A DNA stretch of 64,000 nt from a virus (IMGVR_UViG_3300032304_000826:1-64000); one strand, 5' to 3'; shown: positions 1-64,000, counted from the stretch's first letter. Notes: generated by a model not told the origin, from the sequence alone. Made by a program: numbers and translations.

Positions 1-358
1 CACCCCACACATAAGTATTATCAGTCTCGCAATACCATTTTCCATAAAGGACGCCCATATCGTTTAGCCAACCCTGCCACTTAGCGTGAACAGAATGACC
101 AACACTGAATATAGAACTAAGTCTAAGAGTAGGCTTCTCTCTAACCTCAACATAATTTCCATTTAATGCGTGGTAAGCCGCAAGGGCGCACCACTCAGGC
201 TTAATTATGTCAGAAGGGTGGAGCACATCCTGCGAACGCTCATCAAAAGGTTGAGCGAGCATATGACGTTCCATATACCCCAATAAACGAGTCTCTCGCT
301 TATTAGCATCTAAGAAAGCTTTGAGCTTCTTACTAGAGACTGTTTGAGATTTTGCCAC
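1..358 (-). CDS. Cas4-like / PD-(D/E)XK exonuclease, N-terminal part (runs off window edge)
   Basis: Read manually: GTG at 358 directly after the whiB stop; MAKSQTVSSKKLK...VLHPSDIIKPEWC...SIFSVGHSVHAKWQ. The HPS..C and G..vH pattern is typical of phage Cas4-like nucleases; lies beside RecA and the resolvase. Confidence 0.6.
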   Translation of the reverse strand, partial: MAKSQTVSSKKLKAFLDANKRETRLLGYMERHMLAQPFDERSQDVLHPSDIIKPEWCALAAYHALNGNYVEVREKPTLRLSSIFSVGHSVHAKWQGWLNDMGVLYGKWYCETDNTYVWG

Positions 359-673
359 TTATTTTTCCTTTTCTAACCATTCATCCAGGGTAAGGCCTTG
401 TTTTTCATACTTACGTTTCATAGCATTACGTTCTCTGTGAGACATGCCCCCAAAGATTCCATGAAGTTCGTCGTTAATTACAGCTTCACGTAAACATTGC
501 TTGCGAACAGGGCAGGCAGACTTACCGTCTTTGCCCCAACATATCGCTTTAGCTTTGTCTGCAATTGGCTTGTATAGTGCTTTGTCTCTTGGTGGAAAAA
601 AGATTTCAGTGTCTTCGCCACGACACTTTGCATCATATCTCCAAGCCCAGGGAGGATTTTCCCTGTTGTCCAA
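359..673 (-). CDS. whiB: WhiB-family Fe-S transcription factor
   Basis: W...AKCRGEDTEIFFP...AKAICWG...CPVRKQCL...GIFGG.S.RER: four Cys plus a G(I/V)(W/F)GG turn. Confidence 0.9.
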   Translation of the reverse strand: MDNRENPPWAWRYDAKCRGEDTEIFFPPRDKALYKPIADKAKAICWGKDGKSACPVRKQCLREAVINDELHGIFGGMSHRERNAMKRKYEKQGLTLDEWLEKEK

Positions 674-997
674 TTATTCTCCTTGTAGTGAGTTTCGAAG
701 TTCAAAAAAATCCTCCTCTCCAAGTATTACGTAGTTCTCCCCGTCAAGGTGTATACCAAGAATAGGTATACGTCCATCAAGAATTGCCTCGGTAGTAATC
801 TTCTTAAGAACTTCTGATTTAACAGTGACCTGTTTTTTACCAGTCCACTTGTGTTCAATCAATAGTTCTTTGTTTCTTACATCCCCTTTTCTGGACCAGA
901 AGGCACCAGATGCAGCGGATACAGATCCTCCGATTGCTTTAGCAAGTCTTTTTTCATGCTTTTGAGATTGTTTCTGACCCTCAGTCTTCATTGCCAA
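674..997 (-). CDS. Hjc-type Holliday junction resolvase / PD-(D/E)XK nuclease
   Basis: HEKRLA...ASGA...KGDV...LIEHK motif. Confidence 0.7.
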   Translation of the reverse strand: MAMKTEGQKQSQKHEKRLAKAIGGSVSAASGAFWSRKGDVRNKELLIEHKWTGKKQVTVKSEVLKKITTEAILDGRIPILGIHLDGENYVILGEEDFFELRNSLQGE

Positions 998-2033
998 CCA
1001 TTAAGACTGGCTGAGATTTTAGAGTGTCAAGAACAGCCTTGCTTAGCTCTTCACTAAGATCAATCTCTTCACGAAGAGAATCAATCAAAGCTTGAGCTCC
1101 TTGCCACTTCCGCTCGCCGTAGTACATCCACCCTCCACGACGATCGATAATCCCGTTAAGGATTCCTAAAGCAACAATTTCCTTGCCCCTATCATACTCC
1201 CCTCCGGGGATAGCTCCTCCACCTGAGAAGTAAAAGTCCAGGTAGGCAGTTTGCTGGGGTGGGAAGGTCTTGTTTTTAATAGTTCTAATTCGAATAGTCT
1301 GACCTATTCGTCGCTTATCTTGGCCGGTGCCTACCTCTAACCAGTCATCGCGCTTTACTTCGCAACGAATGCTATAGGCATAGTCCTTGCCTAGACCACC
1401 AGGGGTCGTACGAGGATCTCCATGCATAACACCGATCTTCATACGGTACTGGTTAATCATTAGTCCGAGTACTGGACGCTCTTCGTCAACTAGATCTCTC
1501 TTGGTAGCTGAGGCTACTTTTCTAAAGAACTTATTAGTTAATTGTGCCCCACGACCTACCGTAAACTCTTCCATATGCTTTTCATCTTCTGCGCCAGGGA
1601 CAAGGGCAGGAAGCGAATCGACAACGACCATGTCCACAGCCTTACTTTCCATAAACTGAATAACCGAATCAAATGCATCCTCCATACTATTGGTTTCAAC
1701 TAAAAGAACTCTTGTTGCGTCAACTCCGCACATCTCTGCGTAGCCGGTATCAAACTGCTCTGCTGCAATCCATACAACGGTAAAGTCTGGGTTTAACTTT
1801 TGGTTTGCCGCTATAGTCTTTAGAGCTATTGCAGTCTTACCATGTGAAGCCTCGCCAACAACCTCTACCCAGTGATTCATTGGCCAACCTCCACCGAGAA
1901 CAACATCTAGTGTTAAAGATCCGGTAGTGATTCTTTTAGGCACATGAACCTTGTCAGCAGTTACAACTGTGTGGTCTCCAAGCTTCTTATTAATTAAAGC
2001 TGCAATCTTTAGAACATCTGAATTTAGTGCCAT
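981..2033 (-). CDS. recA: RecA/UvsX-like recombinase
   Basis: ITTGSLTLDVVLGGG, Walker A GEASHGKT, VVVDSL, INQYRMKIGVMHGDPRTTPGG, KNKT.PP. Confidence 0.95.
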   Translation of the reverse strand: MALNSDVLKIAALINKKLGDHTVVTADKVHVPKRITTGSLTLDVVLGGGWPMNHWVEVVGEASHGKTAIALKTIAANQKLNPDFTVVWIAAEQFDTGYAEMCGVDATRVLLVETNSMEDAFDSVIQFMESKAVDMVVVDSLPALVPGAEDEKHMEEFTVGRGAQLTNKFFRKVASATKRDLVDEERPVLGLMINQYRMKIGVMHGDPRTTPGGLGKDYAYSIRCEVKRDDWLEVGTGQDKRRIGQTIRIRTIKNKTFPPQQTAYLDFYFSGGGAIPGGEYDRGKEIVALGILNGIIDRRGGWMYYGERKWQGAQALIDSLREEIDLSEELSKAVLDTLKSQPVLMVGNED

Positions 2034-2422
2034 TATTGAATCCTATCTACTATGACGTTTGGTTTAAAGCCTGATCCTTGATTAGGTTGTTTAGCTGGTA
2101 TTGCCGCACCGCCACTAGAACTAGTAGAGATTACTCCGCTTCCGGCTTGTACCAAAGGATACCCACAATCATAGCAACGCATCAAGTTGGTTCCTGGAGG
2201 CGACATATAGTTTCCTGAGTTACATCCTGGGCAACGGTTGCTTTGACGAGAGCTCTGAGCTTTACTCATAGTCTGGTCGTTAGCTTGATCGTACGTAACC
2301 CGTACATTTGGGTTTCCGGGTTGATGCGTATACGGCACATTAACAGGAGGACTAGTTCGTGGAGTAGCACTAGTATTAGGTTGGCCGCTTAATTTCTTAG
2401 ACCACCAGTCGTTATTCGTCAT
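2033..2422 (-). CDS. hypothetical protein with Zn-ribbon
   Basis: CPGC...CYDC; coupled to its neighbours. Confidence 0.7.
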   Translation of the reverse strand: MTNNDWWSKKLSGQPNTSATPRTSPPVNVPYTHQPGNPNVRVTYDQANDQTMSKAQSSRQSNRCPGCNSGNYMSPPGTNLMRCYDCGYPLVQAGSGVISTSSSGGAAIPAKQPNQGSGFKPNVIVDRIQ

Positions 2423-2855
2423 CGCTTGATACCACCTTTGTTTCTAGTAAACCGAGATTCATTAAAGTTGAAATGCAGGATACTGAAGCTGACATAGACA
2501 CTAGTTTAAATAACCTAGTTAATTCTTCTAAGGCCTCTTCGCTACCTGGAACAGAGTTATTGACAAGATCTGCCTCTATAGAGTATGCCGCACAAGCAAT
2601 TTGCGCGGCTATCTCGGCATGAGAATCTATAAAAGGAAGTAGTGCGGAGAACTGTGAGATTCGTTCTTCACTTGCCCGTATTTCCATCTCTGATACCTCA
2701 TCAGATATTGGTTCTAACCCCATCATTGTTGAGATCTCATCTGCGGAGTCAAAAATTGAGTCATAAATTACCTGGCGTATAAGTATGGGCATAGACACAT
2801 TAACTACATGATCTATGATGTCATACTTCTCTTTACGCCGTTTAAATGGCCACAT
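2412..2855 (-). CDS. hypothetical protein
   Basis: 147-aa ORF tightly packed in the operon. Confidence 0.7.
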   Translation of the reverse strand: MWPFKRRKEKYDIIDHVVNVSMPILIRQVIYDSIFDSADEISTMMGLEPISDEVSEMEIRASEERISQFSALLPFIDSHAEIAAQIACAAYSIEADLVNNSVPGSEEALEELTRLFKLVSMSASVSCISTLMNLGLLETKVVSSDDE

Positions 2856-4835
2856 TTATTTTGCCTCTCCCCAACGAGATACTATCTTAACATCTGCCAG
2901 CATAGGTATGCTGAGGGCGCGTATTTCCTCCATAGCTAAGCGGATCTGCTCTGCAGTCTCCTCAGCTAAGTAGTCCGGGGTAACTGTAACAAGCTCATCA
3001 TGAACAGTCAAAATTAGGCTTGCTTCATCAGGGATCATTGCGCTAGCTCTTACCATAGCCACCTTGATTAGATCAGCTGCAGATCCCTGGATAACGGTGT
3101 TAAACGCTTGTCGTTCAGCTCTAGAGCGCTTCCACTGTTCTTTTGCTCGAAGGTCAGGTAAGTAACGTCTACGCTTGAGTAAGGTGCTTACAAAAGGTAT
3201 AGGAGCCCTTCTCCGACTATCAGCAATAACCTGTCGCTTATAACGGTTTACAGCAGGAAACTTTGCAGAGAATGAATCTAACAACTCACGTGCCTCTGTA
3301 AGGCTACACCCAATTTCTGTAGCGATCTTATCTGGACCAACACCGTAAGCTAAAGAAAGAACTAACACTTTTCCTGCTTTACGATCTACGCCCATAGTAT
3401 TTCCAATAGTGGTGTAAATATCTTCTTTATTTTGGTACGCCTGTATCATAGTACGGTCGTGACTAAAAGACGCTATGATTCTAGGTTCTATTTGACTGTA
3501 ATCAGCAACAACTAATTTATGTCCTTCTGGAGCAACAAAAAGATTGCGAATTGCCTTACCATTAGCAGTATGCGGAGCCGGCACATTCTGCAAATTCGGA
3601 TTGCGACTCGAGAATCGGCCGGTCTCCGCACCATATTGAACAAAGTCTGTGTGAATACGCCCACGGTATAGAAGGCTTTCTTTTGCTACAAGCTTTTCTT
3701 TGCCTAACAAAGTTCTTGCTACGTCACCACCAAGGTACGGCACTACATATGTAGTAAGAAGTTTATTCAATTCAGAATACTTAAGTAAGTTACCTACTAG
3801 GGCGTCTTTCTCTCTAAACATATCTATAGCAGGCTCGGCTACTGAGTAGTCATTTACTGTAGGGGTTAAGCCGCTGTCTATTCTCTTTTGTCCTGCCGGG
3901 GTTGTTACCTTAGGCTTTAAGCCTCTACCCCCATCTTTTTTAGGCGTAAAAAGTAATTGCTGCCGCTCTGGCACAGAGTTAATATTAAAAGCTCTGCCAG
4001 CTAAACCAAAGATAGATGCTTTTGTTTTCTCTAACTGCTCGTCTAGATCATCTTTTAAAAGCGCTAGTTGCTCTACATCTACATCTGCTCCGTGCAGTTC
4101 CATGTCGCAGATAACCTTTAGAACATCCATCTCTAGGCTAAATATTCCCCATAGACCATCTGCTTTTAGGCGCTCTTCATACCGCTTGTAGAGTTTCCAA
4201 GTCCATTCAGCGTCTAATCCAGCGTAGGTAGCCACCTCATCAAAGGAGTGGTCTTCAATCTTTTTACCCACGCCCTTGACCATATCAAAATCAAATTCTC
4301 TTTTTAAACAATCATCTAACCCAAGACCAGTCCTGTCTTGGCTGTTTATTACAAAGGCTGCGTTTAGCGTACAAAAGAAAGTAGGCTCTGGTCTTCCTCC
4401 CATGTACTTAGCCACACTTTGTAGATCAAACTTTAGGTTATGTCCAACCTTTACTTTATCTCCCTTAAGTAAAGGCTTAAGTGCTTTGAATACTTCCCCC
4501 CGAGTTAGCTGCTCAGGAGGCTCAGAAAATATTTTTGTGGCCTTTCGCCCATCTTTACTGTAATCATAGTCTGGGCGCAGTTCTAATCCCTGCTCCATAC
4601 GAGCTAAGGCAGAAGGTAGCAATGGGTAGTCGGTACGAATGTATTGACCATTTGGGTGACCCATAGGAATAACATCTACTCGATCGTTGGTTGCAAGAGC
4701 AATCCAAACTACATCGTTCTGTCTTGGATCTCCTCTGTGAGGGCCCATTGTTTCTACGTCGTATACAAATGCATCAACTTTTTCGTACGCACTTACGACT
4801 TCATCTAGTTGTTCTTTAGTTAATACAATTCTCAT
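2856..4835 (-). CDS. polA: family A DNA polymerase with 3'-5' exonuclease (no 5'-3' exo domain)
   Basis: ExoI YDVET, ExoII GHNLKFD, ExoIII YAGLDA; TGRFSSRNPNLQN; motif A ADYSQIEPR; motif B RKAGKVLVLSLAYG; motif C VHDE; SD AAGGAG. Confidence 0.95.
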   Translation of the reverse strand: MRIVLTKEQLDEVVSAYEKVDAFVYDVETMGPHRGDPRQNDVVWIALATNDRVDVIPMGHPNGQYIRTDYPLLPSALARMEQGLELRPDYDYSKDGRKATKIFSEPPEQLTRGEVFKALKPLLKGDKVKVGHNLKFDLQSVAKYMGGRPEPTFFCTLNAAFVINSQDRTGLGLDDCLKREFDFDMVKGVGKKIEDHSFDEVATYAGLDAEWTWKLYKRYEERLKADGLWGIFSLEMDVLKVICDMELHGADVDVEQLALLKDDLDEQLEKTKASIFGLAGRAFNINSVPERQQLLFTPKKDGGRGLKPKVTTPAGQKRIDSGLTPTVNDYSVAEPAIDMFREKDALVGNLLKYSELNKLLTTYVVPYLGGDVARTLLGKEKLVAKESLLYRGRIHTDFVQYGAETGRFSSRNPNLQNVPAPHTANGKAIRNLFVAPEGHKLVVADYSQIEPRIIASFSHDRTMIQAYQNKEDIYTTIGNTMGVDRKAGKVLVLSLAYGVGPDKIATEIGCSLTEARELLDSFSAKFPAVNRYKRQVIADSRRRAPIPFVSTLLKRRRYLPDLRAKEQWKRSRAERQAFNTVIQGSAADLIKVAMVRASAMIPDEASLILTVHDELVTVTPDYLAEETAEQIRLAMEEIRALSIPMLADVKIVSRWGEAK

Positions 4836-4852
4836 TATTGCTCCTTGTTAAA

Positions 4853-4921
4853 GCTAAGGGGCCTAGAAGAAGGGAGGGTTTGCTCGGAAAGGCATTAACG
4901 AGCAAATCTAGGCCCCTTAGC
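4853..4921 (-). promoter_or_regulatory. extended stem-loop between ssb-like gene and polA (terminator or regulatory RNA)
   Basis: Perfect 15-bp outer stem GCTAAGGGGCCTAGA/TCTAGGCCCCTTAGC, 11-nt bulge, 8-bp inner stem TTTGCTCG/CGAGCAAA. Confidence 0.7.
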
Positions 4922-4933
4922 ATGGTTGAGAGA

Positions 4934-5650
4934 TTACTGACCTTGAATAATTTCTTTAGCGATTTCTTCAAGCTCCGCTGTCGTAGACATACGAAGTGCA
5001 TCAGGTCCAAGTGGCTTCATTTTTGAAGTCAATTCAGACGCAACTGCAGGATCAATCTCCCAATCTTCAACAAGATCACGCTCTTTTACTGGCATGATTG
5101 AATATGAAGTTTTGGTTCCTTGACCGGACTTACTTACCGCCCAGTAAATATCTGGACGATCTAGTGGACCAGTCTTTTTGTCAGAGTTTAGTTTCTCTAA
5201 CTGACCGCACAAACGAATACCACAAGTCATCATTTGAATTTGTGGTTCTTCATCTGAGAGGTTTACAACTGTGAAAGCAAACTTGCGTTCAGGCTTGTTG
5301 CCAACACGGGATAGTGGATCGTTTTCCCAGCCAATGAAAGACTTCTTGCCTGGACGTTGAACCCAGTGCTGCAAAAAGCTCATAGGCTCAGCAGATAGGA
5401 ACTTGATTAGTTGTACATCTTCATCAAACTTAAAATCAGCAGTATATGATTTATTTGCTTCAGACGCTGCACGCTTTGCAGCAGCCCATCCAGTTTGAAT
5501 TACAGAAGAGCGATCAGGTACTTCATTCTCTGAGTCTTCTTCGAAGAGTTCTACAGAAGTATCTACTTCTGCAGTTGGGATATCGTTAACATAAGAGTCA
5601 ACATTTGGGGCATCTTTTTTAATACGTAGTGCATTTGTTTGAACTGACAT
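4934..5650 (-). CDS. putative single-stranded DNA-binding protein (gp32-like)
   Basis: Acidic protein with FL...P....QHW and a G.GTKT.Y.I.P pattern, next to polA; start moved to ATG 5650 (SD AAAGGA). Confidence 0.55.
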   Translation of the reverse strand: MSVQTNALRIKKDAPNVDSYVNDIPTAEVDTSVELFEEDSENEVPDRSSVIQTGWAAAKRAASEANKSYTADFKFDEDVQLIKFLSAEPMSFLQHWVQRPGKKSFIGWENDPLSRVGNKPERKFAFTVVNLSDEEPQIQMMTCGIRLCGQLEKLNSDKKTGPLDRPDIYWAVSKSGQGTKTSYSIMPVKERDLVEDWEIDPAVASELTSKMKPLGPDALRMSTTAELEEIAKEIIQGQ

Positions 5651-5691
5651 GTGAGTGTTAGTTCCTTTCTTAGCCATAGCCATAGGTAAAG

Positions 5692-6162
5692 TCAAGAAAC
5701 GGTTGTTTCTTGAGTGTGAATCATAGTCCAATTCTCCAATAATTCAATTGAGAGATCTGGCCAACGATTCCAATCAATCCGTGGGGAATCTAAAAGATTC
5801 CTGGATTGAAAACTGTGTAGTGCAGACTCTATCATAGCCCGGCTGTACATACGAGAACCAGGCAACTTCTTTCCGTCTACAACTATTGATTTAAGTCTAT
5901 AAGGTGCTCTCGGTATATAGCCTTTTCTTTCCCATAACCGAACGGTAACTACTGGTCGTCCTAGTGCAATACATAAAGATCCTACACTAAACAACTCAAC
6001 AGTTTTTCCTCCAGGCAAAGCTTTTACTTTACCCTGAGATTCCCACCCTTCTTTTACTTCCCTCTTTTTTGGTTCAGGAAAGGCTACAGATTTACGTTTA
6101 CGTTTAGATCCAGGATAGTACTGGTCTATGTCTTTAAACATTGAATCAATAGCATCAGACAT
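5692..6162 (-). CDS. MerR-like HTH DNA-binding protein
   Basis: LFSVGSLCIALGRPVVTVRLWERKGYIP...RMYS. Confidence 0.7.
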   Translation of the reverse strand: MSDAIDSMFKDIDQYYPGSKRKRKSVAFPEPKKREVKEGWESQGKVKALPGGKTVELFSVGSLCIALGRPVVTVRLWERKGYIPRAPYRLKSIVVDGKKLPGSRMYSRAMIESALHSFQSRNLLDSPRIDWNRWPDLSIELLENWTMIHTQETTVS

Positions 6163-6164
6163 GA

Positions 6165-6608
6165 TTAGCCCTTAGAAGGAATAAAAGCCCAAGTGATCTT
6201 TTTTGGAAACATCGCATCTACTTCTGTTTCAGTTAACTTACCTTCGTAAAGACAAGACATAATCTCATCCTCGTCAACTGTGGGAACAGAGCGGATGCAA
6301 CGATCTGCAAGACCGCGCTTTGTTAAAGTTAAAATTGCAGTGTCCATATCTAAAGACTGAGACACTCTACGTTGACGTTGCATAGAAACATAGCCGTCAA
6401 CTTCTTCTGGAAGAGTTACCCAAACATGACCTTTATCGTCAACTTCGCCGTGCTCTTCTACATAGTCGTTTAATTCAGCTTTAATCTCATTTTGCTTTTT
6501 AGTAAACTCGTCTACTCTTTTTTTATAAGAAATAAACTCTCGAAACTTTGCAACCAAAGGATTTACATTGACCTCAGGCTTGCGTGTTGGTTCAGCAATT
6601 TTTGCCAT
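6165..6608 (-). CDS. hypothetical protein (coiled-coil N-terminus)
   Basis: 147-aa ORF, SD AAGGAGG, promoter upstream. Confidence 0.75.
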   Translation of the reverse strand: MAKIAEPTRKPEVNVNPLVAKFREFISYKKRVDEFTKKQNEIKAELNDYVEEHGEVDDKGHVWVTLPEEVDGYVSMQRQRRVSQSLDMDTAILTLTKRGLADRCIRSVPTVDEDEIMSCLYEGKLTETEVDAMFPKKITWAFIPSKG

Positions 6609-6636
6609 TTACTTACCCTCCTTGATAGGTGTTTGT

Positions 6637-6665
6637 ACCCTACATTACATTTTTTCTTCTTGCAA
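6637..6665 (-). promoter_or_regulatory. sigmaA-type promoter
   Basis: TTGCAA-17bp-TAGGGT on the minus strand. Confidence 0.55.
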
Positions 6666-6806
6666 CTCTTTGATGTACACCTCTAGTGCACGGATTATGA
6701 CATCGGTCACAGTCCTGTTTTCGTAGGCTGCCTTAGCCTTTACCGCTGCCCATAGGTCATCTGGGACTCTTATGGTGCGGGTAGGCGTCTTTGGTGCATT
6801 TGGCAC
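6645..6806 (-). CDS. ribbon-helix-helix (Arc/CopG-like) DNA-binding protein, 53 aa (not in ORF track)
   Basis: MPNAPKTPTRTIRVPDDLWAAVKAKAAYENRTVTDVIIRALEVYIKELQEEKM; SD AGGAGA; GTG start. Confidence 0.85.
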   Translation of the reverse strand: MPNAPKTPTRTIRVPDDLWAAVKAKAAYENRTVTDVIIRALEVYIKELQEEKM

Positions 6807-6815
6807 GGTCTTCTC

Positions 6816-8405
6816 CTAAACTATAGCGGACTGTAAAAAGGCCCTCAAACTGCCCGCGGTAAGGTTTACCCCTCCACGGTCGTTTATGCCCTCACCATCT
6901 ACAACAGCATTAGCTACAGCGCTCTTTTGCTCTAGAAGGGCGTGTTGCCGTTCTTCGATAGAACCCTGCATCAGGATGTCCTGAATAACTATGCTCTTCC
7001 AGGTGCTTGAGGCACGCATTATTCTACCGTTTCTTTGTACGGCTAACCCTGCATTCCAGGGTAAATCGTAATTTATTAAAAGATTGGCTTGAGGTAGGTC
7101 TACCCCGTATCCTCCGGCGTCAGAGCTGACCAGTACCCTAACATCAGGATCTGTTTGAAAACTAACCTTGGACTCTTCTTTTTCTTTAGCATTCATCTGT
7201 CCGGTGTATGGGGCACTACCCCAGTCCATAATCAAAGTATCTCTAATTATGTCTACCATTTTTACATAGCTGGTAAATATAACAACCTTATTTCCAGGAT
7301 AAGCAGACAAAAAGTTATCTACATACTCTTTTAAGACAGCAAGCTTTGGTGCTTTTTTAATTGAGTCTAATAACCCTGAGTCTTTTAATTCTGCCGCATA
7401 TTTAGATCCTTCTCCACGCATAGGGTTGTATATAGCAGCAGAATGTCGAACTAAATCTGGGTGGTCACACAACATACGTAGTGAAGTTAACTTTGACATT
7501 ATTCTGCCCCGTAGTTCGTCCATAGGCCCGCCTTGGTCGCTTTGATGGCCATAGTGGGCAAAGATGTCAAAGGATCCGCCAAAAGAGTTTAAAGCGTCGT
7601 CTAGGTCTGTTAATAGCTCAGTAACTATGGAGTTATACAAGTTCCTAGTAGCTGCGTCAAAGAGTACAAATATTGGTTCAGCCATAAGTGACTCAGGTAA
7701 GTATGGTGCTACATCAGGATCAGATTGACGCTTTCGTACACACGCCTTGCTTAAAGTCGTATGTAGGACTGGCAAATTACGGTAACGATCTACTCCGCCA
7801 AATTGATTACGAACTATAAAGGTTGAATCAAAGAGGTCGAATCTTCCTAGAACTTTAGGGTCTACAAACTGCATTATTGAATAAAGCTCTTCAGGCTTAC
7901 CGTTTTCTATTGGGGTACCCGTTAATGCAAACTTATAGGGACTTTCTAATTTTTTTACATATTTAGATCTTTTAGACCTGAAACTTTTGATTGCGGTAGC
8001 TTCGTCAATGACGATAAATCCTGTTGGGAGTTTTTCAATGTACTCCCAGTCGTTAACAACTTGCTCATAGTTAACAATGACATAATTGACGAGCGAATGC
8101 CCCCAGTCGATGGCTTCAGCATACTGCGCTGCTCGTTGCTTCGGCGTTCCATCCACGACCAAAGTTGTAGAAGATCCATCAGTAAATTTCTCAATCTGTG
8201 AGGCCCATTGATATTTAAGGGAAGAGAGACAAATTATAAGGCCTGGCTCGGTAATCTTACCCTCATCCATCAAGTTTTCTAGTGCCGCTATAGTCAAAAC
8301 AGTCTTACCTAACCCAAGGTCGTAGGCAACAAGCATCTTTTTTCTAACCATCATTCGCTCTACAGCCTCAGGTTGATACGGCAAAAGAGTACCTGTAAAG
8401 GTCAT
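6816..8405 (-). CDS. SNF2-family (SF2) helicase/translocase
   Basis: LLPYQ, DLGLGKT, IDEA, LTGTPIEN, GYGVDL, DLPWN, QRNGRI.R; start at ATG 8405. Confidence 0.92.
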   Translation of the reverse strand: MTFTGTLLPYQPEAVERMMVRKKMLVAYDLGLGKTVLTIAALENLMDEGKITEPGLIICLSSLKYQWASQIEKFTDGSSTTLVVDGTPKQRAAQYAEAIDWGHSLVNYVIVNYEQVVNDWEYIEKLPTGFIVIDEATAIKSFRSKRSKYVKKLESPYKFALTGTPIENGKPEELYSIMQFVDPKVLGRFDLFDSTFIVRNQFGGVDRYRNLPVLHTTLSKACVRKRQSDPDVAPYLPESLMAEPIFVLFDAATRNLYNSIVTELLTDLDDALNSFGGSFDIFAHYGHQSDQGGPMDELRGRIMSKLTSLRMLCDHPDLVRHSAAIYNPMRGEGSKYAAELKDSGLLDSIKKAPKLAVLKEYVDNFLSAYPGNKVVIFTSYVKMVDIIRDTLIMDWGSAPYTGQMNAKEKEESKVSFQTDPDVRVLVSSDAGGYGVDLPQANLLINYDLPWNAGLAVQRNGRIMRASSTWKSIVIQDILMQGSIEERQHALLEQKSAVANAVVDGEGINDRGGVNLTAGSLRAFLQSAIV

Positions 8406-9343
8406 ATTGCTAACGCCCCCATCACACAATGCTTGGCCTGCTCAAGGCCTAAGTCTATCTGATCAGCAGACATATCTCCTATATCCTTTACGTCACTAGA
8501 GGTGTAGTTAAAGAACCAGCACTCTATTCCAACTTTTCTAAAGGTGGATAGAAGAGTTTGACTTGATTTCTTGCCCGCCTCATCGTTATCCATAGCAATA
8601 ACTAAAGTCTTTGCTCTACGCATTAGCTCTATCTGATCACTGCTTACGGTAGCCCCAAAGGTTGCTACGCCCCCTGGTATGCCCACAGAGGCTAATTTGA
8701 CGGCATCTAAAGGAGACTCAACAACAATCATCTGATCCCCATCCCAGCAGTCCATTCCAAATAAAGTCTTTGACTTTGGGACGCCTGGAGGACGGTTAAA
8801 GAATCTTCTTGAAAGCTGACCCTTTTCTTGCCAGCCAAGCAGTTTGTTGTGGTCAACTGTCCTTATCGGTAGGATCCAAGAAGAATCGTTTGCTTGCCAG
8901 CGGACCCCATACTTATTGCAAGCATCAATACTTATACCCCGCTCATTAGCTGCCCATATCGGCACGTCTCCAAAGACAGCTAGTCGAGCTTCGCTCATTG
9001 GTACGAGCTTAGGCAAATGGATGTAGGTTTTCCTAGCCTCATCTAACTGCCGGGATATAAAATCAATATCTAACTCTACGTCTGTTCTAAGCCATGACTT
9101 AGCTTTATCGAGATCCCCGTACTCAAGAAGATCTGATATTAGAGTTAGTAAGTTACCTTTGTAACCACAGGAAAAACAATTGTGTGCACCAGTTACTGCG
9201 TTTATAGACCATGACGGATTGTTATCTTTCTTTCCAGTCCGATACTCATGCATAGGGCACATAGCACCAAGCTCACGGTTTCTAGGGATTGAAACTATGC
9301 TTAGTCGCAGTAAGGTGCGCTCTACTTCTCCGTCACGAAACAT
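8402..9343 (-). CDS. dnaG: DnaG-like DNA primase (CHC2 Zn finger + TOPRIM)
   Basis: CPMH...HNCFSCG; VVESPLDA; MDNDEAG. Confidence 0.88.
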   Translation of the reverse strand: MFRDGEVERTLLRLSIVSIPRNRELGAMCPMHEYRTGKKDNNPSWSINAVTGAHNCFSCGYKGNLLTLISDLLEYGDLDKAKSWLRTDVELDIDFISRQLDEARKTYIHLPKLVPMSEARLAVFGDVPIWAANERGISIDACNKYGVRWQANDSSWILPIRTVDHNKLLGWQEKGQLSRRFFNRPPGVPKSKTLFGMDCWDGDQMIVVESPLDAVKLASVGIPGGVATFGATVSSDQIELMRRAKTLVIAMDNDEAGKKSSQTLLSTFRKVGIECWFFNYTSSDVKDIGDMSADQIDLGLEQAKHCVMGALAI

Positions 9344-9510
9344 TAAGGCTTATCCACTAAAGTAGGGGCTAGGGCGTACGTGCCACACAAAGCGCATTCC
9401 ATTTGAATAAGATAAGCAGAAATTTCGTAGTCCTCAAAAGAAACTTTTACGTTCCATAAGTTTGATTCACAGTGTGGGCAATCATGATGAATCTCTTCTG
9501 CATGATCCAT
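9343..9510 (-). CDS. small Zn-ribbon protein (start uncertain)
   Basis: CPHC...CALC; the upstream part of the track ORF overlaps the second whiB and is probably not translated. Confidence 0.6.
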   Translation of the reverse strand: MDHAEEIHHDCPHCESNLWNVKVSFEDYEISAYLIQMECALCGTYALAPTLVDKP

Positions 9511-9535
9511 AGTACCTGTGTAATCAGGCTTTAGC

Positions 9536-9802
9536 TCACGAATTGACTTGGGAGACGCGTGTACGTCGTCTTCTATTAATGCGGACTCTACTTCTATCTC
9601 GTGGCGTTGTGGCGCCCCATATCCCATCAAGATCCGGTTGAGATATTGCGTAATCGGCGCAAGGAGCGACAAGAGGGCACTTGTTACAGATATCTTTAGC
9701 CAGTCGAATCTGAGTGTGGCTATTGTAGTCCTGCGGAAAAAAAAGTTCCGGATCTTCCTTAGCGCATAGTTGACGGCCATCATACGGATACTCCTGAGCC
9801 AT
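9536..9802 (-). CDS. whiB: second WhiB-family protein
   Basis: CAKEDPELFFP...AKDICNKCPLVAPC...GIWGATT.RDR. Confidence 0.9.
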   Translation of the reverse strand: MAQEYPYDGRQLCAKEDPELFFPQDYNSHTQIRLAKDICNKCPLVAPCADYAISQPDLDGIWGATTPRDRSRVRINRRRRTRVSQVNS

Positions 9803-11012
9803 ATTCTTCGAACCTTCCTTCTTCCCAGTCCCAAAGTAGCTCTACTTCTGCAGGGCCACAGTTACGGCTTGCAACGATCCGCAACAATCTTGAACTATCA
9901 TCGTTTTCATCTTGTCTCTGTAAAGCAAAGATCACATCCGAATCTTGATAAAAAGATGAGGAGTAACCAATAGCATCTGCGGTAACTTGACCTCTACGCA
10001 TTTTATGGGTCAATACCTGAGTAGTCATAACAATAGGTTTTTTATGCTTCTGAGCTAGTCGTTTCATAGATCTCGTTATATTAGTCAAAGCCATAGGGGT
10101 GTTTGCCTCTCCGGTAACCTCGTCAATCATTAAGTAAACTCCGTCAACAAAGATGATATCAGGTTGAAGTTTTTCAATCTTTAACGATAGTCCGGTTATG
10201 GTTGCTGCGGTCACGGAGTCAGTCAAATAAAAGTTATGCATCCCATCCATATGATCTAAAGTTTTTTGGTACCTAGCTTCTTCCAAAGGAGTTAGGGCAC
10301 CTCGTATTAAACGACCATGCGATATATGGGCACGCATAGAGTCGTGTCTACGCTGCTGCTCCATATTGCTCATCTCAAAAGATTGATACAAAGGTACAAA
10401 CCCATCTTCGTGAGTATTTACCGCCATCTGCAAAGACAGCACTGACTTACCAGTTTTAGGTGGGGCAATTACTGTGACTAGTTGACCTGGCTGTAATCCC
10501 GCTGTAGCCACATCCATTACTTGAAAACCAGTAGCAATTCCTAGTAACCCATTTGGTCGAGTCTTAATGTTTAAGTACTCGTCGTATCGAGTCTGTGTAT
10601 TTTTAGTTAAATCTATGTCGCTAGTTTGAGAAGCACCTTCGTCAGATAGTTTAGCTACGCCTGAGCCCATCAAAGCTATAGCAGAGTCATGGTCTCCAGC
10701 AGATACTGCGTCCGCAGCAAGTTGTACTACCTCGATAGTCTTTTGACGTTTGCGATACTCAACTAACTGATCTAACAAATATGAAATTGAGTCGTCAACA
10801 GCTAAAAGGCGATAGGTAGGAAAGTTATCTTTTACTGTTGTAGCTGTAGGGACTTCACTGTACTTAGTCCAATGCTGCCGTATAAATTTCCATACGGCGC
10901 GATTCTCATCGACGTAAAACCACTCGTCTTGTAATCCGCGCCCTAGTAATTCGGAGATATCCCTATCGCGTACAGCTTTAGAGATTAATCTGATCTCATT
11001 GTCAGCTGCCAC
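9780..11012 (-). CDS. dnaB: DnaB-like replicative helicase
   Basis: GIATGF...GLQPGQL..IAPPKTGKS, SFEMS, IFVDG, QDSD, SRN; GTG start with SD GGGAGG. Confidence 0.92.
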   Translation of the reverse strand: MAADNEIRLISKAVRDRDISELLGRGLQDEWFYVDENRAVWKFIRQHWTKYSEVPTATTVKDNFPTYRLLAVDDSISYLLDQLVEYRKRQKTIEVVQLAADAVSAGDHDSAIALMGSGVAKLSDEGASQTSDIDLTKNTQTRYDEYLNIKTRPNGLLGIATGFQVMDVATAGLQPGQLVTVIAPPKTGKSVLSLQMAVNTHEDGFVPLYQSFEMSNMEQQRRHDSMRAHISHGRLIRGALTPLEEARYQKTLDHMDGMHNFYLTDSVTAATITGLSLKIEKLQPDIIFVDGVYLMIDEVTGEANTPMALTNITRSMKRLAQKHKKPIVMTTQVLTHKMRRGQVTADAIGYSSSFYQDSDVIFALQRQDENDDSSRLLRIVASRNCGPAEVELLWDWEEGRFEEYGSGVSV

Positions 11013-11418
11013 TGTTAATCCTCCCCATATCAATAAACTTTCCGCCGTATCTTAAGCCACGTTCAGGTATATCCACAACTCCTACCAACTCTGGTCGATA
11101 GGGTAGTTCGCTTACTAAATCTGAGATGGTTTGATATGAAGTGCAGTAGTTAAAGGGGTTTGTCCCCAGGTTATCTAAATCTTCTAATATTTCTTTCATT
11201 TCTTTTTTTGTGTACCCAAATCCAGCGATCTCCATAGAGTAGCCAAACTTTTGTGCAAAATTCCAAAACAGGGATAGGGATCGACGGTTATAGGTAACCT
11301 CTTCTTTAAAAACAGGTATACCTAAAACTTTTTTCATTTCAGGTTTGCGGTCTAGTATGCAATCAAGAGTTACTACAACTCTCATTGGAACTTCGTTTGA
11401 TATGTCCCCCCCTTTCAT
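11002..11418 (-). CDS. hypothetical protein (possible degenerate HAD fold)
   Basis: VVVTLDCIL; operon position. Confidence 0.65.
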   Translation of the reverse strand: MKGGDISNEVPMRVVVTLDCILDRKPEMKKVLGIPVFKEEVTYNRRSLSLFWNFAQKFGYSMEIAGFGYTKKEMKEILEDLDNLGTNPFNYCTSYQTISDLVSELPYRPELVGVVDIPERGLRYGGKFIDMGRINSGS

Positions 11419-11420
11419 CT

Positions 11421-11681
11421 CTACCCTACTTTTACTTGACCATAGCGGAGCACTAAATCACGAAACTTATCTGGAGATTTAGTAGAATCTGCTACCTCAG
11501 ATTTAGAGGCGGATCTTTTTATCTCTTTCTCTACAAGAGGCTCAACTTGTGTGGTGTGCTTGCATTTAGCTCGTAAGCTAAACCCAGTACAACTACAACG
11601 CATTTTTCCCTCATCATTTATTTGAACTTCGCTAACACCTGTCGATAGCGATATAAAAAACTGAACTGTTCTCCAAGTCAT
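11421..11681 (-). CDS. SWIM Zn-finger protein
   Basis: CSCTGF...CKH. Confidence 0.75.
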   Translation of the reverse strand: MTWRTVQFFISLSTGVSEVQINDEGKMRCSCTGFSLRAKCKHTTQVEPLVEKEIKRSASKSEVADSTKSPDKFRDLVLRYGQVKVG

Positions 11682-12385
11682 AATGCTCTCCGATCTCCTT
11701 CTGCTGACTCTACAACGATTGGCATAAATGCTTCTTTAACAAAACTACCCATAGGTTGTCCGTAGGTATCGCCCCAGTCCTTGATAGGCACGTTAGTCGT
11801 TACTATAGTCGGAAGGCCAGCATTAAAGCGAGCCCGCAGTAAAGCATCAAAAGTATTTTCTGCCCAACCTGACGCGGTCCGATATTCCTTACCGATGTCA
11901 TCTAAAACTAAAACTTTAATGTTTAGGTGTTCCGGCGCATCCCCATAGATCCCGTCCATAAGGTTTTGAATTTCATTGTCAGCGTCCTCTTCCCAGTTTC
12001 GCTTTTGCATCCGTAGAAGCTTGGGATAATCCGTAAAATACGCCGGACGGAGGGGAAGCCTTTCCGGTGTACCTATGACGTCCCGTGGGATAGTCCTTAA
12101 AAGCTCCTGGAGGACCGTAGAGGCCAGAGTAGTCTTCCCGTGACCAGGTTTACCCACCAGAAGTAAACCTAGGCCACAGGTGGACGTTCCACGCGCTTTT
12201 ATGACATTTCCCAACCTGACCGAATTAAGCCAAGCTTCTACAGAATCTAATAAGGGCCCTTGACCCTGGATGTGAGCGTATGGGCGAAGATCAGAAATCT
12301 CTAGCCCGATGCTCTTCATTGGGAGGCCCGCGGCATTTATCTGAGCCCGCACACTTGGTGCGAGATCTTTTAAGTTATAACTCAT
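11678..12385 (-). CDS. DnaC/IstB-like AAA+ helicase loader
   Basis: GKPGHGKT, LVLDDIGKE, RF...PTIVTTN, G.DRR. Confidence 0.88.
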   Translation of the reverse strand: MSYNLKDLAPSVRAQINAAGLPMKSIGLEISDLRPYAHIQGQGPLLDSVEAWLNSVRLGNVIKARGTSTCGLGLLLVGKPGHGKTTLASTVLQELLRTIPRDVIGTPERLPLRPAYFTDYPKLLRMQKRNWEEDADNEIQNLMDGIYGDAPEHLNIKVLVLDDIGKEYRTASGWAENTFDALLRARFNAGLPTIVTTNVPIKDWGDTYGQPMGSFVKEAFMPIVVESAEGDRRAL

Positions 12386-13269
12386 TTGCCCTCCAACAGT
12401 TTTAACAGACGTTCTTGATTAGCAAGAGCATCCTCGTCGACAAAATCAGTTTCTGCAACTCGAGAAGTAATTCCGTGGATAGTTGGGTAGAAGGCGATAA
12501 ACCTGCGCCATATCGGTTGACCTATGCCGGCATCATTCAAAAGTCTAGGGTCAGCAAAGAACACACGGATTGCTTTTAGGATTGAAAGGTTTGTTGCGTC
12601 AGACTCTGAGATAGTTTTATTAATCCACTTCGCTAACTGCTCGCCGTTAATCTGACCTGGGATACCAGAAGCCTTTTCACGGACTAGGTCGTAAAACTCT
12701 GAGACAAGATCTTTCGAGTTCCAGGTTTCCTCTGGACGCTCGTACCTACGCATGCTTGCTGGTACAGCCTCAAACTTAGTTTTCTTGTACTTGGCATTAC
12801 GCATTGCCTTTTTGTCTTCAATCTTTCCGACAGCCCCAGGAGACTCGTCAATATCAGATCTCTTCTTTGGTAAATTCTCATCTAGGTTTGGCCAGCCCAT
12901 TTCGATTCCTTCCTTCGGTTTCAGCGCAGCTGAAGTATTAGAAGTACGTAGTACTTCTAATACATTTAGACTAGTAGTTATATCATTAGTATTAAGTAAG
13001 CTATATAGAGCGCCTGGATTACCGACGCCTGATAATCCGTCGTCGGTGAACTTCAAAGTAGTGCGCCATTGACCCCCAACTTGTGCTTTTACGGCTTTTA
13101 TGTATCCCGCATCTTTGAGTTCTTTCATGGCAGAACGGATCGCGTCCCGACCTTCAGGGACTGCTGTAGATATTTCGTCGGCAGATAAAACTCTGCCAGT
13201 CTCTATATAGAACGCATAGAGCCCGCGAGCGCGTAGTGATAGATATGGATTAGAATATGGTGATTGCAT
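12382..13269 (-). CDS. replication initiator-like protein (N-terminal wHTH)
   Basis: LSLRARGLY...EGRDAIRSAMKELKDAGYI; directly upstream of the DnaC-like loader. Confidence 0.7.
   Translation of the reverse strand: MQSPYSNPYLSLRARGLYAFYIETGRVLSADEISTAVPEGRDAIRSAMKELKDAGYIKAVKAQVGGQWRTTLKFTDDGLSGVGNPGALYSLLNTNDITTSLNVLEVLRTSNTSAALKPKEGIEMGWPNLDENLPKKRSDIDESPGAVGKIEDKKAMRNAKYKKTKFEAVPASMRRYERPEETWNSKDLVSEFYDLVREKASGIPGQINGEQLAKWINKTISESDATNLSILKAIRVFFADPRLLNDAGIGQPIWRRFIAFYPTIHGITSRVAETDFVDEDALANQERLLKLLEGK
12935..12963. repeat. perfect 13-bp inverted repeat inside initiator gene (candidate origin element)
   Basis: GTATTAGAAGTAC-GTA-GTACTTCTAATAC, flanked by an AT-rich tract. Confidence 0.75.
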
Positions 13270-13289
13270 GTAGATCCCCCTCTACAAAA

Positions 13290-13319
13290 ATCTTATATCC
13301 GATCTACCCTCTTTGGCAA
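13290..13319 (-). promoter_or_regulatory. sigmaA-type promoter for initiator gene
   Basis: TTGCCA-18bp-TAAGAT. Confidence 0.5.
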
Positions 13320-13568
13320 ACCGCGCATTTCACGGACTGATGGCCCAGTGAAAACCTGCTCTACCAGTAAGGACATAGTTAGACCTAAGAACGTTGAAGC
13401 CAGGCAATAAATCAAAAGAGGTGGCCCCGAAACCCCTAAGATTATGGAAGAAGGAATTGCTATGGCTGCGGCAAGTAAACCACGCCACTTTCCGATGGAT
13501 ACTATAAGTCCTTCAACTGCTGTTAAAACACAAGCAGTTGCTAGTGCAGCTATAACAACATTTGTCAT
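13293..13568 (-). CDS. small multi-pass membrane protein
   Basis: Three hydrophobic stretches; start taken as ATG 13568 (leaderless position). Confidence 0.7.
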   Translation of the reverse strand: MTNVVIAALATACVLTAVEGLIVSIGKWRGLLAAAIAIPSSIILGVSGPPLLIYCLASTFLGLTMSLLVEQVFTGPSVREMRGLPKRVDRI

Positions 13569-13575
13569 AGGCCAG

Positions 13576-13604
13576 AGGCTACTCTCTAAAAACAACCCTG
13601 TCAA
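13576..13604 (-). promoter_or_regulatory. consensus sigmaA promoter heading the replication module
   Basis: TTGACA-17bp-TAGCCT, ATG 7 nt downstream, embedded in the last codons of the baseplate gene. Confidence 0.75.
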
Positions 13605-16600
13605 TATGGAAGGTTTGACCTGTAGCAGCCGGGGAGGTAGAGGCGCAAGTTACGCTTAATACAGCGTAAGAAGCTCCTGCAGTATCCGCCGCGCTAATGG
13701 TGGCAGCTATGTACGCCCAACGATCTTGTCTAGTTACTAGGGCAGTAGCCGTCCTATTAATTATCTGAATGTCAAAGTCGTCATAAAATTTTATGCTTAA
13801 AGTGTAGGTTCCAAAGGCATCTTCGTTTTCAGGCTTTACTGCAACTGATGCATAGTACCCACGTAAACCTAGTACAGGAACCTGTCCTGTAGTAATACCA
13901 AACGCACTTGCTGCATTTGCGGTTACCTTACAAAACGCTGTTCCATGAGTACAGTACTCGTCAAACAAAGTACCGCGAGTTACTGTTCTTGATAGGTTAG
14001 CTGCTATTCCAGACCAAGACCCTAAACTTCTTTCAAATGATGCAGAAGGAATCAAAGAAGTTTCAAGCTCTGGATAAGGAATAGTTGATTTTCCAGCCTC
14101 TATAGACCAGCTGCTTCCATGTGGAAGAACTTTTGGTAGCGTGTAAAACAATCTAGAATACTTTTCATAGTAGTTAGCCCAATAGTTGCTCTTGCCACCA
14201 TGTGAGCTTTCTTCTCTAGAAAGGTACATATTTTTAGTTACATCTCCAGTATTTGGGCGAGTTATTACGCCAGCACCCGCAGGATCTGCAAATTTTGACG
14301 GTATTCTTCCAAACTCTGCTTGAACCCCGTCTATATAGAATACGGCAGCAGAACCAGACCCGGTTGATAACGAGATAGTTAAGGTAAAGGTAGTTTCTCC
14401 AGCAGCCGCAACTCTAGGAACATAAATTCTTGTCCAAGAGTCTTTATTAGCTTCTTCTATTTCAAATAGGTTTACTGCTTGCCCATTTGTAGATATTGAG
14501 TAAGTGCCTGCCTTGTTTCTTATATACGCCGACACAATCATATCTTCTCCACCAATAGCTGGGTTTGGAAGAGTGACTACGGTGGATATAGATCCTCCAC
14601 CAGCTTTACTTACTTTTCCTTGCTTAGCGCCATACAGTGCTGGGGATATTTCGCTTACTGAAGTAAACGTAGTACCTGATCCTGCAGCCCAACCTGTTGT
14701 ATCTTCTAGTGAAGAGTTGGATACAAAATTAACTACGTTTTTAATTTCCCAATGGCAGTCTGCTGGTACGTAAAAAGTAGAAGTATTTGGGTTTGCTGGA
14801 GTAGGGGCTCCGCTTCCTTGGAAAAATGAATCAAGTACGGGACTTTGCTCTAGTAGGGCCGCGTCAAAATAAAATACGTCGTTAATTTCTGCTGCGTCTG
14901 TATACACAGAGACTTTTGCTAAAGGTATGCCTGAGTCAGTAGTTTGTACTGGGGCTACAGAGGTAACTGATAGTCTTTGAGCCGTAGAGGTAAGAGTTAC
15001 AGAAGCAGAGTCAACATAGTAAGGATCTATAGGATAGTACTTACCCTCTGTATCATTAAGTACAGTAACTTGATCATAGTCTGACTGTTGTGAAGAGTAC
15101 TCAATTCTTGCTTTTACTGCACGAGCAGCGCCACTAGCATGAATACTAAAGGTGTAGTTTGATCCAGGAGCAACAGGCACCCAGTCAGAAACAAAAGCAA
15201 CTGTGTCATCAGATGTCGCTTTTATTTTTGCTACGGCGACCCCAAAAATTTTGGCCGTTGTTGGTGGGTTAAAGTCTTGAGATAAAGTAGCGTTTAAAGA
15301 CGACCAGCTAGAGGTACTGTTATCAAATCCAGGGTTAGGAAGAATATTTTCTTTCTCTCCCGAAACCGTTACAATAACTTTTCTAGCGTCTTGGTATTCA
15401 AGGCTATATTCAGCCTCACAAAATTGAAACATGTCAAAGTATAAATCGCCTAAAACGTGGTCGGTTTCAGCAAAGAACTGTACTGCGGCGTAGACTGAAT
15501 TAGCTGGTGCTAGGTGCCCTACTCTATCTTGATATTCAACTCCATTATCGTTACGGCCTGTATTAAATTCTTGCCAGGTGTTAGTAAAATAAACTGGGTT
15601 ACCAAAAGAACTTTGGCCTAACAAAGCGTTATCTTTGTCAAAAAAACGGATGCTGGCATAGCATACGGTGTAGTTTACAACGTTAGGTGGGTACGTAGAA
15701 CTTACTGGTCTGGCGTTTTTAGATCTGACCCACCCAGTAAAAATATATCTTTTTCCTGGGGTTACGGGGATACCTTTTTGTACATCTCTTTTTGTTGAGT
15801 AAGACCCATCTTCTGCGGGCAGTCTAAACCAACGAGTTATGTTAAACCCACCGGTTGCAGGGCCCTTAAAAGCCATAAAACCTTTATCTCGTGGAGAAAA
15901 AACTGGGTCATAAAGTCCTGGAGATGGGGGAGTTACTGTTACGCCTAAGTCTGCTAAAGAAGTAGCGTATTTTTGATGAGATATAGTTGAGGCATTTATC
16001 GTTACCAATGAGGTTCCACCCGGTTGTCCTATAGCGCCTATACCCCAGCGACCAAGAGACTCCTCAAAAGAAGAATCGTTGTAGTCAAGCATTAAGTTAT
16101 GCCCAACCCGCACATCAGTATCCCAGTGAGTTAATGATGTTGTATATGCAGATATGCCTCGAGAGGTTCCCTTAGTAGCATTAATAATGTTTCCAGATCT
16201 GTAAAGAGATCTATGATAAGTATCTCCCAGAGTAGGCTCATATGAAAACCCTAGATCTTGGATCTTATTCCGCAATAGGGCAGTAGATACTTTTTTAAAG
16301 TCTGAGCTTTTTTCTAAAATTTGTGCCTCTGCACGAAGTCGATCGTAGGCAAAAGAGTAAGCAGTTAAGATTTTGTACAGCTCATTAGATGGCTCTGTTT
16401 CGCCAACTAAGTCGCCTAGCTCACCTGAGATGTTGTTTAGCCACACTCTAGGTATCCACTTACTTACTTTATTTATAGTATCTGTATTAAGCACAGCTAA
16501 AGCTTTTGTATTTCCGCAGCTTATCCAATTAGCCCCATTAAACACCCAAAATGAGTAAGTAATTTCAGAGTTTTGCTCTAAAGTTTGAACGTCTATTTTA

Positions 16601-16860
16601 GCTAGACGATAAGAGCTTATTACATCTTCATCTACAGAGATTCCGTCATATGGGCTTAAAGGCGCACCAGAAAAAGACTTAACTAGTTTCCAGTGTGTTG
16701 GAAGAGGATCTGCGGGGTCGGTAATTACCGATCCCCAGGTTAATGATATGGTCTGATAATCGTAAGACCAGGCAGTAAGCCCGACGTTATAAAAAACACG
16801 GTTGTTTTCTATTTCACCGTATTTAGGAGACCCATATTGCGAAAACGAATATTTAGCCAT
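13579..16860 (-). CDS. large baseplate wedge/tail protein with repeated CBM4/9-like domains
   Basis: Follows baseplate J; KGT..GI motif; four N(L/I)....sFE/FD-type domain starts with F..D..qfE ends. Confidence 0.7.
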   Translation of the reverse strand: MAKYSFSQYGSPKYGEIENNRVFYNVGLTAWSYDYQTISLTWGSVITDPADPLPTHWKLVKSFSGAPLSPYDGISVDEDVISSYRLAKIDVQTLEQNSEITYSFWVFNGANWISCGNTKALAVLNTDTINKVSKWIPRVWLNNISGELGDLVGETEPSNELYKILTAYSFAYDRLRAEAQILEKSSDFKKVSTALLRNKIQDLGFSYEPTLGDTYHRSLYRSGNIINATKGTSRGISAYTTSLTHWDTDVRVGHNLMLDYNDSSFEESLGRWGIGAIGQPGGTSLVTINASTISHQKYATSLADLGVTVTPPSPGLYDPVFSPRDKGFMAFKGPATGGFNITRWFRLPAEDGSYSTKRDVQKGIPVTPGKRYIFTGWVRSKNARPVSSTYPPNVVNYTVCYASIRFFDKDNALLGQSSFGNPVYFTNTWQEFNTGRNDNGVEYQDRVGHLAPANSVYAAVQFFAETDHVLGDLYFDMFQFCEAEYSLEYQDARKVIVTVSGEKENILPNPGFDNSTSSWSSLNATLSQDFNPPTTAKIFGVAVAKIKATSDDTVAFVSDWVPVAPGSNYTFSIHASGAARAVKARIEYSSQQSDYDQVTVLNDTEGKYYPIDPYYVDSASVTLTSTAQRLSVTSVAPVQTTDSGIPLAKVSVYTDAAEINDVFYFDAALLEQSPVLDSFFQGSGAPTPANPNTSTFYVPADCHWEIKNVVNFVSNSSLEDTTGWAAGSGTTFTSVSEISPALYGAKQGKVSKAGGGSISTVVTLPNPAIGGEDMIVSAYIRNKAGTYSISTNGQAVNLFEIEEANKDSWTRIYVPRVAAAGETTFTLTISLSTGSGSAAVFYIDGVQAEFGRIPSKFADPAGAGVITRPNTGDVTKNMYLSREESSHGGKSNYWANYYEKYSRLFYTLPKVLPHGSSWSIEAGKSTIPYPELETSLIPSASFERSLGSWSGIAANLSRTVTRGTLFDEYCTHGTAFCKVTANAASAFGITTGQVPVLGLRGYYASVAVKPENEDAFGTYTLSIKFYDDFDIQIINRTATALVTRQDRWAYIAATISAADTAGASYAVLSVTCASTSPAATGQTFHIDRVVFRE

Positions 16861-16868
16861 CTACTTAG

Positions 16869-17408
16869 TTACATCCCAGCTAGTAAGAAAGGGTCAAATC
16901 TAACTGCCTCTGCTTGCTCAAGGGCTGATGTAGCCGTGGTGTTTAAAGATGCGTATTCTGAGCTTCCTACGTATAGAACATTTGCAGTTCCAACCTTAGG
17001 CGCTCCTGCGCTATCTAAATTAAAACCTAGAGTATTATTGGATGCTCGACCTTCAAATAGGTTAGCAGTTCCTGCAGTAGTTTTTACAACCAAAGCTACG
17101 GTTCCTGAAGGAGGTTGAATAGAATCTCCAACTTTTTTTACGTAGGGGCTTACTGTACCTGTTCCACCAACTAAACCTGCTTCAATGTTGTTTAAGCGCT
17201 CATCTATAGAGGTCCAGGTTGTAGTAGCAGAGGTAAATGTGCCGCCAAAAGAAGACGTAAGGATATTAGTACTTGGGTTTCCGCTAAGAGATATCGCCAT
17301 AGCTCTAACTTCATCTTGAAGGGCATTTATGTGGTCCGCAAGTACAGTATCAACTAGGTCAACCTTGTTTGTAAAGGTTCTAATACCTGTGGGAAATTGG
17401 GCTACCAT
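16869..17408 (-). CDS. baseplate/tail-associated structural protein
   Basis: V.ADHINALQDEV.A motif common in fibre-anchor proteins. Confidence 0.6.
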   Translation of the reverse strand: MVAQFPTGIRTFTNKVDLVDTVLADHINALQDEVRAMAISLSGNPSTNILTSSFGGTFTSATTTWTSIDERLNNIEAGLVGGTGTVSPYVKKVGDSIQPPSGTVALVVKTTAGTANLFEGRASNNTLGFNLDSAGAPKVGTANVLYVGSSEYASLNTTATSALEQAEAVRFDPFLLAGM

Positions 17409-17423
17409 TTTACCTACCTATCC

Positions 17424-18968
17424 TTAGAGCAATCCGCCGGTTGGCGTAATTATTAATGCTGCTGGCAACAAATAAGGTATCTGATTCGCTGCAAGGGCTA
17501 TTGTAGCTACACCAGAGCTATTATCTGTGTTTAACTTAGTTAAAGTTATTGACTCTACGCCAGCAATTCCAGCTGCTTTTGATATAACAGACGACAGGGC
17601 AATAGTTCTTCCAAAGGTGTTGGCCTCGTAAGAAAATAAACCACCCGCGTTTAAAAAAGCCTTAGCAATATTTAGTTTTACAGCGCTCTGCTTAAAAGCG
17701 GCCCCAACAGTTACGCTCATAGACACGTATACTGGGACGTATGTAGGCTGAACAATAGTTAATGTAGTTCCTACAGGTATTTTATCAGATAGATATTCCT
17801 GAACATTGCTTTGAAGCTGTGTCCAAGTAGAAGTTGGAGATCCGCCTGTAATTCCTGGAGTATTAGTTCCATCATTTTGAGTCTGCACATACAAGGTTAC
17901 AGAGCTATAAACAGAAGATATTGCTTTAGCTCTACCAATTTGTGGAGTTTGATTTGCTAAAAATTCGTAGTCTTCTAGAGTTACTGCACGTCTACGAGCA
18001 GAGATTGCAGACTTAATTTTTGCGCGAAGCTGGTCTGTAGTATCAGCATTTGCGCCACCAACAGATGCAGCATCGTTTGTTACAGTCAGATAAGAAATTG
18101 ATTCAGGATCTATATTTCCCGGAATAAAGGTAACTTCAGTGATAGCGCTAGATATCACGTTTCCTGAAGCACCGACGCTTGTTTTATACGTGGCGCTTAT
18201 AAGCTGCCCTGTAGGAGGAACTGAGCCATTAACTCCGTCTCCAAATATAACGGTTAAGCTTCCATCCTCATTTTGAGAGGTTGTAAATACTAAGTCTGTT
18301 GGGCCATACTCAGAAAGAGTGTCAACGTAAGACCAGGCAGCAAATGCTGCTCCCTGACCAACGTACACAGTAAGAGAGTCATCAACAATCCCAAAGTCAG
18401 AGATTGTAATTTCTTGGCTTGGCTCACCTGTAGATGACCCAAGACTTGACGGTAACGGTTTGTTATTTACCGGGTTAATTAAGTCTGGTCGATCGGTGTT
18501 TACTGTTTTACCCTCTTTTGCTGTAAGGGTAATTGTTGCAGCCGCTGCAAGCTGAGTTGCAGATTGGGTAGTTTCAAAATAAACTTCCGTGTATGGGCCA
18601 TAAGTTAGGGGGGCCATTACTTGAGTTCCTGTAGGGATATCTATAGGAGCATCGCTTGTATTTGTAAAAAGTACGCTTACTGTTGAGGGAGTAGGGCCAG
18701 AAGGCTTATACCCGTACAAAGAAGCAAAATTTAAAAGAGTCTCTCGTTTTACTGCAGTGTCCACTGAAGTTTCATTAGCCACTCTGTCTAGATAGTAAGA
18801 CATTATGTCTCCCATATAGGCAAATGCTTCTACAAGAACTGACCCTAGGTCGGAAGGATCTGAGGCATCCCAATTTTTATCTGTGCGTGCACTAATAAGG
18901 TTTACAAGGTCATTCTTAAGAGCAGCAAAGTCTCTAGAAGTATAGTCAATCTGTATTTCGTTTGCCAT
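17424..18968 (-). CDS. baseplate wedge protein (J / T4 gp6-like)
   Basis: IDYTSRDF, YYLDRVANE, FGDGVNG.VP, GGA, RAVTLEDYE. Confidence 0.9.
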   Translation of the reverse strand: MANEIQIDYTSRDFAALKNDLVNLISARTDKNWDASDPSDLGSVLVEAFAYMGDIMSYYLDRVANETSVDTAVKRETLLNFASLYGYKPSGPTPSTVSVLFTNTSDAPIDIPTGTQVMAPLTYGPYTEVYFETTQSATQLAAAATITLTAKEGKTVNTDRPDLINPVNNKPLPSSLGSSTGEPSQEITISDFGIVDDSLTVYVGQGAAFAAWSYVDTLSEYGPTDLVFTTSQNEDGSLTVIFGDGVNGSVPPTGQLISATYKTSVGASGNVISSAITEVTFIPGNIDPESISYLTVTNDAASVGGANADTTDQLRAKIKSAISARRRAVTLEDYEFLANQTPQIGRAKAISSVYSSVTLYVQTQNDGTNTPGITGGSPTSTWTQLQSNVQEYLSDKIPVGTTLTIVQPTYVPVYVSMSVTVGAAFKQSAVKLNIAKAFLNAGGLFSYEANTFGRTIALSSVISKAAGIAGVESITLTKLNTDNSSGVATIALAANQIPYLLPAALIITPTGGLL

Positions 18969-18969
18969 A

Positions 18970-19365
18970 TTACCTAACCGCCGTTACTGTTCCATCAGAA
19001 CTGAATATTGCACTGCTTACATCTAAAGTCTTTATTGTACTATCTGGAAGTATTACCGTAATAGTGACCTGAGCTTGTCCGCCGTATTCTGGGAGCACGG
19101 TAGAAATGCTGCTTATTTTAATCTCTGGTAGCCAGACTGTTACTGCCGTGCTTACCGCTTGCTTTATAGAAGTGTCTAAAACGTTTTCATTTTCAAATAG
19201 GGCCCGCATAAGGTCTGTGCCGTAGGATGTAAGCATTGGTCGTTGCCCTACGTTTGTAGATAGTAGGGTCAATAAGCGGTCTAACCAAATCTTATTAGCT
19301 TGTTCGGTAGCTTCTGTGGCACCAACTGGGTCTAAACTATATGGGTAGTTTATAGCGCGGCTCAT
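18970..19365 (-). CDS. baseplate wedge gp25/W-like protein
   Basis: LLSTNVGQRPM...YGT.L...LFE...W.PEI. Confidence 0.85.
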   Translation of the reverse strand: MSRAINYPYSLDPVGATEATEQANKIWLDRLLTLLSTNVGQRPMLTSYGTDLMRALFENENVLDTSIKQAVSTAVTVWLPEIKISSISTVLPEYGGQAQVTITVILPDSTIKTLDVSSAIFSSDGTVTAVR

Positions 19366-19892
19366 TGCACTCCTATCCATACTGGGTACTCAGGGTCTCC
19401 CGCAACAAACATAACCCAAACTAACTGCCCGACTTTAGGTACTAGTCGATGTGGTGTGTGCTCCGCTACTCGAGGAGTTTGCTCTTGAGCATCGTTCCAT
19501 TTTTGGGTGGTATTAGCCGCGGTTTTACGTGGGTGTTTAAGGGTACCAGCACCCGCCTTAGCCACAACGGTTAACGCAGGGATAGTCACGGACCCCCCTT
19601 GAGGATCGGCTGCCGTAGTGGCTGTAGTGGTTAATAGGGTTGCAATTTGGGCAGCCGTATGTTCTTCATGGTCAGGGTGATTAGCTACGTTTGTTATTGG
19701 CTGGCAAGACCTAGCCCAACCAGATACTTCTTGACCAGTCGATTGTTGGACCTTTACTTTAATTCTATTTTTCTTTAGGGGGTCGTTTATATCTACGACC
19801 TTAGCCTCGTATATGCCAAAAAACCTAAATCGACCTGTGGGATCCATCCCATAGTCTTGGTCTCTTGTTGTCCACCCTCTACTTGTACTCAT
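19362..19892 (-). CDS. baseplate spike gp5/VgrG OB-fold protein
   Basis: GIYEAKVVDINDP...RIKVKV...WA; VPKVG..VWVMF.AGDPEYPVWIG. Confidence 0.8.
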   Translation of the reverse strand: MSTSRGWTTRDQDYGMDPTGRFRFFGIYEAKVVDINDPLKKNRIKVKVQQSTGQEVSGWARSCQPITNVANHPDHEEHTAAQIATLLTTTATTAADPQGGSVTIPALTVVAKAGAGTLKHPRKTAANTTQKWNDAQEQTPRVAEHTPHRLVPKVGQLVWVMFVAGDPEYPVWIGVQ

Positions 19893-20491
19893 TAATAAAC
19901 TCCAGTCTTGCCATAGGCAGCCCAAGTAACTGGACGCTTAATAATAGAAAAGTCTGGGGCAGCGTCCTCACCAAGATCATTATAAGGCTTAGAGACCGCA
20001 GAGCTTGGAGCTGTAATTCCGTAGTCAGGTTCTAAAATAGAGTTGTTTACTGAAAATGAGTAATCTTGAAGTTTAGATAGGGCCGGTGATATAGCCTGAC
20101 CTGAAAGCTCTCCAGATACGTCTCTTACAGGAATAGCTTTATAGGCGTCTGGATTAGTCTGACCTAAAATGTCTGTTCCAACCTCTAGCTTCATCATATA
20201 TCTTGCTGGGATTCCACCAAATATATGCGTAACTGAAAGAACAGTCCAGTATCCAGACATGCCATCTGGCAGCCCGTCTAAGTAGATAGGCTCATAAGGC
20301 TTAACTAGGCAGTCCCCAATTAAGTTTACCTTTGCTCTATACGCGTATCTTTGAGCGTCAGCAAAGTCATTAGCAATGTACTTACTCTCTGTAAGAGTAG
20401 TGGCTACCTCAAAAACGTTATGTTTATTAAAGGCCGCTTTAGAAGCGCCGCTATTCTTTTTATTTACTTTAGAATATCTAGGGGTGCTCAT
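19892..20491 (-). CDS. baseplate hub (gp27/GpD-like), C-terminal half
   Basis: A...IGD..VKP...I.LDG...MSGYWTVLSVTH; ATGA overlap and SD GGGAGG. Confidence 0.7.
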   Translation of the reverse strand: MSTPRYSKVNKKNSGASKAAFNKHNVFEVATTLTESKYIANDFADAQRYAYRAKVNLIGDCLVKPYEPIYLDGLPDGMSGYWTVLSVTHIFGGIPARYMMKLEVGTDILGQTNPDAYKAIPVRDVSGELSGQAISPALSKLQDYSFSVNNSILEPDYGITAPSSAVSKPYNDLGEDAAPDFSIIKRPVTWAAYGKTGVY

Positions 20492-21354
20492 TGTAAGGCC
20501 TCCCAAGCTTTAAACTCAGCAGAGGTTTCTTCAGTTACAACAACGCCCTTATCCTCAAAGCTAAAATCTTTAAGCTTATGCTTTGTCTCAATAACTGTGC
20601 CTGTTTTTTCGTTATAGCCGGTAACAATTCTGTCTACTCTTGAGCCAAGCTCTGGAGATTCATCTGAAACTATTGGGTCAAACGAAACAACGCTGCCCAT
20701 TGCTCTTTCAAGACGAGTAACCGCCCCACCAAGCTCTTTATCTACATAATTAAAGTATGGGGCTTGATCCTTCTTATTCGCATAGATCTTATTTTTAGAC
20801 ACAAAGATAATGGTCGTATTCTCAACTCTTAGGGCAAACCCAGTCTGCTTAGCGAGTCGACGTAGTAGTTGCCAGTCACTTTGACCAGCTTGAACCACAG
20901 TTTTTCTTACTCTAGGGTGCCTCTGGGTAACAGCTTTCATCCCATACTTAGCAGCAATCTTTGTAACTACCTGATCTGCGGTAACATTCTTATAAATTTT
21001 CTGATCTGTATTCTTTAGTAGGTATGATGAAGCTACGCATAGAATATTTGTATTTTGAGCGTCTGCCTCATTTGTAGGCTCGACTGAGTATACATACCCA
21101 TAGAATGTCTGTTTTATATTATTTGTACTATATATAAACTGAACTGGGTCACCTGAAGAGATAGCCGTGCCGTCAGAGTAAGGCTTGCCCTTAAAATGCA
21201 GCATAAGTCGATCATGCTGATCTCTGTCTTGGTACATCTCCGCGCCTATTAAAATAAGCTCAAATCCAGGAGTCTTAGGAAAAGAGACCTTGTACGAGTT
21301 GTACTCAGCGCTAGATTCCCAGGGGAAAAATTTTCTAGGCCCATTAGTTAGCAT
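20488..21354 (-). CDS. baseplate hub (gp27/GpD-like), N-terminal half
   Basis: Y.NVTADQVV..IA.KYG, Q.GQSDWQLLRRLA..TGF. Confidence 0.8.
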   Translation of the reverse strand: MLTNGPRKFFPWESSAEYNSYKVSFPKTPGFELILIGAEMYQDRDQHDRLMLHFKGKPYSDGTAISSGDPVQFIYSTNNIKQTFYGYVYSVEPTNEADAQNTNILCVASSYLLKNTDQKIYKNVTADQVVTKIAAKYGMKAVTQRHPRVRKTVVQAGQSDWQLLRRLAKQTGFALRVENTTIIFVSKNKIYANKKDQAPYFNYVDKELGGAVTRLERAMGSVVSFDPIVSDESPELGSRVDRIVTGYNEKTGTVIETKHKLKDFSFEDKGVVVTEETSAEFKAWEALQ

Positions 21355-21625
21355 ATGGCACCTTTATCACCGTACCTGGCTCTATAGAAAATGGGTCAGA
21401 GATTAATTGGTTAATCTCTAAAATTTGCCACCAATACTTAGAATGGCCTATAAAATTTTTAGCGATCTCCCCTAAGGAATCTCCATCTTTCCATACATAG
21501 TCAATGTACTTATAGGTAACGTCATTTGGAAAATCTCTAAATACAGAGATAGTATATTCGCCCGTGTACTTGTGTTTAACCTGAGCAAGAGGCCCGTCAT
21601 AATATCTAGATACTCTTTCAATCAT
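21344..21625 (-). CDS. LysM/tail-X-like baseplate protein
   Basis: YVWKDGDSLGEIA...WWQI.E.N..I.DP....PGT.IKVP. Confidence 0.85.
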   Translation of the reverse strand: MIERVSRYYDGPLAQVKHKYTGEYTISVFRDFPNDVTYKYIDYVWKDGDSLGEIAKNFIGHSKYWWQILEINQLISDPFSIEPGTVIKVPYAN

Positions 21626-23382
21626 GGGGTTGTCGCTCCTGTACTTGCAGTTTTACTTGCACTTGGATCAGCATTATTAGCTGTAGCGTCTTCTTTGTTC
21701 TTAGCCTTTAAGAACTCATCAACTGCTGCCCCTGATGGGTATCTCAAGAAGCTAATATTAACAACTGAGAGCATAGGAACCATTTTGTCGGTAAATACTA
21801 CGTGATCTACGGATATATTTTGTAGGGACCCGTAATACCGCATATTATCGTGAAGAACAAACCAAAGGGGTACGCCAGTTATGTATCCCTTATCTGCAGA
21901 CTCTCCGTTGTAAGTTAACAAAGAGTTGCCCTTCATGTCCCTGTTTCCATTAACAGCTCTATACAGATACTCAAGGTCGTACTCAGTACCGCGTAGTAAA
22001 ATGCCCTCAACTTCTTCTTTAGCTAGCTGTCTAGGGTAGTTCTTTGAATACATTGTTGGGGCGCCCTTAAGCGGCATTAACTCAGTCATATCTGCAATTC
22101 TATTTAGATACAGGGTAAAATTAACAGATATATTTCCGGCAATAAGGTTTGCAGGGTCTTGAGTAGACAGGGTCCAGTCAATAGAAGTATTCATAGGTAT
22201 GCTGTAGTTAATGCTTGTAGGGTTATACATAAATTTAAAGCCCCAAATAGGTTTTTTACCTTTTGTTTGTGTTGCAACGTTCATAGCATCTGCAGCACCT
22301 TGACTTTGAAAAATACGCCCAAGGTTGCTTCGACTATCTACAAACTGACTAAACACGCTGTTTGCTTTAAACGTGTCAATAACAATACTCTTGTTATCAC
22401 GAATAGCTGTTTCATAATCAGAAACACGTACTCCATGCGATACGCCTCTAGACACATAGTGTGCAGGAGGATTGTAGGTAATAGAGTCGGTACTAGGTAT
22501 AGTTACAGTACCTTCTTCTGGGCCCGCACTAGGGTTAGGTACCTCAATACAGTTTGCTGCGTTTGCCTCTAATAAGACCTTTTGAGCGGCTTTAGCATTT
22601 GCTTGTTTTACTGGGGATCCAACTAGGGTTCCACCAGTGTCAAACCTATATATGATCCAGCTATTTGCAGCGCCAATAGTTATGCCGCCGCTAGTTACGG
22701 GTTTAAACCCAACTTTTACTGCAACCCATTGGCTTTTACAGGCATCCCACACTATCTGATAATTAAAACTATCAACGTTAGGTACTTCAGAATAGTCGTA
22801 ATATTGTGATCTAGTAATACCTACAGTCGGTACGCTCCAGGTAGTTCCTGGAAACATAGCATCAATAATTAATTTAAAGGGCATAGTTGGCTTAGCAACT
22901 GCAACTGTAAAGTTAATTGTTGGTATCTTTCCCTTGCCGTTTTCGTTAATATTGTCTTTAACTGCGTAGGATCCGACGTTAACGTTTATTTTAGGGGTTG
23001 CTGTAGCGGCTATTTTAGAGCTTACATTAAAGATAAATACTGTTCCTCCAGTAGCAGGTTTTTGTTTTACTCCACTTACTGTTCCTTTAAAGCTTGTTTT
23101 CCAAGAATTAAAGATATTTACTTCAACTCCGCCCTCGTCGTTATCACTTAAAAAATTAAATGGGCTTTTCTTGTACACCCTAATTCTGTATTGAACTGTA
23201 TTTCTGGTACTGACAGATTTACCATCGCTAGGTATTAATACCCACTCACTACTATTGTAGGCGTTAACTTCATCTGGATCATATCCAGGAGTTTTTGGGA
23301 TGGGGGTAGTAGCGGCAATAGGAGAGATGTTTGAGTACTCGTACGCCTGAATACTGTAGTAATAGTCTGCAGCTGACGCCAT
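21622..23382 (-). CDS. tail tube initiator/baseplate protein with long N-terminal extension
   Basis: Lies between tape measure and LysM genes; C-terminal F.FMYNPTSI...VP....V.ISF.R. Confidence 0.6.
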   Translation of the reverse strand: MASAADYYYSIQAYEYSNISPIAATTPIPKTPGYDPDEVNAYNSSEWVLIPSDGKSVSTRNTVQYRIRVYKKSPFNFLSDNDEGGVEVNIFNSWKTSFKGTVSGVKQKPATGGTVFIFNVSSKIAATATPKINVNVGSYAVKDNINENGKGKIPTINFTVAVAKPTMPFKLIIDAMFPGTTWSVPTVGITRSQYYDYSEVPNVDSFNYQIVWDACKSQWVAVKVGFKPVTSGGITIGAANSWIIYRFDTGGTLVGSPVKQANAKAAQKVLLEANAANCIEVPNPSAGPEEGTVTIPSTDSITYNPPAHYVSRGVSHGVRVSDYETAIRDNKSIVIDTFKANSVFSQFVDSRSNLGRIFQSQGAADAMNVATQTKGKKPIWGFKFMYNPTSINYSIPMNTSIDWTLSTQDPANLIAGNISVNFTLYLNRIADMTELMPLKGAPTMYSKNYPRQLAKEEVEGILLRGTEYDLEYLYRAVNGNRDMKGNSLLTYNGESADKGYITGVPLWFVLHDNMRYYGSLQNISVDHVVFTDKMVPMLSVVNISFLRYPSGAAVDEFLKAKNKEDATANNADPSASKTASTGATTP

Positions 23383-26300
23383 TAGTATGTTCCTATTCCG
23401 TTTAAGCGTAGTTCGTCTTCTAATACTTTCTTAAATTTTCTAACCATAGCTTCGGCTTCAGCATTGCTTGCGTGAGCTATCTGTACGTTCATAGTTACGT
23501 TTATGTCATGTTTTGACGCTGTAGAGAAGCTAGACATATTGCGCGAACTATTAACAGCTTGTGAGCCAGTAGTTGCCCCAAGAGACATAGATTGAGCAGA
23601 CCCTACATCGTCTGAGCCACCAATACCTGCGGCTTGTTGTGTCTTTGCTGCGTCATCTAAGAACTTAGTAAACTTACCACTAGTAAAGGTTGTCCAACCC
23701 TTCCAGTGCTTGCCCTGATTACTCTTGTCATAGGCAGCAGCAATATTATAGTCACCATTTTTTAATCTACTGCCATCACGATATGGGTCATTATACTTTT
23801 GCCAATCCTTTAAAGATCTAATTTGGAAGGCGCCGTAGCTTGGGCCCCACTTCTTAGACACTAAATGTTTATCACCAACTGCGTCTGCTCTACCACCGGA
23901 CTCAGCTAAAGCAACAGCAAAAGCAGTCTGAAGAGACTTTCCTCGGAAACCTTTTGCATAGAGCATCTTCATTAAACCGGCTCTACTTCCTCCGGTCATG
24001 CCAGAGCTATCTCCTAAAGTGGGGTCTTCTTGAGAATTAAATAGTGCTGATTTCTTTTTTCCTAGGCCTACTTTACCGCCACCTTTATCTAGGTAGCTAC
24101 TAACATCTTCCCAACCAATAGGGCTTCCAGAGCGTATTTTGCTAGATACTAAAGCACCTAGCTCAGCAGAGTTTAGGTCAGATACTGACCCAAATTTAAA
24201 TGGCGTTCCGCTTCCTGACACATCTGCGTGAGGCAGCTCTTTATCAAACAACCTATTAATTACGCGCTTACCTACGTTAATTCCACTAGTAACCATGTTC
24301 TTAATAAATTGAAACGCTTTGCCAAAGAATGATCTAGGGTCTTTTCTTCCCTGAGCACCAACACCGCCGTGGTCTCTAACCTCAAAGTGAAGGTGGGGGC
24401 CAGTAGATGTTCCGGCGCCTGAAGAGCCCTTAGCTCCACCAGACTTTGCAACTTCTTGTCCGCCTGTAACTTTTTGGCCTTTTTTAACAAGTATCTGACT
24501 AAGGTGAGCGTACATAGTTGATTTGCCACCAGGGTGCTTAATAATTAAATATCGTCCGTATTGACGGTGCATTCCTGTTTCAGAAACTGTTCCATCACCT
24601 GCAGCAGCAATAGAGGTTCCCACAGCTACGCCATAGTCAATACCTGTGTGGTTTGAACTAATGCCTGGGTTTCTTGCGGCAGCTCCTGGACGTGGACCGA
24701 AAGCAGATGTAACTCTAGTGCCTGGTGGAACTGGCATCTGTAGCGTAGCTCCCTTTGAGGTTTGTGTTGAGTCTCCTCCACCCATTCCATGAGAACAGCC
24801 CATTGATCCGTGAGAACATCCTCCGTCACCACCACCAACGCCACCAGTTGCTAAGTTACCAACTCCACCCGCAGCAATACCTGCAAAAGCTCCAGGCACA
24901 CCGCCAGCAGCTAATCCAGTAATTCCACCTTGACCTAAATCAAATGCAAAGTTTCCTAGCCATTTTGCAAAGCCAGGTAAGTTCTTACCTTTTTTATTTA
25001 AATATTGTTGTAGCTTTTCTAGTCCTGCGTATGCGCCTACAGCTAATCCAGCACGGCCAAATTTACCGGCCATAGCTCCTTTACCTAAAACACCTTTAGC
25101 TGCAAACTTACCTTTACCGGTAAGCAAACTCATTAATCCTGCGCCAAGTCCTGCGCCTGCAGCACCTGCTCCGCCTCCACCACCAGCTGCAGCAGCAGCC
25201 GCTCCAGGCCCAATAATTCCAACACGCTTTGCTAAGTTAGCTGCTAGTAACATTTGCCCTATGTTCATTGCGCCACCAGCTGCCATACCGCCAAGACCTG
25301 CTAGAGTACCGCCAGTATTACCTGCGCCAGGGAATGTTTGAAGGGCGCCCTTAAAAGTCATAAGTGCTTGAGTGACTGAGGGCAGTGTTTCAGCTAAACC
25401 ACTAAACCCATCGTTTACAGCTGCAGTAGTTCTAAGGCCTACGTTATAGCCGCCTACTAAGCCAGCTTCTGTAGACTGTAGTTTTCTAGCCTCACTGCTG
25501 TTATATCTAAACTGTGATCTAATAGGGCTATCTTTACCAACACCCATTAAATCTAATGCTTTATTTGAGTTGCTTAAGTCGCCCTTAACTAGTCCGCCGC
25601 CTTTTGAGGCGCGAGCAACAACTCCTGATTGCAGCACTGCTAGGAGGTTAGGGTCTCCACCAGCAACAGCTGCAAGAGATTGATAACCCTTACTGTTTGG
25701 GTTATATACCATCTGTGCTTGAGCAGCAGTTACTTTTCTTCCGCCGTATAAGAAACGGTAAGTGTCATTAATAATTTGGTTTACTGGTCTTTGGTTACCT
25801 TGTGCGTCACGAGTTCTTACGCCCATGCGTAGGAAGTTCATACCATTCATACCAGCAATAGCGCCAGCTACTTGTTCGTTTGAGCCTCCGCTTATTGCGC
25901 TAAGGCCGCCAATTTGTCCCATAACGTTTCGGGAGCTTAAACTATTGGCTAAGTATCCGCCTTGATAGGCAAGGGCTGTAGCAGCCATAGTAGGGCCCAT
26001 AGCGCTTGTAGCACCATTACCTACTTGACGATTTGCAAGACCAAGAGCTTGACGTGTGGACATCCCGCTTCTACCAGCGTAGGTATCCAAAGCCATTCTT
26101 TGTGAAACAGCCGCCATAGTATTTGGGGCCATTGAGTACATCAAGCCACCAACAGCAGCTGTTCCTAAAGCAATACCACCAGCAATTTTTTCAGTACGAG
26201 TAAAGCTTCCTAGGCCCAGCTTATTTTGTCCGGTAAACTTTCCACCGGTAGCCTCAGCCATAGCTTTGGCGGCTCGTTCATAATTTTTGGCCATCTTGTC

Positions 26301-26420
26301 AGATAGATCAACCATGGTCTTCATATCTTTTATGAAGCCCTTACTAGCTTTATCTATCTTACTTGTGGTGCCCGCAGCCTTTTTTTCGTCGTCAGGGGTC
26401 ACCATGTTTTGACCTGCCAT
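23382..26420 (-). CDS. tape measure protein with M23 peptidase and lysozyme/SLT-like domains
   Basis: Ala/Gly-rich helical body; M23 HTGIDY..YAHL..STGPHLHFEV; AVALAESGG...SYGAFQI. Confidence 0.88.
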   Translation of the reverse strand: MAGQNMVTPDDEKKAAGTTSKIDKASKGFIKDMKTMVDLSDKMAKNYERAAKAMAEATGGKFTGQNKLGLGSFTRTEKIAGGIALGTAAVGGLMYSMAPNTMAAVSQRMALDTYAGRSGMSTRQALGLANRQVGNGATSAMGPTMAATALAYQGGYLANSLSSRNVMGQIGGLSAISGGSNEQVAGAIAGMNGMNFLRMGVRTRDAQGNQRPVNQIINDTYRFLYGGRKVTAAQAQMVYNPNSKGYQSLAAVAGGDPNLLAVLQSGVVARASKGGGLVKGDLSNSNKALDLMGVGKDSPIRSQFRYNSSEARKLQSTEAGLVGGYNVGLRTTAAVNDGFSGLAETLPSVTQALMTFKGALQTFPGAGNTGGTLAGLGGMAAGGAMNIGQMLLAANLAKRVGIIGPGAAAAAAGGGGGAGAAGAGLGAGLMSLLTGKGKFAAKGVLGKGAMAGKFGRAGLAVGAYAGLEKLQQYLNKKGKNLPGFAKWLGNFAFDLGQGGITGLAAGGVPGAFAGIAAGGVGNLATGGVGGGDGGCSHGSMGCSHGMGGGDSTQTSKGATLQMPVPPGTRVTSAFGPRPGAAARNPGISSNHTGIDYGVAVGTSIAAAGDGTVSETGMHRQYGRYLIIKHPGGKSTMYAHLSQILVKKGQKVTGGQEVAKSGGAKGSSGAGTSTGPHLHFEVRDHGGVGAQGRKDPRSFFGKAFQFIKNMVTSGINVGKRVINRLFDKELPHADVSGSGTPFKFGSVSDLNSAELGALVSSKIRSGSPIGWEDVSSYLDKGGGKVGLGKKKSALFNSQEDPTLGDSSGMTGGSRAGLMKMLYAKGFRGKSLQTAFAVALAESGGRADAVGDKHLVSKKWGPSYGAFQIRSLKDWQKYNDPYRDGSRLKNGDYNIAAAYDKSNQGKHWKGWTTFTSGKFTKFLDDAAKTQQAAGIGGSDDVGSAQSMSLGATTGSQAVNSSRNMSSFSTASKHDINVTMNVQIAHASNAEAEAMVRKFKKVLEDELRLNGIGTY

Positions 26421-26422
26421 AT

Positions 26423-26581
26423 TTATCTCACCGCCTTAGGTTTCATTGCAGATTTACTTAACCAAATCATTCTCTCTCTAAAAGAAAGAGAACGGATATC
26501 GGATAACGTCCAGCCTGGATAATGCTGAGCTATAAGATCGTAGCTATCTACTAATACGTCGTAACTTGTCTCATTCTCGAA
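26423..26581 (-). CDS. tail assembly chaperone extension (gpGT-like), reached by predicted +1 frameshift
   Basis: FENETSYDVLVDSYDLIAQHYPGWTLSDIRSLSFRERMIWLSKSAMKPKAVR; no usable start of its own; begins at TTT CGA just before the upstream stop. Confidence 0.7.
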   Translation of the reverse strand, partial: FENETSYDVLVDSYDLIAQHYPGWTLSDIRSLSFRERMIWLSKSAMKPKAVR

Positions 26582-27386
26582 ACAAGTCCGCTAGCGTTAG
26601 CGGTAGCGGGACCTCCTGCTCGCAAGCAGAACAGAATTTCTTAACTTCACTGAGTTGTGGGCCTGGGTTGCGGTCTGTTATTGCTGAAAGTATTACTCGT
26701 CGATCCTTGATGCTTAGATCACGGATCTGTTGGACGTTCATTACTGGCATGCCATTAATTGAACCTATGCAGCCTTTGAGCAAGATAGTGTCTAGCTCAG
26801 CTGAGTTCTTATTAGTTGCGTTGACCAGTGCTTTTTGAGTTGTTCCTGTAGGAAGGCTTAGAACTACTTTTCCAACCTTACAGTCAACTGTAAATTCTCT
26901 GTCTTCGTCCCTTAACTTTTTAATCTCAACGTCTTTTTCAAGGTCAATATCAAAAGTCTTTTCTTCTCCGCAGTTAGGGCAAATTGGTCCAACTTTTACG
27001 TCTGGGCCAAACGTAGCGATTCGGATAGCTAACAAGATCATTTCTCGATCTCCTGCAAGAAGAGAATCTAGAGTATCTTTGTCAGCAGGCTTATCGCCAA
27101 CCTTTACTGTGGCTCGTTCTAGGATAGATAAAAGTCCCTTACCAGCATCTGTGATTCTGGCAAGTTGTTCTTCGTCTGCTCCGGTTAATTCTCTAATCTC
27201 TACCGATGTAGTTAGGCCCTCAAAAGGATCTAATAGTCCACCTGGTAGTTCTACCTGAGTATCAGGAGGTGATGGGATTTCTGTTTTTGAGGCAGCTACC
27301 ACCACCTCCTGCTCAGATAAAGCTTGGTTTACAAGCTTATTAGCAAGGGCTGGATCGGCTGATGCACTGATAGTTTCTGTAGACAT
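26571..27386 (-). CDS. tail assembly chaperone / T4 gp26-like hub assembly protein
   Basis: IRELTGADEE, L..GDR..ILLAIR.ATFG, two CxxC; between tube and tape measure genes. Confidence 0.75.
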   Translation of the reverse strand: MSTETISASADPALANKLVNQALSEQEVVVAASKTEIPSPPDTQVELPGGLLDPFEGLTTSVEIRELTGADEEQLARITDAGKGLLSILERATVKVGDKPADKDTLDSLLAGDREMILLAIRIATFGPDVKVGPICPNCGEEKTFDIDLEKDVEIKKLRDEDREFTVDCKVGKVVLSLPTGTTQKALVNATNKNSAELDTILLKGCIGSINGMPVMNVQQIRDLSIKDRRVILSAITDRNPGPQLSEVKKFCSACEQEVPLPLTLADLFRE

Positions 27387-27407
27387 ATAGTTTTCCTATT
27401 CCTTTAA

Positions 27408-28043
27408 TTAAGAACCAAAGGTTCCGTTTGCGTTGAACTTCTTAGCTGAACCGCTGCTTGTGTAGTTTGACCCGAAAGTAACGTCAAACCCTTCATGAAC
27501 TAGAGTCATTTCTTCAACCATAAGAGTTGAAGATCCTGCATCTAGGTTGCTGTACCCAAGAGAGGTAATCCATGCATTGTGTACACGGAAGCGCATAGAT
27601 GCGTGTTGATCATACGCAGTCGCTGCAGCAGTTGTTCCTTCTGAACCAGCATATGCTGCTGGGTTTGGGTGGCTCAATACTGCGATATCAATATCGCAAC
27701 GGAAGTTAGCGCCAATGCCGCTTGTAGCATTTGGTGTTAGTACTGAGAACAGGCGGCGCATCCACTTAGCGTGAGCATCATTTCCCAACATTACGCCCTT
27801 TGAAAGGCTGATTGGGCTGAATGAGCTTTGACCAGGAATCTGGTGCACGTTTGTGTTGTAGCCACCTTCGCGGTACGCGATTGACTCTGTTGTAACGCTT
27901 AGGCCGGAGAGTGAAACAAACCCCATTTTTCCAAATGAAGCTCCCCACTTACCGTCAGCGTTCTCTGGCAGAAACTCAACCACGAACTTAAAATTACGTA
28001 CTGGATCTGTTGCCAGAGTACTTAAGGGGTTAGTGTAAGACAT
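27408..28043 (-). CDS. tail tube protein (T4 gp19-like)
   Basis: DPVRNFKF.V, GF.SLSGL, YREGG, ISLSKG, NAW, VEEMTLVHEG. Confidence 0.92.
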   Translation of the reverse strand: MSYTNPLSTLATDPVRNFKFVVEFLPENADGKWGASFGKMGFVSLSGLSVTTESIAYREGGYNTNVHQIPGQSSFSPISLSKGVMLGNDAHAKWMRRLFSVLTPNATSGIGANFRCDIDIAVLSHPNPAAYAGSEGTTAAATAYDQHASMRFRVHNAWITSLGYSNLDAGSSTLMVEEMTLVHEGFDVTFGSNYTSSGSAKKFNANGTFGS

Positions 28044-28057
28044 TTCTTTTTATCTCC

Positions 28058-29623
28058 TTACGCCGTAGCGTTTCCTGTTAGCTGACCAAGTTTGATGACA
28101 ATAAACTCTGCTGGGTACTCTAGAGCTACGCCAATTTCGATGTTGACGCGACCTGAAGTAAGGTCAGCAGAACTGTTTGTTGATGCATCGCACCGTACAT
28201 AGAAAGCCTTGTCTGGACTTGATCCACGAAGTCCACCCTGTTGCCAGTATGAACGTAGGAAAGAGCCAAGAGCAACACGAAGCTGAGACCATAGACGTTC
28301 GTCATTGTTCTCAAAAATCGCAAATGAGCTTCTATCTGTCATTTCTTTCTTGATGTATGTTAGGGAGCGACGTACGTTGATGTAACGGTCTCCCGGGGTG
28401 TTGTTCATTGTACGTCCGCCCATTACAACAATTCCGGCACCAGGTACTTGACGGATTACGTTAACTGGACGTTGTGAGACGTTCAAGGAATCTAGTTGAG
28501 CATTAGTTAGTTGACGTTCTGCAGCTACTGCAAGAGCTACGCGGTTTGTATAACCGGCAGGAGTCTTGAATACGCCACGAGAAGCATCAGTAGCTAAGTA
28601 CTGGCCTACCATTGCAGCACCAGGTGCTTGATTACGAGTTGCAGCAGCTGAGGCACGAAGTGTGTCTGGGATGGTTACCCATGGGTAGTAGACGGCAGCA
28701 CAGCCACCATCAGATGCGGCAATAAATGCTGCAGTTACGTCATTTGCATATGTTTGAGCCTCAGCTGGTGTAAGACCTGCTGGGGTATCTACAACCGCAA
28801 ATGCATCTCCACGGCCTTCGCAATAAGCTACAAGGTCTGCTTGAACGTTAATAGAGAGTGTTCGCTCAGTAGTAGTTCCAGCAGTAGTGTAGATGTATGC
28901 AGCGTTTGGTACGTTAAATACCATAGGATTGTCAATTGGGTCAAATGACTCAAGAGCCGTTGAGTACTCAGTTCTTGTTGGTGCAGATCCGTTAAGGCCT
29001 GATGAAAGAGACTTTACTCCGTCAACCTTAGGCATATCATCTGGAGATACAGAAGCTGAGTTTAGATCAGATACTATAATAACGCCAGATTGTGAGTTAA
29101 TTACTGATACCACGTAGCGTGGATCAGTAGGATCCATGCTTAGATCTGTGTATTGCTCAAGAATATTAGAGGTTGCATTACCACCAATAGTTGGAGCTCC
29201 ATATACTACAAGAGAGAATCTATTTACTACTCCCGCAGCTTTTGTTTCTACAGATAGAAGATTTCCCCAAGTACCAGCATTTGCAGCTCTTACTAGGAGG
29301 GTGTTTAGGGGTGTTGCAGCACGATCAGTCAATGTTACCTGAGCCTGTGCAGCACCTGTTCCTACTACACGCTTTACGTATAGTTGACGGCCGCCATTGG
29401 CAAAAAAGTTATAGGCAGCCCAAGTTGTTGGATAAGCGTCTTCTAGAACTCCAAAAGTCTTGGTAAAATCTGTCCAAGAGTTTAGAAGAACAGGGTTAAC
29501 TGAAGGTCCCTTTGATAGTGGACCTACAAATGCTCCAATAGCGTTTCCGCTATCTGCAAGAGTTACCGCCTGTGGAAGTTCAACTTCCTGAATGAAAACG
29601 CCGGGTCTACTGTATGTAGCCAT
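28058..29623 (-). CDS. tail sheath protein
   Basis: RPGVFIQE, FFANGG, YYPWV, RGVFKTPAG, YINVRR, FENND, PAEFIVI. Confidence 0.95.
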   Translation of the reverse strand: MATYSRPGVFIQEVELPQAVTLADSGNAIGAFVGPLSKGPSVNPVLLNSWTDFTKTFGVLEDAYPTTWAAYNFFANGGRQLYVKRVVGTGAAQAQVTLTDRAATPLNTLLVRAANAGTWGNLLSVETKAAGVVNRFSLVVYGAPTIGGNATSNILEQYTDLSMDPTDPRYVVSVINSQSGVIIVSDLNSASVSPDDMPKVDGVKSLSSGLNGSAPTRTEYSTALESFDPIDNPMVFNVPNAAYIYTTAGTTTERTLSINVQADLVAYCEGRGDAFAVVDTPAGLTPAEAQTYANDVTAAFIAASDGGCAAVYYPWVTIPDTLRASAAATRNQAPGAAMVGQYLATDASRGVFKTPAGYTNRVALAVAAERQLTNAQLDSLNVSQRPVNVIRQVPGAGIVVMGGRTMNNTPGDRYINVRRSLTYIKKEMTDRSSFAIFENNDERLWSQLRVALGSFLRSYWQQGGLRGSSPDKAFYVRCDASTNSSADLTSGRVNIEIGVALEYPAEFIVIKLGQLTGNATA

Positions 29624-29671
29624 CCGGTTTTACTCCTTACTATGTTAGGTTGTTTACTGTGGGTTCCGAGT

Positions 29672-30271
29672 TTATTGACCGATTGGTGTGAAATCTGTAA
29701 ATTGCTCTTGTAGTGTGATGTTTGGTGGTGTTAGCACTTCGTATAGCTGTACAAGTTGAGCTGGGAGGAACTCCGAGCTAACTTGAACGTTGTAGATATT
29801 TCTAAACAAGCGCTTGTCTTGTTCAGTAGTATCTCGTTTTACGAACCCCATCATGTCTATCCTGCGTACAGTGCCATCTTCAGGAATTGGTAGGAGTCCA
29901 AATCTTAACGGCAGTCTCGCCGTAGAAAATAAGGCATTTATAATCTGCCTATCATGTCTAGGTTGACGAGCATATGTCGTTATTTGATAATCTAAATTTA
30001 CTGGTACTGGGTACCAGGTTGCGTACTCTTCATTAGGGTTTCCACCTTCAGGAGTATACGGCAAATCTATGTAACCTCTATGAGCCCTATCTAGTGACTC
30101 AGAAATTCCCACAAGATCAATTGTGATGTATGGGTAGCTCTGTTGACGGATCTCATTATCTGGTTGACCAAACCACACCCCTACAGGGCGGGTTGCATTA
30201 CCGGAGTCAGAAACAGTAATGCCGCTTATTAAAGTTTTTAAGGCTTTATCTTCATTAATAATATAAGGCAT
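29672..30271 (-). CDS. tail terminator / sheath-stabilising protein
   Basis: YPYITIDL, PVPVNLDYQIT; immediately upstream of sheath. Confidence 0.65.
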   Translation of the reverse strand: MPYIINEDKALKTLISGITVSDSGNATRPVGVWFGQPDNEIRQQSYPYITIDLVGISESLDRAHRGYIDLPYTPEGGNPNEEYATWYPVPVNLDYQITTYARQPRHDRQIINALFSTARLPLRFGLLPIPEDGTVRRIDMMGFVKRDTTEQDKRLFRNIYNVQVSSEFLPAQLVQLYEVLTPPNITLQEQFTDFTPIGQ

Positions 30272-30597
30272 TACATTATCCCCACTTCTATAAGTTTATC
30301 GACCCATTCGTCGCCAAGATCTGGCTGCATCTCACGAATGAAGTCTCTAATGACTGGATTTGGGGGGGTAGAGTCAGTTCCATACTCAAGGTCAATTACT
30401 TGGCCGTCTATAGCTTTGGGGTACTTTACAGACCACTTACCATCAGATCTATCGTTAGAAACAGATAGCTGCATGGCTATAGCGACAGGCCATCCGGACT
30501 GTCGTGCATAATTTCTGATGTTAGCGGTTAGTGTTTTCGCTTCTTTAGCTGCTGCTTTTGCGTAGGTATCTAAGAGGACTTTTGTTACTGAATTCAC
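30271..30597 (-). CDS. neck/tail completion protein
   Basis: LEYGT...PPNP.IR motif. Confidence 0.55.
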   Translation of the reverse strand: MNSVTKVLLDTYAKAAAKEAKTLTANIRNYARQSGWPVAIAMQLSVSNDRSDGKWSVKYPKAIDGQVIDLEYGTDSTPPNPVIRDFIREMQPDLGDEWVDKLIEVGIM

Positions 30598-30755
30598 TTC
30601 TTCTTAGCCTTCGCAGTCAATACATATCCTGCAACAAGTCCAGCTAAGAATTTCTTCTTACCCTTTTTGTCGTCGAAGGCTGTAATGCCGCGAACGAACT
30701 CTTCTCGGTCTGCATCAGACTGAGCTTGGTATAGCCGTTTGGCTAGAAGTATCAT
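30594..30755 (-). CDS. small protein with hydrophobic C-terminal segment, 53 aa (not in ORF track)
   Basis: MILLAKRLYQAQSDADREEFVRGITAFDDKKGKKKFLAGLVAGYVLTAKAKKK; SD GGAGG; GTGA overlap. Confidence 0.7.
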   Translation of the reverse strand: MILLAKRLYQAQSDADREEFVRGITAFDDKKGKKKFLAGLVAGYVLTAKAKKK

Positions 30756-30832
30756 AGTAAATCCTCCAGTAGAAGGCGCAGGTTAAGCAGCAGGGTTCCG
30801 GGTTTCCCCGGCGTCACTTCAAAGGATAAATG

Positions 30833-30854
30833 AAAAAGCCCCCTTTCGGGGGCT
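30833..30854 (-). terminator. intrinsic terminator
   Basis: AGCCCCC-GAAA-GGGGGCT-TTTT on the minus strand after the basic ORF cluster. Confidence 0.85.
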
Positions 30855-30860
30855 AAGTCA

Positions 30861-31055
30861 TTACTTCTTTTTAATCTTTTTAATAATTTTGGCATCAATC
30901 TTTCGGTCTTCTGCCATAGTCTTTGGCTTCTTTTTGGCCCCATGAGCCTTGTCAGCCTTCTCAAATTTTGCCTTCTGATCCGGGGTCATGCCCTTAGTCA
31001 TTTTGGCGTCTTTCTTCTTATCCTTGGCTTCCGTGTACTTATCCTTAGTTGCCAT
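30861..31055 (-). CDS. small Lys-rich basic protein
   Basis: 64 aa, K/D rich; TAATG overlap with upstream ORF. Confidence 0.75.
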   Translation of the reverse strand: MATKDKYTEAKDKKKDAKMTKGMTPDQKAKFEKADKAHGAKKKPKTMAEDRKIDAKIIKKIKKK

Positions 31056-31198
31056 TACATGCCCTTCTTTCTAACCATATTTGACTTCTTGGCTTTACCC
31101 TTAGAGTCAGACTTTTTATCGTACTTCTTGTTAGCCGCGGTCAGGGTCTTCATACCGTGCTTGTCTTTAGGCTTACCGCAGCCACAGGTAGAGCACAT
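31055..31198 (-). CDS. 47-aa basic protein with MCSTCGCG metal-binding N-terminus (not in ORF track)
   Basis: MCSTCGCGKPKDKHGMKTLTAANKKYDKKSDSKGKAKKSNMVRKKGM; TAATG overlaps at both ends. Confidence 0.75.
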   Translation of the reverse strand: MCSTCGCGKPKDKHGMKTLTAANKKYDKKSDSKGKAKKSNMVRKKGM

Positions 31199-31365
31199 TA
31201 CTTTTTCTTCTTCTTTGAGCGAAGAGCAGCAAAGTCAGATCCTTCTAGCTTGCCGTCTTTGTCTGCATCAAGCTTCTTTTGCTTTGGAGACATCTTCTTA
31301 CCGCCCTTTTTGCAGGCGCCTTTACAGCCTGGCTTTGAGCAACCACATCCACATGACTTACACAT
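31198..31365 (-). CDS. 55-aa basic Cys-rich protein with EF-hand-like loop (not in ORF track)
   Basis: MCKSCGCGCSKPGCKGACKKGGKKMSPKQKKLDADKDGKLEGSDFAALRSKKKKK; TAATG overlaps. Confidence 0.75.
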   Translation of the reverse strand: MCKSCGCGCSKPGCKGACKKGGKKMSPKQKKLDADKDGKLEGSDFAALRSKKKKK

Positions 31366-31499
31366 TATTTCTTACCTTTCTTAGGTTTAGCGACTTTGTC
31401 TTTTCCTTTACCTTCAGGCACACAGTTTGGCACCTTCTTACCGTTTTGATTCTTCATACCAACTTGGACGTATCCGTCCCAGCAAGGATTCTTAGCCAT
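31365..31499 (-). CDS. 44-aa basic protein with CW.GY...G.K...VPNCV motif (not in ORF track)
   Basis: MAKNPCWDGYVQVGMKNQNGKKVPNCVPEGKGKDKVAKPKKGKK; TAATG overlaps. Confidence 0.75.
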   Translation of the reverse strand: MAKNPCWDGYVQVGMKNQNGKKVPNCVPEGKGKDKVAKPKKGKK

Positions 31500-31708
31500 T
31501 ACTTACCTTTCTTATGGGGGTTCTTCTTATGCCAGTCTTTGGTGGCCTTAACGCCTTCCTTGACTGTCTTAGCCCCAGCTTTCTTAGTTAGATTAATTTT
31601 ATCGTATTTTCCAGCCTTAGCGCTAGCTTCGTGGTCAACAATAATGTCGCCTTTTTTATTCTTCTTTATTGTGTGGCCTGCGCCACCTACTTTAATTTTA
31701 GAGGGCAT
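31499..31708 (-). CDS. small Lys-rich basic protein
   Basis: MPSKIKVGGAGH...; start moved to ATG 31708. Confidence 0.7.
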   Translation of the reverse strand: MPSKIKVGGAGHTIKKNKKGDIIVDHEASAKAGKYDKINLTKKAGAKTVKEGVKATKDWHKKNPHKKGK

Positions 31709-32273
31709 CTCTAGCTCCAAACGCACTGTAGTTTGCATACTGCTGGAATTGAGGATCATTAATCATTTCTTCAGCGTTTACCTGGTTACAGTCAATACTA
31801 AAAAGGGTGTAGTCATCGGTGATAATTCCCTTAGCAAATACCTGCTTAGGGGTAAATACCTGGTTACGGAATATAATTCGGTCTCGTAAATAAGAGTCTG
31901 GGTTTGTAGGGAGATACTTGAGTTCAGGAATAATCTGAGACTCTGCTCCAGACAAGCTAGATCCGTCAATTACGTCCATATTTATAGTAACGCGAAGTAC
32001 GTCAGTATTGTAGAAACCTCTGTCGCCTTGGACAGTTACGCCTTGGAATAGTGCAGCATTGACTACAGGGATGCTGTGTGGACCATCCCATCTACGGCCA
32101 CCACTGTTGTTACCCACATCGTAGATTGGGTCTACAACGCTAGTGCTGCTGTTATAGAACCACCACTCTATATCATAACCAACAGTACGAACTACTTCTT
32201 TTGAGGTGCCAGAGATAATAGAGGCACGCTCATGCTGTACGTTAAAGCGGCCCTCCACTCTCTCGCCACGCAT
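31698..32273 (-). CDS. head closure/neck protein
   Basis: DPIYD, RGFYNTD, DRI.FRN.VF, EEM.ND.QF; position between head and tail genes. Confidence 0.55.
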   Translation of the reverse strand: MRGERVEGRFNVQHERASIISGTSKEVVRTVGYDIEWWFYNSSTSVVDPIYDVGNNSGGRRWDGPHSIPVVNAALFQGVTVQGDRGFYNTDVLRVTINMDVIDGSSLSGAESQIIPELKYLPTNPDSYLRDRIIFRNQVFTPKQVFAKGIITDDYTLFSIDCNQVNAEEMINDPQFQQYANYSAFGARDAL

Positions 32274-32482
32274 TAGTCCTCCTGAGGAGCGGTAAACGTA
32301 CCGGTCTCTGGGTCGTAGGTGCTGCTAATAAATACGCCACCCTCTACATCGGTTACGTCAACCATTAGAGGTTCGCTTAAAAATATAGCTGCTAGACGAT
32401 CATCTGTATGGATGATATCTACTACCTCATTGTCAATAATAAATGCGACTTTATTTGGCGGCATGTTAGGTGCAGTAGTCAT
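32273..32482 (-). CDS. small fibre-associated protein (chaperone-like)
   Basis: VAFIIDNEVVD...STYDPETGTF; TAATG-coupled start at 32482. Confidence 0.6.
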   Translation of the reverse strand: MTTAPNMPPNKVAFIIDNEVVDIIHTDDRLAAIFLSEPLMVDVTDVEGGVFISSTYDPETGTFTAPQED

Positions 32483-32724
32483 TAGATCTCTTCCTTGTAC
32501 GATATTTGTATGGCTTCCCACTTATGCAGTGGGCAAGAAGCATTAGGCAGCTTTGTCTTTAGCTTCATTATACACCCGCACTCTTTGCACTGCGAAGTAG
32601 ACTTTATAAATCTATCGCAGCCTTTGCAAATGTCTAGGCGCTCTGAAGCAAGCTCGTTTTCTACACGGCCTATGTTTTTATTAAAAAGGTCCCACGGCCT
32701 AGCAGGTCTTGTATTTTCAGTCAT
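32482..32724 (-). CDS. small Cys-cluster protein
   Basis: RLDICKGC...QCKECGC.M..KTKL.NASCPLHKW. Confidence 0.75.
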   Translation of the reverse strand: MTENTRPARPWDLFNKNIGRVENELASERLDICKGCDRFIKSTSQCKECGCIMKLKTKLPNASCPLHKWEAIQISYKEEI

Positions 32725-32732
32725 TGCTCTCC

Positions 32733-34478
32733 TTAAATTGTTCCCAGGAAGTTATCGAGTGTTGATCCTTGAGACCCTGTTGAAGGGGCCTTAATTATAC
32801 CTACCGAGGTCCCCTTTGTAGGGCTGGTAGGCGTAATAACTATATTTGAGCCTAGTTGGCTTGTCAATCCTGCAGAAGCGTACGCCTTAGCGGTAATCTG
32901 GTTTCCAACAGTAGATACTATCAAAGAGCCTACAGTAGTGTAGGTAGTGTTTGTGTTGGTAGCTAGTCGGGTGGAGGATTGGGAAACTACGTTTCCAGAG
33001 ACTGAGCTAACTATAACTAAGTCTGTAAAGTAGGTAGTATCTCCACCAGAGTAAGATACGCCCGAACAACAGCCAGATGGCGTACACCCTGCTCCCGAAC
33101 AGGTAGCCTGTCCTCCAGAGCAAGAGCTGCTTGTTGCTATTTGATTTTGATTTAGGCCTCCGCACGCACCGCCGGAGTAGCAGTTAAACCCGATACAAGA
33201 CGCAGAGCCTGAACAGCTGCTAGAACTTACAAGCGTTGCACAGGAGTATGTTGTTGGAGTAGATGAAGAAGTAGTATGGCAATTGTAGTAATCAACGGGC
33301 ACCGTATTAGTGCTTTGGATATAGTTTCCAATGCATTTTCCTCTACTAACTGTTGAGGTCTGACAGTTATCCCAGCAAGGAATGTATGATGTTGAACAGT
33401 TTCCACTACAGCTTACGGTAGTGCCACCACTACCGGTCCTACAGCAAACAAACGCGGCATTGTTAATACAGCCTGCAGTTGATCTAGATACTTCAACGTC
33501 TCCTGGAGCGCAACCTTCTCCACCAATAAGTGGGCTTTCTGCGGGGTAATAAGAGAACCCGCTACCTCCAGTAGTTACCGATCCGGAACATTGAGTTCCA
33601 CAAGCTGGTATAGAATATGAAGTTGATTGAACAACTCCTGAGCATTGCGTACCACAGGCTGGGGTGGTATAGGTAGTTTGAGTGGTTGTACTTTGGTCAT
33701 AGGCTGTTCCTGGACAACAAGGGGAGCTTGGACTACCGACCCAACCTATAGAAAAATTTGTATAGTTACAGTAAGAGTTATCTACACTTTGATTTTGTGT
33801 AAACGCATACGTAGCGCCGCAACCTGAAGCGCAGCTGCTAAGAGTAACGCTGTTTTGAAAACTAGTACAGTTTAGGCTTCCTGGTGACGAAGTGACCGGT
33901 CCGCAACATCCTGAAGGAACACAGCCAGTGCCGCCTCCAGCACACGGGCTAGAAGTTCCATAACTTTGACTGCCTGAACAAGATGTCCCAGAAACGGTTG
34001 TATTCCAAGTAGAGTAGTAGTAACTAAAAGATTGAGATGTCGTGCAACTTCCTACAATAGCTGAAGTAGACTGAGTATATTGAGGATATGTAGCCCACCA
34101 AGATCCAGAGTCTGTTACCCAGAAAGCAACGCCAGTACCGCCTGAAACATCTGCCTGTGCAGAGATATCCGTGTTACCTAGATTAGCTGAGGCTATTGCA
34201 TAAGAGCTTCCAGCATCATCTGAGATAGCTGAGTTAGACCCACTAATACGCCAGTTACCACGAAGAGCTGTCCATACCTGTCCGCTATCTGCAGTGCCTA
34301 ATCCAGTTACTGTAGATGCTCGGTTAAACGCGTCTTGAACTTTAGAGGCAAACCATTGTCTCCATACGCCACCAACTTTAACGAATGCAGAAGTAGCGGT
34401 TTTCCATTGACCGCCTACTTTTACTGAAAGACCAGATGTGGTCCTCCAGGTACCGTTAACTTTGGATTGACCTGGCAT
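32733..34478 (-). CDS. Cys-rich putative adhesin / fibre tip protein
   Basis: N-terminal KV.G.W repeats; central Ser/Thr/Gly insert with ~36 Cys. Confidence 0.75.
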   Translation of the reverse strand: MPGQSKVNGTWRTTSGLSVKVGGQWKTATSAFVKVGGVWRQWFASKVQDAFNRASTVTGLGTADSGQVWTALRGNWRISGSNSAISDDAGSSYAIASANLGNTDISAQADVSGGTGVAFWVTDSGSWWATYPQYTQSTSAIVGSCTTSQSFSYYYSTWNTTVSGTSCSGSQSYGTSSPCAGGGTGCVPSGCCGPVTSSPGSLNCTSFQNSVTLSSCASGCGATYAFTQNQSVDNSYCNYTNFSIGWVGSPSSPCCPGTAYDQSTTTQTTYTTPACGTQCSGVVQSTSYSIPACGTQCSGSVTTGGSGFSYYPAESPLIGGEGCAPGDVEVSRSTAGCINNAAFVCCRTGSGGTTVSCSGNCSTSYIPCWDNCQTSTVSRGKCIGNYIQSTNTVPVDYYNCHTTSSSTPTTYSCATLVSSSSCSGSASCIGFNCYSGGACGGLNQNQIATSSSCSGGQATCSGAGCTPSGCCSGVSYSGGDTTYFTDLVIVSSVSGNVVSQSSTRLATNTNTTYTTVGSLIVSTVGNQITAKAYASAGLTSQLGSNIVITPTSPTKGTSVGIIKAPSTGSQGSTLDNFLGTI

Positions 34479-34714
34479 TATACGAACTGCACCCAGATAT
34501 CTCCGTCAATGCCCTGACCTGAAGTAGGGGCGTTTGCGGATGTATAAATGTTTCTAACGACTCCCGAAGAAGTAGATGCAGTAGTAACTGTTCCGTTCAC
34601 AACGTTAACAGCACCAATAGCTGAAGGAGTAATACCTAAGCTAGCTGGGTTTAGTTGTGGACTACCAAAGGCTTCCCACTGTCCTGTAGAGATGTCATAG
34701 CGCTTAATAGCCAT
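34478..34714 (-). CDS. small fibre-connector protein
   Basis: C-terminal APTSGQGIDGDIW motif. Confidence 0.65.
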   Translation of the reverse strand: MAIKRYDISTGQWEAFGSPQLNPASLGITPSAIGAVNVVNGTVTTASTSSGVVRNIYTSANAPTSGQGIDGDIWVQFV

Positions 34715-35283
34715 TAGTTAACTCCATACACTAGTGCTGTACCACCAGAGAACGTTCCAGTGGATAAAGAGATTGTCATTTTTGTGAGGGCTGTAGCTTG
34801 GGTGTATGCCTTTGTATCATCTAGCAAAGTAATTACGCTAGAGTTATTGGTATACACGCCCTTTAAGTAACCCCAAGCAAAGCTTGCTGTATCTTGAGTA
34901 TCAACAATATCTATGGTCCAATGATTTGTTGTTACCGCAGGCTTAACGTTTGGGATACTAAAAAGAGCTGATCCAGAGCTGTAGTTAGTAACGTCATCGT
35001 TAAGAGTAATATTTACGGAGGCATTGACTGAAGGTCGAACTCCTCGGAATACTACATACAAATCTTTGTACAAAGTTAGAATAGATAAGTCAACAGAAGC
35101 TCCAGTTAAACTAACGCTAGAGATTAAGTTCTTACCTGCGTTGTTTAATACGTCAGAGTCAATCCAAACGTCCCCATCTATAGGAGAGGCTGGAGTGTTA
35201 GGGCCTACGAATACTCGCTTACCCCTACGGTCATCAGTAAATTGAAGTGGGCCAAGAGGTTGGCCGTTATTTTGTACCGCCAT
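34714..35283 (-). CDS. fibre-associated structural protein
   Basis: VG...P.SPIDGDVWID; C-terminal GT..VYG. Confidence 0.65.
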   Translation of the reverse strand: MAVQNNGQPLGPLQFTDDRRGKRVFVGPNTPASPIDGDVWIDSDVLNNAGKNLISSVSLTGASVDLSILTLYKDLYVVFRGVRPSVNASVNITLNDDVTNYSSGSALFSIPNVKPAVTTNHWTIDIVDTQDTASFAWGYLKGVYTNNSSVITLLDDTKAYTQATALTKMTISLSTGTFSGGTALVYGVN

Positions 35284-35621
35284 TACGCACCAATTTCAGA
35301 ACCGAATGCTTGGAAGCTAAGGTTGGCTGTAGAGGCTACGACTGTTACTGAGTCTGTAGCTGAGAGGGTTACGCCAAGGGTAAAGGTAGTTGTAGTATTA
35401 CCAGGGATAACCGTGTCGTAAGCAAGGTATTGCTTATCCGCTAGGGTTGAGTTATCTTCACGTATAGCTATACGGTAGGTTGCAGAAGATGAACCACGGT
35501 TGCATATGGCTATAGTTGAAACCACAGCGCTTCCCGTGGAGCCTACAGCATATAGCTGAGTTCCTCCGGAAACGTTGGCTGCTGGTGCAACTTGGCCAAG
35601 GATCTTATATGTTGTCGCCAA
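35283..35621 (-). CDS. small beta-sandwich virion protein (paralogue family)
   Basis: MATTYKILGQ...LAYD...G.TL...D; paralogue of 49312..49644. Confidence 0.75.
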   Translation of the reverse strand: MATTYKILGQVAPAANVSGGTQLYAVGSTGSAVVSTIAICNRGSSSATYRIAIREDNSTLADKQYLAYDTVIPGNTTTTFTLGVTLSATDSVTVVASTANLSFQAFGSEIGA

Positions 35622-36681
35622 GAGATTGCTCCTTCGAATAGAAAGCTAGATTAGCTGTAAGGCGGGGGTCAGTTGGGTTAAATTCTACAGCTTTAGACCC
35701 GTGTTGAACTGCTTTGTCGAACATTCCTAAATTAAAGGCGGCTATAGCGGCGTAGTCATAAGGAGCAAATCCCCAGGCAAACTCTTCGCAAAGGTACTCT
35801 AAAGGCTTTTCAGTTATCTCTAGGGCCCGTTCTGCAGCCTGTAGAGAGGCATCCCACATAGACTGTTCGTAATAAAGTTTAGATATCTCTACGTAAGCTT
35901 CTCGCCTATCTGGAGATTGAGCTATTGCTTTTTTTAACCACTCTTCTTGCTCTTGCCAGGTAGCGCTTAATTTTGCTAGGTACCTCATTGAGGCAGCTCT
36001 TTCTGGTGGCCAGACCGCTTTTGGTAAAGATAGGTGTCGTTTAAACTCTTCTGCGGATGCTTCAAATTGACTATAGAAGAATAGCTCTCGTGCGTAGTAG
36101 AAAGCATTTCTATCATCCATAGGATCTTCTTGTACGGATTGGGCTAGCAAAGGCATATACCCAGATCTAGGTTTAGAGTTATCTGCGTGGTGGTGGATTT
36201 GTAATCCCATCCAGCCCTGTGTTTCAGTAATGCGGTCTGTAACCATTACTTCGTGTACTGGATGCTTCCATCTGTAGCCATGCCGAGAATGGATCTTATC
36301 TCCGCCGTATTGAAGGCCGGGAGTACCGTCCTCTTTCCAGCTCCAGGTATATTGATACCTAGGTCTAGTCCAACCCTCTTTATGTGCTTTCTCAAGTTCT
36401 TCTCGCCAACCAGGCAATAGGACTTCGTCCATGTCTAGGGCTATGCAGTAATCTATATCGCTAGGAATTGCTGCAAGAGATGCATTACGAGCATCGTCAA
36501 ATCTCCAGGGTTTAATGGAGATGTGGGCTACATTGATCCCAAGATCTGTAGCATAGGAAACAGTATTGTCAGTAGAACCAGTGTCAGCAATAAGAAGATA
36601 ATCCGCCTCTTTAGCCGATTCATGCCAGTCCTTTACAAATTGTTCTTCGTTTAAAGCGATTGTGTATACCGCTACCCTCAT
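35605..36681 (-). CDS. GT2 glycosyltransferase with C-terminal TPRs
   Basis: VYTIALNEE, ADTGSTD, RFDDARN, DxD in LDMDE, HPVHE, FYYARE plus helical repeats. Confidence 0.9.
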   Translation of the reverse strand: MRVAVYTIALNEEQFVKDWHESAKEADYLLIADTGSTDNTVSYATDLGINVAHISIKPWRFDDARNASLAAIPSDIDYCIALDMDEVLLPGWREELEKAHKEGWTRPRYQYTWSWKEDGTPGLQYGGDKIHSRHGYRWKHPVHEVMVTDRITETQGWMGLQIHHHADNSKPRSGYMPLLAQSVQEDPMDDRNAFYYARELFFYSQFEASAEEFKRHLSLPKAVWPPERAASMRYLAKLSATWQEQEEWLKKAIAQSPDRREAYVEISKLYYEQSMWDASLQAAERALEITEKPLEYLCEEFAWGFAPYDYAAIAAFNLGMFDKAVQHGSKAVEFNPTDPRLTANLAFYSKEQSLGDNI

Positions 36682-36690
36682 GTGCGCCTT

Positions 36691-36801
36691 CTATTCTTCT
36701 GATGCGAATACTAAGTCGTATCCGATTACTGCTCCTGATTCATCCTTGATTTCAAACTTTTCTGCCCCAGTAGCTGGGTCAATACCTAAACTAGTTCTCA
36801 T
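36691..36801 (-). CDS. 36-aa hypothetical peptide (not in ORF track)
   Basis: [36 protein letters not shown]; ATGA overlap with upstream gene. Confidence 0.55.
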
Positions 36802-38321
36802 GCAAATCGTCCCCAAACTCCGATGTTGCTAGCTGTAAAGCTAGACGCTGTTGATGGAAGGTTAGTCTGTAGTGCCACAGCTCCAGTAATTCTTGGCTCT
36901 AGAGCACTTAGTGCTGCTGGAGGATTATTGAAGGCTGTGTACACAGTTCCTGGGGTTGAACCTACTACAAGTACTGCTAGAGCATATCTATTACCAGCTA
37001 CAAGTTGATACGAAGTATCTAGGTTTCTTGTTGATGCTGTGTTAGTTGAGCTAAAGACAGTAGTGTCGTTTGCAGTAGATGCAACTAGGGTAGCAGTACC
37101 ACCGCTGAGGGAATATAACCCAAAGCGGACAAGAGAGGTTCCAGTGGAAGCTGTGCCCGCAGAAATTGCGGTGACGCTGCTAATAGTTGTTGTCCATAGA
37201 GGACTAAAGAAAGTAAAGTAAACAGTGCCGCTTGTTAGGGTGGCGTTAAAGTTACCTGTACGTGGATATACATCAACAATAGAAGTTGTCTGGTTTAGGT
37301 TACCCGCGTTATTAGCGAATAGGTCCTTCCATAAAAGTCCTGTTGCTGCTGAAGAATCTGCGGTTAAAGCAAATCCGTTTGTTCCTACGCCTAGTCTAGT
37401 TATGGTGTTAGAAGCAGTAGCAGCTAGTATGTCACCCTTTGCTGTAGCTAAGTTCATGCCCAGAATGTTTGTGGTGGCTGTAGGCAAAGTTAGGGTGCCG
37501 GTGTTAGAGATAGTAGAAATTACTGGGGTCGTAAGAGTTAAGCCCGCTACTGTTGTAGTCGTTGCGCCCAGAGTAAGTGCTGTAGATCCTAGTGTTAAGC
37601 CAGAGTTAGCTAATTTAACGTTAGTCACGTTAGCGTCTACAATCTTTTCTGTAGTAACAGATAGGTCTGCCGGAGTTCTAACATCTGAAAGACGAGTGTC
37701 ATTTCCATAAACTACCTGGGTAGATGAAGCATTTCCAGAAGCTGGAATGTCTTTTGTAGAGGCAGTTCCTAGACCTGTTACTTGGGTATTAGCAATAGAT
37801 AAAGATGATTGGTTAATGCCAATAACTGCTGCGGTAGATGTACCAGCATTAGTAATTGGGCCTGTTACAGAGATTACGCCTGAAGGTCCAGTAACTGTGC
37901 TTGCCGCTCCTGTTGGGCCCGTAACACCTTCAGGACCTGTTGGTCCTGTAGGACCTGTGACTGTGCTTGCTGCACCAGTTGGTCCTGTAGGACCAGTGGG
38001 ACCAGTTGGACCGGTAGGGCCCGTAGGACCAGTTGGACCAATAGGTAAAACTAAATTTAATGTTTGACTAGGGGCAGTTCCGCTTATAGATGCGCCAGCA
38101 CCAGCTCCAGATGTTACAGAGCCAATTGTTAAAGTATTTGCCGCACCTGTTGGTCCAGTTACGCCAGAAGAATAAGGAAGTGCGTTCCACCCTTGTGTAC
38201 CGTTACCGACTTTAAAACGACCAGTGTCGTACTCGTAACCTACTTCACCCTGTGCAAGAATTGGGTTAGCGCCAGTCCACGCAGAAGCAGTATCACGTCT
38301 AAATTGAACACGAACAGCCAT
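36798..38321 (-). CDS. tail fibre with hyaluronidase/Mtd-type N-terminal anchor and collagen repeat
   Basis: [30 protein letters not shown]...W..LPY; (GPT)n. Confidence 0.85.
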
Positions 38322-38330
38322 TTAAGCTCC

Positions 38331-38693
38331 TTAACCTAACACATTTCCACAGTCAATGATAGAGGAGCCACCGTACAAAGTCGTAGCTGTACCACCATCT
38401 ATATTTTGAAAGATCGGACCTGTTGGTCCTGTTTCACCGATTGGTCCTGTTGGACCTAACAATCCTTGAGATCCAGTTGGGCCTGTAGGTCCGGTGGGAC
38501 CTGTAGGGCCGGTTGATCCAGTTAAACCTGTTGGTCCAGTTGGACCTGTAACTGATAGACCTATAGGACCAGTTGGGCCCGTAGCTCCTTGAGCAACTCT
38601 AATTCTCCATACAGCGCCATCCCAAACCCATACCTGCTCAGCAGCAGTAAATACCTGGTCAAGGGTAGGGGAGTCTGGAAAGTCAATGGGCAT
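38331..38693 (-). CDS. short collagen-like protein
   Basis: [10 protein letters not shown]...W.WDG..W, (GPT)n; TAAAAT -10 element 6 nt upstream of ATG (leaderless). Confidence 0.85.
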
Positions 38694-38702
38694 GTTTGTA
38701 TT

Positions 38703-39086
38703 TTATTGGTAAAGCCACATATCTTCAGGCTCTACCCATATCTTGTTTAATGCTTTGTAGTACCCAAGTTCTTGCATACGCTTATATACAGCTTTGCCTG
38801 CTCCTGGACCATAATAGGTCTCTACCCCATAACCCATAGCTTCTTTCTGATTGCCCACCCTAACCATGTAAAACTCTGCATACGGGCTCCAAGCAGCGTA
38901 TACGCCGTGTGCTCCGCCCCGTTCTTCAATTAATTCCCATATATCCACATCTTCTATCTTCATTTCACGGGCATAGTCCCAATTAGTTTTAGGTGGTAGT
39001 ATCAGCTTGTCAGAATCCATCCAATTAGGATCAAAGACTTCGCCAAAGTCTGTAAAGATATTGGCAGTTGATTTAAATATAGGCAT
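38703..39086 (-). CDS. hypothetical protein
   Basis: MPIFKST...WDYAREM.IEDVDIWE...GVYAAW.PYAEFY; leaderless start at 39086. Confidence 0.75.
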   Translation of the reverse strand: MPIFKSTANIFTDFGEVFDPNWMDSDKLILPPKTNWDYAREMKIEDVDIWELIEERGGAHGVYAAWSPYAEFYMVRVGNQKEAMGYGVETYYGPGAGKAVYKRMQELGYYKALNKIWVEPEDMWLYQ

Positions 39087-39103
39087 TGGAATAGTATACA
39101 TCT
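39087..39103. promoter_or_regulatory. overlapping bidirectional -10 elements for two leaderless genes
   Basis: Plus strand TAGTAT 39092-39097, 6 nt, ATG 39104; minus strand TATACT 39098-39093, 6 nt, ATG 39086. Confidence 0.7.
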
Positions 39104-40723
39104 ATGAACATCTTAGGCATATCACCAAATCATGATAGTTCTGTATGCCTACTCTCTGATGGCCGTATTAAATACTTTTCAAAAGAAGAGCGGCTATCTA
39201 GAGTAAAAAGAGCGGCTGACCCTAATTTAGCTACGCAAGAGGCCCTAAAGTTAGGGCCTATAGATCAGGTTGTTTGGTGCCCCCCTACTCAAAATCCCGA
39301 TTATCGAGATGAGTTTATAGGCGATTACTTTAAAGGCATGGAAGTAACTGTTAATGACCTGTCTGATTACCACCACTTAACCCACGCAAGTTTAGGGTTT
39401 TACAACAGCGGGTTTACCGAGGCAGCCGTAGTTGTTGTAGACCGCAATGGCTCTATCATGGGAAACTCATGTAGAGAGTCAGAGACTATTTTTATGGCCT
39501 CTTACCCAGCCACGTTTGATCAAGTATACAAAAGTTTTTGGATATACGACAATACCGCACATCAAGAGGCCCTATTGTTTAAAGAAAGAAACCCAAAGTG
39601 TGAGGTAGATGTTAGGTCTATGTACGGAGTAGTTAAAGTCTACGAAACTGCTACCGCGTTAATTAGACAACATGTTTTAGAAAATGGAAAAGTTATGGGT
39701 CTTTCTGCATATGGAAATAAAGATGCAGAGTTTGATCCGTTATTTTTTAGGGGAAACATACCCAACGATTACTACTTTGGGCATGAAGAAGTAACCAATC
39801 GAATTGCTACCCATCAAGAGTTACAGCTATTTGCTACAAATGTAGTAACTCCAGAAAACTTTCAAGTATACGCAGACTATGCGTGGCAAGTTCAAAAGCA
39901 GACTCAAGACGCAGTCTGTTACCTAATCCAAAAAGCTATAGATAAAACAGGTTCTAAGAATGTAGTTATTACTGGTGGCTACGGGATGAATGTAGTTGCC
40001 AACCATTATTACCTGACTAAATTCCCAGATATTAACTTTTTCTTTGAGCCTTTGGCTGATGACAGTGGAAACAGCATAGGTGGCGCTATGTTTATTCACA
40101 GGCTTCTTACTGGAGACACCTCTGTAAACCCTTTAAACACAACGTTTTTTAGTGGCAAACACCACTCATTAAAGAGTATTCATGGGCTACCAACACAAAC
40201 CAAAGATGTTGCAAAGTTACTTGCCAACGGTAAAAGTATTGCTGTATACCGTGGGTTGGCTGAGGCTGGGCCCAGAGCGTTAGGCAATAGGTCTATCTTG
40301 TTTGATCCTAGGAATAAAGATGCCAAAGAGATTGTTAATAAGATTAAGAGACGCGAGTGGTACCGTCCATTTGCAGCTATGGTTCTAGAAGAAGATGCCC
40401 ACATGTACTTTGATATGGGAGCAGTAACTTCAAGCCCTTATATGACTATCTCATTTCCAGCAAAACAATACGCTGTAGATAACATTCCGGGAGTAATACA
40501 TGTAGATAATACCTGCAGACTTCAAACAGTCTCTAAGTCAGATGGGTATCTCTATGAGTTGTTGTTAGAGTTTAAAGCGCTAACAGGTCACGGAGTTATT
40601 CTTAATACAAGCTTTAATTTAGCGGGAGAGCCTTTAGTAGAAACTCCAGAGGAAGCAATTAAAACATTACGTAATTCAACTTTAAACCATGTATGGTTTG
40701 AAGAAAAAAACGTTTTAGTTTAA
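39104..40723 (+). CDS. O-carbamoyltransferase (NodU/CmcH/TobZ family)
   Basis: HDSS, EERLSR.K, HH..HA, GKVMGLSAYG, GG..MN, D.GNSIG, E.GPRALGNRSIL, KRREWYRPFA, HVD.T.R.QTV, LNTSFN. Confidence 0.93.
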   Translation: MNILGISPNHDSSVCLLSDGRIKYFSKEERLSRVKRAADPNLATQEALKLGPIDQVVWCPPTQNPDYRDEFIGDYFKGMEVTVNDLSDYHHLTHASLGFYNSGFTEAAVVVVDRNGSIMGNSCRESETIFMASYPATFDQVYKSFWIYDNTAHQEALLFKERNPKCEVDVRSMYGVVKVYETATALIRQHVLENGKVMGLSAYGNKDAEFDPLFFRGNIPNDYYFGHEEVTNRIATHQELQLFATNVVTPENFQVYADYAWQVQKQTQDAVCYLIQKAIDKTGSKNVVITGGYGMNVVANHYYLTKFPDINFFFEPLADDSGNSIGGAMFIHRLLTGDTSVNPLNTTFFSGKHHSLKSIHGLPTQTKDVAKLLANGKSIAVYRGLAEAGPRALGNRSILFDPRNKDAKEIVNKIKRREWYRPFAAMVLEEDAHMYFDMGAVTSSPYMTISFPAKQYAVDNIPGVIHVDNTCRLQTVSKSDGYLYELLLEFKALTGHGVILNTSFNLAGEPLVETPEEAIKTLRNSTLNHVWFEEKNVLV

Positions 40724-41661
40724 ATTTGATACCTAACAATTACCACGCCAGATCCACCGTTTCTACCGTTCGTAGTGTTAGTATTTCCTGCTTCACCAGT
40801 TCCGCCGCCACCGCCGCCTAATCCATTAGTTCCTGCAGTTGCTCTTGCTGAGTTAACGTTGTTAGACCCAAGTCCGCCACCACCAGAACCGCCATTAGGT
40901 TCTCGTTGCCCATCCCAAGAAGTTCCTCCACCGCCACCTGCGTAAAATGTAGAGTTGCCAGAAATAGAGTACGCACGTCCTGCGCCCCCATCCCCACCAC
41001 CAACTCCGTTTGCAGCGTTTCCGCCTGCTCCACCTGCTCCGCCTCCGCCACCAGTTGGGTAACCGTTACCTGAGGCCGCACCAGAGCCACCAGCGTTACC
41101 GTAACCTAAGCCACCACCAATATTTCCTTGAGTGGCTGCGCCACCCGCACCGTTACCGTAGTTTCCGCCGCCTCCAGATCCGCCGGCTAAACCTAGGCTA
41201 TTTATTGACTCGCCTGACCCGCCACCACCGCCATTAGCAACAATGTCAGAGATACTTGAATTTCCACCATTCAAACCGTTACCAGCTGAGGTGTTGTCTC
41301 CACCATTACCTACAACAACAGAGTACGACGCTACTGGAAGTGATTTTGCTGAATGATACACAAGTCCACCGGCTCCACCGCCACCGTTGGTGTTGGACTG
41401 AGCGCCAGAGTTTCCTCCACCGCCTACAACTAGTATTTCTGCTGTAAGGGTTAGTGCAGAGTTGAAAAATGTATAGGTTCCGCCAGTTACGGCACCTGTA
41501 ACAAACGTATGGGTTCTATACCCACCAGCTGTTACAACACTGCCACCAGTTATAGAAGCAGGATTTTGTCTTAGTGCTTCTGATATGGCAGCACCTACAC
41601 CCACACCTTTATTTTCAGAGGTTGCACCAAAGGTTCCTCTCACGCTACTTACAAAAGGCAT
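40720..41661 (-). CDS. glycine-rich fibre tip/adhesin protein
   Basis: [16 protein letters not shown], poly-Gly, GGSGVVIVRY; paralogue of 46093..46956. Confidence 0.8.
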   Translation of the reverse strand: MPFVSSVRGTFGATSENKGVGVGAAISEALRQNPASITGGSVVTAGGYRTHTFVTGAVTGGTYTFFNSALTLTAEILVVGGGGNSGAQSNTNGGGGAGGLVYHSAKSLPVASYSVVVGNGGDNTSAGNGLNGGNSSISDIVANGGGGGSGESINSLGLAGGSGGGGNYGNGAGGAATQGNIGGGLGYGNAGGSGAASGNGYPTGGGGGAGGAGGNAANGVGGGDGGAGRAYSISGNSTFYAGGGGGTSWDGQREPNGGSGGGGLGSNNVNSARATAGTNGLGGGGGGTGEAGNTNTTNGRNGGSGVVIVRYQI

Positions 41662-41671
41662 TTACTTCTCC

Positions 41672-44569
41672 TTAGAAGTTGAGGTTAGCAGAACCTAACA
41701 AGGTGTATGCAGAAGATCTACGAACTAGTGTAAGAGAAAAAATATCAATTTTTCCACTTGAAGACGTAGGAGTTGGGGTAAGTCCAGCTGCCCACTTCAT
41801 GGTTATAGCAGATCCGTTTACAGTAAATGTTGATGGGACATAACCTGTTGCGCCTTGAGTTACTAGTACGTTTATGGTAAATACGCGACCATCGGTTGTT
41901 GGAGCATTTGTGATATTCCAAGTCATGTTAGCGGAAGGAGTATTTGTAGTCCAGAAAATGTTACCTGCGCTATAGTCGAGAGTAGCTACGTTTGACGATA
42001 GAGTTACGTCTACAACGTCTTCAATCATTTCCTGAACACGAACTCCACCAGTAAAGGTTGGGGTTCCAGTAAACGAAGGTGCTCCAGAGAATACTGGGGT
42101 ACCAGAGAATGTTGGGTTACCAGAGAATGTTGCATCTCCAGCAATCGTTCCACCAAAGCTGTTTGAAGAACCACTAAGTGTTAAGTTAGCAATGCTGTTA
42201 GATCCAGCTGTAGAGGTTAATCCTGTAGATAGGGTAGCTGTAGTAGCTGTAATTGCTCCAGTACGTATAGCATCATATACAAGTCCAGCGTTTGTAAAGT
42301 CAACAGTTGTTCCCGGAGCAACAGTTAGGCCATCAAAGAACTTTGTAACGCCGTCAGATGCATCACGAACAATACCGTAGTATCTGCGTTCACGAGTCTT
42401 AGTAGCTGTTCCTGCAGGAGATACTGCAGCTGAAGTTACGTTAGCAGCACCAGTTTTTCTATAGCTAAATGTTGTAGCAGAAGGAATTGCGCTTACAACA
42501 TAAGTTCCGTTGAATGTAGCGTCCACACTTGTTACTACAACAACGTCTCCTACAGCATATGTATGGGATGCGGTTGTAGTTAGTGTAGCTACTTCAGAGG
42601 CGATTACCTTGTTGCTTACAGAGCGAACTACGTTAGATACGGCAACTGTGTACTCTGAAACAAGACCTAGATCAATAAGGTCATCAGTGTTGTTAGCAGC
42701 TGTACGAACTAATGAGTCTGCAGTTGAAAGTGTGTCAATAACTGTAGTAGTTCCAGAACCACCAAAGGTTAGGGTACCTACGATTGCAACGTTACCTGCA
42801 ATATTCATAGCACCTGAAATACCAACGCCACCAACTACGGTAAGAGCACCAGTTGTAGGAGAGGTAGAAGGTGTTGGAATTTCTAAGTGAACATTTACAC
42901 CAGGTGTAATTTCAAGTTGGGTGTCGCCAGAAGCGAAACCACCGGCTGCAAAAATAATCTTGTTTTGAGTTCCCTTATCGCCAGTAGCAAATACTAGGTT
43001 ACCTTGTGCGCCATCGTTAAAGGTTACGCTTCCAGCAGGAGATACTGCTGCAGAGGTTACGTTTGCATTTGTCTTTGCATATCTAAAGGTTGTAGTAGTA
43101 GGCACTGCAGTTACGTAGTAAGTGCCGTCAAATGGGGCACCTACGCCAGTAATAACTGCCTTAGCCCCTACAGAGATGCCGTGTGCAGCTCCTGTTGTAA
43201 GAGTAGCAACGTTAGAGGTAAGAGCCTTATTTGTAATAGTTTTTGTTACAGTCGCTGGCGCCTCGTGGAAGATATACGCATCGTTTGGACCAGTAATACC
43301 GTAGGTTTCTGCATCAAAGTCTGATCCAGTAATACCGAAGGTTGCCCAGCCACTACCGTCATCTCCGTTGTTAGAGAAAACCTGCATGTCTGCAGAAGAG
43401 GTTCGGTCCGTGTTGCGGAATGCTAATTGAGCAAAACCACTTTCTTCTGCTCCATTGCTAAATTGACGAACTTCTACTGCGTTAGTAAGAGCAGCGTCTG
43501 TCTCAAAAGTAGGCGCATCGGTGCCCGCAAAAACTTGATCATTAGCGGTAAGGGCGTCTACTGTTACGTCAGATACCCAAGTAACCGCAGTTCCATCATT
43601 AGATAGGAATTTGCCAGCTTGAGCTGAGTAGTCTGGGAAAGTACCTGCAGCTAAAACGTCCCAGTTAGCGCCCACTACTGGAGAGTTACCTGTTGTATTT
43701 CTCTTAGCAATCCAAGAAGATCCACCAAAAGTAACAATATCGTTTTTATTGTAAGTAGTTAAGGCGTTATATGTGCCCTTCCAAGAAATACCTTCAATGA
43801 GCACCGCCCAATAAAGAGTATCTGTTGGTGCACTGTTTAATGAGTCTGCAATAGCTACGTATACAAGACCACCGTAGTTAACCACGTCTCCTGATTGATA
43901 ACTAGTCAATGAAGACCATGTGCCCTCAAATTGGAAACCTTGGCTAAATAATGCCCAGTTAGTTACGTTAGTTGGAACTACTCCAGTAGAAGCGACAATA
44001 TTAATATACGCTTTACCGCCATAGGAAACGATATCGTTTAGTTTATAAGTGGTTCCTGAAGCGTAAGCGCCCTTCCATTCAACGCCGTATACAAGAATTT
44101 CCCAGTTAGCGTTTCCAGTAGCGGGAATAGAAGCAGAGTTGTTATTAGAAGCAATCCAAATGTTACCGCCGTGCTTAACTACGTCGCCTTTTTGATAAGA
44201 GGTGCCTGAAGCCCAAGTGCCCTCATACTGAATACCGTCAACAAAAACAGACCAATCTGAGGTTTCAGTTACAGGGTTATCGGCTAAAGTGTCTCGCAGA
44301 GCAATGTAGATCTTTCCACCAAACGAAACTAAATCTGAAATTAAATATTGAGTTGATGAAGACCAAATACCTCGGTAGTTAAAACCCTCAACCATTAGAT
44401 CCCAGAATGAGGTGTCTGTTGGGAGGTTGCCTGCAGTTGCAGTAGATAGTTTATAAACATAAACGTTACCACCATAGGTGACCACATCGTTACGCTCATA
44501 CGTTGTGCCGCTTGCGTAAGATCCGCGATAGTCAAAGCGGAATTTGCCCAGATCAAGAATCTGTGCCAT
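41672..44569 (-). CDS. long tail fibre with six CBM5/12-like repeats
   Basis: Six G.w...t.Y...DvV.ygG...P...W repeats and two NKA..S.VATLTT beta-barrel repeats; paralogue of 46961..49039. Confidence 0.8.
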   Translation of the reverse strand: MAQILDLGKFRFDYRGSYASGTTYERNDVVTYGGNVYVYKLSTATAGNLPTDTSFWDLMVEGFNYRGIWSSSTQYLISDLVSFGGKIYIALRDTLADNPVTETSDWSVFVDGIQYEGTWASGTSYQKGDVVKHGGNIWIASNNNSASIPATGNANWEILVYGVEWKGAYASGTTYKLNDIVSYGGKAYINIVASTGVVPTNVTNWALFSQGFQFEGTWSSLTSYQSGDVVNYGGLVYVAIADSLNSAPTDTLYWAVLIEGISWKGTYNALTTYNKNDIVTFGGSSWIAKRNTTGNSPVVGANWDVLAAGTFPDYSAQAGKFLSNDGTAVTWVSDVTVDALTANDQVFAGTDAPTFETDAALTNAVEVRQFSNGAEESGFAQLAFRNTDRTSSADMQVFSNNGDDGSGWATFGITGSDFDAETYGITGPNDAYIFHEAPATVTKTITNKALTSNVATLTTGAAHGISVGAKAVITGVGAPFDGTYYVTAVPTTTTFRYAKTNANVTSAAVSPAGSVTFNDGAQGNLVFATGDKGTQNKIIFAAGGFASGDTQLEITPGVNVHLEIPTPSTSPTTGALTVVGGVGISGAMNIAGNVAIVGTLTFGGSGTTTVIDTLSTADSLVRTAANNTDDLIDLGLVSEYTVAVSNVVRSVSNKVIASEVATLTTTASHTYAVGDVVVVTSVDATFNGTYVVSAIPSATTFSYRKTGAANVTSAAVSPAGTATKTRERRYYGIVRDASDGVTKFFDGLTVAPGTTVDFTNAGLVYDAIRTGAITATTATLSTGLTSTAGSNSIANLTLSGSSNSFGGTIAGDATFSGNPTFSGTPVFSGAPSFTGTPTFTGGVRVQEMIEDVVDVTLSSNVATLDYSAGNIFWTTNTPSANMTWNITNAPTTDGRVFTINVLVTQGATGYVPSTFTVNGSAITMKWAAGLTPTPTSSSGKIDIFSLTLVRRSSAYTLLGSANLNF

Positions 44570-44847
44570 TAGTAAACCTCCATTAGGATATGACCGGTTG
44601 CGTTAACGCTAAACCTCAGTGTATTATTGCTCCACATCCAGTTGAGGTAGTCATCTGAACGTACAGAGAAAGAGCTATCACCTAGGTTAATAGCAGTTCC
44701 ACCGGCAATAATATCAATATAAGTCTTGCCTGTATCGATGTCTTGACGAGCACCGTAGAATACTTTATCGGCAATATCCTCAAGATCAGAGGTATTTAGG
44801 GTGCCTGCCGCCCCGTCAATATTTATAAACTGCGGTACTAGAGGCAC
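44569..44847 (-). CDS. small fibre-associated protein
   Basis: FYG..D...; C-terminal L.MEV; paralogue of 49040..49312. Confidence 0.65.
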   Translation of the reverse strand: MPLVPQFINIDGAAGTLNTSDLEDIADKVFYGARQDIDTGKTYIDIIAGGTAINLGDSSFSVRSDDYLNWMWSNNTLRFSVNATGHILMEVY

Positions 44848-45287
44848 TACTTAACTCCTTCTGACAGCTCGATGTGAAGTGTAATAATATCCTCAAATGG
44901 GCAGGTAGCGTATAGCTTATCCCCAGTATTAAGGACAAAATCTGGAAGCACCTTGTTATACCCACTAGAAGTAGGGTTTCCGTCTTCCCCGACTCTGGAA
45001 TCTCCAGATACCACAGGAAGAACTACAAAGTTATTTTTCAAAACACGGTTTTTAGCAAGCAAATGCTTGACAGTTGGGTTGCCGCGCCCAACATAAACTT
45101 CTACTGGAAGGATTCCAGTGTCGCTTGCCCCAGTATGAATAGCGACAATTGAGTTGACGCGAGTCTTAGAGGTAGCGGTAAAAATAGTAGTAGCAGTAGA
45201 TGCTGCCGTATCAGTGACAAGGAAGCTAATGCTTTTAGCAGTTCCCGCAGAGGCTACTGCGTCAACTGGATATGCGTATCCTGGCAT
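44847..45287 (-). CDS. small beta-sandwich virion protein (paralogue family)
   Basis: T.IFTA....VNSI...L.TGD.L pattern. Confidence 0.6.
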   Translation of the reverse strand: MPGYAYPVDAVASAGTAKSISFLVTDTAASTATTIFTATSKTRVNSIVAIHTGASDTGILPVEVYVGRGNPTVKHLLAKNRVLKNNFVVLPVVSGDSRVGEDGNPTSSGYNKVLPDFVLNTGDKLYATCPFEDIITLHIELSEGVK

Positions 45288-45295
45288 TTACTCTC

Positions 45296-45625
45296 CTAAG
45301 CCGTCTGATCTATTCCCTGGACGTAAAAGGCCATTCCTGCTGGTCCAGCAACCTTTACTACATCTGTTGGGTTTACGCCAAATCTAAATGTTTCATAGCT
45401 ATTATACGCAGGCACAATTAACTTATGTGCTATTAACCCATAGCCAGTTTCTGAGGCTCCTGAAGGAATTACATATACATAGATCTCTGCATCAGCTTCG
45501 GTAGTATTAGTAGCTATAACAGAGATTAAATAATAATCTGTAGAGGTAAACGCGGTAGTTCCAGAAGAACCGTAGGCTACTGCTGAAGATAGGCGTGTTA
45601 CCGCTAAACGTTCAATGCCTGCCAT
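45296..45625 (-). CDS. small beta-sandwich virion protein (paralogue family)
   Basis: ISVIATN...IAH...F.V..TD.V.V pattern. Confidence 0.65.
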   Translation of the reverse strand: MAGIERLAVTRLSSAVAYGSSGTTAFTSTDYYLISVIATNTTEADAEIYVYVIPSGASETGYGLIAHKLIVPAYNSYETFRFGVNPTDVVKVAGPAGMAFYVQGIDQTA

Positions 45626-46093
45626 TTATATTCCTAACCACCATGAGATTGCAGCACTGCCTGCACTTGAAGATCCAGCAGGACCGGTTGGTCCAATTAA
45701 TCCTTGTGGGCCTGTTGGGCCTACTGATCCAGTAGGACCTGTAGATCCTTGTGGAGCTGCGCCGGTTTCAACCCAGTATCCATCATAATAAATAAAAATA
45801 CTGCCTGTATTTGGATCAAACCAAGAATCACCAGCCACTGCATTAGCAGGTGGCGTTCCGGTTGTTGTTGTCCAACGACCTAAAGATCCAGTTGGTCCAG
45901 TAGATCCTGTTGGTCCAGTAGGACCTGTTGCACCAGTATTACCCGTTAAACCTGTGGGACCAGTTGGACCCGTTGGTCCAACTACAGGTGTACGAATTAC
46001 GTTCCAAGTAACACCATCCCACTTCCAAGTAGTATTACCAGAAGTAAATTCTTGATTGAGTGTAGGTGAATTAGGAAAATCAATAGCTGGCAT
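45626..46093 (-). CDS. short collagen-like protein
   Basis: [11 protein letters not shown]...WKWDGVTW, (GPT)n, GDSWFD...YYD.YWVE. Confidence 0.85.
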
Positions 46094-46956
46094 TAGATTG
46101 GGTACCTAATAATCACGATACCAGAGCCGCCCCTACCTCCATCAGATAAACCGGATGTACTTCCGCTTCCGCCACCTCCACCGCCAAGACCATTTGTGCC
46201 ATTGCCACCAGCACCGTTGTTACCGCCAGCTCCGCCCCCACCACTACCCCCTGATGATGCAGTTCCACCTGAACGGTTAGCGCCCCCACCGCCACCAGCA
46301 TAAAAAGTACCAAATACAGAAAGCCCTGCGCCTCCAGAACCAGCGTTTCCCTCACTAGGAACATATCCTCCAGCAGCTCCTGCGCCACCGCCACCAGCCA
46401 TACTGCAACAACCTCCAAAGGAACCTCCACCATTATTTCCTTGACCTGCAACACCTGTTCGTACTGATTGATAAGATGGGTGACCTACCCCACCTCCAGA
46501 ACCTCCATTTGATGCTGGAGCAGAACCATTACCACCACTTACCTGTTGTTCTCCAGCACCATAACCTCCACCGAAGGATGTTAAACCAAATGCTGTGCTG
46601 TCTCCGCCTTGGGTAGGCATTGAAGAGCCACTTGAACCGTTTCCATAATTTCCAACAACAATTGAGTAGTTAGTAATTGATACATTTAAGCTTCCAGTAA
46701 GCAGACCTCCCGCACCTCCGCCACCGCCTTGGTACCCACCACCACCGCCCCCACCACCAGCAACAATTAAGTATTCAACTGGTCCTGATTGATCTGGGGT
46801 AAAAGTAGATGTGCCCACAGCAGTAAAAGTATGTATGCGGTAACCACCTGCGATTGTAACTGTTCCACCAGTAGAGCCAGTGCCTATACGACCAGTTTGA
46901 GTTTTTCGTTTTCCTTGGCTGCCGTAGCTTCCCCGAACAGAGCTAACAAAAGGCAT
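46093..46956 (-). CDS. glycine-rich fibre tip/adhesin protein
   Basis: [40 protein letters not shown]. Confidence 0.8.
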
Positions 46957-46960
46957 TTAA

Positions 46961-49039
46961 TTACCCCCAGTTTAAGTTAGCGGAGCCTAGTACGGTCCAT
47001 GCGCTAGAAATACGAACTAGTGTAAATGTGAATACATCAATACGTCCAGCAACACTTGTTGGGGTTGGGGCCGCTGCCGCAGTCCATTTAATAGTTTGAG
47101 ATGTTCCCGCAATAGTTAATGCGCTTGGAATATAGCCAGTTGCACCTTGGGTAACAAAAACGTTAATGGTCATAATCTTATTGTTATCAGTAGGCACGTT
47201 TGTAAGAGCCACTGTAAAGTTTGCAGAAGGTGCGCTAGCAATCCAGTAGATGTTACCTGTAGACCAATCGCAAGCTGCTGAGTTAGAAGTAATAGTTGTT
47301 GCTACTAATGCTTCACGCATTTCTTGAATGTCAACTGTTCCGCTTAGTGATACTAAACCCGATGCGGTTAGTCCACCAACCTGTAGATCCGCATAAGCAG
47401 CCCCAGCTTCCGCAAAGTTTACAGTTGTAGTTGGTTTAGTTGTAGCGTCCTTAAAGATTTTAAATACGCCATCAGAAGCGTCACGAACTGCACCGCCGTA
47501 GTATCTACGGGCAGCTACCGAGCTACTGCCTGACGCAGCAGCTGAAGATACGTTTGCATTGGTTTTAGCATATGTAAATGTTGTTGAGGTAGGCACTGCA
47601 ATAATTGAGTAGGTACCGTTAAATGTAGCATCTACGCCAGTTATAACAGCCACATCTCCTGCACGATAGTTATGGCCAGCAGAGGTAGTAAGAGTTGCCA
47701 CATTTGAAGTTAACGCTTTGTTAGTAATTGTGCTAACTAGCGCTGCAATTGTACTTGCGTACTCAACTACTAAGCCTTCGTCAACAGCATCTGCTTGATT
47801 GCTTATACCAGAGAAGATCATAGGCGCAACAACTGCTAGGTTATCCGTAGTAGTAGCTCCTCCACCAAATGTGAGGTTACCAACGATAGACATATTACCT
47901 TCTACGTTGACGCTGCCTTGAATACCAACACCACCGACTACTGTTAAAGCACCTGTTGTAGATGAGGTAGATGGGGTATCAATTTCAATGTGTACGTTTA
48001 CATCTGGGGTAATTGACATTTGCTCATTGTCAGAAGCTAAGCCTCCAGCAGCAAAAATAAGCTTGTTCTCACTACCTTTGTCACCAGTAGCAAATACAAG
48101 GTTACCCTTACCAGTAGTTCCTACAGGAGCTTCTAGGAAAATGTAGCCGTCGTTTGCGCCAGTAATTGTAAACTCGGGGTCGTTAAAGTTAGAGGATGTA
48201 ATACCCATGTCAATGTAGCCAGCAAAGTCTGTACCATTATTTGCATAAGCAATGTAATCAGTAGATGAGTTTGTACCATTTCCTGAGTTTCTAAATGCAA
48301 TTTGTGCAAAGTCATCATCTGCATCAATAGCATATACAGCAGCTGCGTTGGTATATCCAGGAATAGTGGTTATTGTTCCTACAGTTGCTTGTGAAGCAAT
48401 ATTTCCTGCAGTCTTATCAAAAGTAAAGGTATTTAAAGTAGGCGTAGCGGTAATTTCATATGTGCCATCAAACGCAGCGTCTGCTGGGCTAAGGGCAATA
48501 GTTACGAACTGAAACGGGGCAAATCCGTGTGCGGTAGATGTAGTAATAGTCGCTACGTTAGAGGTCAAAGATTTTGTTTGAGCAGTCTTAGTAACAGTAC
48601 CTAAAGTTTCAGCATCTGTACGTGCTCCAGGACCTACGTATAGCTCTCCCGCAGTTGAGCCAACATCAAGGTCTCCGGTTACTCCAAGAGTTCCAAAAGA
48701 GTTAGACCAAGAGGCAGCAGTTCCGTCTGTCTTTAGAAACTTACCGGCGTTGCCTGTTTGTGTTGGGACTTGGCTTACAGTTGCAAACTGAAATGCAGAG
48801 CCAGTTGTCTGTAAGAATTGACCGTTTGTTCCTGCTGTAGGATCTGTGTACCCATCAATCATCTTAGACCAGTAGGCTGTATCTGTTGGGGCGTTGCCCG
48901 CGGTAGCGCCAGTGTTGATATAGGCGTAAAGGTTATTAGTGTACTTAACTACATCGTTAAGCTGGTATGTAGTGGCACCGCTATAGGTTCCCTTATAGGT
49001 AAAGCGAAGCTTACCTAAGTTAAAAATCTGAGCAGCCAT
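46961..49039 (-). CDS. tail fibre protein
   Basis: LGKLRF.YKG, one CBM5/12-like repeat, two beta-barrel repeats, C-terminal LGSANLN. Confidence 0.8.
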   Translation of the reverse strand: MAAQIFNLGKLRFTYKGTYSGATTYQLNDVVKYTNNLYAYINTGATAGNAPTDTAYWSKMIDGYTDPTAGTNGQFLQTTGSAFQFATVSQVPTQTGNAGKFLKTDGTAASWSNSFGTLGVTGDLDVGSTAGELYVGPGARTDAETLGTVTKTAQTKSLTSNVATITTSTAHGFAPFQFVTIALSPADAAFDGTYEITATPTLNTFTFDKTAGNIASQATVGTITTIPGYTNAAAVYAIDADDDFAQIAFRNSGNGTNSSTDYIAYANNGTDFAGYIDMGITSSNFNDPEFTITGANDGYIFLEAPVGTTGKGNLVFATGDKGSENKLIFAAGGLASDNEQMSITPDVNVHIEIDTPSTSSTTGALTVVGGVGIQGSVNVEGNMSIVGNLTFGGGATTTDNLAVVAPMIFSGISNQADAVDEGLVVEYASTIAALVSTITNKALTSNVATLTTSAGHNYRAGDVAVITGVDATFNGTYSIIAVPTSTTFTYAKTNANVSSAAASGSSSVAARRYYGGAVRDASDGVFKIFKDATTKPTTTVNFAEAGAAYADLQVGGLTASGLVSLSGTVDIQEMREALVATTITSNSAACDWSTGNIYWIASAPSANFTVALTNVPTDNNKIMTINVFVTQGATGYIPSALTIAGTSQTIKWTAAAAPTPTSVAGRIDVFTFTLVRISSAWTVLGSANLNWG

Positions 49040-49312
49040 CTACTCAACCTCCATAATAAGTTGGTCTGTGTTTGTAGTATCCCATGAAAAGTACAGTTCG
49101 TAAGGGGTTAGCGCAGTCGTATAATAAGTGTCCTCAAACCGTGCATATACTGTCCCGTCATCATTTACCTGTGGAACTACAATTTTAGCTGAAGTATCGC
49201 CCCACAAGTACTCTTCTACAGTCAACGTATCCGTTTTTGGATCATATTTAAAACCATAGAAATTCTGCTTTGATTTTGTAGAACTACCTGATAAGGATAA
49301 GAAACCGGCCAT
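49040..49312 (-). CDS. small fibre-associated protein
   Basis: FYGFKYD...LIMEV. Confidence 0.65.
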   Translation of the reverse strand: MAGFLSLSGSSTKSKQNFYGFKYDPKTDTLTVEEYLWGDTSAKIVVPQVNDDGTVYARFEDTYYTTALTPYELYFSWDTTNTDQLIMEVE

Positions 49313-49644
49313 TAGGCTGTGATCTCCGTTCCAAATACGCTTACGCTGAGGTTGTTATTTGCCCCATTGAGCGTTATTACATCCGCAGCATCCATAGTTA
49401 TGCCAAAAGAAAGAACAGTGCTGTCATTTCTAGAGATCGGTACGTCATAAGCAACATAGTGCTTGCTTTCTACTGTAGCCCCATTAGGACGAACAGATAA
49501 TCTGAAAGTGGTGCCGTCTGTACCCCTATTAACTACCACAATGCTGCTAATAATAGCTGTGGTACTTGGGGGTACAGTGTAGACGTTAGTATCAACGCCA
49601 GCCGTGGATACGACTTGCCCTAATACTTTATATGTTGTTGGCAC
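49312..49644 (-). CDS. small beta-sandwich virion protein (paralogue family)
   Basis: MPTTYKVLGQ...YVAYD...FGTEIT. Confidence 0.75.
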   Translation of the reverse strand: MPTTYKVLGQVVSTAGVDTNVYTVPPSTTAIISSIVVVNRGTDGTTFRLSVRPNGATVESKHYVAYDVPISRNDSTVLSFGITMDAADVITLNGANNNLSVSVFGTEITA

Positions 49645-49673
49645 TGTGTTCCTTCCTAAACTTGATTATTTTA

Positions 49674-51527
49674 CTAAATTGTTCCGAATAAAAATGGGTG
49701 TAGCGTATCTATAGCTGGACCAGTAGGCCCAGTTACACCTGCAGGCCCTGTAGGGCCTGTTGTTCCCGCAGATCCAGTTGGTCCTGTTGGACCAGTAACT
49801 GAGGGGCCAGTTGGGCCGGTAGGTCCCGCAACTGTAGAAGCAGCTCCAGTAGGGCCTGCCTCACCTGCAGGTCCTGTTGATCCTCTAGCGCCAGTAGGTC
49901 CCGTTGGACCAGCTACTGTGCTAGCCGCACCAGTTGGTCCTGTAGGACCTTCTGATCCTGCTGGACCTGTAGGGCCAGCTACGGTTGATGCTGCACCTGT
50001 TGCGCCTTGTGGTCCTGTGGGTCCTGTTGGACCGATATCAGAGTTAGCCCACTCAACCCAATATGAATCGTAGTAAACATAGTTTCGTGCATTGTTAGAG
50101 TTAAACCAAACATCTCCTGGATTTGGAGTAGAGGGTGCAGTTGCTCCCACATAAAAAATTCCTTGAGGACCAGTAGAGCCTGTAGGTCCTGTTGCTCCAA
50201 CACTTCCAGTTGGTCCTGTTACACCTTGTGAACCAGTAGGACCCTGAATATTTCCAACATTTGTCCAACTAGAAGTTGTTACTGACCAAACATAAAGTTC
50301 GCCATTTATTAAGTAACCTTGTCCTACAGAACCTGTTGGCTGAGCAGCTTGTAGTGCAGCCAGAGATGCGTAAGAACCAAGAATTGTAATTCCTGTTCCT
50401 TGTGGGCCAGTCGCACCAGTTGGACCAGTAACACCTTGAGGACCAGTAGGTCCAAGTAATCCTTGCGGACCAGTAGGTCCAGCCACTGTGCTTGCAGCAC
50501 CTGTCGCACCGGTAGCACCAGTTGGTCCCGTAGCACCAACTGCACCGGTAGGGCCAGTTACATTAGATGCAGCGCCAGTTGGTCCGGTAGGTCCTGTTGC
50601 TCCAATTGGGCCAGTAGGTCCAGTTACTGTAGACGCAGCACCAGTGGCGCCCGTAGCTCCAGTGGCACCTGTTGGTCCAATTAATCCTGTAGATCCGGTG
50701 GGACCAGTTGATCCAGTAGGGCCCACATTTCCCTGAGCTCCAGTAGGTCCAGTTGAACCCGTTGGTCCCACGCTTCCTGTATTACCTGTAGGTCCAGTCG
50801 CTCCACTTAATCCTGTGCTTCCTGTAGGTCCTGTAGATCCGGTTGGACCTTGGACTTGACCTACGTTATCCCAAGTAGCGCCTTCCCAAACATATAGTTG
50901 GCCGCCAATTAAATATGCATCACCTTTAACAGGATTTACTATTGCGCTTAACGCACCTACGTTAGCGAGTGTTCCCTGGATCTCTAGACCAGTTCCCATA
51001 GGGCCTGTAGGGCCTGTAGGACCCGCAACAGTCGATGCGGCTCCTGTAGGACCAGTTGCACCTGTAGGGCCTGTAAAACCCTGAATACCTTGATTACCTT
51101 GTGGGCCCGTAGGTCCAGCAACACCGGTAATACCTTGTGCACCTGTGGCACCAGTTGGTCCAAGAGGACCGGTATCTCCACGAGAACCTGTAGGGCCAGT
51201 AGATCCTATAGGGCCGGTAGCACCAGTAGGGCCAGGAACTGTAGAAGCTGCGCCAGTTGATCCAGTTGGGCCAGTAGCACCGGTTGCGCCTACTGCTCCG
51301 CCAGCTCCAGTTGGCCCAGTTGGGCCACGTACTGTAGATGCGGCTCCCGTAGGTCCGGTAGCTCCCGTAGGTCCGGTAGCACCATTTGTACCTGCAGCAC
51401 CAGTAGGGCCGGTAGGTCCTGTTGCTCCTGGAGCTCCAGCTGGGCCGGATCCGCCAGTATTTTCTCCAATGATTACAACAGTTGTGTCATCTGGAGTGAT
51501 TTCAATAATTTCAATTGGATCAGACAC
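49674..51527 (-). CDS. long collagen-like (Gly-X-Thr) protein
   Basis: Hundreds of residues of GPT/GAT/GST triplets, interrupted by AASTV and G..YLI.G.LYVW...W.NVG modules. Confidence 0.9.
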
Positions 51528-52614
51528 TAAAATCTCCGCGAGTAGTGCTTACCTGACTTCTTGTAAAGACTTTGCCTTGCAAATAAGTTTTTTCAACTCC
51601 TAGGGATGTGGTCATTTGAATATCCCAATACGCAGTTTTTGGTAATCTAGCGGTCTCTTCTCCAGTTAAAGATAGAGTAAGTGTGTCTACCATTCCACCG
51701 GTTACTGAAGCAGACTTTGTAATAGTAAACGTTCCTACAATTACTGGCCCTACTTGATTTGCAGGGTACGTTGGGAATAAACGAATTTGAGAGAGTGGGG
51801 TAAGGGTAGAGATATTAGTGTTGAACTTAAGCTTGATAGCAAAGTCATCTCCAGCATACATAGACAGATCTCTTGTAGGGACTGGACTTGGAGGAGTAGC
51901 ATCCCCGTAATCTGGCATAGGTAGATAAACTCTTTGTGGCATAGACCCATCGTCGATTTCTTGTGGGCGATAAATAGGTACATAGCGATTAGTACGTCGG
52001 CTAATCTTGCGAAGTGTAAAGACCTCAATGCGGTGCATACCAAGACCAAGCAAAACGCACAGCTCTCGATACTGCTCTTTACGAGCAGTTACTATTTCCA
52101 TAAGTTGTCTAAAACGTTCAGACCGCGGAATAGACACGCCGTCTGGTGAAATAATGTCAATGTCAAAAGCTGAGTCAGTAGCTAGGGTGTATAAAGCCAT
52201 GCTGGCGGCTAATAGTACAAGTGGGTACTCATCAATAACTGGAAGTGAGGTTAGTGTCGCCCTACTACCATTGGTATCGGTTGTACTACGAGCATGCTCA
52301 CTAAAGGCAGTATTTACGTAATATTGAATTTCTGTATCTGTAAAGTACTTAAATGCGGTTCCTGAGATAGTTATTGTCGCATCTAGTGTTGGGGCGGAAG
52401 CTAGCTCTACCATCCCAGTAACTTCTTCAATTATTGCAGTAGAAGATACGTTAGTGCTTCCAACCCTAATTAATAAGGTTGTGCCCTTTACGGGGGCGTA
52501 TGTAAGTTGAAAACGTTTATTAGAACCGTCTCCTGTAAAGGTCTCTACGAAAGAACGACCCATGTCTCCGATTTCGGCACGAAGTCTATCTGAAAGAGCT
52601 GAAAGCGTTGCCAC
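51520..52614 (-). CDS. head-tail adaptor/neck protein with C-terminal Ig-like domain
   Basis: [37 protein letters not shown]; downstream of capsid. Confidence 0.6.
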
Positions 52615-52641
52615 TAATCCTCCGACTTATCTGTAAATCTA

Positions 52642-52677
52642 ATCATCCAAGCATTTTGAATGTTAGTCAGTGTAAAC
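52642..52677 (-). promoter_or_regulatory. candidate late promoter
   Basis: GTTTACA-CTGACT-17bp-GATGAT; same geometry as 55146-55181 and 57724-57759. Confidence 0.5.
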
Positions 52678-52685
52678 AATAAGAA

Positions 52686-52721
52686 GCCCACTCTGACAGG
52701 AGGGCGTTAGTCAGAGTGGGC
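52686..52721 (-). terminator. 12-bp hairpin (terminator-like) with CCCTCCT loop
   Basis: GCCCACTCTGAC-TAACGCCCTCCT-GTCAGAGTGGGC-TTCTT on the minus strand. Confidence 0.7.
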
Positions 52722-52735
52722 AACCTAGTGGAGGC

Positions 52736-53101
52736 TTAGAGCCTGTCGTAAAGGTAGCCCTTCTCCTGAAGGTGTTGAGCCACTGCCTTAGACACTTTGT
52801 ACTTCTGACCGGATTTAAAAGAGTAATGATTACCCACACCGATAGTTACAAAGTCCAAATCTTCCGCTACTCGAATAACTGTTGAGTCGTCAGCTGAGGT
52901 AACCCCAACATTTTCAACTTCATCAATAACAGTAGGTTCGCCCGGAACTGTCAAATCGACAACTTCTGTCTCCATGCGTATTGCATCAACTGCAGTTGCG
53001 ATGGACATCTCTTCTGATCTCTTTGCTAGAGCTTCAGCATTTTGCTTAATTAGCTCTTCGCGTTGACGTCCAGTGACGTCTGTTACTTTTGCTTTTGCCA
53101 C
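52736..53101 (-). CDS. head-associated hypothetical protein
   Basis: Follows capsid; Y.F..GQKYKV...VA.HL.EKGY; SD AGGAG. Confidence 0.7.
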   Translation of the reverse strand: MAKAKVTDVTGRQREELIKQNAEALAKRSEEMSIATAVDAIRMETEVVDLTVPGEPTVIDEVENVGVTSADDSTVIRVAEDLDFVTIGVGNHYSFKSGQKYKVSKAVAQHLQEKGYLYDRL

Positions 53102-53126
53102 GATTATTATTCTCCTGTAAGTTTGT

Positions 53127-53159
53127 GTTGGGGGCGGATTTTAAGGCCCGCCCCCTAAC
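53127..53159 (-). terminator. GC-rich hairpin after major capsid gene
   Basis: GGGGGCGG...CCGCCCCC stem; no U-tract (stabiliser or weak terminator). Confidence 0.6.
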
Positions 53160-53167
53160 GGGTTAAA

Positions 53168-54244
53168 TTAGTTGGTTTCTGCTAGAACTACAGACTGATC
53201 TGTGATTAGACCTAGGCCGTAGATTGCGTACCAAGCAAGCGCATGCTCACGACCGAAGTCAAGAATACCGCCATCGCGGAGCTCAACTGGTAGAGAGATT
53301 GCGTGACCGAATGCATTGTCACCAATAAAGATAGCTGTGTAGCGATCCTTATTACCGTTACCGGTCTTTGTGATTGGTGTAGTGTAACCTCCACCAGTTG
53401 GGTATGCAATGCTGCCAGCAGCAACTGCGGTGTCAGCAGAGTATCCTGAACCTGCACCGTTTGTTACCTTCTGGATCTGTGTGGTCTCGATAAATACTGT
53501 GTCGTATAGACGACCAATTTCACCAAGCATGAAGTTACCTGGAGCTGCGTACTTTGTTACTTCGATAAACTCTGGGTTGTCGCGAAGCTTACGGCTCTGG
53601 TGTGGGTGAATGAATGCAACATATGTCTCACCTAGGCGAGGAATGTTCTTTGTTGCAAGTGTTTCTACTGCGTCCTTGACAACACCTGTGGTGAGGTCAA
53701 ATGCGCCAGTTAGAGATGCACGGTTAGTACCAGCGGTACCTGTTCCGTACCAGTCATTTGCAGCTGTAAGACCTGAGCGGTCGTAGCCGTAGATAACTGA
53801 AGATGCGGCCATGAGTGTGTCACGAGCCTGACCATCAAGGTATAGGGCCATGTTACGGCCGAGTAGACGTGAGGCTGAAGCCATTACGTCATCGAATGAT
53901 GCGTTGAGTAGGAGTTCAGAAACAGCAATTGCATAACCGTGTTCAGCAACTGTGATTGAGAATTGCTGAGCTGTTAGTGCCTTAGTTTCCATACGAACGC
54001 CTTCAACAAGCGTACCGGCAAAGCCGAGGTTGTTGTAACGCATAAAGTTAATCTGAAGACCTGGTGCAACTCCTAGTTCTGTCTTCTTAACAGCGAACTG
54101 TTCGAAGCGAAGAATAGGCATTGACTGGAAAAGGATTTCCTTTGACCAGATGGTCTGAATTGCTTGTGTAAGCTGGCTGTTAGCGCCAGAATACGCTGTT
54201 GGGGCAGCGGCTAAATTGCCGGTACCAGTTACGGCTGATGCCAT
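53168..54244 (-). CDS. major capsid protein (N4-gp56-like)
   Basis: LRFEQFA, L.EG, EHG.A, HP.Q...LR, GEIG.LY...FIET, D.GRE..LAWY; strongly biased codons. Confidence 0.9.
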   Translation of the reverse strand: MASAVTGTGNLAAAPTAYSGANSQLTQAIQTIWSKEILFQSMPILRFEQFAVKKTELGVAPGLQINFMRYNNLGFAGTLVEGVRMETKALTAQQFSITVAEHGYAIAVSELLLNASFDDVMASASRLLGRNMALYLDGQARDTLMAASSVIYGYDRSGLTAANDWYGTGTAGTNRASLTGAFDLTTGVVKDAVETLATKNIPRLGETYVAFIHPHQSRKLRDNPEFIEVTKYAAPGNFMLGEIGRLYDTVFIETTQIQKVTNGAGSGYSADTAVAAGSIAYPTGGGYTTPITKTGNGNKDRYTAIFIGDNAFGHAISLPVELRDGGILDFGREHALAWYAIYGLGLITDQSVVLAETN

Positions 54245-54300
54245 GTCGGTGTTACTCCTTAGTTAATTAATTAATTAATTGGTAGGTAATATCTTTAAAA

Positions 54301-55074
54301 CTATCCGAATATTCCCTTGCCACGATCAGTTGCTGCTTGTCCTAGCAACTTACCGCGATATTTTGCGTATTCAGTAACCGACATAGCGGCAATTTGATCC
54401 GCTGTGAACTGTTGTTGATCCGAATTAGTGTCGAGGGGTCCGGTTGGCGGCGCGGTTACCCGGCTGCCTGTCATTTCTTTACGAGCAGACTGCATAGCCT
54501 GCTGTGCAGATTCAAGGATACGGGATGACCGATCCTTTAGTCCCGCGATGCTTGCTTCAATTTCCTCGGCATTATTGCCTGAAACTAAATCAAGAAGTTC
54601 CGGGATTACGTTTTCTCGCTCTTCTTGTAGACGACGATTGCGGTAATCAGTTACTTCTGCGTACTCGCGCTCGCGCTCCAAAAGTTTGAAGGCTCTTTCA
54701 CGTTCTTGCGTTTCTGTCTCAAGACGCTCTGCCCATTCCTTCTCCTTTGATACAAGGAGTTGACGGACATCCATGTCTTCCTCAGCCTTCTTACGGGCTT
54801 CAGTTTCCTGTTCCGCACGAAGCTTCTCAGCTTCCGCCAGACGTTCTTCGCGCTCCTTCTTCAGAATGTTAAGTTCTTCTTTCAAAGAATCTATCTGAGG
54901 ATAGAGTTTGGACTTCTCCTGCTCTCTAACCCGACGAAGATCTTCTTCGGAGTAGGACTTATCAGGAGTTTGAGACTGCATTGGTGTTACAAGAGCTTCT
55001 GTTGCTACTGGCACGTCTTGGAAGAATGCTTCCTTGGCTGCCGGTGTATCAACAAGGTTTGCTGTTTCTGACAT
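54301..55074 (-). CDS. capsid scaffolding protein
   Basis: E/K/R-rich coiled coil; C-terminal MS..EYAKYR; between portal and capsid. Confidence 0.8.
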   Translation of the reverse strand: MSETANLVDTPAAKEAFFQDVPVATEALVTPMQSQTPDKSYSEEDLRRVREQEKSKLYPQIDSLKEELNILKKEREERLAEAEKLRAEQETEARKKAEEDMDVRQLLVSKEKEWAERLETETQERERAFKLLEREREYAEVTDYRNRRLQEERENVIPELLDLVSGNNAEEIEASIAGLKDRSSRILESAQQAMQSARKEMTGSRVTAPPTGPLDTNSDQQQFTADQIAAMSVTEYAKYRGKLLGQAATDRGKGIFG

Positions 55075-55145
55075 ATTTATTCCTTAGGTTTAAGAGGTCG
55101 TTGTCCGAATAAGTGCCACGATGACCTGCGGATATCGTTTGTAGT

Positions 55146-55181
55146 AGGTTGACAAATTTCTTAGGTTTTGTCAGCCTAAAC
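55146..55181 (-). promoter_or_regulatory. candidate late promoter for scaffold/capsid
   Basis: GTTTAGG-CTGACA-17bp-CAACCT. Confidence 0.55.
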
Positions 55182-55182
55182 T

Positions 55183-56892
55183 TTAGTTTTCCCCGTATTT
55201 CGAGTCTTCTTTACTTCCTCGACGTTGTGGGAGCTTAGTACCATATGCTTTTGTTACTAAGTCTGCTTGCATCTGCTCAATTGTTTGGGCCTCAAATGGA
55301 GTTACTATTCCTGGTTGGCCAGAAGGTCCAGGCCCAATGCCTGCTCCAGCCTCTTGTCCAGGAGCCATTTCCAGGCCCTGTCCTTCAGGTAGTAGTCCAG
55401 TGAGTGATGCAATAGCTGAGTTGATCTGTGACTTGATGAGGTTCAAAGCTCCATCGGCCTTGGCGTCTTCGATAAGCTCTGTACGAATTTCGTCTAGCTT
55501 CTCGTCTGGGAACTCTTCACCTAGGGTACGCAACGCACCTTCTCGGCTTTCCAAGTTCATGCTCATCTTTGTCTGGATTTCGTTCAAAAGAATTAGCTTG
55601 TCTAGTGGGAGAGGCTGTGGGAAGTGCACAGAGGTCTCATACGTTAATGGATCATTAGGGTCGCATACCTGCAGTTGATCCGATTTAATTGGGCCGTTAA
55701 AGTCTGGGTTGTATACAAATAGCTCTGGTTCCTTAACTGCAAGGGTTAAAAGAACAAGTTCGTTAATTCGCTTTAAACCTTCGCTATATTGAACGATCTT
55801 TTGATTGTATCGGTTCATAAGCGGCTGGTATTGAATAGCCAATGCAACACCTGAAGTGTTAGAAATTTGCTGTACTTGACCAAGTGCGGTTTCTGGAACA
55901 CCAATCATTTCGTGCATAGATGTCTTAATGATCTTTAAGTACTCCATAGCACCGACAAGGCCTTGTCCGCCACCTTCTAGGTTGAATACTTGAGCGTCTT
56001 TTGGTAGCCCGCCCCAGACCTTTTTAGGTCCCTTTTCTAGGGACGAGGCCTTAGCACCTGTAATAACAGTAACTGGTGCCGCATGGTAGTTAACAATATC
56101 TGAGATATCAGTAGCAATTTCGTTGTAGCTACGGTTTAAAACAATAATGTCGTGGCCATCTGAAAGGCCCCATGGAGAACCAGAAACACGTACGTTAGGT
56201 ATATGAATAACCGGAACAGTTCCTAGTGGGTTTGGCCGTGAATCAATAAGCTCATCATTAATATATTCTTCAATACGGTCATCTGTAAGGATTTCAGTGT
56301 ATGTGTATACCTGGCGTGTTCCTTCAAGGGAAGTACCCCAGAAACGATACTTAAGCTTAAATCGTATTAAACGTGAGCGATCGTGTGGGTGAAACTCTGG
56401 AAAACAAAATGAAGAGTTAAGCGGAAGTACTCGCACACGTCCTGGATGAGTACGGCCTACGCTATCTGTAAACGCTTCTTCATAGGCAACCTTTACGAAA
56501 CAGTCTCCAGAAACGCCGCCTTGCTGGCCCATTTCCCACATAACGCCATGCTTATCGTTATCTGTTTCCCACACTCTTTGTAGGATGTCGGGGATGATTG
56601 CTTCTGTTGCGTGAGGGCTACGGAATGAAGCTCCGCGACCAAAACTAAAATTTACTATGTAATCTGTGAAAGCTCTGTAATAGTTAAATACCATCTGTGC
56701 TTCGCCAATTTCACGGCGGTAAGCCCAATGGTGGCCAAGGTACATTGCCCAGTTAAGGGAGTATCTATTTAGGCGTGGACCATGAACTTCGAACTCTTCG
56801 TCAGCAAGTTCTACAAGTCCTAGTGGGGAAATGGAGATTGTTAAGTCGGATGAGGCTGCCCTGTAACTCGGTGGGCTAAAGTCAATACTCAC
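55183..56892 (-). CDS. portal protein (SPP1 gp6-like)
   Basis: FNY, G.VSGD.F.KV, NPLG.VP.IH.PN, WG.SD, SG.AL.I...PL. Confidence 0.88.
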   Translation of the reverse strand: MSIDFSPPSYRAASSDLTISISPLGLVELADEEFEVHGPRLNRYSLNWAMYLGHHWAYRREIGEAQMVFNYYRAFTDYIVNFSFGRGASFRSPHATEAIIPDILQRVWETDNDKHGVMWEMGQQGGVSGDCFVKVAYEEAFTDSVGRTHPGRVRVLPLNSSFCFPEFHPHDRSRLIRFKLKYRFWGTSLEGTRQVYTYTEILTDDRIEEYINDELIDSRPNPLGTVPVIHIPNVRVSGSPWGLSDGHDIIVLNRSYNEIATDISDIVNYHAAPVTVITGAKASSLEKGPKKVWGGLPKDAQVFNLEGGGQGLVGAMEYLKIIKTSMHEMIGVPETALGQVQQISNTSGVALAIQYQPLMNRYNQKIVQYSEGLKRINELVLLTLAVKEPELFVYNPDFNGPIKSDQLQVCDPNDPLTYETSVHFPQPLPLDKLILLNEIQTKMSMNLESREGALRTLGEEFPDEKLDEIRTELIEDAKADGALNLIKSQINSAIASLTGLLPEGQGLEMAPGQEAGAGIGPGPSGQPGIVTPFEAQTIEQMQADLVTKAYGTKLPQRRGSKEDSKYGEN

Positions 56893-56934
56893 TTGCCTTC
56901 ACTCTCCATAAATCTACTTTGCCCTCTCATTTGA

Positions 56935-57204
56935 TTAAACTATGCCCCGCTCTTTTTTCTCTCTCTTAATCTTTGAAATTTTTGCTTTTTTCTTATCTTC
57001 TAATTCTTTTTTAGGATCTCGTAATTTTGGATCTACTTCGTTGATTGAGCTTACCCAATCGCCGCCTTGTCTAGAATATTCTTGACTAGCCCATTTGTTG
57101 GCTGCTCTGTTGGTACCAGCGCCTGGGCGCTTTGTTGGATACTTAGCTTTCGCTTGTCGCATCAAGCTATTCCATAGCTTTTGATTCGCTGCTACTCTAG
57201 CCAT
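56935..57204 (-). CDS. small basic hypothetical protein
   Basis: N.KLW....AKAKY...AANKW...Y...GG.W; SD AGGAG. Confidence 0.7.
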   Translation of the reverse strand: MARVAANQKLWNSLMRQAKAKYPTKRPGAGTNRAANKWASQEYSRQGGDWVSSINEVDPKLRDPKKELEDKKKAKISKIKREKKERGIV

Positions 57205-57223
57205 TTATCTCCTAAATAATTAC

Positions 57224-57264
57224 AGGTGCCCGGCTTCGGAGAAAGAGTACGAAGCCGGGTACCT
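57224..57264. terminator. 15-bp hairpin with pyrimidine-rich loop on sense strand
   Basis: AGGTGCCCGGCTTCG-GAGAAAGAGTA-CGAAGCCGGGTACCT (one mismatch). Confidence 0.6.
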
Positions 57265-57280
57265 ATAAAGTATATCTTAT

Positions 57281-57685
57281 TTAGTCAGCAACAGCTGCAG
57301 GATTCATGCGTCCATAGCGTGATCCTGAGCGGAATACTTCCTCGATTTTGGTCTCTGCATAGTCGCTGAAAGTTCCTGTTGAGAACTCTCCAACATATGT
57401 AGGTGCCTCTACCCAAGCAGCAGATCCAACGTGAGCGCGAGCTCGCATGGTCTCTTCTGGGTATTTTTCCATAACGTTGACGTTATGGTTTGGGCGACCA
57501 GCTGGTGTGTCATAACCTTGGTTAAGACCTAGCTGGAAGTCATTTGGAACGTCTGTATCAGTAGCTACGCCTTCTTCAAAACGAAGTGGACCACGAAGTC
57601 CTGCTTGTGCTGCTGACATTTTACGCTCATAGACTGCTCCCGTGCGCTCTGGGAACGATGGAACTGGCGCAATGTTTTCTGCCAT
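57281..57685 (-). CDS. conserved head-module hypothetical protein
   Basis: RGPLRFEEG.ATDTDVP, RAHVGSAAW.EAP; capsid-like codon bias; SD AGGAG. Confidence 0.75.
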   Translation of the reverse strand: MAENIAPVPSFPERTGAVYERKMSAAQAGLRGPLRFEEGVATDTDVPNDFQLGLNQGYDTPAGRPNHNVNVMEKYPEETMRARAHVGSAAWVEAPTYVGEFSTGTFSDYAETKIEEVFRSGSRYGRMNPAAVAD

Positions 57686-57723
57686 TTATATTTTCTCCTA
57701 TAGGTTAAGGATCCTTAAGTAAG

Positions 57724-57759
57724 AGTTTGGTACTAATACTTATACTTTTCTGCCTAAAC
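57724..57759 (-). promoter_or_regulatory. candidate late promoter
   Basis: GTTTAGG-CAGAAA-17bp-CAAACT. Confidence 0.5.
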
Positions 57760-57769
57760 TCAAAAATCT

Positions 57770-59407
57770 TTACTTAAAGAAAGGGGATGCGCTTACCTCT
57801 ACGGTAGGCATAACCATCTCTTGAGTTAAAGAACAAGCTAGGGCCAATGCGTCCACAAAGTCGTCGTGAGCATGCGCCTCTTCAGGAGCCGCCACTAAGA
57901 AATTAGGACCCTTATATTGTACTTCCGCATCGGTCATTTGTTGGTAGAAACGCTTCCACATACGTAATCTTCTAGTTTTGGCGTGAGCTGGCCAAGATAT
58001 CATCTGGCGTTGAATTAGGGCTTGAAGGTGCTTCCAACGCTTTGACTGCTCTGTAGGGCTAGAAAGGGATGAGATTACCTGCGCCCTAGGTAGCAAAATC
58101 CTTAATCTTTGGGCTACGGCATCGCCTACTCCGTTAGAGTCCACAGCAACAGCCATGACGTCATAATTACCTAAAAAGTTAACTATTTGAAAATACTGTT
58201 CTTCCCAGTCATCCCCCTGGATTTCCATCCAGTTTAAGATGCGGTGGTCGTAGTATCCAAACTCATCTGGACGATCCCAGTCAACCCATACAACTGTAAC
58301 GACTGTTGAGTCCATTTTTCTAGCTGGGTCAATACCGACTACTACAGGAGATCTATGCCAGCTTTTGACAACTTCTTGGGAAGTATCGCCAAGGTCATCC
58401 ATAACAGATGAGGTAACGAACATTCCACGTTCTAGTAGCCATTTGCAGTTATAGGAGAGCTGGAACTCGTCAGAGTCCTCTCCAATACGCAACATCTCTT
58501 TTCTAATGAACTTCTCGTAATTAGGGTTAAATTTAGCTACATCTTTCCAGTCCCATTGAAAATGGTTCTGTCTAGAGGATCTGCCTGTCTGCCTACGCTT
58601 GTTTAGTTGAATAGACCTATAAAAGTTATTCTTATGTGTAGTTGGTGTTCCTGTCTTAACCATAGTCGCGTTGTAGTACGCGCCCATAGGAGCAATAGAC
58701 TTAGAGACGATAAAGTCATCTGCTTCTTGACATTCGTCAATAACCATCAAATGAAAAGACTTAGACTCAATCTTTGCACGTGGGTTAGCTGTCATCATCA
58801 TAAGAGATGATCCTGAGTTCTTTAATTTAATATTTCTTGTTACGCCGGGAGTTTTGACGGTCATGTCATCAATTTCAGCATCCCCTAGAACTTCTAGCGC
58901 ACGTTCGCTTGTTAAGCGGGATACCGTTCTAGAAAACAAAGTTTCTGCCTGAGCTTGAATAGGGGCGAACATTCCCACCCATATACCGTCTGCAAACTTA
59001 CTTAGTAGCTCTGGATACATTCTTGCTAGGCGAGGTAGCAGAACCATTAAGGTAGCGACAGTATCGGCTACGGTCTCTGATTTACCTGACTGACGTGAGG
59101 CTAAAGCTGTTACCTCTTCGCCATCGTTAACAATTACCGACTCAATAATGCGTCTAGCTAAAGGCTTTTGATATGGGTGCAGGTCATGGCCTACTAAGAT
59201 AACCATAAAATCCATGATCTTATTTACAAGTAGATTAACAAACTCTTTAGATAACTCATCAAGCTCGTCCTCTTTATGAAGCTTTTCAAACTCTTCTACG
59301 TCGTCGTAATCGTAATCTTCATTGGGCGCATGGTCGACTTGATCTAGATCTTCGAGTTCACTTTCTTCGTCATCCTCAAAGTCTTCAAAATCAAAATCTT
59401 CTTTCAT
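57770..59407 (-). CDS. terminase large subunit
   Basis: LHPYQ, SRQSGKS, VIDECQ, TGTP, GIDPA..D, HDDFVDALALA; acidic N-terminus. Confidence 0.93.
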   Translation of the reverse strand: MKEDFDFEDFEDDEESELEDLDQVDHAPNEDYDYDDVEEFEKLHKEDELDELSKEFVNLLVNKIMDFMVILVGHDLHPYQKPLARRIIESVIVNDGEEVTALASRQSGKSETVADTVATLMVLLPRLARMYPELLSKFADGIWVGMFAPIQAQAETLFSRTVSRLTSERALEVLGDAEIDDMTVKTPGVTRNIKLKNSGSSLMMMTANPRAKIESKSFHLMVIDECQEADDFIVSKSIAPMGAYYNATMVKTGTPTTHKNNFYRSIQLNKRRQTGRSSRQNHFQWDWKDVAKFNPNYEKFIRKEMLRIGEDSDEFQLSYNCKWLLERGMFVTSSVMDDLGDTSQEVVKSWHRSPVVVGIDPARKMDSTVVTVVWVDWDRPDEFGYYDHRILNWMEIQGDDWEEQYFQIVNFLGNYDVMAVAVDSNGVGDAVAQRLRILLPRAQVISSLSSPTEQSKRWKHLQALIQRQMISWPAHAKTRRLRMWKRFYQQMTDAEVQYKGPNFLVAAPEEAHAHDDFVDALALACSLTQEMVMPTVEVSASPFFK

Positions 59408-59631
59408 TGGGCCCTTTCACGTAAGGTATCGATTATCGCTTTAAGGGCTTCAATACCCACGTTTGCTTCTTCTAGATAGAAAGTGTCCCCACTTTTTTGC
59501 CAAGTGGCCAAGTTACGACTAACTGAATAAAGAGCGTTTTCTGACCAACCTACTAGTTCAGCACTAGGTAAGCTAGCAACTCTCTTTTCAAGCTTTGTTT
59601 TCTCTCTTTGTTCTTTCTTCTTTTTGAACAT
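59404..59631 (-). CDS. hypothetical protein
   Basis: Helical 75-aa ORF; ATGA overlap with terminase. Confidence 0.65.
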   Translation of the reverse strand: MFKKKKEQREKTKLEKRVASLPSAELVGWSENALYSVSRNLATWQKSGDTFYLEEANVGIEALKAIIDTLRERAQ

Positions 59632-59923
59632 TTAGTTCGTTCTCCAAATCCATAGACCTAATAAAATCCCAATCAACCTCATCCTTTTTCAAACCCCTAC
59701 CATTTATAGCGTAGGTTAGTGCTTGATTTTCTGAGTAACCGGTTTCTTTCCAGTGCCCTATAACTATAGCTTTACAGGTAAAGGGTACCCTAATTGCTAA
59801 CCCATGGCCTCTTCTGAATGGTGCGTCAATCTCCTGCGTATCTGCAGGTTCCCATAAACCTTTAGGCTTATATGGATAAGTAAGCTCGTGCCAGTAAAAA
59901 TTACCGAAGTCTCGTGTTCTCAT
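59588..59923 (-). CDS. hypothetical protein
   Basis: TQEI..PFR.G....R.PF; operon-coupled. Confidence 0.65.
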   Translation of the reverse strand: MRTRDFGNFYWHELTYPYKPKGLWEPADTQEIDAPFRRGHGLAIRVPFTCKAIVIGHWKETGYSENQALTYAINGRGLKKDEVDWDFIRSMDLENELNVQKEERTKRENKA

Positions 59924-60543
59924 GTGTTCTTCTTTATCTGAAGGGCTCTTGCGCCTCTGTAGGCCAGGTACCGTAGTTTAGGGGGTAGGTCTGAAGTATT
60001 GGCAGGTCCTCTAGGTTTAAAGTTTAAATGATCTGATATGTAAGCCCACTTACTACTTAAACGTTTAAAGTCTCTCCACTCGTCAATACTAACGTCATAA
60101 TAGTTATAAATTGTAGAGTCTCTAAATACTAGCGTTAGTACTGATCTTTCTGGGGAGTAAGACGCCGCAACAGTTCTTGGCCTATCTATCATACTGGTTT
60201 GTGTTGGGACCTCTGTAAAATCCTCATCATCAAAAGATGCAGGGCTATATGCAGGGTCTTCTTCTGGATAGATAGCAAGGGCATCGTCGCCAGCTTTATA
60301 GGGCCCAGTTTGGTCAATGTTGTACCCAGCGCCTCTAGCGTCAATGTCTTTGTCTATATCCGACCCAAAGGTATCTAAAACCTCTGCGAAGTCATATCGG
60401 CCCTTTTCGTAAGCCTTACGAACATTTGCTGGCAAACCGTCTAAATACTTTTGCTGGTCTACTTGATTTCTTACACTACCAATCGCAGATCTTGCTTTTC
60501 TGGCAGCTATTTGTGCGGGAGTTAGTTTTTTTCTTTCTGCCAC
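59920..60543 (-). CDS. KTSC-domain protein
   Basis: A.SY....VL.LVFRD..IY.Y.DV....W..FK...SK..YI. Confidence 0.7.
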   Translation of the reverse strand: MAERKKLTPAQIAARKARSAIGSVRNQVDQQKYLDGLPANVRKAYEKGRYDFAEVLDTFGSDIDKDIDARGAGYNIDQTGPYKAGDDALAIYPEEDPAYSPASFDDEDFTEVPTQTSMIDRPRTVAASYSPERSVLTLVFRDSTIYNYYDVSIDEWRDFKRLSSKWAYISDHLNFKPRGPANTSDLPPKLRYLAYRGARALQIKKNT

Positions 60544-60547
60544 TTAA

Positions 60548-60811
60548 TCACTCCTCGCAAATATGCGTCTCAGTTTGAGATTCAGTTAGTACTAGTTGAC
60601 AAGCGTTACAGCTAAACCATTTTGATTCTTTGAAGTTATTCTGGGCCGTTCCTTCAACAGGAAGATCTTCTTCCCCGCTATCTGACTGGCGATCATATTC
60701 GTATATGATCTTTGGTTCAGCTAATAGCTCAGGTGGGAAAGGGCCCCTAGGTTGAGTTACCTTACCTGGTACTGGGTGCCCTTGACGAGTTATGATCCGT
60801 TCAATTCTCAT
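60548..60811 (-). CDS. hypothetical protein with C-terminal C2HC Zn finger
   Basis: FSCNAC...THIC. Confidence 0.65.
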   Translation of the reverse strand: MRIERIITRQGHPVPGKVTQPRGPFPPELLAEPKIIYEYDRQSDSGEEDLPVEGTAQNNFKESKWFSCNACQLVLTESQTETHICEE

Positions 60812-60990
60812 TCAGCTGGCGATGCTTCAGGTTCTGCCTGTGCTTTTTTCTTTACCGGCTTAACTTCTTCTTCTTTTACTTCCTCTTTAATAGCTTCTTC
60901 AATTGAAGGCGCTGGAGGTGGTGTAACTACCGGTAGCTCGCTAACGGCATTAGTAATAGAGTTTTTATACTCTTCCCAAGATAATTTCAT
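60808..60990 (-). CDS. small acidic/Pro-rich protein
   Basis: SD AAGGAG; TAAACT -10 upstream; ATGA overlap downstream. Confidence 0.65.
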   Translation of the reverse strand: MKLSWEEYKNSITNAVSELPVVTPPPAPSIEEAIKEEVKEEEVKPVKKKAQAEPEASPAE

Positions 60991-61050
60991 ATGTAGCTCC
61001 TTTTCGACCCTAGTTTACACGTAGTCTATGTTTTTTATCACACTCAACGG

Positions 61051-61080
61051 TTGCGTGACCCCTGTATTTACTGCTACGGT
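61051..61080 (+). promoter_or_regulatory. sigmaA-type promoter with extended -10
   Basis: TTGCGT-18bp-TACGGT with TGn extension. Confidence 0.6.
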
Positions 61081-61086
61081 ATATCC

Positions 61087-61221
61087 ATGGCCCAGGAGAC
61101 TGGGCCATCACTAACTACGTAACAAAAGGGTTGCAGTACGAACTTAACAGACAGACGTTAAGTTGCCTCATGTGAGTGACACACATAGGGTCAGAACTGG
61201 CCTTCTAGCCTAGGAGATAGT
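61087..61221 (+). promoter_or_regulatory. structured 5' leader (multiple hairpins, possible 11-codon uORF)
   Basis: ATGGCCCAG-GAGA-CTGGGCCAT; AACTTAAC-AGACAGAC-GTTAAGTT; CCTCATGTG-AGTGACA-CACATAGG. Confidence 0.6.
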
Positions 61222-61749
61222 GTGCAAGGTAATGCAAAACAGAAAATTGGAATACTCGTACTATGTGCCGCACTTCCGTGGATCCCTCCAGCTATAGCAG
61301 CTGAATCAGACGGATCTACCGTAACTGTGGCCGTGCCAGTAAAAACTGGCTTAGACCTATACAGAGACGCCACCGAGCTCTCAGACCATAACCTTAAAGA
61401 CCTACTCAGCCAGGTAGGGTTCGAAGGACAAGCTCTCAGGATTGCCTGGGCGGTTGCCAAGAAGGAATCTAACGGTCGTCCAAAAGCCCATAACGGAGAT
61501 ACAAGCACTGGAGATAATTCCTATGGAATTTTCCAGATAAACATGCTTGGTAGCCTAGGGGAAGCTAGGCGGGAGAAATTCAACCTAGAAAGTGACAAGG
61601 ATCTATTTGATCCGGTTAAGAACGCCGAAATTGCTTACCACATGACAAATGGTGGCAAAGACTGGTCTTCTTGGAAGATATACCCAGGACAGAATAACGG
61701 AGAACGATACGCGGACTTTTTACAAAAGTTCCCTAAAAATCAACTCTAA
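61222..61749 (+). CDS. secreted lysozyme-like/lytic transglycosylase protein
   Basis: Signal peptide (..PAIA-AE); AWAVAKKESNG, DNSYGIFQINM, LFDPVKNA.IA, W..W; SD AGGAG. Confidence 0.85.
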   Translation: MQGNAKQKIGILVLCAALPWIPPAIAAESDGSTVTVAVPVKTGLDLYRDATELSDHNLKDLLSQVGFEGQALRIAWAVAKKESNGRPKAHNGDTSTGDNSYGIFQINMLGSLGEARREKFNLESDKDLFDPVKNAEIAYHMTNGGKDWSSWKIYPGQNNGERYADFLQKFPKNQL

Positions 61750-61751
61750 AT

Positions 61752-61784
61752 AAAGAACCCCCGGCTAATAACCGGGGGTTTTTT
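61752..61784. terminator. intrinsic terminator between convergent genes
   Basis: AACCCCCGG-CTAATAA-CCGGGGGTT-TTTT with A-rich 5' flank. Confidence 0.85.
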
Positions 61785-61785
61785 A

Positions 61786-61878
61786 TTAACGATTGGCCCA
61801 CCAATCTCCAATAATTACTGTTGCGAGTATTGAGGCAATAAATATTCCTTGGAAAGTGACGTGAGTTAGGTAATACAT
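61786..61878 (-). CDS. 30-aa single-TM peptide (not in ORF track)
   Basis: MYYLTHVTFQGIFIASILATVIIGDWWANR; TAATG overlap with endolysin stop. Confidence 0.55.
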   Translation of the reverse strand: MYYLTHVTFQGIFIASILATVIIGDWWANR

Positions 61879-62426
61879 TACTTACCGCAAGTTGGGCACT
61901 TAGCTGCTGCTGGAGCTGATCCAGCGGCTTTAAACTTTGGGCGACCAAAGCCTACGATTGAAATCATTTCACCGGCCTTGTTTTTCTTGAAAGCACGAAG
62001 TTTCTTAGATACTTGACCGCCATTGCGTTGTGAGCCCTTTTTATCTGGGCTAGTGTTTCCTTCAATGCACCAAACAGTCCCATCTTCATTATCTTTAACA
62101 ACAATGCCTACGTGACTAATGCGATCTACACCATCTGATGGAAAATCAAAATAAACGACATCCCCTGGTTCTGGATCTGCGATGTCTCCATCAATCCATG
62201 ACCCAGCTTTCTTAAATGCCTGTGCTCCACCTGGAGTGTAGACAGTGTTAGGAATCTTTACTCCAGCTTCGTTAGCACACCAGTTTACGAAAGATCCGCA
62301 CCATGGTTGAAAGTTAGCTTTTGTATAAGCTCCGTACTTTGTTTCGTTGTCCTTAGGACCTTCGATAGTACCTAGCTCTGCTGTAGCAACTTCAATAAGA
62401 CGAGCCGCTGTTCCTTGATCTGCCAT
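61878..62426 (-). CDS. CHAP-domain endolysin/amidase
   Basis: N.TKYG, QPWCGSFV.W, PGD.V.FDF, HVGIV, IEGNT, GFGRP; C-terminal CPTCGK. Confidence 0.9.
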   Translation of the reverse strand: MADQGTAARLIEVATAELGTIEGPKDNETKYGAYTKANFQPWCGSFVNWCANEAGVKIPNTVYTPGGAQAFKKAGSWIDGDIADPEPGDVVYFDFPSDGVDRISHVGIVVKDNEDGTVWCIEGNTSPDKKGSQRNGGQVSKKLRAFKKNKAGEMISIVGFGRPKFKAAGSAPAAAKCPTCGK

Positions 62427-62836
62427 TATTCTTTATCCCAATCTGTATCAACTGGCTGTGCTTCTGGCATTGCGCCATCTGGCTTTGCTGCCAAACGTGC
62501 TGCTGTAGCATCAATCTCTGCTTCAAGCTTCTTATCAGCCTGTGTGTTCTTAGCGTCCATCTCTTTGTTCTGTAGTTGAGCTGCCATAACGTCTTTAGCT
62601 CCAGAAGAACCAATAAGAATGCCCGCGAGGGTTCCTGTAATAAAAGTAGCGATGCTGCCTAGAACATTGAAGAACATCTTGTCATTTTCTGACTGTGCTC
62701 CAATTGGCTGTGTTACAAACAAAAGGCCATAAAGAATGCCGAGTGATGTGCATAGCAAGATTGTTCCTAGTGTGATACCTAGAATAAACTTTAATCTAGC
62801 ATCTAGATCTTGTGGTGTTAGCTTTTCTTTAGCCAT
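62426..62836 (-). CDS. two-TM membrane protein (holin-like candidate)
   Basis: Two hydrophobic helices plus charged tail; upstream of endolysin. Confidence 0.6.
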   Translation of the reverse strand: MAKEKLTPQDLDARLKFILGITLGTILLCTSLGILYGLLFVTQPIGAQSENDKMFFNVLGSIATFITGTLAGILIGSSGAKDVMAAQLQNKEMDAKNTQADKKLEAEIDATAARLAAKPDGAMPEAQPVDTDWDKE

Positions 62837-63035
62837 TTGGTGTTCCTTCTGGTTGAGGGGTCTTAACTAAGTCTACAGGACAACTTCCTGAAGCAGTGCA
62901 AATAGGGGGCTTACATTCTGCGGTTTCCCAGTTTTTTGGGTCTTGGCAAGGATATCTATAGAAACCTTGATAGCTGCAGCTAGTTAATGAGCTAGCCAAT
63001 AGCAAAGCAGCTAAAGCATAGCCAATTTTTTTCAT
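62829..63035 (-). CDS. small lipoprotein
   Basis: MKK plus hydrophobic stretch and lipobox LTSC; RYPCQDP.NW...C.PP.C...G.CP. Confidence 0.7.
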   Translation of the reverse strand: MKKIGYALAALLLASSLTSCSYQGFYRYPCQDPKNWETAECKPPICTASGSCPVDLVKTPQPEGTPNG

Positions 63036-63202
63036 TCTTCATCCTTTGGGTTACGTAGCCGGTAAGTAACCGCCCACGCAAATAGTGTTCCAACAATCGC
63101 ATATCCTACAATGGTTTTAGCTGACCCGTCTAGAACAACCCAGGCAATAAACATGCCTAGTAGTGTCCATAGCTGGTCGATCATATCTCTAAGTACTTTC
63201 AC
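63032..63202 (-). CDS. 56-aa two-TM membrane protein (not in ORF track)
   Basis: MKVLRDMIDQLWTLLGMFIAWVVLDGSAKTIVGYAIVGTLFAWAVTYRLRNPKDEE; GTGA/ATGA overlaps. Confidence 0.7.
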   Translation of the reverse strand: MKVLRDMIDQLWTLLGMFIAWVVLDGSAKTIVGYAIVGTLFAWAVTYRLRNPKDEE

Positions 63203-64000
63203 GGCTTACGTCTCCTAACGCCTTTAGATTCTCCAGAAGCGCCACCGCCACCAGAACTTCCGCCCCCACTACTTCCTCCTGTTGATCCTCCAGCAGCTCC
63301 AGCAGCCGCACCTACGGCATTCATAGCAGCTCCAGCAGCAACAACAGTTGCAACAACCATATCGGTTGCTTCTTTACGTTCTTCTTCGGACATATCAGCA
63401 CCGATACTTCCAAGTGCTTGTAGGGCTTCGCCCGGATCGCTAAATAATTCACCGATTAATTCCGCAGGGTTCTCTAGTAATACAAGGGCTGCAGCAACGT
63501 CTGCTGTAATTATAACTTCATTGCCGTTTTCATCCTGCCTAACCTCAACAGGGGTCTCTGGAGGTAGGTCCTGATAAACAATGCCCGCGTCTTGAATTTG
63601 CTCTTTAGTAAGAGTCTCACCTGGGGCTACGGACTCAATAAGCGCTTCTGCAACCAATTCTTTTTCAGCAGTAGTTAATTTACCGTCAGCAGCTAGCGCT
63701 TCAGATAGGGCGCCTACTTCTTCCGCAGTAACTTCTCCGTCTGCATTTAAAGCATCCATAACAGCCTCAGCATCGGCAGCCGAAAGCTTGCCGTCAGATA
63801 GGACATCTTCTACGGCAGATGTAACCTCTTCAGTTTCTGTGATAGGCTCTGGTTCTGGCTCTGGAGCAGGTTCCGGAGCAGTTTCTTCAATAGGAGGTTC
63901 TAATGGTTCTGTGGACGGATTTTCTGGCTCTGGCTCTGGTGTCACTGGTTCTGGTGCTGGTTCCTCGGGTGTGGAAGGTTCCTGAGGCTCCTCAGGCGCT
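63199..64000 (-). CDS. large Pro/Glu-rich protein with C-terminal hydrophobic anchor (5' end beyond window)
   Basis: Frame open to the window edge; PEPEP linker, DG.lta.E repeats, hydrophobic segment, Gly/Ser tail, RRRKP. Confidence 0.75.
   Translation of the reverse strand, partial: APEEPQEPSTPEEPAPEPVTPEPEPENPSTEPLEPPIEETAPEPAPEPEPEPITETEEVTSAVEDVLSDGKLSAADAEAVMDALNADGEVTAEEVGALSEALAADGKLTTAEKELVAEALIESVAPGETLTKEQIQDAGIVYQDLPPETPVEVRQDENGNEVIITADVAAALVLLENPAELIGELFSDPGEALQALGSIGADMSEEERKEATDMVVATVVAAGAAMNAVGAAAGAAGGSTGGSSGGGSSGGGGASGESKGVRRRKP

What the first reader, a model, noticed from the sequence alone, without database searches (positions are those of the whole stretch)
31055..31365. 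Two micro-proteins start with the HypB-type MCxxCGCG metal-binding motif; one also has an EF-hand-like loop
Seen: MCSTCGCG... and MCKSCGCGCSKPGCKGAC...DADKDGKLEGSDF. Established: E. coli HypB begins MCTTCGCG, an N-terminal high-affinity Ni/Zn site; DxDxDG is the EF-hand Ca-binding loop; dense CxC runs resemble metallothionein. Inference: phage-encoded metal-carrying peptides fused to DNA-binding basic tails. They could package metals (or Fe-S/redox capacity for WhiB) into the virion in metal-poor water. I know of no description of this in phages, but could not search.
Basis: partly seen in the sequence, partly recalled or inferred. Interest (0 to 1): 0.7.

Follow-up and report, generated by a model that had tools for sequence, protein, structure and literature searches.

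The report
Cysteine-capped lysine-rich phage micro-proteins
Two tiny, very basic proteins in the neck-gene region of a 102-kb phage of Actinobacteria begin with the same three-cysteine motif that HypB uses to bind nickel; they are conserved across a whole phage clade, so a new family of probably metal-binding small phage proteins is real, but what it does is still unknown.

Summary
Observation confirmed. Minus-strand ORFs 31198..31365 (55 aa) and 31055..31198 (47 aa) both start MCxxCGC. They belong to a chain of five Lys-rich micro-genes joined by TAATG stop/start overlaps. The chain follows a neck (stopper-like) gene and ends at an intrinsic terminator just before the tail-terminator, sheath and tube genes.

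Both are real genes:
- 178 and 96 homologue clusters.
- dN/dS about 0.05-0.10.
- Synteny is kept in 47 viral loci whose sheath proteins are only 38-93% identical.

Cys2, Cys5, Gly6 and Cys7 are nearly invariant. The cap is modular: it sits on three different Lys-rich tails or stands alone. All 71 aligned 47-aa-family members hit NCBIfam HypB_prefix_1, but below its cut-off. The phage has no HypB GTPase domain, so these are not HypB.

The 55-aa tail carries one dockerin/EF-hand-type loop-helix. A family profile finds the same module inside larger phage proteins that pass Pfam's Dockerin_1 or EF-hand cut-offs. About one fifth of homologues lack the canonical loop.

Best reading: late-expressed, polycationic, metal-capped (Zn, Ni or Fe undetermined) small proteins, most likely associated with the virion or its DNA. 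Metal binding, DNA binding and virion location are all inferred, not shown.

The parts
31198..31365 (-). C55: 55-aa micro-protein. It has an N-terminal Cys cap (6 Cys in residues 2-18), a Lys-rich linker, one EF-hand/dockerin-type loop-helix and a poly-Lys C-terminus.
   Evidence: ORF. 178 homologue clusters. Alignments A1/A2. dN/dS of the tail 0.05. AF2 gives helix-loop-helix at residues 27-54 with pLDDT 63.
31312..31365 (-). Cys cap of C55 (residues 1-18): MCxxCGC plus three more Cys.
   Evidence: The commonest Cys count per homologue is 6 (86 of 120). Variants have 3, 4 or 9-10 Cys.
31231..31269 (-). EF-hand/dockerin-type loop of C55 (residues 33-45).
   Evidence: Pfam EF-hand_1 E 0.025 and Dockerin_1 E 0.059, both below cut-off. 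The pattern is present in 95 of 120 homologues. Profile hits in larger proteins pass the Pfam cut-offs. The best PDB hits are dockerins.
31055..31198 (-). C47: 47-aa micro-protein. It has a HypB-prefix-like N-terminus (Cys2, Cys5, Cys7, His14), a Lys-rich tail and a conserved C-terminal RKKGM end.
   Evidence: ORF. 96 homologue clusters. Alignment A3. HypB_prefix_1 at E 3.5e-4, 21.9 bits against a cut-off of 30. All 71 members hit that model. dN/dS 0.10.
30861..31055 (-). K64: 64-aa Lys-rich micro-protein and last gene of the chain.
   Evidence: Capped versions of this tail occur in L014, L022, L025, L028, L064, L071, L072 and L082.
31365..31499 (-). CW44: 44-aa Lys-rich micro-protein with a two-Cys motif (CWxGY ... 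NCVP) that occurs inside larger proteins of many aquatic phages.
   Evidence: PHROG hits at E 1e-8 to 5e-4 to internal parts of larger families. 128 phage records.
31499..31708 (-). K69: 69-aa Lys-rich micro-protein and first gene of the chain. Its ATG at 31708 lies behind a GGAG and overlaps the end of the upstream neck gene.
   Evidence: Sequence read. Homologues at the same position in related loci.
30828..30854 (-). Intrinsic terminator (7-bp G+C stem, GAAA loop, T-run) 7 nt after the K64 stop.
31698..32273 (-). p191: upstream gene, a neck/stopper-like head-completion protein that is translationally coupled to the chain.
   Evidence: AF2 model with pLDDT 70. Foldseek top hits are phage neck, connector and stopper chains at E 1.5e-4 to 1e-2. 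It holds the same position in 25+ loci.

Best explanation
C55 and C47 are real, late-expressed phage micro-proteins built from three parts.

(1) An N-terminal Cys cap. After the usual removal of Met1 (Cys is a permissive second residue), the cap offers the free alpha-amine plus the thiolates of Cys2, Cys5 and Cys7. These are the same ligand set as the high-affinity site of the HypB N-terminus. C47 adds His14, and C55 adds three more Cys, giving Cys4-Cys6 sites. I infer that the cap binds a transition metal (Zn, Ni or Fe; undetermined) and so folds or cross-links an otherwise disordered peptide.

(2) A polycationic Lys/Ala-rich tail, which I infer binds a polyanion, most likely DNA.

(3) In C55 only, one dockerin/EF-hand-type loop-helix. 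It may bind Ca2+ and/or pair with a second copy or a partner protein.

The genes are translated by stop/start coupling with a neck gene inside the structural module, at the 3' end of an operon. I therefore take them to be virion-associated: internal or neck-channel proteins that travel with the packaged DNA and neutralise part of its charge, in the manner of T4 internal proteins, protamines or retroviral nucleocapsid protein.

Shown: the genes are real, the motif is conserved, the parts are modular, the synteny is kept, and the motif classes are as stated. Inferred: metal binding, DNA binding and virion location.
For: Real genes:
- 178 and 96 homologue clusters.
- dN/dS 0.05-0.10, and third-codon-position variability about three times that of positions 1-2.
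- Cys codons are a mix of TGT and TGC, and Gly6 uses all four codons.
- 85 of 109 capped genes start in a TAATG overlap.

Conserved place:
- The order p191, micro-genes, tail terminator, sheath, tube holds in 47 loci with sheath identity 38-93%.
- Essentially every locus has at least one capped ORF, and 35 have two.
- A terminator follows directly, and p191 has a neck/stopper fold.

Cap:
- The HypB N-terminal site uses the N-terminal amine plus Cys2, Cys5 and Cys7 and binds Ni at pM affinity (PMC12284835).
- The C47 family hits HypB_prefix_1 in 71 of 71 members.
- Bacteroidota HypB proteins share about the first 10-13 residues.
- The cap is combined with three different tails and also occurs alone as 28-42-aa ORFs, so it is an autonomous unit.

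Tail: net charge +12 to +14 and 27-36% Lys in all five chain members.

EF/dockerin module.

Head association of the module elsewhere: in four T4-like loci the protein carrying this module lies between the portal and prohead-protease genes, which is the position of T4 prohead-core genes.
Against: - There is no experimental or proteomic evidence for metal binding, DNA binding or presence in virions.
- The closest cultured phage (Streptomyces phage BRock) lacks the cluster, so no proteome can be borrowed.
- Some close relatives have lost Cys7 (a Cys4 variant in L017, L034 and L035) or the whole cap (L048, L049, P0118).
- Distant relatives place the Cys cluster internally, which argues against a strict need for the N-terminal amine.
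- 25 of 120 homologues lack the canonical Ca loop.
- The EF and CW modules also occur next to terminase genes or in cytidylyltransferase-HNH proteins, so their genomic context is not uniformly structural.
- The HypB_prefix and EF/dockerin scores of the window proteins are below the curated cut-offs.
- The AF2 model is of low confidence.
Confidence: 0.45

Rival explanations
1. Intracellular metal hijack or mimicry. The capped peptides act in the infected cell, not in the virion. As free-standing copies of the HypB N-terminal site they would capture Ni or Zn, or compete with host metallochaperone partners. That would re-route metal supply to phage or host enzymes, or buffer metal toxicity late in infection.
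For: C47 resembles the HypB prefix beyond the seven-residue motif. The HypB N-terminal site is a high-affinity Ni store that interacts with SlyD. The cap is an autonomous unit that also occurs alone.
Against: The phage carries no HypB G-domain, Ni-SOD or peptide deformylase gene. The genes sit in the neck module and are coupled to structural genes rather than to early or auxiliary metabolic genes. The extreme Lys content is not explained by this role. The Ni-SOD search had no positive control.
Confidence: 0.15
2. The cysteines act as redox or disulfide staples, not as a metal site. After lysis into oxic water the N-terminal Cys clusters would form inter- or intramolecular disulfides. These would lock the peptides to each other or to the Cys-rich virion proteins encoded nearby.
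For: A 581-aa protein with about 36 Cys (32733..34478) and a Cys-rich DUF6171 protein (32482..32724) lie 1-3 kb upstream in the same strand and module. The Cys number in the cap varies from 3 to 10 between relatives.
Against: The invariant spacing CxxCGC with an invariant Gly is typical of metal knuckles rather than disulfide partners. An odd number of Cys (3) is the commonest minimal form. The similarity to the HypB prefix points to metal chemistry.
Confidence: 0.12
3. Ca-dependent docking adaptors on the outside of the particle. The dockerin-like loop-helix of C55 would plug into a virion protein (capsid, neck or fibre). The Lys tails would then help adsorption to the anionic actinobacterial cell wall.
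For: The closest solved sequences to the tail profile are dockerins. Larger relatives pass the Pfam Dockerin_1 cut-off with two repeats. Fibre cassettes lie directly upstream.
Against: Only one of the two repeats that define a dockerin is present. C47 and K64 have no such loop, and one fifth of C55 homologues lack it. No cohesin-like partner was identified.
Confidence: 0.1
4. The ORFs are not functional genes. They would be chance ORFs in an A-rich spacer, or fragments of a decayed larger gene.
For: The ORFs are very short and of low complexity. A 315-aa ORF runs antisense across the whole chain (30942..31889). Related modules exist inside larger proteins elsewhere.
Against: There is strong purifying selection in the minus-strand frames. 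Hundreds of homologues keep the same length and start. TAATG coupling is conserved, and synteny holds across sheath identities down to 38%.
Confidence: 0.02

Closest known systems
N-terminal extension of HypB (NCBIfam HypB_prefix_1, NF053667); CxxCGC high-affinity Ni site
   Same: The motif starts at residue 2, with Cys at positions 2, 5 and 7 and Gly at 6 and 8. The first 8 residues of C47 differ from E. coli HypB at one position, and Bacteroidota HypB shares about 10 of the first 13. All 71 C47-family members hit the model at E<=0.01.
   Different: There is no GTPase (cobW/HypB) domain in the protein or anywhere in the phage, and no His-rich stretch. A Lys-rich tail follows the motif instead. 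Scores stay below the curated cut-off of 30 bits. C55 does not hit the model.
Dockerin type I (PF00404) / EF-hand Ca2+-binding loop (PF00036, PROSITE EF-hand pattern)
   Same: A 12-residue Asp/Asn-rich loop with Gly at position 6, a hydrophobic residue at position 8 and an acidic residue at position 12, followed by a helix. The best PDB sequence hits are dockerins. The profile of the family finds proteins whose matched stretch passes the Pfam cut-offs.
   Different: Only a single loop-helix is present, whereas dockerins and functional EF-hands come in pairs. The window protein scores 14-15 bits against cut-offs of 23-25. The loop is degenerate in about 20% of homologues.
Small basic nucleic-acid-condensing virion proteins: T4 internal proteins IPI-III, retroviral nucleocapsid (zinc knuckles plus basic residues), protamines (from general knowledge; HIV NC condensation in PMC11209390)
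   Same: Similar size (about 50 aa), very high positive charge, a Cys-based metal motif next to basic stretches (as in NC and protamine P2), and genes in the structural module.
   Different: There is no sequence similarity. The Cys spacing is not CCHC. No capsid-targeting or protease-cleavage signal was recognised. Virion location is untested.
Metallothioneins
   Same: The C55 cap has 6 Cys in 18 residues with CxC and CxxC spacings and no aromatic residues. Some relatives carry an extra Cys-rich insert, giving up to 9-10 Cys.
   Different: Cys is confined to the first third of the protein, and C47 has only three Cys. No metallothionein family was hit in Pfam or NCBIfam.

Membership tests
HypB (hydrogenase Ni incorporation GTPase) | SIMIBI-class GTPase domain (Pfam cobW, PF02492) | tested here: not met
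   No match anywhere in the 102-kb genome, while the control rang in 13 of 14 genomes. The proteins are only 47 and 55 aa long.
HypB (hydrogenase Ni incorporation GTPase) | N-terminal CxxCGC motif with Cys at positions 2, 5 and 7 | tested here: met
   Literature definition in PMC12284835.
NCBIfam HypB_prefix_1 (NF053667) domain | Score at or above the curated cut-off (30 bits) | tested here: not met
   C47 scores 21.9 bits at E 3.5e-4. 71 of 71 family members reach E<=0.01, best 1.7e-5. C55 has no hit.
EF-hand | Canonical 12-residue loop (PROSITE-type pattern) flanked by two helices | tested here: met
   The pattern, written from memory, matches C55 residues 33-45 and 95 of 120 homologues. AF2 predicts helix 27-33, a loop, then helix 42-54, at low confidence.
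EF-hand | Pfam EF-hand_1 gathering score; paired hands | tested here: not met
   14.6 bits against a cut-off of 25.4. Only one loop per protein.
EF-hand / dockerin | Ca2+ binding | not testable with these tools
   Needs ITC, Tb3+ luminescence or NMR.
Dockerin type I (PF00404) | Two tandem 22-residue loop-helix repeats; Pfam gathering score 22.9 | tested here: not met
   One repeat only, scoring 14 bits. Larger relatives with two repeats do pass: P0150, P0160, P0180 and P0209.
Metallothionein | High Cys content throughout, with metal-thiolate clusters | tested here: inconclusive
   Cys makes up 33% of the first 18 residues of C55 but 11% overall, and C47 has 3 Cys. No family hit. Cluster formation is not testable here.
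T4-type internal head proteins | Packaged in the capsid; N-terminal capsid-targeting sequence removed by the prohead protease | not testable with these tools
   No sequence similarity and no cultured relative carrying the cluster. Only context supports this: the neck module here, and the EF module lying between portal and protease genes in other phages.

The most novel reading that the evidence does not exclude
A clade of actinobacterial myophages packages 'metallo-protamines'. These would be about 50-aa polylysine peptides whose HypB-type N-terminal amine/tri-thiolate cap binds Ni or Zn (plus Ca in the EF-type loop). They would condense the genome in the capsid and enter the host with the DNA. 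That would make them the first metal-capped DNA-condensing internal proteins described in a phage, and the first use of the HypB N-terminal site outside hydrogenase maturation.
Probability: 0.2. Interest if true: 0.8.

Novelty: new variant of a known kind. Interest (0 to 1): 0.6.

Why it matters
If the cap binds metal, this family would carry the HypB N-terminal site, a seven-residue motif with picomolar Ni affinity, outside hydrogenase maturation and as a portable module on phage micro-proteins.

The cluster of 3-8 translationally coupled Lys-rich micro-genes in the neck module is a conserved and so far unannotated feature of a large clade of uncultured phages with WhiB genes. All its members are listed as 'hypothetical' or missed altogether. 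Some gene callers start at Met8 and cut the cap off.

The family gives a testable entry into three questions:
- how these phages neutralise packaged DNA;
- whether virions carry bound transition metals or Ca;
- what the widespread EF/dockerin-like and CW mini-modules of aquatic phage proteins do.

The peptides are short enough to synthesise, so the chemistry can be tested directly.

Tried and rejected
- DNA and protein searches of 50,697 cultured-phage records with the region and with C55 found nothing. The closest cultured phage by sheath, Streptomyces phage BRock (34% identity), has no micro-gene cluster upstream of its sheath gene.
I used the search for related loci instead.
Whether MCxxCGC-initiated micro-ORFs exist outside this clade therefore remains open.
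- AF2 of C55 was of low confidence (pLDDT 63), so I ran no fold search on it.
- RiPP-precursor idea: there is no radical-SAM gene in the genome and the neighbours are structural genes, so I dropped it.
- Link to N-terminal processing enzymes: the phage has no peptide deformylase.
- Ni-SOD link: no hit, but the control did not ring either, so this is uninformative.
- Literature searches for phage metallothionein-like or Lys-rich internal proteins gave nothing relevant.
- The antisense 315-aa ORF (30942..31889, + strand) is rejected as a by-product of Lys codons on the coding strand.

Full report
**What is there**

The window is the first 64 kb of a 102,347-bp virus record with direct terminal repeats. 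Nearly all genes run on the minus strand. The gene order is:
- terminase (57770..59407), portal (55183..56892) and major head protein (53168..54244);
- long fibre cassettes;
- a neck region;
- tail sheath (28058..29623) and tube (27408..28043).

Three WhiB genes point to an actinobacterial host. The closest cultured phage by sheath is Streptomyces phage BRock, at 34% identity.

The two ORFs of the finding lie exactly where stated, on the minus strand. C55 is 31198..31365 and C47 is 31055..31198. Both start MCxxCGC(G). They are the third and fourth genes of a chain of five Lys-rich micro-genes:
- K69, 31499..31708
- CW44, 31365..31499
- C55
- C47
- K64, 30861..31055

Each gene is joined to the next by a TAATG stop/start overlap. 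All five have a net charge of +9 to +14 and 27-36% Lys. The first gene overlaps the end of the upstream 191-aa gene behind a GGAG. The last is followed after 7 nt by a strong intrinsic terminator.

The AF2 model of the 191-aa protein (pLDDT 70) finds phage neck, stopper and connector chains as its top Foldseek hits. Downstream come a weak HK97-gp10-like protein, a tail-terminator-like protein and the sheath. The chain therefore sits inside the head-completion/neck module.

**Are they genes?**

Yes.
- C55 has 178 homologue clusters and C47 has 96, many on contigs of 85-105 kb.
- A scan of viral contigs gave 133 relatives, of which 80 loci were kept.
- In 47 loci that include both flanking markers, the order neck gene, micro-genes, tail terminator, sheath, tube is kept although sheath identity falls to 38%.
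- 46 of these loci have at least one Cys-capped micro-ORF. In the remaining locus (L024) my ORF caller started upstream and masked a cap that one search shows.
- 35 loci have two capped ORFs and two have three. Each locus has 3-8 Lys-rich micro-ORFs.
- Pairwise dN/dS is about 0.10 for C47 and 0.05 for the C55 tail, and the third codon position is about three times as variable as the first two. The sets were chosen by protein motifs, which biases dN downward somewhat.
- At the invariant Cys and Gly positions the codons vary freely: TGT/TGC are mixed and all four GGN codons occur. 85 of 109 distinct capped genes begin in a TAATG overlap.
- The 315-aa ORF on the opposite strand is a by-product of Lys codons.

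**The cap**

Cys2, Cys5, Gly6 and Cys7 are conserved in at least 90% of C55 homologues and are invariant in the C47 alignment. That alignment also keeps Thr4, Lys13, His14 and Gly15 invariant.

The cap behaves as an autonomous module:
- It heads three different, probably paralogous, Lys-rich tails: the C55 type, the C47 type and the K64 type. The K64 type is uncapped in this window but capped in at least eight other loci.
- It occurs alone as 28-42-aa ORFs (L073, L068, L038, L048).
- It can be split from the C55 tail into a separate ORF (L048).

It also varies:
- Three Cys only in one subgroup.
- Six Cys in the commonest form.
- Nine or ten Cys where an extra Cys-rich insert is present.
- A four-Cys form without Cys7 in L017, L034 and L035. 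L035 is otherwise about 90% identical to this phage.
- A few forms with no cap at all.

**Relation to HypB**

The literature defines the HypB N-terminal site as CxxCGC. It binds Ni(II) with picomolar affinity in a square-planar complex formed by the N-terminal amine and Cys2, Cys5 and Cys7 (PMC12284835).

- I read the E. coli K-12 hypB gene. Its first eight residues differ from C47 at one position.
- NCBIfam has a model for this N-terminal domain, HypB_prefix_1. C47 matches it over residues 1-35 at E 3.5e-4 and 21.9 bits, against a cut-off of 30.
- All 71 aligned family members match that model at E<=0.01, and C47 is the only match in the phage genome.
- A scan of one genome per prokaryotic species with the C47 alignment returned only genuine HypB genes of Bacteroidota. 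They are 271-292 aa long, with a His-rich stretch and a G-domain, and share roughly the first 10-13 residues with C47.
- The phage has no HypB G-domain.

The micro-proteins are therefore not HypB. C47 carries a HypB-prefix-like N-terminus, by capture or by convergence. Because Cys is a permissive second residue for methionine aminopeptidase (general knowledge), the free amine needed for a HypB-like N1S3 site would be available.

Two observations argue against a strict HypB-like chemistry. The profile search found more distant relatives in which a CxxCG-containing Cys cluster precedes the same tail module inside larger proteins, where no N-terminal amine exists. The Cys4 variants also look like ordinary Zn or Fe knuckles. 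Which metal is bound cannot be decided from sequence.

**The EF-hand-like loop**

C55 residues 33-45 fit the EF-hand loop pattern. AF2 predicts helix, loop, helix for residues 27-54, at low confidence. Pfam scores are sub-threshold: EF-hand_1 E 0.025 and Dockerin_1 E 0.059.

Independent support:
- A profile of 110 family members searched against 1.84 billion representatives found 454 proteins at E<=1e-3. In most of them only the tail module matches, inside proteins of 30-1115 aa.
- 135 of the top 150 hits carry the loop pattern.
- In several hits the same stretch passes Pfam's Dockerin_1 or EF-hand cut-offs, often as a pair of loops.
- The closest solved sequences are dockerins, followed by EF-hand proteins.
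- The protein-language-model neighbours are clusters named EF-hand and dockerin.

The module is therefore a single dockerin/EF-hand-type loop-helix. It is not universal, because 25 of 120 homologues replace the loop by a non-canonical stretch while keeping the following helix.

**Context of the module elsewhere**

- In four loci of T4-like architecture (L057, L062, L067, L069) the charged protein carrying this module lies between the portal and the prohead protease/scaffold genes. In T4 that position holds prohead-core genes (the T4 gene order is from general knowledge).
- In L060 and L070 the module-bearing protein lies next to the large terminase gene.
- In L059, L065 and L076 it follows a cytidylyltransferase-like multidomain protein.
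- The CW44 motif is equally promiscuous. It occurs in 128 cultured-phage records, mostly cyanophages, and in a 347-aa protein downstream of the portal of Actinomycetia phage DSL-LC01.

These contexts lean toward head and packaging genes but are mixed.

**Mechanism**

I commit to the following reading.
- The genes encode late, translationally coupled, polycationic micro-proteins.
- A metal clamps their N-terminal Cys cap.
- Their Lys-rich tails bind DNA.
- They are most likely carried in the virion, in the capsid interior or the neck channel, where they act as counter-ions or organisers for the packaged genome.
- The single EF/dockerin loop of C55 provides Ca-dependent pairing or docking.

Confidence by step:
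- Real, selected genes: about 0.97.
- The cap binds a transition metal: about 0.7.
- The tail binds nucleic acid: about 0.5.
- Virion-associated: about 0.4.

The rivals are in their own section: intracellular metal hijack or HypB mimicry, disulfide stapling, external Ca-dependent docking, and non-genes.

**Novelty**

All homologues are annotated 'hypothetical' or carry no name. No paper in the searched library describes them. The component motifs are known. New here are their combination, their strict N-terminal placement on phage micro-proteins, and the conserved micro-gene island in the neck module.

Noticed in passing
window 31365-31499 (-); L065:890-3100, L063:40-2598, L092:4701-5744: The 44-aa CW44 micro-protein is a free-standing copy of a two-Cys motif (CWxGY ... 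NCVP). The motif sits inside larger proteins in 128 cultured-phage records, including T4-like cyanophages, haloviruses and Methylophilales phages. Among the fetched loci, a CW-motif ORF is followed within 500 nt by the EF-type module in 34 of 43 cases, including unrelated phages, although those loci were selected for the EF module. Its function is unknown.
   Followed up: partly
L057, L062, L067, L069: In T4-like loci a 340-520-aa highly charged protein carrying the same EF/dockerin-type module lies between the portal and prohead-protease genes. In L057 a Cys cluster lies just upstream of the module. This is a candidate prohead-core or internal protein.
   Followed up: partly
window 31698-32273 (-): The 191-aa protein upstream of the chain has no Pfam or PHROG hit. 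Its AF2 model resembles phage neck, stopper and connector proteins (GTA, T4, Pa193, SPP1, Pam3).
   Followed up: yes
window 32482-32724 (-): An 80-aa DUF6171 / phrog_13558 protein also contains a CxxC ... CxxCGC arrangement. It lies next to a 581-aa fibre-like protein with about 36 Cys (32733..34478), so the module is unusually Cys-rich overall.
   Followed up: no
window 30942-31889 (+): A 315-aa Leu/Phe-rich ORF runs antisense to the whole micro-gene chain. It is an artefact of AAR Lys codons on the coding strand and could mislead gene callers.
   Followed up: yes
P0357, P0360, P0364, P0366-P0368, P0375, P0383 (homologues of C47): Where residue 8 is Met, public gene calls start at Met8. They give 39-40-aa proteins and cut off the Cys cap, so databases under-report the motif.
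   Followed up: partly
P0112, L071:2276-2446; C47 family C-terminus: The conserved C-terminal RKKGM end of the C47 type also appears at the end of some C55-type proteins. It may be a further portable mini-motif, possibly a docking or processing signal.
   Followed up: no
window 419-643 (-), 9587-9775 (-); G000 78100-78300 (+): There are three WhiB-family genes in one phage genome, all above the Pfam cut-off.
   Followed up: no
L009, L013, L018, L022, L028, L068, L071 (micro-gene island): Related phages carry further micro-protein types in the same island, for example a 43-47-aa type starting MPFKS and a 55-aa type with a WDKKDP motif. The composition of the island turns over between phages.
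   Followed up: no
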